DNA of 61,054 nucleotides, the filler included, from Dugesia japonica (Eukaryota): NCBI GenBank assembly GCA_001938525.1. It is 5 parts of 5 records of this genome, joined end to end, with 100 filler letters (N's around TTAATTAATTAA, not from the genome) between each part and the next. Parts side by side here need not be neighbours in the genome. Positions count along the whole stretch, not along the records: positions 24,375 to 33,959 come from MQRL01393249.1; 4 more parts are not named here. One strand, 5' to 3'. Each line of letters opens with the position of its first letter. The stretch's first letter is position 1. A program made the translations under genes and the position numbers. Below are positions 1 to 61,054 of this stretch, one piece after another. The notes below the pieces were generated by a model. That model did not search any database. It worked only from the letters and a program-made list of their open reading frames with translations, and was not told where the DNA came from.

Positions 1-239
1 ACTTGATAGTCAAACGACAGGGCAGCCTGGCCGAACAAACTAAGGCTCTCACACAAGAGACACAGTTACTGTTGCAACGCAAAATAGATTTTTTGAAACA
101 ATATATTGCAGATCTCTCCCGTCAGCTAGGAAATCCTACATGGGTCCAATGTGACGATAATGACGACTCGGCGTCGTTCAACATTTTGACGACCGACTCC
201 GCCCAGTGGTTAGACCCGGGTGCATTAGATCTCATATGA
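1..239 (+). CDS. C-terminal part of an element-encoded coiled-coil/bZIP-like protein with acidic tail (paralogue of 58415-58834); truncated by window edge
   Basis: Aligns by eye to 58415-58834: QTKAL..E..LLQRKI(D/E)FLKQYIADLSRQ(L/I)GNP...QWLDPGALDL; AATAAA at 251 after the stop. Confidence 0.75.
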   Translation, partial: LIVKRQGSLAEQTKALTQETQLLLQRKIDFLKQYIADLSRQLGNPTWVQCDDNDDSASFNILTTDSAQWLDPGALDLI

Positions 240-299
240 TTTTCATGTAAAATAAATTTTTTTTCTTGTTCAACTCATTTTAACCTTTAATAAATTCGT

Positions 300-490
300 G
301 ATAATAGGGAAAATAGTGAACCCAAATCCAAAGGCCTATGGGCGCGCACCTCCCATTAAGCGAGAGGTCAACCACAATAAGCTGAATACCTAACCTAGGG
401 GTGTTAGGTTAAATTCTTGAAAGGTTCCCCTGAGGACTGTTTTTCCCCAGCCACATTTTTTCTTCATCCTACTCAGGTGGAACCCCAACA
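300..490 (+). mobile_element. Structured terminus (copy A) of an unclassified repeated element, ending ...GGAACCCCAACA
   Basis: Reverse complement matches 58161-58350 and 11113-11202; similarity stops at the terminal CA in all three copies. Confidence 0.85.
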
Positions 491-884
491 CAATTAGTGC
501 TTCCAACAAACATAGCATAATTTGAACCATGGTCAATTAATTTTCCAACGAAAATCTCAAATATTAGATTTTTCAAATTCAAAGTATAAGTCTTGAAGGA
601 TATTAATATTAATATTGCCATGGGAACTTTTAATACTGATAGTAATATTGTCTGGAAAGTATTTAATGTTAATGTTACCATGGAGAAAATCACTTTCTAT
701 TAATTTTAGTTAATTTAAACAAGAAATAGGCTTTTCCGTGGATTTACATGAAGAAACTTAGAAAAAGTATTACTTATACTTAATTTAAACAAAGAATCAT
801 TTATTGCATTTAAGTTAAGCAAAATAGCATTTAAACAAAAAGTCAGTCAATTAAAACAAAAGTAATTATTACCTAATCGTTAGG

Positions 885-1040
885 TAATCATGGCGTCTTC
901 TTTGATGATTTTTACGTAATCAACGCACTCACAAACGTTCGATCAATTTGATTGCAGTATTACAGCCGCAATTACGTAATCACACACCTAAAATTGTTAA
1001 CCAATCAAAACGCTGAAAACATCTTACAACCAATATAATT
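885..1040. promoter_or_regulatory. Promoter-like motif cluster: two TTACGTAA palindromes, two CCAAT boxes and an ATGGCG core
   Basis: TTACGTAATCA at 912 and 972; CCAAT at 1001 and 1030; ATGGCG at 890. Confidence 0.3.
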
Positions 1041-3100
1041 CTAAACCAGAAAATTTTTCTACTTGGGAGGGGTTATTGGGGCAATGGGAAATTTTACTAA
1101 ATTTAGGAGAAACTTACTAAAATAAGAGTAAGTATACAATTTATCTGGAGAGTAGAATGGAGCAAGGATCAACAAATAAGAGTTATTCAATACAATGAAG
1201 CAAATTGGAAAACGTATCGAGACGAGAACGAACGTCTAAAGTAAAACCATGTGATCAAGAAATTGGAGGTAATCTTGGTAAATTGCGTGTGCCTTTACAC
1301 AAACATCTATATTCTGTTTGCGACAGAAGATTGGAATACGCAGATATGACCAAAAGATACAATTCAGAAAAAGAAACAATCCCAAATCAAAAAGAACAAG
1401 AAGATTTAGAAAATATTAGCTCTCAAGAGGTAAAAGATGATTTTACAAAATGTTCGACTAAAAGAGAGATAACGATTGGATCTGGAATAAGACACGTAAA
1501 TAAGTTGCTGGTTCCGTTTAGATTGAACAAATGAAGGGAACATATACAAAAAAGACGGATCAGTGACTTACACAACCGTACTCATTACTGGATACAGCAA
1601 AGTATCCAAATAAAAAGTGAGATAGTTGATACAAAAAGATTGATAATTAAAGATCAATAGAGGTAGAAACGAGATATTGATGAGATTAAAACAAAAATAA
1701 AAAAGAGTCAGTGAAAGATAAATATATTAGAAGCAACAATCAAGCGTATTAATGCGTCACGGATGCAAGATTAAGAACATATTTATCACGAGAGAACCCA
1801 ACAGTTGATAAAAGATGAGGTAAGAGCAGAAACTGAATTTCGGAAATGCAAAAAGGTTCACGAGGAAAGTCTGATAGCAATCCAGAATTTAGAAAAACAG
1901 GTCGAAGCAGAAAACAAGTGACTCAAAGAAACACCCATTACAGTAGTGTTATCTCACGGCAGAATAATGTCAATTAATCAATTTACATCTGAATAGCAAC
2001 TCCAAGACCATTGGAACCACAGATAAATTATTTAGCACAGAAAGCTCAAAAACAACAAATACAACCAAAACAGAACAAAATCCAGGCTTCGCCTTATTCG
2101 GAATCTGAGGAAGATCTTTTCTGGGGTGAATAAATTCAACCTTTTTTGTACAGATGTCAAAACAATACTAAATATAATATCTATTGATAATTTTCTTTGC
2201 GATTCGATGCCGCTTCTCAGTGTTATTATATTGAAATGTTAGAAACATTTTAAGAAACCCCCAACTGTCCCGTATTAAATTTCAGTAGTTCTAGGTTATA
2301 TTTCTCGTCAACAGAAGGTTCCAGAAACCGATATCCTACAGCCCTATGTTGCATCTTACCTTCTCTCGGCAGTTCTAAGCTGAACCCAATTGACAGTCTA
2401 TTAAATTATGGTAGTTTTTAGCTAGACTCAACCAATGGTCGATTCTCGTCTCTACGACAGAAGGCTCCAGAATCTAAATATTTATTGTAATTATTATGAT
2501 GAAAAGAGAAAATTATAATAAAAGTAAAAATTAAGACTTTGGGCAAAAAAAGAGTTAAAGACAATTGAGGAATTAAATTGTTGAATAGTACCTGAGGCAG
2601 TAATTTAAATGAAGGGGAGGCAGACTAATTAATACTAAGATTCACAATATATAATGTCTTTATAATTTACATTACTCGTTCTGGGANTACTATTAAACAT
2701 AGATTTTAAGGTCACAATAATTTCATTCTGATCAATTAGTTTAAATTCAAATTTAGAACCACGTCGAATATGTGACATAACATCCCATTGAGTGACTGAA
2801 GATTTAATTGATTTTTTGATTAAAGAAATTCTCTAGGTCTTTTCTGGAAGGGGATCCATTAATCTTCGTGAGTTGGTAGTTTCAAATACTAACTTTTGAG
2901 AATGTTTAAATGTTTCTGTACGGAAAATTCTAATTTGCCTCTTTGCTACTTCAATCGATTTGTATCGTTTAATATAATAAGAAAATAATATTCTTTTTTA
3001 ACTTTTATTTTTAAAATCAAATAAGTCATATCCAAATAATATTAATTGATTGAAATAACACCCATTGAAATCGACTCATGCCAACGGTAAATAAGTTGAT

Positions 3101-3600
3101 TTATACCAGTAATAAAGAATTCCCGTGTCCTGGATTCAATAAATTTTCAAGGACATTTTCAATAGTAAAATGATTTTTAAACATTTTGCCTTGCAAGAAG
3201 AGCCCAAAATGCTTATAAAAATAAAAATTGGTAGGTGAGAGGTGTGGCATTTTTGGTGGATGCTGCAAAATTTCGTACCTCAATACTTGCAGCTTTTTTG
3301 TGGCCGAGCATTGTAATGGAGAATAGTAGGACCTATCCTGATGATAGAATGTCGAACGAAAGTTATCCATTTCTTGGGGCTTCTTATCAACTCCCAGGAA
3401 ATATTTATCTTCTGTACCTTTTTCCAAGGAATCATAATGCCTCCAAGATACTACCAATCAGCGTGTTTAATCTTTTAGCAACGTTTTGGAAAGTTTTCGG
3501 TGGTCCAAACACTGTGCTGAGCGTTTGTAGCTGTCATATAAAAACCATTTTTTATCGCAGTTCACGATGCGATTGAGAAATGAATCATTCATGATCAACA
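3101..3600 (-). pseudogene. Degenerate mariner transposase, C-terminal half
   Basis: YEILQHPPKMPHLSPTNFYFYKH...FLQGKMF is a decayed HPPYSPDLAPSD motif; frameshifted. Confidence 0.85.
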
Positions 3601-4933
3601 AATGAACGCCGATTTCTTTGTTTTTAATTTGAGAGCCACAAACACTTACTATATTTATAAACCTCAGATTATCAAGTTTAACAATTTCATAAAGTTTAGC
3701 TGATAAAAGTAATGTATTTTATAGGTACCATTGCTTTAAATAAAAATTTCTCCAAACATAACTATCGGTATTTTATTCTTTTATGAATAACACTTAGAAA
3801 CATGTAGGCCAACGCAGTTGTGCATTATTCTTTTATCTTCAATATTAGAAATTATTTTCAAGTAATTGTCTTTTTTTCATTTTACCCTTGATTTAAAAAG
3901 CTTCTGTTGTATTTCAAGTATTCTTTCTAAAAAGAATGTTACAGTTTAATTCAAGTATGACATTGTACACATCGAAAATGGTAATTTAACCGGGAAAATA
4001 AAAGCTATATGAGAAAATTGTCAATTATAGGTGAACTCAAAACAAAATTGTGAGATGCATTCAATTAAATCATAACAAATTTTTGTCAATTTATTCAAAT
4101 CGATTGAAAAATATACATTTAATAAACAATAATTAATTTCAAAAATAAATGCAATCTTTATTACAAAAAAAAATACGAAAAAACTGACACACATAAAAAT
4201 AATTTATAAATCTACTGTCAACAGAAAGTAATAAATCCAAAAATAAAAATCTTAAATACATAAATATCTAAAAATAATTATCGGAAAATGAACGACTAGT
4301 TGGGAGTATAAATCCTGACCAAAAATTATTTTGATAAAAATAATAATTAATTATCATTAGTTTATAATTTTAATAAAAATTAAAATAATTAAATATATAT
4401 ATATAATCCCAACTAATCAAATAACAAAAGTCAAAGACCGATTTTAATTTTTCAATGATTTAAAATAAAAACAACACCATCATCACCTAATTCAAATTTT
4501 TTTCTCTTTCGTTTATGTTGAATATTGTTAAAAATAGTTTTAAAATCATAATCATAAAGTGATGAGATGTTCCTGAAAATGTTAAACTGAAACAAATTCT
4601 GAAAATAGTTTGCAACACAACAAACCTAAGAATAATAAATCAGCATACATTAAATACACACAAATATACACACACGCAAAAAACACACATAATTCCCATT
4701 TCAAACAAAAATGAGATACAATAAAAATACACAGCTCTATTTTTCACGTCTGTATTATCCTACTAACGCAAATCACATAAATAAAGCGCACAAAATAGAC
4801 AAATCTTAGTAATTAATAATAATAATAAATTACACGCAAACAGCTTCAAGCAAACCAATTTAACACATGTTTAAAGACAAAAGTAGAATTTTATAATTAT
4901 TTCTTGAAATTTNNNNNNNNNNGTGCAAGACAT

Positions 4934-7174
4934 TCAGCGCCTCATGTCGGTCATTCGTCGCCTAGGTTTAGCTAAATTGCTGTTTGTAAGTAGTTTAGCT
5001 TTAGGAATGGCTGAAAGAAAAAAACAAATGATTAAAAACAATTTAAATGAAAACAAATTAAAATTTGGTCACCATTTAAACTTTCTTCAGTGTTTTTCTT
5101 CAATCTTTCTGATATTTCTTTCAAACGATAATCTTGAGCGATCTGATTTCTTATATAGGCTTCTCGCCATGTTTCACCGTCACGTCTGTTTGCTGATTTG
5201 TGATTTTTTTTGAAAAGTTTTTCCCAGAAAAATTCGGTTTTTCTCTGGATTTTCTGAGAAAAACGGAAAAAATTAATTTCGATTAAAATTTTCCTGTTTT
5301 TATTAAAAATTTTAGTTAATTAATTTCATTCGGCTGATTTTATGCAGATTTTCCTAATTTATCAAAGAAAAAACCTTCATTTTATTACATAATAAAAATG
5401 TTAAATNNNNNNNNNNNNNNNNNNNNNNNNNNNNNNNNNNNNNNNNNNNTATTTTATAATCAAATAATTACCTTGCTTTCCCCATCAAAAGCTTTCAATT
5501 TCTCAAAATTAAATTGAGCGATTTCAGTTTCTAAAACTCCGTTTATCGTTCTGAGATTTTCTTCAACTGTATCATGTTTTACTATATTACTTTTTGGAGT
5601 CCATATTTTTCGTTCTGATGAGTATTTTGATGTACAATCGATATCTTCTTTAATTTCATAGTTGATATTATTTTCTTTCTTTTGTAGAATTAAATCTGTT
5701 CGATTATAAACTGATTGTTCGTCCATATCAGAATTCGATAATGAAGAATTTAATGCAGGTAAATCCGATAGTTCTGTTGGAGCGAAATGCGCTGGACTTT
5801 TCTTCAATTGTATATGTGGTTTTTTACTTTCAATATTATGAAAGTTCTCTGATTTTCTCTTTTTTCCTTGATTTTCAGCAGGTTTCGGCAAAGCACTGTC
5901 TTTAAGAAACGTTTCAAATGGCGTTACATTCTGCTTTATATCGGGTTTTCTTGATTTATTTTTATGCTGTTGGTCTGAATTTGAAAAGATTTTTACATTA
6001 GATGGTGGTTTTAATTCCGATGATTTGTCAACTGGGAATTTTTTATTGTCGATACTTATTTGATCACTTTTGATTGGCCTTTTGCTATCATCTTGAAAAA
6101 TATGTTTATCAGATTTTAACAAAAGATCACCTTTTATTTCATTTCTCACTTTATCAACCCTCCTTTTGTTATTTTTATTACTATTTTCATTAATTGGCAT
6201 TAGAAAATCTATTGTATCCATTTTTGAAGATTTCTTTCTACTTTCTTCGAGGCGTTGAAAGTGTGCCTCGTCACTATCTAAATCAGAATCATCACTTTCT
6301 TGTTTCATTTGCTTGTGAGTATATTTAGTAGAACTATCTGTTTTTTTCTGCACAACACTATGATTATATTCCTCGGAATTTTCATCATCGTACCGAACTT
6401 TTGAATTAATCTTATCTTCATGTTTTCTATCAGATTTTTTAGATGATTTTAGATTTTCGGCAAATTCATCACATTCATCAGAATCGATATCAACACTAGA
6501 AAAATCTGAATTGTCATTATTATTTCTATTTAATTTGATATGATTCATTTTACTGCTTTCTGAAGTTTTATTATGCAGCTGAAATTTTTTATTTATATTT
6601 TCATCAATGTCAGAATTATGATTTTCAAATTCTTTCCTATTATGATTTATTGGGTTTTCATTTTCACTTAGAGAGTCACTAGATGTTTGAATATCTGAAG
6701 CATGATCATTCTTTAATTTTTTATAATCACTATTTTTAGATTTATTTCTGTAAGCATATTCAGATTCACTTTCAGAAGAACTACGAGTTTGTTGAACCGG
6801 TTTATTTTCTGTATATTTTACTGATTTACTTGGTTTTACAACATCATGTTTATTTTTTTTCTCATTATCCTGAATCATTTCTGTCCACTCCTGGACTATT
6901 TTATTAGCTAATAAACCAGGTTTCCCTGGTAGTTTTGAACATTTTTTAACTGCTCTACCTATTCTTGACTCCTTCAAAACGTCAAGTGTCACACCAAGTT
7001 CTCGTATAGCTTTAAGTGTTCTATATTTCTGAATAATAATAATATTTTATAAAGGATTTTAAATTTGTAAAATGTAATTATTAAACTAATGTTAACTATT
7101 ACTTTATCCACTGATATTTCTTCTGAATTCAACTTATCAGAGAACTTTTGAAGAATCGTAATTAAATTACTCAT
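4934..7174 (-). CDS. ELOA: Elongin A-like transcription elongation factor (spliced)
   Basis: Exon 7174-7103 and exon 7028-5472 (74-nt GT-AG intron) give a TFIIS-N domain (VTLDVLKESRIGRAVKK...KIVQEW) and a long charged linker. Exon ~5254-5070 encodes FWEKLFKKNH...GETWREAYIR...RLKEISERLK (Elongin A domain). Last exon ~5011-4934. An exon may be hidden in the N-run at 5407-5449. Confidence 0.8.
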
Positions 7175-10004
7175 AACTTTAAAAATAAATATGCGAGTAT
7201 TTTAAAACAAATTTTTACACATAAACATTGTACGTATTTAATTTAAAATAGGATGTAATATTATTATTTTAAATGAAATTTTATAAAATGCAAAAATATT
7301 ACACTGTTATTTTTAAAAATTTTTGACCTGAAAAAGTTATTCAAATAGATATTTTAAAAAAATTTTATTATAATTAAAAATATTGAATACATTAATTTTA
7401 TGCTACTTGTGACTTTTATATTGCACATTTTAATTAAATATTTTTGTGTTAGCACGAAAAAATATAACAATAAAATTAATTTGTTGTATAGGGTGAATTT
7501 TAAAATAAAGTTATTAATTAATTACGGAAATAAAGTAATTTTTCCCGATGTATTACATCAGGCACATCAAACACAGTCCTAGAACGTCACATATCTTCTA
7601 ATAAATTACTAACTAGTTATAACTATTTACGAATGTGCTGTAATGAAATTATATGACGAAAATCAAATTTAAAATGAAAATTCATATTTAACTCTTGTAA
7701 TATCAAAAAAGGTTAAAGCATCAAGGAATGATTATATTTACAAACAACAGAAATCAGCAGTTCATTTACCGAAAATTAGAAGACATGAAAATCAACAAAA
7801 AAGCAAAATGTTTGAAGTGCCATAGTTATACTAATAATGTGTCTTGGCACTGTGGAAGCGTCTTTAACACACGTGTATAACAATAATTGTGTAATATTAT
7901 TCAAAAATCCTTATTTAAAAAATATGTCCACTTATGTTTACATAAATCTATACATGAACATGTGCCACGCGTTATTACATAATAACAAAATATTACAACA
8001 CTTTCTTACTCAAAAAATTTAATAATTATTTAAATTCAAAATCTAATAAAAAAAAGTTTACAAAATATTAGATTTTAAATTAAGTAAAAGTTTTTATTTC
8101 GAAATTAATTTTACATTAAAATAACAATTTACAGCAAAATATTAAATTTATTTACGAAAAATGTTAAGTGAAAATAAAAATTTTATTTACACAATTTAAA
8201 TAGTACAAATGTTTTTCACATGCATCGAAAATATATTCATTGTCAAAATTTTAAATATTTCCCCACTCATTAATAATTATTTCATCTTAAAACATTTATT
8301 ATTAAAGATTGTATTGATATTTTAATTAAATCTATTATTAAATTTTTGAAAAATAATTTTTAAAAATTTTTTGAAAAAAAAGCTTTTTCTTTAATGCATA
8401 CAGCTAAGGAATTTTAATTCAAGAAAATATTTAATTTTAAATAGAAAATATGTAACCAATTTCGAAATTTAATAAATGATTTTTCANAGACATTTTCAAA
8501 ATATACAAAAAAGTATAAATTTTTTTAAAAATATGATATTACATTTAAATTTAAAAATATTTTTAAAATATTAATTTTCACTCTAACTAGAATTTCACCT
8601 GGTAAAAATATATTACTTAAGTTCAAAATTAACGTTGTAAGTTTTATTTATTACATGACTTATCACTCAATCTAGAGATCTGTTTGAAATTCTACTTTGG
8701 CTGATTAATGTTTTTTAATTAAATGATAAATGAAAATTATCTTTTTAGCATTCATTAGAAAAATAGTGAGTATTTAATATTAGTAATGTAAAACTTAAAT
8801 GTCAATTTACTTATAATCATACTTTACAAGAAATCAGAAAGGGACTATGTAAGGTAGTTTAGTCTACTCAAATAATAAAGACTTCAAAAGAAATTAGGCA
8901 AATATTTCTTTAAATTCAACCATTTTAACTGTAAAAATATTTAATGTAAATAAGAGTCTGCCTTACCAATATTGCAAGTTTAACAATAAAAAATAACTTT
9001 ACTTTGAAATATACTCCAACTAAATAAGGCAAACTCCAAAGTTACGTGGGATACAAAATTTTATAACTTTTCTAATATAATTTAACTACTAAAGTTTCAT
9101 CGCGTCTATTTATGTGTTTCCATTGAAATTGCCTTTAAAATGCTATCGGTTGCTTCAATTATTTGGACATGATGTCCAAATATAGTGAATAAATATATTG
9201 AATAATAAAGTTTAATAAAATTAGCTTGATAAAACAAGCCTAATTTATTTTAATTGTTAAATTTAATTAAACAAGTTGTTTTATAATTTTTTAATAAATT
9301 AATTTTTTGTACTATATTTAGCTTTCCAAAACTTCTATTGAATTTATTTTAGACAATTTTTTTTTTAAGACTTTATTTTATTATAAAACTATAATTCGTG
9401 TCATTTTTCATTAAATTTTATATTTATTTTATATTTTATTAAAATATAGTAGTAGTGGAGCGAGTGATCAACCAATTTTTAAACAAAGGAATTTATAAGT
9501 GGATCGCGCAAGATGGAGGATAAGAAACTTTCTATCCAACTAGTAATAATAAACAAAAATTCCTGAAATCTTATCAATAAAATGAAATAAAGAAATTCAT
9601 TATCAAAAGAAAAAAATTTTAGTCAGCTGAACATGAGTACGATAATATTGATTATAACAATGTTGTTAGAACTAGCAAGAGCAACAAACGCAATAGTAGC
9701 GTATGACTGTAATGTTCCAAAGGGGAGACTAAAACATCCCAGAAGGTCTACCGTAGTGAACATTATTATTCCTAATTATTTACTATGGTTACCATGATCA
9801 GATCCCCCACTAGTTTTCTAACTAAATCTTCTGCCATTGATTTAGGAACGAATATCATTTCCATGAGCAACCACAATTATGATTAACCACATCAATACGA
9901 AGACCATTTGCATACCTGAACACTCCCATTATGGAATGAAGTCATCGTAACTAAGTTTAACAGACGTTGATAATGATTGTAACCACTGACAATTGTTTTT
10001 TTAG

Positions 10005-10185
10005 ATACATGCCCAGCTTTCCTCGTTTAATCTTCCGAATCATTCGACACGAGCGTGAGCTAGTTCGGCTCCGTAAATTGGTGTTACATATATTATATCC
10101 AGACAAAGCGGAATATCCCGATGAGACCAATCTGGCATGTCTCGTCAAGATGTTTCCCCTGAAACCGCCATCAAGTCATGATTAA
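10005..10185 (+). CDS. Small element-encoded protein, PDETxLxC-MFPL family (paralogue of 60024-60196)
   Basis: RIIRHERELVRLRKLVLHILYPDKAEYPDETNLACLVKMFPL aligns without gaps to the minus-strand translation at 60.0-60.2 kb; preceded by an acceptor-like TTTTTTTAG. Confidence 0.65.
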
Positions 10186-11112
10186 AGAAAATTTATGTCT
10201 TACTGTCTTAATAATAAGTGGGTAGATGTGAGTGAATCAACCGTTTGATCTACTGGTTATCGTGGATTTATTGATTAAAGAATTTTGATTTTTCATCGGA
10301 TCAAATTCAAAAATTTTTTTTGAAGTGCTTAAATCAAGGANNNNNNNNNNNNNNNNNNNNNNNNNNNNNNNNNNNNNNNNNNNNNNNNNNNNNNNNNNNN
10401 NNTTTTTTGAAGGTGTTGGGCTTCTAGGCTTTTGATGTTATTTTCTTTTCTTCTCTACTGATCGATTTTTCATCTTTTTAATTGAAATTTACGTCTGGGG
10501 GATGATACCTAGTAGCCGCAAGACGATAATTTGTATGATGCCTTCTCCTGCATCACGATCCCCCATTCCCGAATTCGGCGGGACTATGCGTTATCCCGTC
10601 TTATGAAACAAAATCTCTTTGAATTATCGTGGCTTCAGTGGCAAAAACTTTACATTGATGAGTTAAAGAGAAATGACAAGATTTAATTATAATCGAAAAA
10701 ATAACTACCAAAGTTTCAAGCAATAATAATACGATACTGATAATATTAAAAACTATAAAATGAATTCTGTTTATGTAATATATACAGGAACTAATCGATT
10801 ATTAATAGTAATTACATAGAAGCTAATAAAGTGCAATTTCAACTAAGATAAAAATATTAACAAAAAAAAAATTTCAAAGCTAAGAATGTTGACGAAAATA
10901 ATACTGATATAATCTAGTTTAAAATTCGTCGGTTCCAAGTTTAAATGAAGGTTATATTCAGAATGAACATACTAATAATTATCCTAATGATAATAATATA
11001 ACAACAGTAAAATTAACAACACCAATAATAATAATCAAGATATTAATAATGATAATAATACTAATGATAATAATAATAATCCTAATAATAATTATAATAA
11101 TAATAATATTAT

Positions 11113-11202
11113 TGTTGGGGTCCCACCTGAGTTGGAAAAGTGGCCGGGGAAAAAACAGCCCTTAGGGGAACCCTTTCAAGAATTTACCCTACCGTCCCTG
11201 TG
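11113..11202 (-). mobile_element. Terminus (copy B) of the same element, next to an (AAT)n-rich tract and cut by the scaffold end
   Basis: TGTTGGGGTCCCACCTGAGT...GGGGAAAAAACAGCCCTTAGGGGAACCCTTTCAAGAATTTACCCTACCGTCCCT matches copies A and C. Confidence 0.85.
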
Positions 11203-11302
11203 NNNNNNNNNNNNNNNNNNNNNNNNNNNNNNNNNNNNNNNNNNNNTTAATTAATTAANNNNNNNNNNNNNNNNNNNNNNNNNNNNNNNNNNNNNNNNNN
11301 NN
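11203..11302. other. Artificial scaffold linker N-TTAATTAATTAA-N
   Basis: Six-frame stop 12-mer centred in a 100-bp N block; recurs four times. Confidence 0.95.
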
Positions 11303-11899
11303 GTCATGAAACTAGTAAGTATTAGAACTATTATTTTCTATGTAGTCCTTTCCTTGAATAATATTAAAATGCCACGTGAGTGGTATTCATACTGCAGTAA
11401 TTTTGCACTTTTACTGTACTCATACTGTACATGTAATAGACTCATACCATGTATGTAATACACTATATTGTGCATTCATCTTGCATTCTTCATGTAAATT
11501 TCATAAAATGTTTTAATACTTCTATGTATTAAAATATTTTAAATTAATTTCATAAATTAATTTGTGACCCTATGCAATTTCATAAAATATTTAGAGACTT
11601 CTAGATTTATTTTCCCATTCTTTTACATAGGATTTTGAAAGAAATTATTGACTACTATGAAATTTCAGATAATATTTATCAACTACTATATAATTTTAGA
11701 TTAAATCTCACGAGGTTTAGTAAATTTTATCCTTCTTACTCTTAGTTCTTACTTATCATTTTTTAAGTTAAAGCAAAAATACTTACTGAGAATGAAGCGA
11801 AATCTAGTTTAGATCAGAAATAATTGAATAGGTATTGGCTTAAGTGTATAAAATATCAATAAATCTTAATGTAGTGTATTGAATATATCTCATTTAATG

Positions 11900-12110
11900 A
11901 TCTTATATTTATTGATAAAACCAATATTTTCATTATAAAACCCACATTTCCTTGTAAAAACTAGTATTTCCATGATAAAGACCCTATCTTTATTGACGAG
12001 ACCATAAGTTTATTTATTGAAACTAATATTTTCAATGTTGAGATCAATATTTCTTATGATAAGATCAGTATTTTCTATGTTGAACTATTATTTTCTAACG
12101 TTTTATTTGA
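11900..12110. repeat. Degenerate ~21-bp minisatellite
   Basis: Recurring GATAA(A/G)ACCAATATTTTC / GAAACTAATATTTTCAATGTT units. Confidence 0.55.
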
Positions 12111-26439: not shown

Positions 26440-26730
26440 TGAGATGGGGCAGTCTTAATACTTTTCATGGCGAGTCTCTATATTTTTCATGGTATTGGCA
26501 ATCTTGATATTTATGCATGATATGGGCAGTCTCTATATTTTGCAAAGGATGGAACAGACTTAATATTTTGCAGTAAATGGGTCAGTCTTGATATTTTTTT
26601 AAGAGATTGAACAGTCTTAATTGAAACATTATTGTTTATTTTTCTTTATATTTTATTTAAGATAGTCAGTTTTGATATTATTAGAAGATATTTGGCATTC
26701 TTGATATTTTGCAAGGGATGGGGTCATAAG
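26440..26730. repeat. ~30-bp tandem array 1 (GGGCAGTCTTGATATTTT...)
   Basis: About 9 degenerate units. Confidence 0.75.
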
Positions 26731-27049
26731 CACTTGATTTTCAGTGTATGTGTGTTGCATCTGAGTAGCCCTGAGTTGCATGCGTATTGCCATTATTTAA
26801 AAAATTCAAAATGGCGGCCATGTTGAGTTTTAAAAATTTCTTTTTGGTGAGAAATTTGAAAGAATTATAAAAAGTTCTCAGGTGCGTGATTTTAAGTGAA
26901 TATGTGTTGCAGCTGATTTGAATCTGAGTTGCATACCTATTGTATTTATTTTTTAAAAATCAATAAAAATTCCCTGGCAAAGGGGGGAGTCTTTGTGATA
27001 TTCACATGATAAAATATATCTATCAAAAAACTTATAAGATTATAAAAAC

Positions 27050-27340
27050 AAACCTTTTTTGAAAAAACATATAGCTAGGTAATTTTCTAAAAATTCAAGC
27101 AATTTGCTATTAAAATCATAGTAAGCATGCAATTTTTCTATAAAAAACATATTAGTGGAGCAATTTTTAATGTTAAATCTCAGTAGCGATGCAAGTTTTA
27201 ATAAAAAATCTCATTAGTGATGCAATTTTTAATCAAAAATCTTATTAGCGATGCGAGTTTTAATAAAAAATCTCATTAGCAAGGCAATGTTTCTATAAAA
27301 AACATATTAGCGTTGCCAATTTTCTAAAAAAACAAATAAG
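27050..27340. repeat. ~30-bp tandem array 2 (AAAAA(C/T)(A/C)T(A/C)TTAGCGATGCAATTTT)
   Basis: About 9 degenerate units. Confidence 0.75.
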
Positions 27341-27469
27341 CTCAGAACATCTATTTACAAAATGATAAAAACAGACAATTTTTCATAAAAATCATAAATT
27401 CATGGAACCTTTCCATATATAACTAATAAGTCTATATAAAAACTTATAAGGAAATATTTTTATGATTGT

Positions 27470-28530
27470 ATAGGGTGAATGAGTGTATTATTTACATAGT
27501 AACCGTGTAATATATGGTTTTTGAGTATAATATTTGCATTGTTACCTTGTATTATTTACATAGTAACCCTGTATTATAGTTTTTATGAGTATAAGTTTTA
27601 TGACTGTATAAGGTTTATAGGTGTGTGGAACATTTCCATATATAACTTAAATTTACTGTATAAATACCTTATAAGTGAATATTTTTATGAATGTTTAGTG
27701 TTTATGAGTATACTAATTGCATAGTTAGCTTGTATTATTTACATAGCAACCGTGTATTATTTACATAGTTTAATGAGTTTAAAGGTTTTATGAGAATATT
27801 TATTTGAATAGTTACCTTGTATTATTTACATAGTAACCGTGTATTAAAGGGTTTATGAGTGTATTATTTGCATAGTAAATGTGCAATATAAGGCTTATGA
27901 GGGTATTATTTGCATAGTTACCTTGCTTTATTTACCTTATAAGCTATATTAGAGTGACAATTTGTCCTAAATATCACTAAATATTACTCTAAAAATTACC
28001 TTAAACGCATATATAAAACTTATAAGTAAATTTGTTATGACTATATAGGGTTTATGAGTGTATTATTTACATAGTTAACTTACATTATCTACAAAATAAA
28101 AGTGTAATATAAGGTTTTCAGAGTATTATTTACCTAATTACTGAGTAATATAGTGTTTTCGAGTCTGTGAACTTTTCATAAATATATAACTTAAAATTAA
28201 TGTATAAAGTAATTTATATAGTAACCGTGTAATATAGGGTTTATTATTTACATAGTACCTTATATTATTTACATAACAACTGTATAATATAAGACTTATA
28301 AGGGAATTATTTACATATTAAACGTGTAATAAGGCTTATTCAGTTATTTGTACATAGTAACCATGTATTATAGGATTTATGAGTGTAATATTTGTATATT
28401 TACATTGTATTATTTACTTATCAACTATGTAATAAAGGTTTTATGGTTGTGTTATTTTTATAACAACCATGTATTATTCCCATATCAACTGTGCAATATA
28501 AGATCTATGGGGGTATTTTTTACATAGAAT
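27470..28530. repeat. Tandem array 3 (GTATTATTTACATAGTAACCGTGTAATAT...)
   Basis: Many ~20/40-bp units over about 1 kb. Confidence 0.85.
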
Positions 28531-28662
28531 AATTTGATCATCGTTTCATTATCTAGGTTTTCTTTAATTAATTAATAATAAATTACATTTGATATATTTG
28601 TTTTAACAAATCAATTAAATTAAATCCATCAAAACGCCAATGTTCCTCTTAAATCATCAACT

Positions 28663-29110
28663 ATGATTACCAATATTTATTACAGAGGTGAAGTGCCACA
28701 AGAAGTAATAAAGAAAATTAACTTTCCTACCATGTCAATTTAAAGTCAAAAGTGATAAGTTTACAATTATTTACTTCACATCAGGTAAATATAGAATAAT
28801 GGGTTGTAAGAAACCATTATTTGATTTGGTGATTTGAACCCCCTATTATATAAAAATTTTACAATTACAGTCACTAACAATTTTCGTAAATATTGGAATT
28901 TCAATAAATCTGTATAAATTAGCAAGAATAGTCAACTGTTGGTTTGAACCAGAGTTATTTCCTGCTCTAAGACTTGTAAAATATAATCATTTATGTGTAA
29001 ATGTGTTCTCAACAGGAAAACTAGTAATACTAGTGCTTAAAAATTTGTATTTTGAGGGATATGTGAATAACATTACTTCAGATTTATTCAATTTGATTGA
29101 TAAAATTTAG
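28663..29110 (+). pseudogene. Divergent intronless TATA-binding-protein-like gene (one frameshift, one in-frame stop)
   Basis: Repeat 1: FTIIYFTSGKYRIMGCK (cf. TALIFSSGKMVCTGAK). Repeat 2: INLYKLA...WFEPELFPALRL...VNVFSTGKLVIL (cf. YEPELFPGL...LIFVSGKVVL). Confidence 0.85.
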
Positions 29111-29268
29111 AAAATTCGCAACACGGATGCAAGACTTTTAAAATTTAAGAACAAAAAATATCAATTTAAATTTAGATATTTAAATTTCAAATAATTAATA
29201 TATTACGTTGTGGTTTTTTATTATGCCTATATACAATTCATTTCATTATTATTTCTTGTAATTTAAAA

Positions 29269-29521
29269 ATGAATTCATCAAATACAGGAAAAATTGAGAA
29301 AATGTAAGAGGATTTTAGTAAGACAGGTTTGATTTATATTAATGTTTTTTAATTTTATTAATAAATTTAATTTAGGAATGCTTAAAGACATATTGGAGAA
29401 ACGAGGATTATTAGACGAAGAATGTGAACAGAGGCTCCCGGGCTCTATTGTCAATCAGTGCATGGCATCGGAATTTTGCACACCTAACTGTATGGGTTGT
29501 GCAAAATTTACCTTATGTTAG
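29269..29521 (+). pseudogene. Small two-exon Cys-rich orphan gene, disrupted
   Basis: ATG at 29269; 49-nt GT-AG intron 29327-29375 keeps phase; exon 2 MLKDILEKRGLLDEECEQRLPGSIVNQCMASEFCTPNCMGCAKF; TAA in exon 1. Confidence 0.4.
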
Positions 29522-29734
29522 CCATGGAGAACTATCTGGACTAACTTAATCATTATAATGACTATTTTTGATATTATTAATAAAAAAAATAATGTATTAT
29601 TATTTAGTCTTTGTTTTATTTATTTAGTTTTTTTTAGTTTTTATAAAATAATGTATTTTAAATAAAATGAACAAGACTTTTTTCAAAAATATTTATTTTA
29701 TTTAAAACAAATAACACGAAGTAAACATTAAGTA

Positions 29735-30163
29735 AATAAATTTAGATCTTCTTTGAAATGCTCTTGAATTTACATATAACTCCTATCGAATTATTTGATT
29801 TCTTAAAGCATTTAATCTCCACTTGAATCATCCATTGACTGTTGTCTTTATAATTTTTTCATCACGTTCTTTAAAGGCTTTATAGATATCCTCATTGACT
29901 TCAATTTTACGGCTTAATCTGGCGAACATAGCTTCCAGTATATTTCTATCCTTCTCATGAATTCCCTATAGAAGCAGACTAAATTTGGATCTTTTTATTG
30001 AAACTGGTTTCTAAAATAAAATAATAATTTATAATGAAATAAAAAATAATTACTTCGAAGTCATATATAATCGGATTCTTCAAAAAGAACAACTTGTAAT
30101 TAAGGTAATTAGTTTCACAGGGATTGTTCGCACGTTTTCCTTAGTGAATGGGTTTTCTTGCAT
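29735..30163 (-). pseudogene. Small two-exon orphan gene, disrupted
   Basis: MQENPFTKENVRTIP..., short AT-rich intron ~30010-30053, ...ILEAMFARLSRKIEVNEDIYKAFKERDE; stops present. Confidence 0.35.
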
Positions 30164-30556
30164 TTTGAGTAGTAAAAATGATTAATTTTATCTAAACCTT
30201 TGCTTATAAACTAGTTGGGATATATACATACTCGTTATTTGTTAGTTTTTATTGGTTAATATTTGTTAAAATCGATATGATTTGTTAATATTTCTATTAA
30301 TTGTTGCGATTAGTTGATGTTTGCTAAAATTTATATGATTCGATAATATTTGTTTAAACAGTTATGATTGGTTACAATGTTTTTATAAATAGGACTTGTT
30401 TTTAAAAATAAATTCAACTTTACAATATGTCTTTTAATGCTTTTGCAAATTATTTGGAAACCCTTTCCATAGAGAAAATAGAATTGAAACTGATACTAAC
30501 CACGACAATAGAAAATATCATTGCAACCATCAATATCAATGAACAACAAACAGGAA

Positions 30557-30688
30557 TTTTATAATTACAATTATTGTGAGAATAATTGTTGGACTTAACC
30601 ATTGATCGGATTTGAGATTTCATTAAAATAAGATAAGGCTTCGATCAAAGAAAGCTTTGATCGAAGCCTTATCTTATTTTAATGAAAT
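30557..30688 (+). mobile_element. Asymmetric fold-back element, copy 2, with 12-bp flanking direct repeat
   Basis: Perfect 34-bp arms 30617-30650 / 30655-30688 with loop AAAG; AACAAACAGGAA at 30545-30556 and 30689-30700. Confidence 0.85.
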
Positions 30689-32483
30689 AACAAACAGGAA
30701 ATTCAAGATGAAAAGATGGAAGATGCATATCCTGTCTAGGAAGACGATGGTGTTTGCTTTGAATATTAGGATAAAAAATATGAACATTATTATATGAAAC
30801 GTTTAATTTATTATTATTTTATTTAATTTTTATTTTAGAAGTAGCTCAACAGATATTGAATAACAGGTTTCCAGAATATTATTTCTATACAAATCTGTAT
30901 ACTCCATAGTCCCGCTGAACTCGAGGAAAATAAGTAAATAAACTAACGATGTGTAGCAAACATTTGCGAATTCTATGTTACCCTTTATACAAGTGTAGTG
31001 TAAAATGAGAAAGCTTAAGAACAATGTCAAAGTTAAAACTATTAAATAAATTATCTAACATCAAAAAGCCTGGAAAAAGCGTGTAATCCCAACACTAACT
31101 CTGATTGAGGTCAAACTATGAATTCCAATGAAATTGGAAACAAAATATGATACTAATACAAAATGAATTGACCCTTCCGTCAGTCATATTTGTAAAAAAA
31201 TTAATTATGTTTAATCAATTAACTAATACAGATTTATCACTCTTCAACTCATCTAACAAGTCGGTTTTTGTGTGTGTATTTTAAGACTATTCTGATATAT
31301 TTCATTCTAATCTATCAATATTTATTTCTACTTCTTATTCATCTCAAGAAATCAATAAAAAAATTGCATGGCTTAATATTTGCAAAAATCTAAATAAATG
31401 CTTTTGTGAAAATTACCTTTCAAATTTTTTCATATCATTAATTAACTGTGTTCGAATTAAATAACCCGAAGTATAATCTATAATATTGACATCTGAATCA
31501 CCCTAATTACCTTATGGAATGCAACTAAATCAATTTTTATTATCGTTTCATTTGTCATCAATTAAAATTAAATTTGACATAGTTTAATAAATTATAAGAT
31601 TTTCGATGAATTCTAATCTAATTTCAATTTCATGTTACTAATTTAAACCCGGAAAAAATATAAAAATGTCAATTAAAAATATGAAATAAGAATTCCGAAC
31701 CTTGGGAAGTTTTCAATGAATATAAAACTTGCTTTTATGTATTCTGTATGTGATTATTCAGAGTCTCTGTTTATCTTACTAACTGAGACCCAATAAAACC
31801 AGTACGCGTATGACACTAAGGACTCTGGAACAATTGGTCATTGAGTAGTCGATTAAATAGTGGAAGGATAGTGACGTACAAACAATGGAGATAAATAAAT
31901 TATTTTCACAACCAAGATTTATGATACTAATTGCTATCACTTTGCAATGGTTTCAAATTTTATATTTATTTTCTGTTCTGTTTATTTTAATGTTTTGAAA
32001 TATTCTGTCAAATGTTAGTAATTAGTACAATAAATAAAATTTACTTTGATTTGATCTGCTACGAAGAGGAATTTTAATTGGAAAATCGGTAAGCTGTAGT
32101 TGATTCAAAAGTTTTTATTTCTGTTTAAATCTATGAAAGCTATTCACAATTTGTCTGAAAACTCTTAAACTCAGAAGGGTTTTATATCGATTCCTTCCAC
32201 TTAAAGTCGTTATAAATATTATTAATTTTATACAAACCAATATTTAATTTCATAAAATATATCAAATAATTTAATTTTATAACTTTGTATTAAATAATTC
32301 TATCGAAAAATTTGTTTTAGTGTTTAAATGCTTAAAATATATATTTAGGAATTTAAGCCTTTTTTTAAATAATGGAATTATAAAATTATATTAAAATTAT
32401 AATAATAATAACAAAAAATATTATAAATTATTTACAAAAAAATGACGAATGTGACCATTGATAAATGGAACAAAATATAAAAA

Positions 32484-33799
32484 ATGATATTACAACGCAA
32501 ATTTACAATAAATTGTGATGTTAATGATAATTACAAATGTGGAATTTGCAAAAATGTCTTAATAAATGCACATCAAACTATTTGTGAATGCAATTTTTGT
32601 TATGAATGTATCAATCAATATATGGCTAATGGTGCTCTCAATTGTCCTAATAACGATGAAAAATGCAAATTGAAAAGTTTATCCAATATTACACCAAATC
32701 ATAAAATGAATAAATTAATTTTGAATCTAATGGTGCGATGTTCTAACAACATGTGCTCATATGAATGTCAATTAATAGAAATGGAAAATCATTTTAATTC
32801 ATGTTTAAACAAGTCTGTTAAATGTCCGTTTAATGATTTTAGTTGTGAACATGATGTGATCAATGATAAATTAAATTATCACAACACAATATTGATTGAT
32901 CTGGTTGAAAATTTGAGAAATGAAATGCGAGAATTGAAAGAGAAAATAGATGGGAATCGATTAGAAATTGAAATGTTGAAAGAGAATGATCGTATAAAAA
33001 ATGAAATAATGGAATCATTGAACGAAAAGTTCAAATTAATAAAAGTAAATAAAAATTTTATTGATTTAAAATTTTTATTTTGATTTAGCATGAAAATAAA
33101 GCTTTGGCACAACAAATAGAGATTGGTGAGGGGAATTTATGTACAAATTAGATGAGATCTATATTGAGATGAAGAGTAAACGCAAGAAAGAGGAATTATT
33201 GAAAGAATTTGACGAGAAATTCAAGATGGAAATGAATGCGAGATATTGTGATATGAAAGAAGTGATTAATGATGAAAATTCGATAATCAATGAGATTATT
33301 GATTCAGGAATGGAATGAGAAAATAGAGAAAATGAGAGAAGAGAATGAAAAATTAGATAATGAAAGATCAAATGAAATCGAAAAAATTAATAAATATTTG
33401 AATATGAGAGATGATGGAAGATTGGATTGGCAAATTGGTAAAATCAGTGAGATAAAATGGATGATGAGTGAATATTTCTATGACAAACAGAATCCATATG
33501 GAATGTATTTGGAAATGGAAAATATAAACAATGAATTGAATATTTGGTTGTGCATTTATTCTGGTGCATTTGATGATGATCTCAAATGGCCCTGTCAAGC
33601 TGATGTTGCAATTAATATTTCTGCAATGAATGATAATTGGGATATATCCAAAACAATAACAAAATCATGCTCAATAGCAAACCCAGAAAATATTTTGTCC
33701 AAATGTGAAGAACCAATCATATTTTCTCAATTTGATTGCACAGAATCAAATCTTAACAATATAAATTGCTCATTGGTTTGCATAGTAAAATTTAAATGA
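32484..33799 (+). pseudogene. TRAF-like gene (RING, TRAF zinc finger, coiled coil, MATH); apparently frameshifted
   Basis: CGICKNVLINAHQTICECNFCYEC...CP; C-terminal SEYFY...YGMYLEM...IYSGAFDDDLKWP (MATH); intron 33045-33088; in-frame stops at 33150-33290 while another frame is open there. Confidence 0.8.
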
Positions 33800-33959
33800 A
33801 AATGCTTTATTAAAAAAATCTTTATTTGTTGATAATTTTATGTAATAAGTAGATGGATACAGGCGCATGGGTCACCTCCCCCTTATATAATCGAAATACA
33901 ATGGATCGAGTTTTTAATTACAGTTTAATCAATAAACGAATGATTATATAATCGTATGT

Positions 33960-34059
33960 NNNNNNNNNNNNNNNNNNNNNNNNNNNNNNNNNNNNNNNNN
34001 NNNTTAATTAATTAANNNNNNNNNNNNNNNNNNNNNNNNNNNNNNNNNNNNNNNNNNNN
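33960..34059. other. Artificial scaffold linker
   Basis: TTAATTAATTAA at 34004-34015. Confidence 0.95.
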
Positions 34060-34199
34060 AAAATAAAAGGTATGAAATTTATTTCAATTTATTCATTTAT
34101 TTTCTTTTATAATAACTGATATATATTTACTTGTTATCATTGCTCTTTTATTGATATTGCTAATTGATCAATTGTCAATGATTATTTTCACTTCAGTAT

Positions 34200-34560
34200 A
34201 TTTTTTATTATTATTTTTTAATAATAGTGTGTAACATTTTCCATATGTTAATTTCATTTGAGCCAAGTTGCTAATCTCATTTATTCTATTAATTATTCTT
34301 TGAAGAATTTACTAATTGGCATAGATGAGGACTAGATCATCACAAAGGTAAGAGTATTGAATATCACTTTGATATAAAATTTATTAATTGCCAGATTAAA
34401 CATGAGAAAAGACAAAGAAAATCTTCTCTTAACACTACTCATAGATATCTATTCGATATTTCCATTCTTGATTAGGATTTCTATCTTGAAATCTTCAGAG
34501 ACAATTGATATGTTTTTATTGATTTCTTAATTATACCATCCTTTTTCTGCAACTTAAACT
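34200..34560 (-). pseudogene. Highly decayed non-LTR RT remnant
   Basis: SSVKRRFSLSFLMFNLAI...CDDLVLI resembles GVKQGxxLSPLLFNL...ADDLVL. Confidence 0.5.
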
Positions 34561-37052
34561 TTTTGGTCAGTTATACGTTTTCCCTTTTTAGTCATGTAAT
34601 TCGAGAAAAAATTTTTTGTTTTATCCTTTTATATATTAAAGAAAACAAATGCATTTTTAAGTGCCGATCTCTTAACAGGTCTTCTCAATTTGAAAGAAAT
34701 CTGGATATTTCAGGTTTGTGAAACCTTCGTTCCAAACTGCGTAAAATTCATGATGCATCATTTTTGCAACTACAATAAATAATTTAATGTTAATATCTTT
34801 GTAAAATATTAACTTCCTTAGAATTTTATATTCATTTAATTTATTCTCATGAAAAAAGTGCAGCATCCTTGCCTGCTATCATATTAAATAAGATTCTATC
34901 ATTTGATTCATTTCAAATTTTTGATCATTATTTATAGCAAAAAACAAATTCGTTAAATATTATAATTATAATATAATAAAAATCCAAATCGAGTGGGTAG
35001 AATAAAATAAAATATTAATAGAGCGTGAGAAAATAAATTTCAATTGTAATTTTCTTGTAATCAAATTTAGAAGTGTCATCAGAATAAGACAAGTTACTAG
35101 ATCAGATACTGTGTTAAATGATCAATGTCTATTTAAATTGATCAGAAATAATCTAGTTTGAAAGGTTCAATTGTTTGTCAGATAATCAAGTTTATTGGGT
35201 TAACAGTTCTTCCAAATGTTTGATACATTTAGCATGTGTATCTTGTGAGGACTTAGTATTGGCAATTGTTTAAGAGTTAAAGTGCTATTAGTAAGTTTAA
35301 TGAGTACTGTGAATATGAATAAAAAATATTCGAATATTAATATTAGGTTGTAACAAAATTTTCCGAGATTTTATCTTAATAATTTAAAACATTTATTTAA
35401 AACATTTCTTTTTACTATAATAATATATTACTCAATAATGTATACTACATCATTGAACTGATGTTTATCTTTCTAACCAATTTTCTGCATGTTCGACGGC
35501 AAGCCTCTTTCAATAGAACAATCAGATGGTCCTCATTAAACTTTTATAGACAATCGAATTGACTATTATCTGGAATATCGAATGTATAATTTTGAAACTT
35601 GATAAACCAATCTTTTACATTACTTCTTATTATAGCACTCTCTCTTTAAACATCACAAATATATCGCACTGCTTCTGCAACTTTTAGACCTCAAATCAAA
35701 ACGAATAAAAACAGATGTCTAAAATATTGTTTTTTTTTGTTACTTGGTATTGCATTTCAAATTTTCAATTATTGTTTTGTTCAAGAATAGGAAAACGTTT
35801 TGATAGATATAATCCACATTAGAACATTGTTACAAAATTGTTTACATTTTATTAAAATTTCATTGGATAATTTTAATCAAATTGAAATTAAATTCAAATT
35901 TAGATTATATTTTATATTTAATTCTAAAATTCTAATTAAATTTAAAATTTTAAATGTTTTATTTTTAAATTATTTTTGTTTAAATTTTTAAAATCTTTCA
36001 ATTTATAAAAGTTTATTTTAATCATCATAAACTACATTAACTTTATTCAATTAAAAAAATAATATTAATTAACCATTATATTTTTTTNNNNNNNNNNNNN
36101 NNNNNNNNNNNNNNNNNNNNNNNNNNNNNNNNNNNNNNNNNNNNNNNNNNNNNNNNNNNNNNNNNNNNNNNNNNNNNNNNNNNNNNNNNNNNNNNNNNNN
36201 NNNNNNNNNNNNNNNNNNNNNNNNNNNNNNNNNNNNNAAATTTTTTTATTCATTTTTACATAAATTTTATTTATTTATATTTATTTTAATTAATATAATT
36301 ATTATAAACAACATTGATTTTAAGTTTATCCTCTTTGATCAATATCTCTTCATGTTTCTACATGTGAAATGTAATAAAATTGTCAGTTCCTAATGTTTTC
36401 TATGTTATATGATGCTGTTCTGGTGACATTTTATGTTTGTGCTGAAAGTATTTGAAAAATTCCCTTTCTTTTTGTTTGAGATGTTCTTTAATTCTTGTAC
36501 TGATGGTTCTAATGTTTCTACTTTATATTTATCCTGACATAAGGTACATGTTATTTTATAATATAATAAATTTAATTTATGAATTAGGGGAAAAANNNNN
36601 NNNNNNNNNNNNNNNNNNNNNNNNNNNNNNNNNNNNNNNNNNNNNNNNNNNNNNNNNNNNNNNNNNNNNNNTTTTTTATGAAATTTAATATCTTTCATAG
36701 ATATGGTTGAATCGATTGTGACAGATAGCATATTAAACACTGTCAAATGGTCATTGAAATTTCTACTGAACAGTTTGCTATAAAGAAAAGATTAATTAAA
36801 TTCAACTGAAATAATCAAATTGATATTTATTTAAAAGATTTTATTTTCAAATAGTTAATAAATAAAAACTGTTCAATTTGTTTTGCTTCGCTTCGTTCTA
36901 ATTTAAAGTTGAATAGTTTTTAGATTCTTTATCGAAATGAATTATACAAAAATTAAATAATTTTTTGATAAAATTTTTTTTTATTTAGTTTTGTAAATTA
37001 TGAAATTTTTTATTAGCACAATCCTTGAAATTTCTATTTAAAATTTTACAAT

Positions 37053-37054
<2 letters not shown>

Positions 37055-37120
<66 letters not shown>

Positions 37121-37170
37121 NNNNNNNNNNNNNNNNNNNNNNNNNNNNNNNNNNNNNNNNNNNNNNNNNN

Positions 37171-37240
<70 letters not shown>
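37055..37240. repeat. (ATT)n microsatellite
   Basis: Direct inspection. Confidence 0.95.
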
Positions 37241-37329
37241 AGTTCATAGAATTTCGCCCTATCGATTGTGAGTCAAAATTACGTTTCAATAAGAATTTAG
37301 ATACTTGGACATGAGAACAGAAAAGTATC

Positions 37330-37790
37330 AGACGTGAATACTCTTTCATCTATTGATCTGGGCCAAGAAAATTGTTAGATAGTTTGATAAATGCAACACT
37401 TAAAGAAAGAAAACCTTAGATTGGGTGGATGTATTGCTAGATATAGAATTTAGCTTGAATGCTACAAAACAGAAGACCATCGGGGAAAGCCATGTTGAAA
37501 TCATATTTAGGAGGAGAATAAGCAGAGAAAAATGGTACGAAACCAAACTTAAAGAGTGTATAAAGAGCAAGATTAAGAGATACTAACCAAAAGACAATTC
37601 AAGATCGGTGATGAGATCTTAGTGAAAGTTGAAACAAGAACCAAGATCGTTATGAAGTATCCTATAAAATAAAGAAGAAAGTTCACGATAGACGATAAAT
37701 CCTGGAAGCTACAAACGAAAAAAGACTTAAAAGAAACGTAGAGAAGATCAAAAAGATTCATAAAAAGGGGATGTAAGGGGTTCTTTTGAA
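37330..37790 (+). pseudogene. Gypsy integrase C-terminal remnant with polypurine tract and possible LTR start
   Basis: DWVDVLLDIEFSLNATKQKTIGESHVEIIFRRRI; AAAAAGGGGA followed by TGTAAG at ~37762-37777. Confidence 0.7.
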
Positions 37791-38939
37791 GAAAAAAATT
37801 CTGGTATTCCAATTTCAACTTGCTAAATATTTTCGGACGGCTGAACTCACAATAAATGTGCCATTAACCTGAACAAGTTATAATCCTTAGGTGATAGTTC
37901 CAGGTCAAAGGCTGGATTAGATATGAATTCGATGCCACCCAAATCTTGAACATTTTGACATGTAAATTGAGCGAAGTTTGCTAGTACATTGTTTAAACGC
38001 AAAAAACGTATCTACGGTTGTTAAAATAAGGGTAATGTTTAGAAAGAATTTATGCACATCGATAGCACTTTACTTCAAATTTAACATAGAAAATTATGGT
38101 TTTCGTAATTGGCATTTTTCAGGCAAAAATGTCGTCATCTAAAATGCAAAACAAAATATTTTGTAAAAAATATTTTTGAAAATTGTTAGATATAAATATA
38201 TAAATCTCTTAAAGTGCAATTCACATAAACAACAATACAACTTGCGAAATTTTTTTCCAAATATAATTTATATAATTACTAAACCACAGAATCATACTTG
38301 TACACCTAATAAATATATTACACTTTGTATGTTAATTTACATTTGAAACAAGTAACTACTATTGGCTTAATTTAATCTCTCTTCCTCAAAATTTAATCAA
38401 CTAATAAAGCGATAAAATCGTGCAATTGTGATTTCATTTGAGAAAAATAATTATTATTAAATCTAATTTAATAATGACTTCTTACGGTAGATTTCAAGAT
38501 TTATTAGTTACGATTGAAACATCAGTAAACAGTAAAAAACCAGTTCACCATAGGATAATATATAATTAGTTGACTTAATATTACTTTCATCTTGTAAATT
38601 AGAATTTTGTTATATTAATGAAATCTATGAAATGATGCTAGCATAGTATAAGTTATAAAAGAAATTTCATTTGATTATGAGCTCATTTAACTAGTTAAAC
38701 TTTTATACTATTTTCAACGTAAATTTTTTTGATTTGGTTAAATTATCTTAATTTCATTGAAGAATACAGAATAGATTCGATTGAATTGATTAATTTTACT
38801 TAGTGTTAATTTTTTTAGTAAATTATTGTTCCTATAGTTTTTATATTAAGTTAAAATAATTAGATTTTAATTTAATGTTAATTAGGAAGAAGATGTTTAA
38901 TTTGACAAAATTTTACACAGTTATCTTAATCAAAACTTT

Positions 38940-39660
38940 GTCACTGGTTGAAAAGGAGATGATGTGGTTACTGGAACAGGATTTTTGAATATTTCTTCAA
39001 ACTTAAACCAATTAAAACTGTAAAGAGAATCGTTAACAAAAAGTTCATTCTTCTGGTAATATAAAAATATTGTTCCATTAACCGCATTTCTTCCTTTTAA
39101 AACAGTGACAAAGTTTTATATAGAATTTACAGTATAAAAATGCTTTGTTCAAGAAATTATATATAATTATAATTATATATTATTTCGAGAACAACGCATT
39201 TTTCTACAGTAAACCTTATGTGAAATATATGTNGATTTTAATTCTGAGTTGATTAGTATGAAAATATTTTAAAAATAATATCAATTTAATTATAATTATA
39301 ATTTATAATTATTTTACAATTACAATTATTGCGAGAATAATTGTTGGACTTAACCATTGATCGTTTTATAGAATTCATTTAATATAAAAGCTTCGATCAT
39401 AATTTTTGTTTTTTTAAAGATATTTGATAACAATTTGATATTTCGACTTAGTCTTCTACATGAAATGACTTTTTAATTAATTACATATAATTATATATTA
39501 TTTCTTGAACGAAGCATTTTTATACTGTAAATCCTATCACTGGTTTAAAAGGAGGTAAAAAGGTTACTGGAACAAGATTTTTATATTACCAGAAGAATGA
39601 ACTTTCTGTTAATGATTCTCTTAACAGTTTTAACTGGTTTAAGTTTGAAGAAATTTGCAA
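38940..39660. repeat. Nested inverted repeat (~180-bp arms) enclosing fold-back element copy 3 (~39310-39440)
   Basis: ~38990-39170 is the reverse complement of ~39485-39655; family core at ~39330-39363. Confidence 0.75.
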
Positions 39661-53905: not shown

Positions 53906-54064
53906 ACAATAAATTTCTTATTTGTAAATGTTGAAGATCTCTTATCACTTTTATAATACAATATTTATTTTTATTTTTGATTGTTTATTATTATTTATTA
54001 CTATTGAATATTTATTGTATTGATTGTTCATCATTATTGATGATTATTATTATTATTATTACAA

Positions 54065-55586
54065 CTAGATTTATCAAACCCGTCAAATGGACGGGTTACA
54101 TAAATTTAGTGTTGATAAATCTAAAAACCTGAATATTTTATAGTATAAATTAATATTGAATATTAGTAATTGTACTTTGAGGGCGGATTACTCAATTTCA
54201 ATAAAATTTCAACATGTCAAAACAGGCAAAAAAGGGAATTTTTGAGTGAAAAAGGGTCAAAAACAAACCTTTTAGACTTTTCATTAATTTGACAGGGAAA
54301 AATCAAAATAATCAAATTAAAATAAAATTCAAATTTTCGCATCAAAATGAAAATTCTGATTGAGAAGTAAATTTGAAAAATCTCAAAAATTACCCACCAC
54401 TTCACAGAAAATAGATGAATGGAATTTTTTAAAACTTTCATAAAATTAAAATAATAAAAAATATGATGCAACTTGATACCAATTTAAAAAATAAAATAAG
54501 AGAAATTATAAATAAAAATATAGTTGTTTATTCAGAATATTATTATTTAACTAAAAAACATAATGATTTCTTTACTAGTTGTTTTTCAGAATATTATCAA
54601 TATATTTACTCATTATTAGCTTCTATAAAAAAAATAATAGGATTAATTTATAAAGAAAAATTTGTACATTTAGGTTTTGTTATTAGGTAGATAGTGGCGC
54701 ATTGCCAGCATTGACTTTTCATTGAAGACCCCCTCGGAGAAAAAAAAGTTAAATAAATAAAAATAAGAAAAAATAAAATAAAATTAATATCATATTTAAA
54801 ATTTGGTATAAAAAATTCATAGATATTTAAAAANAAGCTTAGAAATAAAAAACAAAAAAAACTGGCATAAAAATTTAAGGGAAATTAAAATACTGGCATA
54901 AATTTTAAAAGAAAAATCTAAACTGGCATAAATTTAAAAGAAATTAAAAAACAGGCATAAAATATGAAAGAAAATTAAAAAACTGGCATAAAAACATAAA
55001 AGAAATTAAAAAACGGGCATAAAATTTAAAAGAAATTAAGCTTTTATAATATTTATTTAAAAACATATTAACTAGTTAATTTGATTAAAATATTATATGA
55101 TTATTAAAAATAAATGTTCAATGCATGGAACATTTTAACCAATCAAAATAAAACATAAATTCTAAATCTCATTTATTTTCTCATTCACAATTTTTATTTT
55201 GATGCAAAAATTTGAAATTTAATTTAATTGCATTATTTTGTTTTTTCCTACTCAAATTAATGAAAAGTCGATTTTTCGTTCGTTTTGGAGATTAAAAAAC
55301 TTTAAAAATTTCATTAAACCTAAAAAAAGTTTGGAAATTGGTGACATTAAAAGCCCGGTTTTAGACCTTTTTTCACTCAAAAAGCCCCTTTTTTGCCTGT
55401 TTTGACATGTTGAACTTTTATTGAAATCGAGGGATCCGCCCTCAAAGTACAATTAATAATATTAAGCATATATAAAAGGTGTAAACATCTGAATTTTTTT
55501 TTCAAATAACTTCAAATTACGAGTATTCGTATGTTATGTTCATCGTTTAAACAATACCTGTCAAATTGACGGGTTCACTATACTAG
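54065..55586. mobile_element. Two oppositely oriented Helitron-like 3' ends forming a large inverted repeat around a ~30-bp minisatellite
   Basis: Hairpin ACC(C/T)GTCAAAT(T/G)GACGGGT ~9 nt from CTAG|T at both ends; 54165-54270 is the reverse complement of 55355-55460; AAACTGGCATAAA repeats at 54855-55040. Confidence 0.7.
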
Positions 55587-55765
55587 TAGTTTTTGTTGTA
55601 AAAGACAGTTTGCCTTTATTATCTTTCTATAACTGGTGTATGAATATAGAAAAGATTGTTGGATAGGAAGATATATGTTGTATACAAGTGAAATTATATG
55701 TATATATGAGTCCCANNNNNNNNNNNNNNNNNNNNNNNNNNNNNNNNNNNNNNNNNNNNNNNNNN

Positions 55766-56576
55766 AAAGAAAAATCTAAACTGGCATAAATTTAAAAGAA
55801 ATTTAAAAACAGGCATAAAATTTAAAAGAAAATTAAAAACTGGCATAAAAAAGTTANNNNNNNNNNNNNNNNNNNNNNNNNNNNNNNNNNNATTAAGCTT
55901 TTTATAATATTTATTTAAAAACATATTAACTAGTTAATTTGATTAAAATATTATATGATTACTAAAATTAAATGTTCCATGCATGGAACATTTTAACCAA
56001 TCAAAATCAAACATAAATTCTAAATTTCATTTATTTTCTCATTCAAAATTTTTATTTTGATGCAAAAATTTGAAATTTAATTTAATTGCATTATTTTGTT
56101 TTTTCCTACTCAAATTAATGAAAATTCGATTTTTCGTTGGTTTTGGAGGCTAAAAAACTTTAAAAATTACATTAAACCTCAAAAAATTTGAAAAATTGGT
56201 GATATTAAAAGCCTGGTTTTGGACCTTTTTTCACTCAAAAAGCCCCTTTTTGTCCAGTTTTGACATGTTGAACTTTTATTGAAATCGAGGGATCCGCCCT
56301 CAAAGTACAATTAATAATTTTAAGCATATACAAAAGGTTTAAACATCTGAATTTTCTTTTCAAATAACTTCAAATTACGAGTATTCGTATGTTATGTTCA
56401 TCATTTTAACAATACCTGTCAAATTGACGGGTTCACTATACTAGTAGGTTTTGTTGTAAAAGACAAAGTTTGCCTTTATTATCTTTCGATAACTGGTGTA
56501 TGAATATAGACAAGATTGTTGGATAGGAAGATATATGTTGTATACAAGTGAAATTATATGTATATATGAGTCCCAC
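55766..56576 (+). repeat. Tandem near-duplicate of ~54910-55714, including the Helitron-like end (CTAG 56441-56444) and its flank
   Basis: Colinear with scattered substitutions; separated by an N gap. Confidence 0.85.
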
Positions 56577-57589
56577 ACATGTATGTGTTATAAAAATCAT
56601 GTAAAACTGATTAAACATGTCTGTTAAAATAATCAATTATGGTTAGTTTTATTTGGTGGTGTCGATGTAAATGNNNNNNNNNNNNNNNNNNNNNNNNNNN
56701 NNNNNNNCATTTCAATTTTATTCGATAATTGAAAATTTTTGTTTTCAAAAGTAAATATAATACATAGTGATACAAACAATTTTATCTCATATTGATTTAT
56801 AATTGCTTAAATGTAAGTGTATGTTTATTGCGAAGAGTTGTAAATAAAATTTATTTTATCATTGAATATTTGATATATAAAGACTTTTTGAGAAAAACAG
56901 AATACCACAGTTTATATTATTTGTTTATAACTGCTTACATACCTGAAATCAGTACAAACAATACTCCTTATAACAGTAGAAACATAAGGTATTGATTTTT
57001 GACCTAAAAGTAGTAAATAAGCAAACTCAGTTAAAAATGTTTAACCATTAATACAAAAAGATTTTTATTAATTAGCAACTCACTAATTGATAATATGAAA
57101 CCTAATGATCAAGTTATAAGCTGAAGTCTTATAAACTAATGACTGATATGTATTAAGTATAATTTGTAATTCAAGCGAGTATTATGAAATTTGGACCCAA
57201 ACCAAAGGAATGCGAGTCTGTACTCGAATTTAGAGTCAACGGCTCCATTTCGAAGATCTGGATTTTTGGGGACACCAGATTCCAATTCATTGCGGGGTTT
57301 TACCAGGTCAATGACCCTAGATTTAATTTTACATAAAGTTCGACCTCCTAGATTTAGTTATATAAGAAATTAACTGACCTAGGGTAAGACCGCAACATAT
57401 TATTAAGTAGCAAAATTTTTTTTTTTAAGTAATTGTAATTACGAGTGAAACGGACAAATAGATGAAAATATCTATGATAAAAATTGAATCAAAACAAAAC
57501 TCTATTTACAAACATCAAAATTATCAACACAGAATGTTAATTATAATCAATAATAATATTGACAATAATCCATGACAACAATCTCAACA

Positions 57590-57591
57590 AA

Positions 57592-57657
<66 letters not shown>

Positions 57658-57707
57658 NNNNNNNNNNNNNNNNNNNNNNNNNNNNNNNNNNNNNNNNNNN
57701 NNNNNNN

Positions 57708-57769
<62 letters not shown>

Positions 57770-57830
57770 TAATAACATTAATCAATAATAGTAATAATTA
57801 TAAAAATAATGATAATAATAATAAACAACC
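57590..57830. repeat. (AAT)n microsatellite
   Basis: Direct inspection. Confidence 0.95.
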
Positions 57831-58414
57831 AATAAATATAAACCTTAGATTTGTGAATGTTGTTTGGCCTCTTCGATTTCAATTGAAAAACAACAATTTC
57901 AATATTCTTTTAATATCCAATTAATATAGTTTATTATCCTTTTGATATCCTTGTAATATTCTTATAATTCTTGGAATCAAATCGTCTTAACTGTAAATGA
58001 TTCAAATATATATAATGATAGAACATCCCCACAGTCTCCTGAATTTCAGGGAAATCTCCGAAAGGAATTTTATTTAAAATATCAATGTGATATTTGATTA
58101 AATATATTTGAATAATTTAATTTGATATATTAATTTTAATAATATATTAATCATTAATTATGTTGGGATCTCACCTGAGTTGAGTTACAAAAATGGTGGC
58201 TGGGGAAAAAACAGCCCTCAGGGGAACCTTTTCAAGAATTTAACCTACCGTCCCTTTGGTAGGTCTTCAGTTTATGGCGGTTGATCTTACTCTTAATGGA
58301 AGGTGCTCACCGATAAACCTTTAATTTCGGGTTCTATATTTTTCCCTATCATTATTATCCAAGAAAATAAATTACAACTCTGATTAAAAATATTTTTTTT
58401 AAGAGAAAACATAT

Positions 58415-58834
58415 TTAAAGTAAATCCAGTGCTCCCGGATCGAGCCATTGGTCTGGGTTCGTGGTTACAAAATTAAACGCAGCGATATCATCATCGTCAT
58501 CCCACTGCGTTATATTAGGATTGCCAATTTGCCTTGATAGGTCCGCAATGTATTGTTTTAAAAATTCAATTTTTCGCTGCAGCAATTGTTTATTTTCGAT
58601 TTCTAACGCCTTTGTCTGAATGGCGAGGTCGTTTTGTTTCTTTATGACTAAATCTAGTTTTTTTATCAACTGGTTTCGTTGGTCAAGGTGCTTCAATATA
58701 GCTTTGTCGGCTTTACGTTTCAGATGCCTTTCAAGAAGGAGGCGACGCAGAATGCGATGGCATCTCCTAAGGTTGTTGGGGAAAATAATTCGTGGCACTG
58801 AATGAAAAATATAGTTAAACTTGACAAGAATCAA
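58415..58834 (-). CDS. bZIP-like basic/coiled-coil protein with acidic-aromatic tail
   Basis: RRCHRILRRLLLERHLKRK, then heptads (KALEIENKQLLQRKIEFLKQ), then WDDDDD...WLDPGALDLL; paralogue at 1-239; likely splice acceptor TTTTTCATTCAG at ~58799, so the listed start is doubtful. Confidence 0.7.
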   Translation of the reverse strand: MILVKFNYIFHSVPRIIFPNNLRRCHRILRRLLLERHLKRKADKAILKHLDQRNQLIKKLDLVIKKQNDLAIQTKALEIENKQLLQRKIEFLKQYIADLSRQIGNPNITQWDDDDDIAAFNFVTTNPDQWLDPGALDLL

Positions 58835-58912
58835 ATTCGGAATTAAAGTAATGAATTAGAAAAGGTATAAAATAATTTATTTAATAAACAATTAAATAGG
58901 AGATAGAGTAAC

Positions 58913-59272
58913 TCAGGGGCGATTGGTCTGAGTCCCTTTGTCAATCAAGAGGGGTGGTAAAGGCATCGTGGCTCGTAACTTCACTATATTCTCGACGAGT
59001 TGGTTTTCACGCTCTTGGTAGGTTTTAGTAATTGTGGTAAAAGCTTCAACTTGTGCTTTCCATACCCTCTCTTGATTTTGGGTGTCGTCCATCTCTGCTT
59101 TAAACATCAGGAATTTCCGCTTATAGCGCTTCACTTTGGCTTCTGCCGCAGTGGTCTCTGCCTCCCACCGCCTTTTGGCTAATCTTTAAAGATCGTAAGT
59201 CATCTCGTTGTCATCATCATCTTCTCGTAATTTCTTATTTGGTGCCTGGGATCTATTTAAGGACGAATGCAC
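58913..59272 (-). pseudogene. Element-encoded coiled-coil protein with one in-frame TAA upstream of the listed ORF
   Basis: Frame extends to an acceptor-like TTTATTTCAG: ...LREDDDDNEMTYDL*RLAKRRWEAETTAAEAKVKRYKRKF...KGTQT. Confidence 0.5.
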
Positions 59273-59534
59273 TGAAATAAAAGTACGTTTAAGGTATTAA
59301 ATTTTGCCTGATATTGGCTAAATACTAGTAACATGGAGTAGATATGGTTACCCATATCATTAAATGAAAATTGGAAAGAATTCAATAGTCATAAATATTA
59401 TTTTAATTTTACAAGAAAATTTCATTTAAAAAAATCAATATTGCATCATTTTCCCAGTACATCGATTCACAAGAAAAGTTAAACATAGACGAAAATGAAA
59501 ACACCTATTTATTTCTAAAACAAACAACCAAAAA

Positions 59535-59891
59535 CTAGGATTGATTAATAGCAGTGTCGGTGTTAGGGGCAGTGTTTTCGATATCCGTTAACCCATTCGG
59601 ATCCCGGACTCCCCAGAGGAGATTAGCGATGAACGCTTGTATCGTCGGAGCTGGGGGAGGAGTGGTAGATTGATAGGAGAAGGAAGTCACAAGAGTACGA
59701 TCCGGCCTCGTCCATGCCTGATATCGTTGCCGCTCTGCAAAATCATTAATGCGGGCGACGGCTGCTTCGACCGGTGGTAAATTCAACCGGTCTACTAAGA
59801 TCCCGGCATCCCGATTGTGCGGGTTGTGATAACGGCGTAACATTAGTCGACGAGTTCTCCTATCGATTACGCGTATCCAAATGGAATCCAT
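59535..59891 (-). CDS. Element-encoded 118-aa hypothetical protein
   Basis: ATG start, GC-elevated relative to flanks, AATAAA downstream of the stop. Confidence 0.6.
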   Translation of the reverse strand: MDSIWIRVIDRRTRRLMLRRYHNPHNRDAGILVDRLNLPPVEAAVARINDFAERQRYQAWTRPDRTLVTSFSYQSTTPPPAPTIQAFIANLLWGVRDPNGLTDIENTAPNTDTAINQS

Positions 59892-60023
59892 ACTTATGTA
59901 TAAAACATAACTAGTAAAATTTTAACCATGTCATATTACGATATAATAAATAAATATAAGTAAGAAATACACAATTAATCTATAATTAATTCGCACAGAC
60001 ACTCGTGATATTAAATAAAGGAG

Positions 60024-60196
60024 TCATTCTTCATCTAAGTCGACTTTCCCGTCTAATGGGAACATTTCGGCGAAACAACACAAGTCCGTTTCGTCCGGTT
60101 GTTCTATTTTTCCACGAGTTAACAGGCAGGCTATTAATTGTTTCAAACGGGCTGCTTGTCTTTGTCGTTTTATCTTTCGTAGCACTTGATACAGTT
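60024..60196 (-). CDS. PDETxLxC-MFPL family protein; 5' part lost in N gap, absent from the ORF track
   Basis: LYQVLRKIKRQRQAARLKQLIACLLTRGKIEQPDETDLCCFAEMFPLDGKVDLDEE*, homologous to 10005-10185. Confidence 0.7.
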
Positions 60197-61054
60197 NNNN
60201 NNNNNNNNNNNNNNNNNNNNNNNNNNNNNNNNNNNNNNNNNNNNNNNNNNNNNNNNNNNNNNNNNNNNNNNNNNGTATTAAGAGCGAGGAGCTACCCAGG
60301 CATTCTGGATCTAACCCAATAAAGTTTCATTTTTAAATGGAGAAGTTCCATCATATGCAAAATCCAGTTAGACACGTTGTCATCTATGTTTCTGATGATA
60401 CTTGCTATCAGAAGGTGAATAGTAACTATTATGGTAATAACAGAAAATGTAGAGGAAAAGTAACTGCTCCAAAATTTTCTTTTCCTTTCGCAAGATGTTT
60501 AAAAACAAAAACAAACCCGAGGTTGGGAGGGATACTAGGAGGTTAGTGGTTACCCAGGTTATTGATTCTTTTAAACATCGAGACATCATACTTTATTGCA
60601 AACTATAGAATTATTTCTTACGATTTTAGTAATGAGTGTGGTAATGAAAAATAATCCTGATATTCCGGAATGGCAGTACTAATAAATACAAGGATTTAAA
60701 AAAAAAGTTATAATAGTAATAAATAGGATGCTAAAATAAGCGAAAACAAGATTATTAATTAATTAAAATCAGAATATGATTTGAAATTCTCCGGTGTCAT
60801 GGTTGCTTGGCGACCACACACCTGATTAATGTCTAACTTATGATATGTTAGATTTTATCGCAGTTAGTGTGTATCAGGTGAGATGGCTGTCTAATTTTCA
60901 GCATCGGCATAATTATTGCTTTAATAGAGCTTAATGGATATCGTTAAACTTGGCAGTCCACCACTTGTCATGACTCATGACTAATATACTGTTTAAAGTT
61001 TAATAAGTGAAAAATACTAACCTTATAATAATTTATTGTATTCTGGTTGGCTGC

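What the first reader, a model, noticed from the sequence alone, without database searches (positions are those of the whole stretch)
380..490. Element terminus folds into conserved stems with a compensatory substitution
Seen: copy A has CCTAAC-loop-GTTAGG where copy C has CCTACC-loop-GGTAGG. The paired change keeps the stem while the loop differs. A second long stem, GGTTCC-CCTGAG...CTCAGG-T-GGAACC, encloses an inner GG(C/A)TG...C(A/G)GCC hairpin and ends ~6 nt from the terminus in A and B; it is weaker in C. Inference: a functional structured RNA or ssDNA signal (packaging/R-U5, replication origin or ncRNA scaffold). Evidence is one covarying pair from two copies.
Basis: partly seen in the sequence, partly recalled or inferred. 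Interest (0 to 1): 0.7.

Follow-up and report, generated by a model that had tools for sequence, protein, structure and literature searches.

The report
Conserved RNA fold at retrotransposon end
The last 190 bases of a very abundant jumping gene, probably from a flatworm, keep their base-paired hairpins while the letters change, as the ends of retrovirus-like elements are known to do, but this particular fold and the small genes beside it appear undescribed.

Summary
Three window copies (A to 490, B from 11113, C from 58161) end in CCCAACA, the integrase-recognition motif of LTR ends. A and C are saturated at synonymous sites of the adjacent ORF (pS 1.05, pN 0.23), yet the non-coding 305-490 domain is 78% identical. 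Hairpin 388-409 has an A-T pair in A, C-G in C and G-C in RNA reads of a diverged relative; those reads also swap G-C to A-T in the inner hairpin; a third hairpin (348-368) covaries too. Against: single copies fold no better than shuffles, the outer half of the long stem has no compensation and a rival partner, and no RNA end, primer site or second terminus was found. Best reading: the R/U5-side end of a long LTR of a Ty3/gypsy-type (possibly Burro-like) element of a planarian-like host, whose U3 side carries four small conserved orphan ORFs. Function in packaging or priming is inferred. No Rfam, Pfam or literature match. Known kind, new member.

The parts
305..490 (+). Copy A: conserved non-coding terminal domain
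   Evidence: 148 of 190 columns identical to copy C, against 42 of 74 in the spacer 239-304
348..368 (+). Hairpin H1 (348-352 / 364-368), not in the original finding
   Evidence: Pair 352/364 is C-G in A and T-A in C; C's one mismatch (58285) is private, 93024 of 93179 depth in run X1 carries the pairing letter
388..409 (+).
   Evidence: Pair 393/404 A-T in A, C-G in C, G-C in the loose end of 52 RNA reads of X22; AGGG kept in the loop of all four versions
318..323 (+). GAACCC, rival partner for 423-427
   Evidence: Identical in A and C; chosen by RNAalifold on 300-489 and in the MFE of C, pair probability 0.5 in C and 0.0 in A
423..484 (+). Long stem: outer P1a 423-428/479-484, inner P1b 429-434/472-477
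   Evidence: P1b pair probability 0.93 in A, 0.89 in C; P1a 0.98 in A, 0.06 in C; CTCAG arm kept behind an unrelated linker in X22 reads; no two-sided change
435..452 (+). Inner hairpin H3
   Evidence: Second pair G-C in B and C, A-C mismatch in A, A-T in X22 (56 of 57 reads changed at 58215; 7+32+11 loose ends carry the partner T)
484..490 (+). Terminal CCCAACA, integrase att-like motif
   Evidence: Same 7 letters end A, B and C; fits YNYAACA of PMC3601003; chance 0.0017 at local composition
3..239 (+). 3' part of ORF3 in copy A (cut by window start)
   Evidence: 52 of 78 codons same residue as C; differences by codon position 28/13/53; pS 1.05, pN 0.23
11113..11202 (-). Copy B, terminal 90 nt, cut by an assembly gap
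   Evidence: blastn 78% to A, 82% to C
58161..58349 (-). Copy C terminal domain
   Evidence: Summed contig depth in X1 65.8 in the flank bin, 72303 / 127436 / 41241 in the three domain bins
58415..58802 (-). Copy C ORF3 (basic stretch, heptad-like stretch, acidic tail) behind an acceptor-like TTCAG at 58802-58798
   Evidence: no Pfam family above cut-off; splicing not shown
58913..59276 (-). Copy C ORF2, broken by one stop at 59188-59186, behind an acceptor-like TTCAG at 59276-59272 in the same phase as ORF3
   Evidence: likeness to other copies stops at 59279 (31 contigs in X1, 7 in X10)
59535..59891 (-). Copy C ORF1, 118 aa from ATG, orphan
   Evidence: AlphaFold model unusable, pLDDT 44.7
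60024..60196 (-). Copy C ORF0, 3' part, cut by a gap
   Evidence: 37% identical to the ORF at 10009-10185
10009..10188 (+). Fragment D: diverged ORF0 homolog of a fourth copy
   Evidence: tblastx E 3e-08, alignment

Best explanation
This is the downstream (R/U5-side) end of a long LTR of a Ty3/gypsy-type retrotransposon superfamily, in a host that is probably a triclad planarian; it may be the Burro group. Shown: a ~185-nt non-coding domain ends the element in CCCAACA, is under stronger constraint than synonymous sites, and keeps three hairpins through two-sided changes. Inferred: the last 7 bp act as DNA, as the integrase attachment site; the rest acts as RNA on the ORF-sense strand, where in the copy at the 5' end of the genomic transcript it folds (H1, H2, P1b enclosing H3) into the leader scaffold that capsid protein and reverse transcriptase recognise for packaging, dimer formation or primer loading. 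Only copies that fold are replicated, so pairs are kept between subfamilies, while inserted copies then decay by single uncompensated changes. The 1.9 kb or more upstream is a variable U3 side with four small ORFs, two of them behind same-phase acceptor-like sites.
For: Terminal motif equals the LTR consensus YNYAACA in 3 of 3 copies. Depth drops about 1000-fold outside the end in X1 (65.8 vs 72303) and about 80-fold in X10 (26.7 vs 2163). Domain 78% identical while pS is 1.05; PMC3601003 reports R and U5 more conserved than U3 and links this to stem-loops. Two-sided changes at three pairs, one with three pair types. The two one-sided changes shared between copies (P1a in B and C; H3 in B and 32 X22 reads) are G-U on the ORF strand and A-C on the other; RNAalifold -16.98 vs -14.53 kcal/mol. 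Burro elements have up to 25 kb inside and over 30 kb in all, accessory ORFs and thousands of copies (PMC6431247 section 7), which implies LTRs of kilobases.
Against: No second terminus, target-site duplication, gag/pol link, primer-binding site or polypurine tract in the window; the flank of A matches no 3' end found by text search of the planarian tRNA table. No AATAAA inside the domain (nearest in A at 251 and 289, none in the last 430 nt of C). RNA support is thin: 65 partial reads of 13.6 million in X22 and 7 of 10.5 million in X21, no place where many molecules begin or end, no splice joints, and more first mates on - (39) than + (17) in a library of unknown strandedness. Single copies are not more stable than shuffles. 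The covariation rests on four versions, one a consensus of read ends (agreement 0.73-0.85). TG...CA ends are also used by Ginger transposons, and the motif reads as a valid LTR start on the other strand.
Confidence: 0.6

Rival explanations
1. Same LTR end, but the fold is a regulatory response element (Rev/Rex/Rem- or CTE-like export signal, or TAR-like) read by one of the small basic proteins encoded just upstream or by a host export factor, balancing spliced and unspliced RNA.
For: All four ORFs have Arg/Lys-rich stretches; ORF3 is under purifying selection; two ORFs sit behind same-phase acceptor-like sites; RmRE and CTE are multi-stem RNAs overlapping the 3' LTR, CTE 234 nt (PMC12789967 passages).
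Against: No splicing seen in RNA; no homology of any ORF to known proteins; the retroviral examples read lie at the env/U3 side, not against the CA end; no binding evidence.
Confidence: 0.12
2. 3' end of a target-primed (LINE, SINE or Penelope-like) element: the fold is the 3' signal that the reverse transcriptase binds, and 5' truncation explains why the end is far deeper than the ORFs.
For: Domain bins are about 5 to 150 times deeper than ORF bins in X1; B sits next to an (AAT)n run; structured 3' ends of such elements are established knowledge (recalled).
Against: Exact CCCAACA end in 3 of 3 copies without poly(A) or repeat tail; no RT or endonuclease ORF in 2 kb upstream; no hammerhead or HDV ribozyme hit; depth peaks again in each ORF rather than falling steadily, which points to a likeness threshold, not truncation.
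Confidence: 0.1
3. Terminal inverted repeat of a Ginger-type DNA transposon and its miniature derivatives; the hairpins are palindromic protein sites or ssDNA folds.
For: Ginger ends are TG...CA (PMC6839031; PMC3601003); the excess depth of the end would fit miniature derivatives; flanks are AT-rich 6-mers.
Against: Three different pair types at one position and shared G-U-type changes on one strand suit RNA better than a double-stranded protein site; no transposase in the window copies; no inverted partner end near any copy.
Confidence: 0.07
4. The orientation is reversed: TGTTGGG is the start of the LTR (U3 side), the ORFs are antisense, and the fold works on the other strand.
For: TGTTGGG fits TGTTRNR; 39 vs 17 X22 first mates could mean more RNA of that strand if the library is stranded; A folds slightly better on that strand (z -1.69).
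Against: Shared one-sided changes would be A-C mismatches on that strand; U3 is the least conserved LTR part; acceptor-like sites and ORFs point toward the CA end.
Confidence: 0.06
5. No selected structure: short inverted repeats were corrected by template switching during replication and the rest is sequence conservation of protein-binding motifs.
For: Folding z-scores near zero; P1a and P1b show no two-sided change and are broken in B and C; A itself breaks H3.
Against: Two-sided changes at three separate hairpins with diverged loops; P1b arms survive complete turnover of the linker; 0 of 300 shuffles.
Confidence: 0.05

Closest known systems
R-U5 region and att site of Metaviridae/retroviral LTRs (PMC3601003; passages read)
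   Same: YNYAACA end; short conserved terminal part after a long variable part; conservation tied to stem-loops
   Different: No AATAAA or GT-rich stretch in the domain; U3/R/U5 borders not mapped; four ORFs on the putative U3 side
Burro giant gypsy-like retrotransposons of Schmidtea mediterranea (PMC6431247, section 7 read)
   Same: Probable host group, very high copy number, kilobase LTRs implied, accessory ORFs
   Different: No sequence comparison was possible; no gag, pol, BIR, MATH or env domain is linked to these copies; the original paper was not held
RmRE of MMTV and CTE of MPMV (PMC12789967; passages read)
   Same: About 200-nt multi-stem RNA at an LTR, next to small basic accessory ORFs (RmRE case)
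   Different: Those overlap env and the start of the 3' LTR; no Rfam match; no export function tested
Ginger1/Ginger2 DNA transposons (PMC6839031; passages read)
   Same: TG...CA termini
   Different: No transposase or inverted second end seen; covariation suggests single-stranded pairing
TRIM non-autonomous LTR elements of tapeworms (PMC4558846; search listing and start of abstract only)
   Same: Flatworm LTR-type ends at high copy number without gag-pol nearby
   Different: Those are small; this unit is at least 2 kb and carries conserved ORFs

Membership tests
LTR retrotransposon (Ty3/gypsy) LTR | 3' end motif YNYAACA | tested here: met
   CCCAACA in 3 of 3 copies
LTR retrotransposon (Ty3/gypsy) LTR | 5' end TGTTRNR and 4-6 bp target-site duplication | not testable with these tools
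   All copies are cut by the window edge or by gaps; no genome held
LTR retrotransposon (Ty3/gypsy) LTR | Direct repeat flanking gag-pol | not testable with these tools
   RT/RNase H fragments at 49545-50579 are 7.6 kb from C with no shown link
LTR retrotransposon (Ty3/gypsy) LTR | Primer-binding site behind a 5' LTR | tested here: inconclusive
   No flank starts with TGG; no tRNA 3' end matched A's flank in text searches of the table; solo and 3' LTRs have none, so absence does not decide
LTR retrotransposon (Ty3/gypsy) LTR | Transcription start and poly(A) site defining R | tested here: inconclusive
   No pile of read ends; 72 partial reads in two RNA runs; AATAAA only upstream of the domain
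Burro | Sequence identity to Burro LTR, or link to the giant polyprotein ORF | not testable with these tools
Conserved structured RNA | Two-sided base changes beyond chance | tested here: met
   Three pairs, one with three pair types; few versions, no tree-aware test
Conserved structured RNA | Statistically significant covariation in a deep alignment | not testable with these tools
   No further loci obtained; one search showed 40 of 526 variant rows
Known Rfam family (ribozyme, IRES, export or packaging element) | Score at or above gathering threshold | tested here: not met
   0 hits in the window; best E 0.8 and 1.7
Ginger DNA transposon | Terminal inverted repeats and integrase-like transposase | tested here: inconclusive
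   TG/CA end fits; neither transposase nor paired end found in the window
Helitron | Hairpin followed by CTRR end, inserted between A and T (features recalled) | tested here: not met
   End is CAACA, next flank letters C, A, T
Rev/Rex/Rem-type response element | Binding by an element-encoded protein and export of unspliced RNA | not testable with these tools
   Only basic stretches and acceptor-like sites seen

The most novel reading that the evidence does not exclude
An invertebrate giant retrotransposon lineage has evolved, independently of lentiviruses and deltaretroviruses, a complex-retrovirus control circuit: a set of small spliced accessory proteins encoded inside the LTR, one of which binds this switchable terminal RNA (two mutually exclusive pairings of 423-447) to govern export or transcription of the genomic RNA.
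Probability: 0.1. Interest if true: 0.8.

Novelty: new member of a known kind. Interest (0 to 1): 0.42.

Why it matters
Structured R-U5 regions are expected in LTR elements, so the stems alone are no surprise. What is useful: a very abundant repeat of a regeneration model offers a deep natural alignment on which the fold can be proven by computation alone; the domain is a marker that ties together subfamilies whose coding parts have diverged to synonymous saturation; and it sits beside four conserved orphan ORFs with acceptor-like sites, which hints at a complex-retrovirus style of regulation in an invertebrate element.

Tried and rejected
Rfam: nothing at gathering score, weak hits at E 0.8-8 are chance. 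tRNA/SINE head: none in the window. Hammerhead core: the CUGA-like letters differ among A, B and C and no GAAA follows (by eye). Telomere-repeat origin of H2: only A's arms resemble it. Primer site in A's flank: no match by text search in the planarian tRNA table of PMC7962491; one file and the figure PDF could not be searched. Protein relatives of ORF3: the 2 hits among 1.84 billion representatives are summed weak matches to DUF7507 repeats; the large protein database query could not be made; Atlas gave no usable hit for ORF3 and leads under 0.85 for ORF1. More loci: 0 DNA matches in viral and metagenome contigs; 590, 239 and 143 pattern hits, none confirmed. ORF1 structure: pLDDT 44.7, not searched further. 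Earlier scan notes: nothing in 4 look-ups. The apparent two-sided change at 307-313/441-447 depends on how T and C runs are aligned, and the one at 333-337/365-369 includes C's private letter; neither was counted. The bacterial promoter scan is irrelevant.

Full report
Setting. The window is an AT-rich eukaryotic scaffold (GC 0.15-0.37 per 2 kb) with many gaps, several flanked by (AAT)n. It holds a RING/zf-TRAF/MATH gene, a TFIIS-N-domain ORF and gypsy-type RT/RNase H fragments. TRAF/MATH genes are expanded in planarians (PMC6109357, passages) and planarian genomes are over 70% AT (PMC11410931, passages). I infer a triclad flatworm; this is not proven. No whole genome was held.

The observation. 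blastn of 1-700 finds two more copies: B at 11113-11199 and C from 58584 down to about 58150, both on the minus strand. All three end in CCCAACA, at 490, 11113 and 58161, followed by different AT-rich flanks. Hairpin H2 (388-394/403-409) has A-T at 393/404 in A and C-G in C. In 300 column shuffles of the A/C alignment none gave a shared Watson-Crick hairpin of 6 bp or more with a two-sided change; the shuffle ignores local clustering, so this is a rough control. Single copies fold no better than shuffles (z -0.63; z +0.03, -0.64 and +1.16 for A, C and B on the ORF strand).

Constraint. A and C are old relatives. Over 78 codons of the ORF that ends at 239, pS is 1.05 (saturated), pN 0.23, with differences 28/13/53 by codon position. 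The AT-rich spacer is 42 of 74 identical, but 305-490 is 148 of 190 identical. The non-coding domain is therefore held by selection, and it is about 185 nt long, larger than the finding.

Copies outside the window. I laid two contig sets (X1; X10, which bears another organism label) and two RNA runs (X21, X22) on copy C at 80% likeness. Summed depth in X1 is 65.8 in the flank bin, 72303, 127436 and 41241 over the domain, about 800 to 8700 over ORFs and down to tens in spacers; X10 has the same shape. The tool warns this is no copy number, but it fixes the terminus and shows the domain is the most widely shared part. In X22, 65 reads of a diverged relative match only a 42-nt core. Their loose end on one side (52 reads, agreement 0.75), read on the element strand, has H2 arms CCTAGC/GCTAGG: a third pair type, G-C, at the same position. 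In the inner hairpin 56 of 57 reads change 58215, and the loose ends of 7, 32 and 11 reads carry the complementary change at the partner: G-C becomes A-T. Behind a linker unrelated to A, B or C, the CTCAG arm of the long stem returns. A third hairpin, H1 (348-352/364-368), has C-G in A and T-A in C; C's one mismatch there is private, since 93024 of 93179 depth in X1 has the pairing letter. Limits: the read-end sequences are consensus strings; 486 variant rows and 860 loose ends were not shown; four versions are not a tree-aware test.

What is not supported. The outer half of the long stem (423-428/479-484) has no compensation, pair probability 0.98 in A but 0.06 in C, and a rival partner, GAACCC at 318-323, identical in A and C. 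Upstream GGGAAAA (307-313) can also pair with the H3 loop. The domain may have two conformers, or the terminal letters may be constrained only as the att site. RNA evidence is weak: no place where many molecules begin or end, no splice joint, first mates 17 on + and 39 on -.

What the element is. CCCAACA fits the integrase-recognition consensus YNYAACA of LTRs, where R and U5 are more conserved than U3 and conservation is linked to stem-loops (PMC3601003, passages); chance at local composition is 0.0017. Upstream of the domain, C carries at least 1.9 kb with four short co-oriented ORFs separated by AT-rich spacers; ORF2 has one stop. ORF2 and ORF3 each begin behind a T-rich TTCAG in the same phase, and likeness among copies stops at 59279, three letters from one of them. 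A fourth fragment at 10009-10185 is 37% identical to ORF0. None of the ORFs has a family or relative. A long variable ORF-bearing part, then a short conserved structured part, then CA is the layout of an LTR read from U3 to U5. Burro elements have up to 25 kb inside, over 30 kb in all, accessory ORFs and thousands of copies (PMC6431247, section 7), so they are the obvious candidate, but no sequence test was possible and the original paper with its extended data, which may show these LTRs, was not held. No primer site, second end or duplication was found; text searches of the planarian tRNA table gave no match to A's flank.

Mechanism. Shown: conservation, three covarying pairs, att-like end. 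Inferred from retroelement biology: the last bases serve integrase as DNA; the rest folds on the ORF strand in the leader of the genomic RNA and is read during packaging, dimer formation or priming. The strand call rests on two shared one-sided changes that are G-U on that strand and on RNAalifold -16.98 vs -14.53, which is weak. The boldest rival is a Rev/Rem-like response element (PMC12789967, passages). Target-primed 3' signal, Ginger inverted repeat (PMC6839031, passages), reversed orientation and no function are less likely.

Novelty. Rfam has no match. Five literature searches listed no paper on an RNA structure in planarian LTRs; the library lacks most subscription papers and Repbase. 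Earlier scan notes held nothing. Passages of PMC13524379, PMC13238120 and PMC8797187 were read and did not bear on the question. Verdict: a real, selected fold; a new member of a known kind; interest 0.42.

Noticed in passing
window 9634-9770 (+): A signal-peptide-like stretch ending in AIVAYDC lies about 240 nt upstream of the ORF0 homolog of fragment D; it recalls the start of viral/retroelement glycoproteins (recalled), but Pfam gave no hit.
   Followed up: partly
window 1150-2130 (+): A decayed reading frame of about 320 codons, charged and coiled-coil-like, follows copy A after a 650-nt leader with repeated CCATGG units; if A were a 5' LTR this would be its first internal ORF. No Pfam hit.
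   Followed up: partly
window 490-501 and 58160-58149: The flanks of A and C agree at 9 of 12 letters past the terminus; either an AT-rich target preference or chance.
   Followed up: partly
window 397-400, 428-431, 445-447: AGGG in the H2 loop is kept in all four versions and is complementary to CCCT in the long stem and to the C run of the H3 loop; a loop-loop or pseudoknot contact is possible, without variation to test it.
   Followed up: no
window 11247-11258, 24319-24330, 34004-34015, 50755-50766: Four 12-letter islands between pairs of 44-N gaps; the one read (11247-11258) has stops in all frames: an assembly linker, not biology.
   Followed up: partly
window 32481-33799 (+): TRAF-like gene (RING, zf-TRAF, coiled coil, MATH) in two ORFs.
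   Followed up: no
window 5460-7046 (-): 528-aa ORF with a TFIIS-N domain and a weak Elongin A hit downstream: probable Elongin A exon.
   Followed up: no
window 49545-50579 (-): Broken gypsy-type RT and RNase H fragments.
   Followed up: no
window 43446-44688 (+), 17159-17590 (+), 3230-3620 (-): Transposase-like remnants by eye (hAT-like, mariner-like; recalled) and a weak Ulp1 protease hit.
   Followed up: no
window 27112-28540 and 54849-56199: Degenerate minisatellites (31/62 and 22/42/64 nt units) and an 858-nt spaced near-duplicate of 300 nt.
   Followed up: no

Follow-up and report, generated by a model that had tools for sequence, protein, structure and literature searches.

The segment at positions 28663..29110 (plus strand) of the window, by which we mean the whole 61,054-nucleotide stretch of Dugesia japonica DNA that was analysed, is almost certainly a decayed gene for a TATA-box-binding protein (TBP) of the type carried by Maverick/Polinton elements. 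We moderately favour the reading that the intact form of this gene is a late-gene switch of the element: the protein is predicted to bind the octamer YATAAACR in front of packaging and putative capsid genes and to recruit host TFIIB and RNA polymerase II.

The gene is intronless and comprises about 150 codons, from an ATG at 28663 to a stop codon at 29108-29110. The closest intact relative aligned to it by tblastn in two segments: 28663-28728 in frame 1 (residues 1-22, 15/22 identical) and 28730-29107 in frame 2 (residues 26-150, 92/128 identical). The change of frame between the two segments marks a frameshift at ~28728..28730, and an in-frame TGA stop is found at 28835..28837 (codon X42 of the translated long frame), both on the plus strand. 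An earlier reading of the sequence alone had counted two disablements, and these are the two; besides them, a few positions that are otherwise near-invariant in the family are substituted, and the window copy is unable to make the full protein. The Pfam TBP family (PF00352) matched the long frame, with the stop written as X, at E=1.2e-10 (41.5 bits, cut-off 22.9); the stretch that passed is the C-lobe only. The sequence-only reading had nevertheless recognised both TBP repeats. The motifs that it quoted were found, and the N-lobe was confirmed because the AlphaFold2 model of an intact relative (P0002) aligns to TBP throughout. The described length of some 150 codons and the lack of an intron also agree with the relatives, which are single intronless ORFs of ~150 aa.

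A homologue search yielded 27 proteins among 33 candidates, mostly of 144-163 aa, the best of which was 72% identical to the window protein. With a HMMER profile of 23 of these relatives, 53 representatives were found at E<=1e-30 and 391 at 1e-10; this set was not selected by the EPELFPAL pattern, with which 78 loci were fetched from a metagenome scan. The 1018 ORFs of these loci were clustered, and 67 loci were classed as type 1. Of the 67 type-1 loci, 34 contain at least one core Maverick gene, as do 19/21 of those that reach 4 kb, and 64 contain either a core gene or a shared accessory one. The gene sets include pPolB with an endonuclease VII region, an rve integrase with a chromodomain, an A32-like ATPase and a PLA2-like protein (all by Pfam), and adenain was identified with a PDB profile (E 6e-9). 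Core genes (pPolB, rve integrase, packaging ATPase, protease) were found in L007, L014, L048, L054 and other relatives. The capsid labels of the relatives' ORFs are partly based on what we take to be the Maverick layout: the putative capsid cluster c9 matched Capsid_N in 1/10 members (E 0.007), and a comparison of the putative capsids with PDB sequences gave no match, which leaves position and layout as the basis of these labels. Judged by their gene content, the carrier elements of the TBP family are Mavericks/Polintons. The proposal that the gene was cargo of a virus-like or mobile element with its own TBP thus stands in respect of the relatives, the present copy being dead; the neighbouring genes in the relatives point to a Maverick/Polinton and not to a helicase/Rep element or a giant virus.

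In scans of viral contigs, one TBP locus and four protease loci were found, all of them distant, and scans with putative capsid or ATPase alignments gave nothing. Loci L080-L083 were considered as controls and rejected as too distant. A Maverick-like contig with a putative capsid and a protease (L067) holds two adjoining TBP-like ORFs at 2026-3582, one of them divergent (Pfam E 9e-7), the other canonical-like. The Maverick contigs L084-L088 lie inside bacterial metagenome-assembled genomes and are probably animal-derived contamination.

The AlphaFold2 model of P0002 (pLDDT 92.9) could be superimposed on TBP from end to end (VIA Z 13.1, rmsd 2.6 Å, 146 aligned), with a query TM of ~0.7-0.78 in Foldseek; by this model, the type-1 family keeps the two-lobe TBP saddle. 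Wedging phenylalanines are conserved at F41 (194/196 type-1 sequences), F101 (204/206) and F117 (202/204), and at the fourth position, the N-lobe equivalent of yeast F99, type-1 sequences have no Phe. Six residues of the DNA face are replaced, namely (yeast numbering, mapped through the plant TBP P0140) V122 by R47 (195/196), T124 by M49 (200/201), L205 by N115 (203/205), N159 by S/T72 (202/204), V161 by T/S74 (202/204) and V71 by N6 (146/180), which corresponds to 99% conservation at all six positions except the V71 equivalent (81%). The same six yeast residues are listed as DNA-contact positions for TBP and KSHV ORF24 in Table 1 of PMC12529657. The two N-lobe segments measure 38 and 22 residues versus 48 and 34 in plant TBP, and the shortened first repeat and linker of the sequence-only reading are thereby borne out. 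The 22-residue segment (34 in plant TBP) is the H2 region, in which the P0002 model has no helix of four or more residues; helix H2 is absent in the 150-aa forms, and longer forms of 160-175 aa keep more of the N-lobe. The N-terminal extension of cellular TBP is absent as well, the type-1 protein being a bare core, as had been noticed from the window gene.

In the accessible text of Ravarani et al. (2020, PMC7221094), the C-lobe glutamates C.L3.2/C.L3.4 are described as contacting TFIIB, and the basic patch of H2 as the site for TFIIA, Mot1/BTAF1, TAF1 and Brf1. Both TFIIB-contact glutamates are kept in 189/206 type-1 sequences, a retention that is partly pre-selected through the use of the EPELFPAL pattern to fetch loci, and both are present (E-x-E) in the window copy too. 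For other viral TBPs the same text gives a conservation of this pair of ~40%, mostly accompanied by a viral TFIIB. Pfam found no TFIIB family member among 82 chosen locus ORFs; these come from partial elements, and a divergent TFIIB could escape such a search.

Promoters were studied in 224 regions upstream of conserved genes in loci L001-L065 (191 after removal of near-duplicates); this set excludes cluster c2, ORFs in which over 45 codons precede the first Met, and starts at most 120 nt from a contig end. ATAAAC and TATAAAC were the top enriched words. The octamer YATAAACR was present ahead of 66/84 virion/packaging genes, compared with a mean of 1.6 and a maximum of 6 in 300 dinucleotide shuffles, the motif having been discovered and counted on the same set, in related loci and with counts that carry no phylogenetic correction. 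In antisense orientation it was found in none of these 84 regions. By gene, the octamer precedes 17/19 ATPase, 8/8 putative major capsid, 9/12 integrase, 8/13 putative minor capsid, 3/5 protease and 7/8 PLA2-like genes, 9/13 genes of cluster c3, 5/6 of c19 and also 6/10 of c6; it lies upstream of 0/48 TBP, 0/7 c11, 0/8 c7 and 1/8 c15 genes. A canonical TATA box followed by TCANT was present in 19/71 TBP/c11/c15/c7 regions versus 0/84 virion/packaging regions. In 21 representative loci, 106/133 YATAAACR sites are located 8-110 nt before an ORF start (14% at random), with a peak at 30-50 nt. Some sites overlap the coding end of the previous gene; there the codons ATA-AAC encode the site in 30/46 cases in ORF tails versus 12/94 elsewhere (p 5e-10) and, in another frame, YAT-AAA-C in 27/32 versus 9/36 (p 9e-7). 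On these codon counts the octamer is kept at the DNA level over the ends of previous genes, synonymous codons being constrained in two frames. Counts of 7-mers in single contigs recovered GTAAGAA in L074 (see below), and ATAAAC was not in the top ten for L007, L014, L048 and L054; YATAAACR is apparent only by position and not by single-contig word counts.

Five further loci were selected by their ATPase. One of them (L084) has a type-1 TBP together with the motif (3 sense and 0 antisense sites). In the other four (L085-L088), which are partial, mostly GC-rich contigs with ends beyond which a TBP could lie, no TBP was seen and sense/antisense sites numbered 0/0, 1/1, 0/0 and 1/1. Locus L066 runs against a simple rule that links TBP type and motif: at 141-1857 it has a type-1-like TBP, yet YATAAATA precedes its PLA2-like and ATPase genes.

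A second lineage of Maverick TBPs, termed type 2, is represented by locus L074 (2213-2728), which encodes a full-length TBP in which all four phenylalanines are retained and which clusters with canonical TBPs; a PC4-like gene adjoins it. YATAAACR is not found ahead of the core genes of L074, and CGTAAGAA occurs at 8 sites (0.5 expected), in the same orientation as the surrounding genes. Four small relatives of L074 (L071, L072, L075 and L076) have 1-2 CGTAAGAA sites each, so that the type-2 motif is based on one contig of 12.7 kb and four small close relatives. The type-2 family numbers 148 proteins. Among the 120 listed, V122 is N/Q in 111, T124 is N/Q in 116, N159 is T in 117 and V161 is S in 115. 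Proteins P0198-P0317 belong to this lineage, with the N/N/T/S DNA face, and are multi-copy in animal assemblies; one type-2 member, in a bivalve, is named 'TATA-box-binding protein-like 1'. In the one contrast at hand, type 1 versus L074, TBP type and motif change together.

The late-gene switch would work as follows. Host TBP would first transcribe the TBP and SSB-like genes of the element from promoters with a canonical TATA box and TCANT. The element TBP would then bind YATAAACR ~30-50 nt upstream of the ATPase, integrase, protease and putative capsid starts, its acidic stirrup would dock host TFIIB, and the loss of helix H2 from the N-lobe would free it from Mot1/BTAF1, TAF1, TFIIA and Brf1. 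The type-1 protein would be expected to prefer YATAAACR over TATAAAAG or random AT-rich DNA. The terms 'early' and 'late' are assigned to the genes presumptively, from gene type. A broader proposal is put forward only tentatively, as it seems to us rather less than an even prospect: animal Mavericks/Polintons may transcribe their genes in two stages in the manner of a virus, using one stripped-down TBP, a promoter code of their own and host TFIIB, an arrangement that would have evolved at least twice, as type 1 with an R/M/N face and YATAAACR and as a separately captured type 2 with an N/N/T/S face and CGTAAGAA. If true, these systems would be the smallest viral late-transcription switches and natural altered-specificity TBPs, and they would be evidence of a true virion-producing cycle in Mavericks/Polintons.

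The same observations were examined for other explanations. TATAAACA is near a canonical TATA box, and host TBP might therefore read TATAAACA. Host TBP could thus read YATAAACR as a TATA variant, and the element TBP could act as a decoy and dampen transcription, either by sequestering host TFIIB or by sitting on host or early TATA boxes. The C at position 7 is the main difference between the octamer and TATAAA-type boxes, and the TFIIB-contact glutamates, the best-kept partner surface of the protein, would be retained by a decoy too. However, 25/76 sites start with C instead of T and 20/76 end in G, the TBP genes of the element use a canonical TATA box with TCANT instead, the second TBP lineage is paired with a motif unlike TATA, and the DNA face is near-invariant, as expected for a surface that reads sequence; we regard the decoy as unlikely. 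Also rather improbable is a role of the element TBP as a DNA-bending factor in replication, integration or packaging, acting at the ends or arrays of the element, with another element protein reading the motif. The C-lobe E-x-E is kept, and its known role, in the part of PMC7221094 consulted for it, is solely contact with TFIIB/Brf; in addition, motif and TBP type switch together in the sole available contrast. Such a role would fit the SSB-like gene that adjoins TBP in 38/67 type-1 loci, the long tandem arrays beside the window copy and the occurrence of a TBP-like saddle in rolling-circle Rep proteins (VIA Z 7.2), and other conserved ORFs (c6, c13, a zinc finger) could read the motif. There is little likelihood that the motif is a host forkhead-type site unconnected with the element TBP: ATAAACA fits the forkhead-type consensus, which we take to be RYAAAYA, and an A follows ATAAAC in 54/76 sites, but the motif is strictly on the sense strand and peaks sharply at 30-50 nt ahead of the start, GTAAACA occurs in 0/84 virion/packaging upstream regions, a pyrimidine precedes ATAAAC in 69/76 sites, and 20/76 sites read ATAAACG.

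The window consists of AT-rich eukaryotic DNA that contains host-like genes as well as transposon debris. About 640 bp downstream of the TBP gene, at 29745..30163 on the minus strand, lies a decayed homologue of cluster c2, the usual neighbour of the TBP (HMM iE 7.3e-6 with the match at 29873-30043; tblastn E 1.5e-6). Cluster c2 is next to TBP in 20/67 type-1 loci. The top structure matches of a model of the intact c2 protein from L014 are SSBs of the Enc34/T7 gp2.5 type (VIA Z 8.4, 8.3 and 7.8; the best with rmsd 2.9 and 103 aligned), a match that is moderate but top-ranked, the Foldseek E being only 0.07; by this model c2 is predicted to be an ssDNA-binding protein with the corresponding OB fold. 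The c2 homologue is probably spliced, with a 43-nt GT-AG intron at 30053-30011. In loci L001-L064, clusters c2, c15, c20 and c29 are small ORFs that adjoin TBP and have a common C-terminal pattern, and c2 seems to be joined by splicing to c11, an exon upstream of it. Ahead of the SSB-like start, at 30177..30211 on the minus strand, a TATA-like TTATAAG is followed ~27 nt downstream by TCATT, a layout like that of the early promoters we infer for the relatives. Upstream of the TBP start a TGTTTTA element is present at 28599..28605 (plus strand), and TGTTTTA/TGTTTAA occurs upstream of 14/48 related TBP genes, as counted with no background test. YATAAACR is not found upstream of the window TBP start, nor is there a YATAAACR-led gene in the window fragment. 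A short Cys-rich ORF between the TBP and SSB-like genes (29378..29521, plus strand) gave no Pfam match and has no counterpart in the related loci; a small ORF at 30427 likewise gave no Pfam match.

Directly upstream of the TBP gene, degenerate tandem arrays with units of 28/56, 31/62 and 22/42/64 bp occupy 26451..28540, and these are possibly subterminal arrays of the element. They are not tied to Maverick ends, because blastn of the 24.3-31.5 kb part of the window against 79 loci gave no match outside the TBP gene. The array at 27437-28540 contains 9 of the 15 TTACATAG words and 3 of the 5 TTGCATAG words of the window, which presumably resemble bZIP-type half sites. A 22-nt motif is found on the plus strand at 24550-24571 and 25477-25498 (0.00 expected by chance) and possibly marks an end of the element. 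A third copy, with 3 mismatches, lies at 54684; tandem arrays of 30 bp and what looks like a duplication come after it, within 54684-56600, and this region may be another end of a repeat family that carries the 22-nt motif. No long inverted partner that would form a terminal inverted repeat was found in the window, the left side of the fragment abutting an assembly gap, and neither an element terminus nor a target-site duplication is evident around the fragment. In a six-frame search of the window with the cluster HMMs, only TBP and the SSB-like gene matched, and next to the TBP there is no gene for pPolB, integrase, ATPase or capsid; the copy is therefore a remnant, of one arm of a Maverick-type element. 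A decayed fragment like the N-terminal region of Maverick pPolB (47881-49402, a weak match with tblastn E 5.8e-5 to L014) is 18 kb off along the window and probably a separate remnant. Host-like ORFs in the window encode a TFIIS/Med26-domain protein (5460-7046), an intronless-looking TRAF-like RING/MATH gene (32481-33799) and a two-RING-like protein interrupted by gaps (52249-53514). The transposon debris, at 17159-18186, 43446-44688 and 49545-50579, includes Gypsy-like RT/RNase H, a Ulp1-like protease and a LINE-like RT, and some of its ORFs we take to be hAT-like.

In DNA runs of related organisms, 24380..30991 is a highly repeated stretch, as judged by contig cover, which collapses at 30992-31200 and is ~10 beyond 30992. 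Contigs matching 24380-31200 numbered 57,669-62,881 in three DNA runs and 3,106 in a fourth; they are mostly less than 95% alike, and part of the count stems from a hairpin repeat at 30556-30694. At position 29054, in the TBP gene, each of the three runs had 102-107 distinct contigs (counted to 128), a figure that is not a copy number. The TBP-bearing stretch belongs to a highly repeated family in related organisms. The hairpin repeat (30556..30694) is MITE-like, of very high copy and an unrelated insert, with three further copies in the window at 19497-19573, 39311-39399 and 45765-45844. RNA reads on 28300-30700 cover the TBP gene at a low level and in both orientations (in X13, 30/2051 reads reach 99+; X12 and X16 contributed 67 and 159 reads); they are mostly less than 95% alike, and therefore come from other copies and are no evidence of expression of the window copy.

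A quick ML tree, built from 80 rows, has the window protein nested among intact relatives (SH-aLRT 99), and ten canonical-like TBPs and two type-2 rows lie across a branch with a support of 91 (SH-aLRT, not starred); the rows comprise neither animal TBP nor TRF2. The phylogenetic check proposed earlier thus places the protein with intact relatives and apart from canonical TBPs, the comparison with TRF2 lying outside these rows. An origin as a retrocopy, since decayed, of the TBP or TRF2 of the host deserves practically no credence: the gene is intronless, broken and amid host genes and transposon debris, and a TBPL1 cluster was at rank 24 (0.93) in an Atlas feature search, but the protein is 72% identical to intact Maverick-type proteins versus 27/110 aligned positions (local) with plant TBP and nested in the Maverick clade of the quick tree, and the gene has a Maverick neighbour 640 bp away and is part of a high-copy family. 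A recent host retrocopy is ruled out. The judgement that the gene is too divergent for such an origin was correct, and the picture that would have overturned the cargo proposal, a decayed host copy with no intact multi-copy relatives, is contradicted by the intact relatives, the nested position and the repetition of the family in DNA runs of related organisms.

With a dedicated TBP and a promoter motif confined to packaging and putative virion genes, the possible existence of a regulated lytic programme in animal Mavericks/Polintons can be put to a direct test that needs a 150-aa protein and an 8-bp site. If natural TBPs combine re-coded DNA faces with matching motifs, they would show how TBP specificity can change, and they could serve as orthogonal promoter tools. 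Databases label type-2 members as host 'TATA-box-binding protein-like 1', and counts of TBP paralogues in invertebrates may therefore be inflated by transposon genes. Background on TBP structure is given in the accessible part of PMC10005294. In the accessible text of Starrett et al. (2021, PMC8502044; preprint 10.1101/697771), 'TBP' occurs once, in a figure legend for MELD viruses, and 'promoter' does not occur; the accessible supplement text of PMC8502044 gave 0 matches, and the available text of PMC10748475 has 0 occurrences of TATA, TBP and promoter. The full-text literature searched contains no description of a TBP family of Mavericks or of a promoter motif for it; figures, bioRxiv supplements, Repbase and subscription papers may hold more. 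What is known from the text at hand is a figure-legend label 'TBP'; a description of the family, its motif and mechanism was not found in print.

Compared with known systems, the type-1 protein resembles cellular TBP/TRF (PF00352; PDB 1cdw, 1ytb and 2z8u) in its two-lobe saddle (VIA Z 12-13, rmsd ~2.6 Å, ~147 aligned), and it keeps the equivalents of F116, F190, F207, N69, P191 and E186/E188 (yeast numbering). Unlike cellular TBP, it has a structural identity of 16-26%, no F99 equivalent and no N-terminal extension, the equivalents of V71, V122, T124, N159, V161 and L205 are replaced, and the helices of the N-lobe are trimmed. By sequence and model, it has the TBP fold but fails two canonical TBP features, the four phenylalanines and the H2 patch. 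With the TBP-like proteins of NCLDVs and poxviruses (PMC7221094, in the part accessible, and BFVD matches) it shares a divergent viral TBP with an altered N-lobe signature and a predicted escape from Mot1/BTAF1; those proteins mostly lose the C-lobe glutamates and have a viral TFIIB, whereas type 1 keeps both in 189/206. The relatives resemble Mavericks/Polintons and adintoviruses (Starrett et al. 2021, PMC8502044, accessible text) in having pPolB, rve integrase, FtsK/A32 ATPase, adenain, PLA2-like and putative capsid genes, whereas the window holds only a decayed fragment with accessory genes. The herpesvirus vTBPs (KSHV ORF24, EBV BcRF1) are likewise virus-encoded TBPs with kept phenylalanines and a polar DNA face, with structural genes behind an altered TATA box (the TATT late promoters of beta/gamma-herpesviruses, as far as the sources at hand describe them). 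According to the accessible parts of PMC12529657 and PMC6541308, KSHV ORF24 has polar residues at V122, T124, V161 and L205 (PMC12529657), is a protein of 752 aa with extra domains, a Pol II-binding N-terminus and a CTD among them, that binds Pol II directly within a six-protein complex, and is described in a section heading as incompatible with TFIIB (PMC12529657). Type-2 TBP matches ORF24 at V122 and T124. The type-1 protein differs from these vTBPs in being a bare 150-aa core with the TFIIB stirrup kept and YATAAACR as its motif; by analogy, it would probably be a minimal late-gene TBP that acts like ORF24/BcRF1 from outside that family, with host TFIIB.

Follow-up and report, generated by a model that had tools for sequence, protein, structure and literature searches.

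Small genes and a shared terminus

The analyzed window, a stretch of 61,054 nucleotides of Dugesia japonica DNA with filler included (GCA_001938525.1), is composed of five records with 100-base spacers between them, and it is animal-type and AT-rich (about 16-39% GC per kb). Near the end of record 5, in what we call copy C, four co-oriented small frames lie on the minus strand. ORF1 (60024-60196) retains its 3' 56 codons, and its 5' end falls in an N gap at 60197-60274. ORF2 (59535-59891) is an intact frame of 118 aa with its own ATG, and an AATAAA signal is found downstream, at 59513. ORF3 (58913-59271) has 118 codons behind the sequence TTTCAG/TG, with an in-frame TAA at 59188 and AATAAA downstream at 58881, and ORF4 (58415-58797) has 126 codons behind an acceptor-like TTTCAG/TG and no in-frame Met. 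The four co-oriented frames reported in the initial annotation are thus present in copy C, with the qualification that ORF3 contains a stop, ORF4 is Met-less and ORF1 is cut by a gap; copy C is a damaged copy. The upstream stretch (60275-61054), where three positions (60621, 60591 and 60553) are candidates for a splice donor, is probably still part of the element.

The frames of the array showed a GC3 of 38-50%, with 49% for both ORF2 and ORF3, compared with 18-23% for a Gypsy RT and two genes of host type, and 36% for a hAT-like fragment. No paralogue of ORF2 or ORF3 was found within the window, and the coding status of these two frames therefore rests on length and composition. No hydrophobic segment was detected in ORF1-4 (maximum KD17 of 0.9), and mutual homology among the four frames was rejected, as the best cross-score, that of ORF2 with ORF4, was matched by 10 of 300 shuffles. 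In ORF4, a basic N-terminal part is followed by a long, heptad-bearing predicted helix and then by an acidic aromatic tail; the net charges of its parts are +9, +5 and -8, and the acidic tail is retained in copy A of the element (-7). Structure prediction returned a single helix of 84 residues (7-90, pLDDT >85). On the strength of this layout (basic start, heptad region, acidic aromatic tail), our guess is that ORF4 may be a candidate zipper-type transactivator; the family, fold and homologue searches described below returned nothing in support of it.

Adjacent to the array, a conserved non-coding terminus was found (58161-58352, minus strand), which, read along the gene strand, closes with the motif CCCAACA at 58161. 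The same end was observed in copy A (300-490, plus strand), which opens record 1 and has CCCAACA closing at 490, and in copy B (11113-11202, minus strand), which closes record 1 and is truncated by the record end to 90 bp. Record or window ends truncate each of the three copies, so that a single end is visible per copy. That these places share one end, as had been claimed, was confirmed by self-BLAST and alignment. A search of the whole window with a profile of the terminus gave four matches, with copies A, B and C at E<1e-21 and the fourth at E 3-6. Over the end of ~190 bp, copies A and C agreed in 151 of the 194 aligned columns (78%, against a mean of 46% and a maximum of 51% in shuffles); copy B shared 82/98 columns with copy C and 77/100 with copy A. 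The 100-bp flanks of A and C beyond the CA were 57% identical (shuffles, mean 53%, maximum 61%), and the spacer ahead of the terminus block reached 56%, inside the shuffle range. Since flank identity was at shuffle level, homology ends at CCCAACA, in agreement with the sharp stop against unrelated flanks described before.

The motif CCCAACA was present at the three ends; it fits the YNYAACA half of the LTR integrase consensus TGTTRNR...YNYAACA described in PMC3601003, its complement fits TGTTRNR, and TGTTG fits the TGTNR terminus of Ginger elements, which supports the proposed integrase-type TG...CA end. The terminus of copy C is likely an integrase attachment end. The sequences just past the CA at the three ends were CAATTA, ATAATA and TAATTA. 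Neither a TGG primer site nor a purine run was observed at the ends (0/3 in both cases), as originally noted; the lack of a primer site and polypurine tract is expected for outer ends and for solo LTRs, and the view of the three as outer ends gained support. Moreover, this end was 78% conserved between A and C, while four-fold sites agreed at just 4 of 16, and by this comparison conservation of the non-coding end greatly exceeds that of neutral sites. When a second end was sought, no CCAACA was found on the plus strand within 58200-61054. Two 4-bp target-duplication candidates were discarded, as they lie inside the array in AT-rich spacers, and the pairing of A and B as two TIRs of one element was dropped, since both face inward. 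The terminus pattern gave 0 matches in viral and metagenome contigs, and none of the pattern matches to related loci was confirmed (0/590, 0/239, 0/143 and 0/5).

Secondary structure in the terminus is a weak inference from the aligned copies. A sub-terminal inverted pair spans 58166-58228 on the minus strand, with arms at about 58217-58228 and 58166-58179. These arms were complementary at 12/12 positions in copy A (0/60 shuffles were as good) and at 10/12 in copies B and C (24/60 and 13/60 shuffles did as well, respectively). The RNAalifold stem of this pair retained 10 of 12 pairs in A, B and C, and conservation amounted to 31/36 at paired versus 56/78 at unpaired positions. A possible 6-bp hairpin or palindromic site at 58244-58263 (minus strand) differed between A and C by a single two-sided change, which is weak evidence. 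A strongly folded terminus was rejected, as whole-end z values ranged from -1.3 to +1.9, not better than shuffles.

Paralogues, selection and homologue searches

The initial annotation had pointed to diverged paralogues of two frames, and tblastn identified them for ORF4 and ORF1. The ORF4 paralogue belongs to copy A (3-239, plus strand; 78 codons, truncated by the record start), and 52 of its 78 residues are identical to those of copy C (E 3e-30). Mismatches by codon position were 28/13/53, with pS of about 1.0 and pN of 0.23, giving a pN/pS of 0.22 (bootstrap 0.14-0.31). The ORF1 paralogue (10005-10185, plus strand) has an ATG at 10009 and 58 aa, and is placed behind the acceptor-like TTTTTTAG. 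This paralogue lies outside copy B and is a separate, fourth fragment. It matched ORF1 of copy C in 19/44 residues (E 1e-8), with pS of 0.92 and pN of 0.40, for a pN/pS of 0.43 (0.28-0.66). The motif of ORF1 is ExxDETDxxCxxxMxPL, and both copies fit the core ExxDET[DN]xxCxxxMxPL. The check for selection between copies thus gave 0.22 for ORF4 and 0.43 for ORF1, values that are upper bounds because synonymous sites are saturated. For the same reason, A and C are separate lineages and cannot be the LTR pair of a single insertion. Since the proteins are conserved although synonymous sites are saturated, the sequence comparison indicates that ORF1 and ORF4 are real genes of diverged lineages. An upstream non-coding match previously reported between 9908-9940 and 60325-60361 did not hold up: its score of 16 was reached by 300 of 300 shuffles of both regions, and the match is due to chance.

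No transposase, RT or Rep had been visible, and this was still the case when the four frames and the six frames of 60275-61054 were analyzed; likewise, no gag/pol, integrase, PolB or capsid gene was found in the 2.9 kb of copy C. A Gypsy RT-RNase H is present at 49545-50579, on a different record from copy C. In a set of 5.8 billion sequences, where ORF4 and ORF2 were the two frames searched, 0 of 38 candidates for ORF4 and 0 of 13 for ORF2 were homologues, and a host gene query in the same set gave 0/7991. The profile of ORF4, compared with 1.84 billion representatives, gave a single match (P0001), which was rejected as a homologue; this is a 2041-aa surface protein with DUF7507 repeats, and its score was made up of seven weak repeat matches of 22-37% identity. 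Pfam and NCBIfam yielded sub-threshold matches at most, ESM Atlas gave a best value of 0.83 for ORF2 and nothing usable for ORF4, and the PDB sequence search returned 0 matches. Foldseek gave nothing at E<=0.001 (four viral rows for ORF4 and two PDB rows for ORF1, the latter with a weak model of pLDDT 70 and pTM 0.36). With Rfam, two weak miRNA matches were obtained, both outside the element, and no tRNA was detected. None of the frames searched yielded a homologue.

A probable long LTR and rival readings

The reading that we prefer, with a probability of about 0.6, is that the ends and the gene array represent the outer part of a multi-kilobase LTR from a giant Ty3/Gypsy-type (Burro-like) element. 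The initial annotation had left the choice between such an LTR and the arm of a virus-like DNA element, and here the long gene-bearing LTR is favored; the preference draws on indirect evidence such as the literature on planarian giant Gypsy elements and a likeness, judged by eye, to the planarian GLT2 probe discussed below. Among the features of Ty3/Gypsy membership that were examined, the terminal motif was the one found. Within the window, none of the copies could be linked to a second end, a target duplication, a primer site, a polypurine tract or a gag/pol gene, and with the catalytic genes unlinked to the ends, the class of the element is one that we infer. The CA end would be joined to host DNA by an integrase of retroviral type whose gene lies in another part of the element, and recombination between LTRs would leave gene-bearing solo copies, which would explain why the three ends are outer ends. 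Long gene-bearing LTRs would then probably be left mostly as solo LTRs.

Planarian giant Gypsy (Burro) elements are described in PMC6431247 as exceeding 30 kb in total, with internal regions of up to 25 kb. In that description, Burro and GYPSM1 resemble the present element in that they are giant LTR elements residing in AT-rich genomes of flatworms, have accessory coding content and possess, by subtraction, LTRs of kilobase scale; they differ in that the extra domains belong to the polyprotein and one accessory ORF lies upstream, and they are not LTR genes. The likeness to Burro is here one of description, and in the excerpts of PMC11410931 Burro is merely touched on. Among the flatworm errantiviruses given in PMC13524379, 8/9 have no listed LTR or primer site, including 6/6 from S. 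mediterranea, after an extension limited to 3 kb in the pipeline used there. This lack of listed LTRs is compatible with long or distant LTRs, without demonstrating them.

A DNA element moved by a Gypsy-like integrase, i.e., a Ginger-type or integrated virus-like element in which the ~190-bp block is a TIR and the genes form a terminal accessory arm, would account for several of these observations. TGTTG fits TGTNR at the three ends, the length of the block is inside the 40-270 bp range of Ginger TIRs, ends devoid of primer site and purine tract (0/3) are expected if all are outer, and Ginger genes may contain introns (PMC2836005). However, the flanks CAATTA, ATAATA and TAATTA match neither the CCGG/CCGT target of Ginger1 nor the RTATAY of Ginger2; Ginger1 elements of 2.6-7 kb carry a transposase, and none was seen in the 2.9 kb of copy C; relatives in viral contigs were absent, and the available text of PMC2836005 for Ginger1 and Ginger2 does not describe an array of micro-genes. 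We regard this explanation as unlikely. Slightly less probable still is an LTR retrotransposon with a short 3' LTR of ~175-190 bp, where the genes would be accessory ORFs of the internal region, placed between pol/env and this LTR. Additional ORFs downstream of pol are well known from rotifer elements and complex retroviruses, and the block starts at the purine-rich AGGGAAAA, which could be a polypurine tract and in copy A has TG next to it; nonetheless, copy C lacks this TG, which also shows no complementarity to CCCAACA, and on the gene strand the block of copy C has neither TATA nor AATAAA. A frame of 54 aa located upstream of the ORF1 paralogue would also fit an env gene, as it weakly matched the N-terminus of a viral fusion glycoprotein (PF24664, E 0.028), but an env gene at 9633 was rejected because the match scored 12.8 bits against a cut-off of 27 and was lost on a longer read-through.

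Micro-genes that belong to the host and lie in a segmental duplication, or else domesticated remnants, with no mobile end, would also be expected to evolve under purifying selection, and the splice-like sites and poly(A) signals look host-like. Nevertheless, homology stops exactly at an integrase-type CA in 3/3 copies with unrelated flanks, the codon composition is unlike that of host-type genes, in two of the three records the break falls within the repeat, as in collapsed repeats, and ORF3 is broken, which together make a host origin very improbable. Polinton/Maverick elements have AG...CT termini, a feature that differs from the TG/CA ends found here.

Expression model and known systems

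ORF3 and ORF4 have the same TTTCAG/TG opening, in the same phase and at an AT-to-GC step, and this suggests spliced expression. Acceptor-like sites are frequent in the window (3.7 per kb), and 13 of 406 such background sites have TG next to them, versus both of the Met-less openings. The acceptor-like site of ORF2 is poor (AAG, 10/17 pyrimidines) and falls below the criterion applied. As ORF4 is Met-less and no ATG occurs in the 115-bp spacer ahead of it, an upstream exon would be needed for this gene. Alternatively, a local ATGG/GT at 59351 could serve ORF3, or both ORF3 and ORF4, without a split codon, and ORF3 could be started from a mini-exon at this place. AATAAA is found downstream of ORF2 and ORF3, and of ORF4 in copy A, and no TATA[AT]A[AT] was detected in the three regions scanned, which included the upstream stretch and the terminus.

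In the model that we propose, one leader from an upstream promoter would be spliced to alternative acceptors, donating the start of the first codon to ORF3 and ORF4 (split A/UG), and transcripts would end at gene-specific poly(A) sites to give one mRNA per small gene. The small proteins would be accessory regulators, with ORF4 as the candidate zipper-type transactivator. Poly(A) signals inside an LTR would require read-through, or an orientation opposite to that of the genomic RNA. That the LTR of a complex invertebrate retroelement is a multi-gene accessory unit, with a leader spliced to at least four acceptors, two of them completing an AUG, is a tentative proposal, and the same caution applies to the version in which every gene is served by a separate poly(A) site and the transactivator of zipper type bears an acidic tail. 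Start codons put together by splicing have been described for the env gene of springer-subclade errantiviruses (10.1101/2023.08.03.551782); the junction there is AU/G at one env gene, and here the candidate is A/UG at two genes.

LTRs are ordinarily non-coding, and sag of MMTV is the standard exception, with one gene (PMC4667437). According to this source, sag is a protein gene inside the LTR with several promoters and transcripts and a dN/dS <1, and it is preserved mostly as solo LTRs (490/527 contigs), features that resemble our reading; it differs in being a single gene of a vertebrate betaretrovirus, as opposed to the at least four unrelated micro-genes found here. Small accessory ORFs that evolve under selection are also present in a Gypsy element of the Drosophila MDG1 group; its sORF1 and sORF2 measure 70-110 aa, and an alternative poly(A) site lies behind sORF1 (PMC11952523). 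As described there, these sORFs precede gag in an RNA that is not spliced, and the sORF2 product is a membrane protein, unlike ORF1-4, which have no hydrophobic segment. The extra ORFs of rotifer elements, in the account of PMC5408684, are a functional analogue outside the LTR. The literature excerpts covered contained no account of planarian or invertebrate LTRs that carry gene arrays. Given the similar layout of the GLT2 probe, as judged by eye, the element family may already be catalogued, and the term "unclassified" in the initial annotation may overstate its novelty.

If the preferred reading of a gene-bearing LTR is true, accessory genes in the style of complex retroviruses, along with spliced expression, would be extended to flatworm retroelements, and new micro-protein families would be gained. 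It could also explain the great length of some planarian LTRs and their being missed by pipelines with a reach of 3 kb from the ORFs. In the multi-gene version proposed above, solo LTRs would scatter self-contained micro-protein cassettes through the host genome.

In S. mediterranea, the reverse strand of the GLT2 probe (PMC8532177, Table S1) displays, by eye, an AT-rich spacer followed by TTTAG/TG and a helical frame that is Met-less for about 30 codons. Short stretches of this frame resemble ORF3, again by eye (AEAMVRK versus AEAKVKR, and KEEIDTLRNQ versus KAEMDDTQNQ), and they are possibly due to chance between coiled coils. The excerpts of PMC10954484 added nothing on structure. The GLT probe of PMC8532177 likewise appears, on inspection by eye, to contain a small frame behind an AT-rich spacer. 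In that work, where transposons were located with Repbase consensus sequences, GLT2 RNA went up upon smedwi-2 knock-down, and, if GLT2 is related, the knock-down data with tissue-specific activation would already be usable for the splicing model.

Bases beyond the shared terminus and layout of the records

Spacers of the form 44N-TTAATTAATTAA-44N (11203-11302, 24275-24374, 33960-34059 and 50711-50810) divide the window into five records, and the first of these starts within copy A and stops within copy B, two of the three occurrences of the terminus that closes on CCCAACA. Directly past the final CA, the bases were CAATTA in copy A (491-496), ATAATA in copy B (11107-11112) and TAATTA in copy C (58155-58160). 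Five of these six bases are identical between copies A and C, an agreement that could reflect an AT-rich target preference. Near 60875, about 11 bases matched the terminus in inverted sense, without extension and probably by chance, and short inverted repeats lie in a patch of higher GC at 60790-60900.

The region around the ORF1 paralogue

A 54-aa frame (9633-9797, plus strand) precedes the ORF1 paralogue (10005-10185, plus strand), itself a relative of ORF1 in copy C. The 54-aa frame opens after an acceptor-like TTTTAG, has a hydrophobic N-terminus and contains AYDC. Its similarity to the beginning of the Pfam family Monjiviricetes_fusion was weak (E 0.028) and disappeared with longer read-through. 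This is possibly a further micro-gene 5' of the paralogue. A GC-rich patch (10403-10700), beginning close to TGTTGGG at 10414, showed no homology to copy C apart from compositional matches. Elsewhere, an 810-bp duplication (54908-56575; copies adjacent, 91% identity), adjoining a 30-bp tandem repeat, may be an assembly artefact.

Probable remnants of other mobile elements

A broken Gypsy-type RT and RNase H (49545-50579, minus strand) is on a record other than that of copy C. From its motifs, a fragmented frame without a Pfam match (47881-49400, plus strand) presumably resembles the N-terminal part of a Polinton-type PolB. The Ulp1 protease-like frame at 17159-18300 (plus strand) is followed downstream by an RT fragment, a layout that we take to be of the NeSL non-LTR type. 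Decayed transposase fragments without Pfam matches were found at 43446-44900 (plus strand), and at 3100-3720 (minus strand) and 20728-21093 (plus strand); by their motifs, we assume these to be hAT (SPIN-like) and mariner-like, respectively.

Other genes and domains

An open frame of 528 codons (5460-7046, minus strand) has a TFIIS/Med26-type N-terminal domain (Pfam E 5e-6) and is presumably Elongin A-like; it had 0 relatives at E<=1e-5 in the 5.8-billion set. A TRAF-like RING/zf-TRAF/MATH gene is split over two frames (32481-33799, plus strand), and a two-RING frame (52249-53905, plus strand) is interrupted by gaps. Burro elements, the giant Ty3/Gypsy elements of planarians, are described in PMC6431247 as likewise carrying MATH/TRAF domains as cargo, and the two loci here may be either host genes or cargo of this kind. 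A lone TBP-like domain (28838-29110, plus strand; Pfam E 1e-7) is adjoined by a complex tandem-repeat block at 27100-28530.
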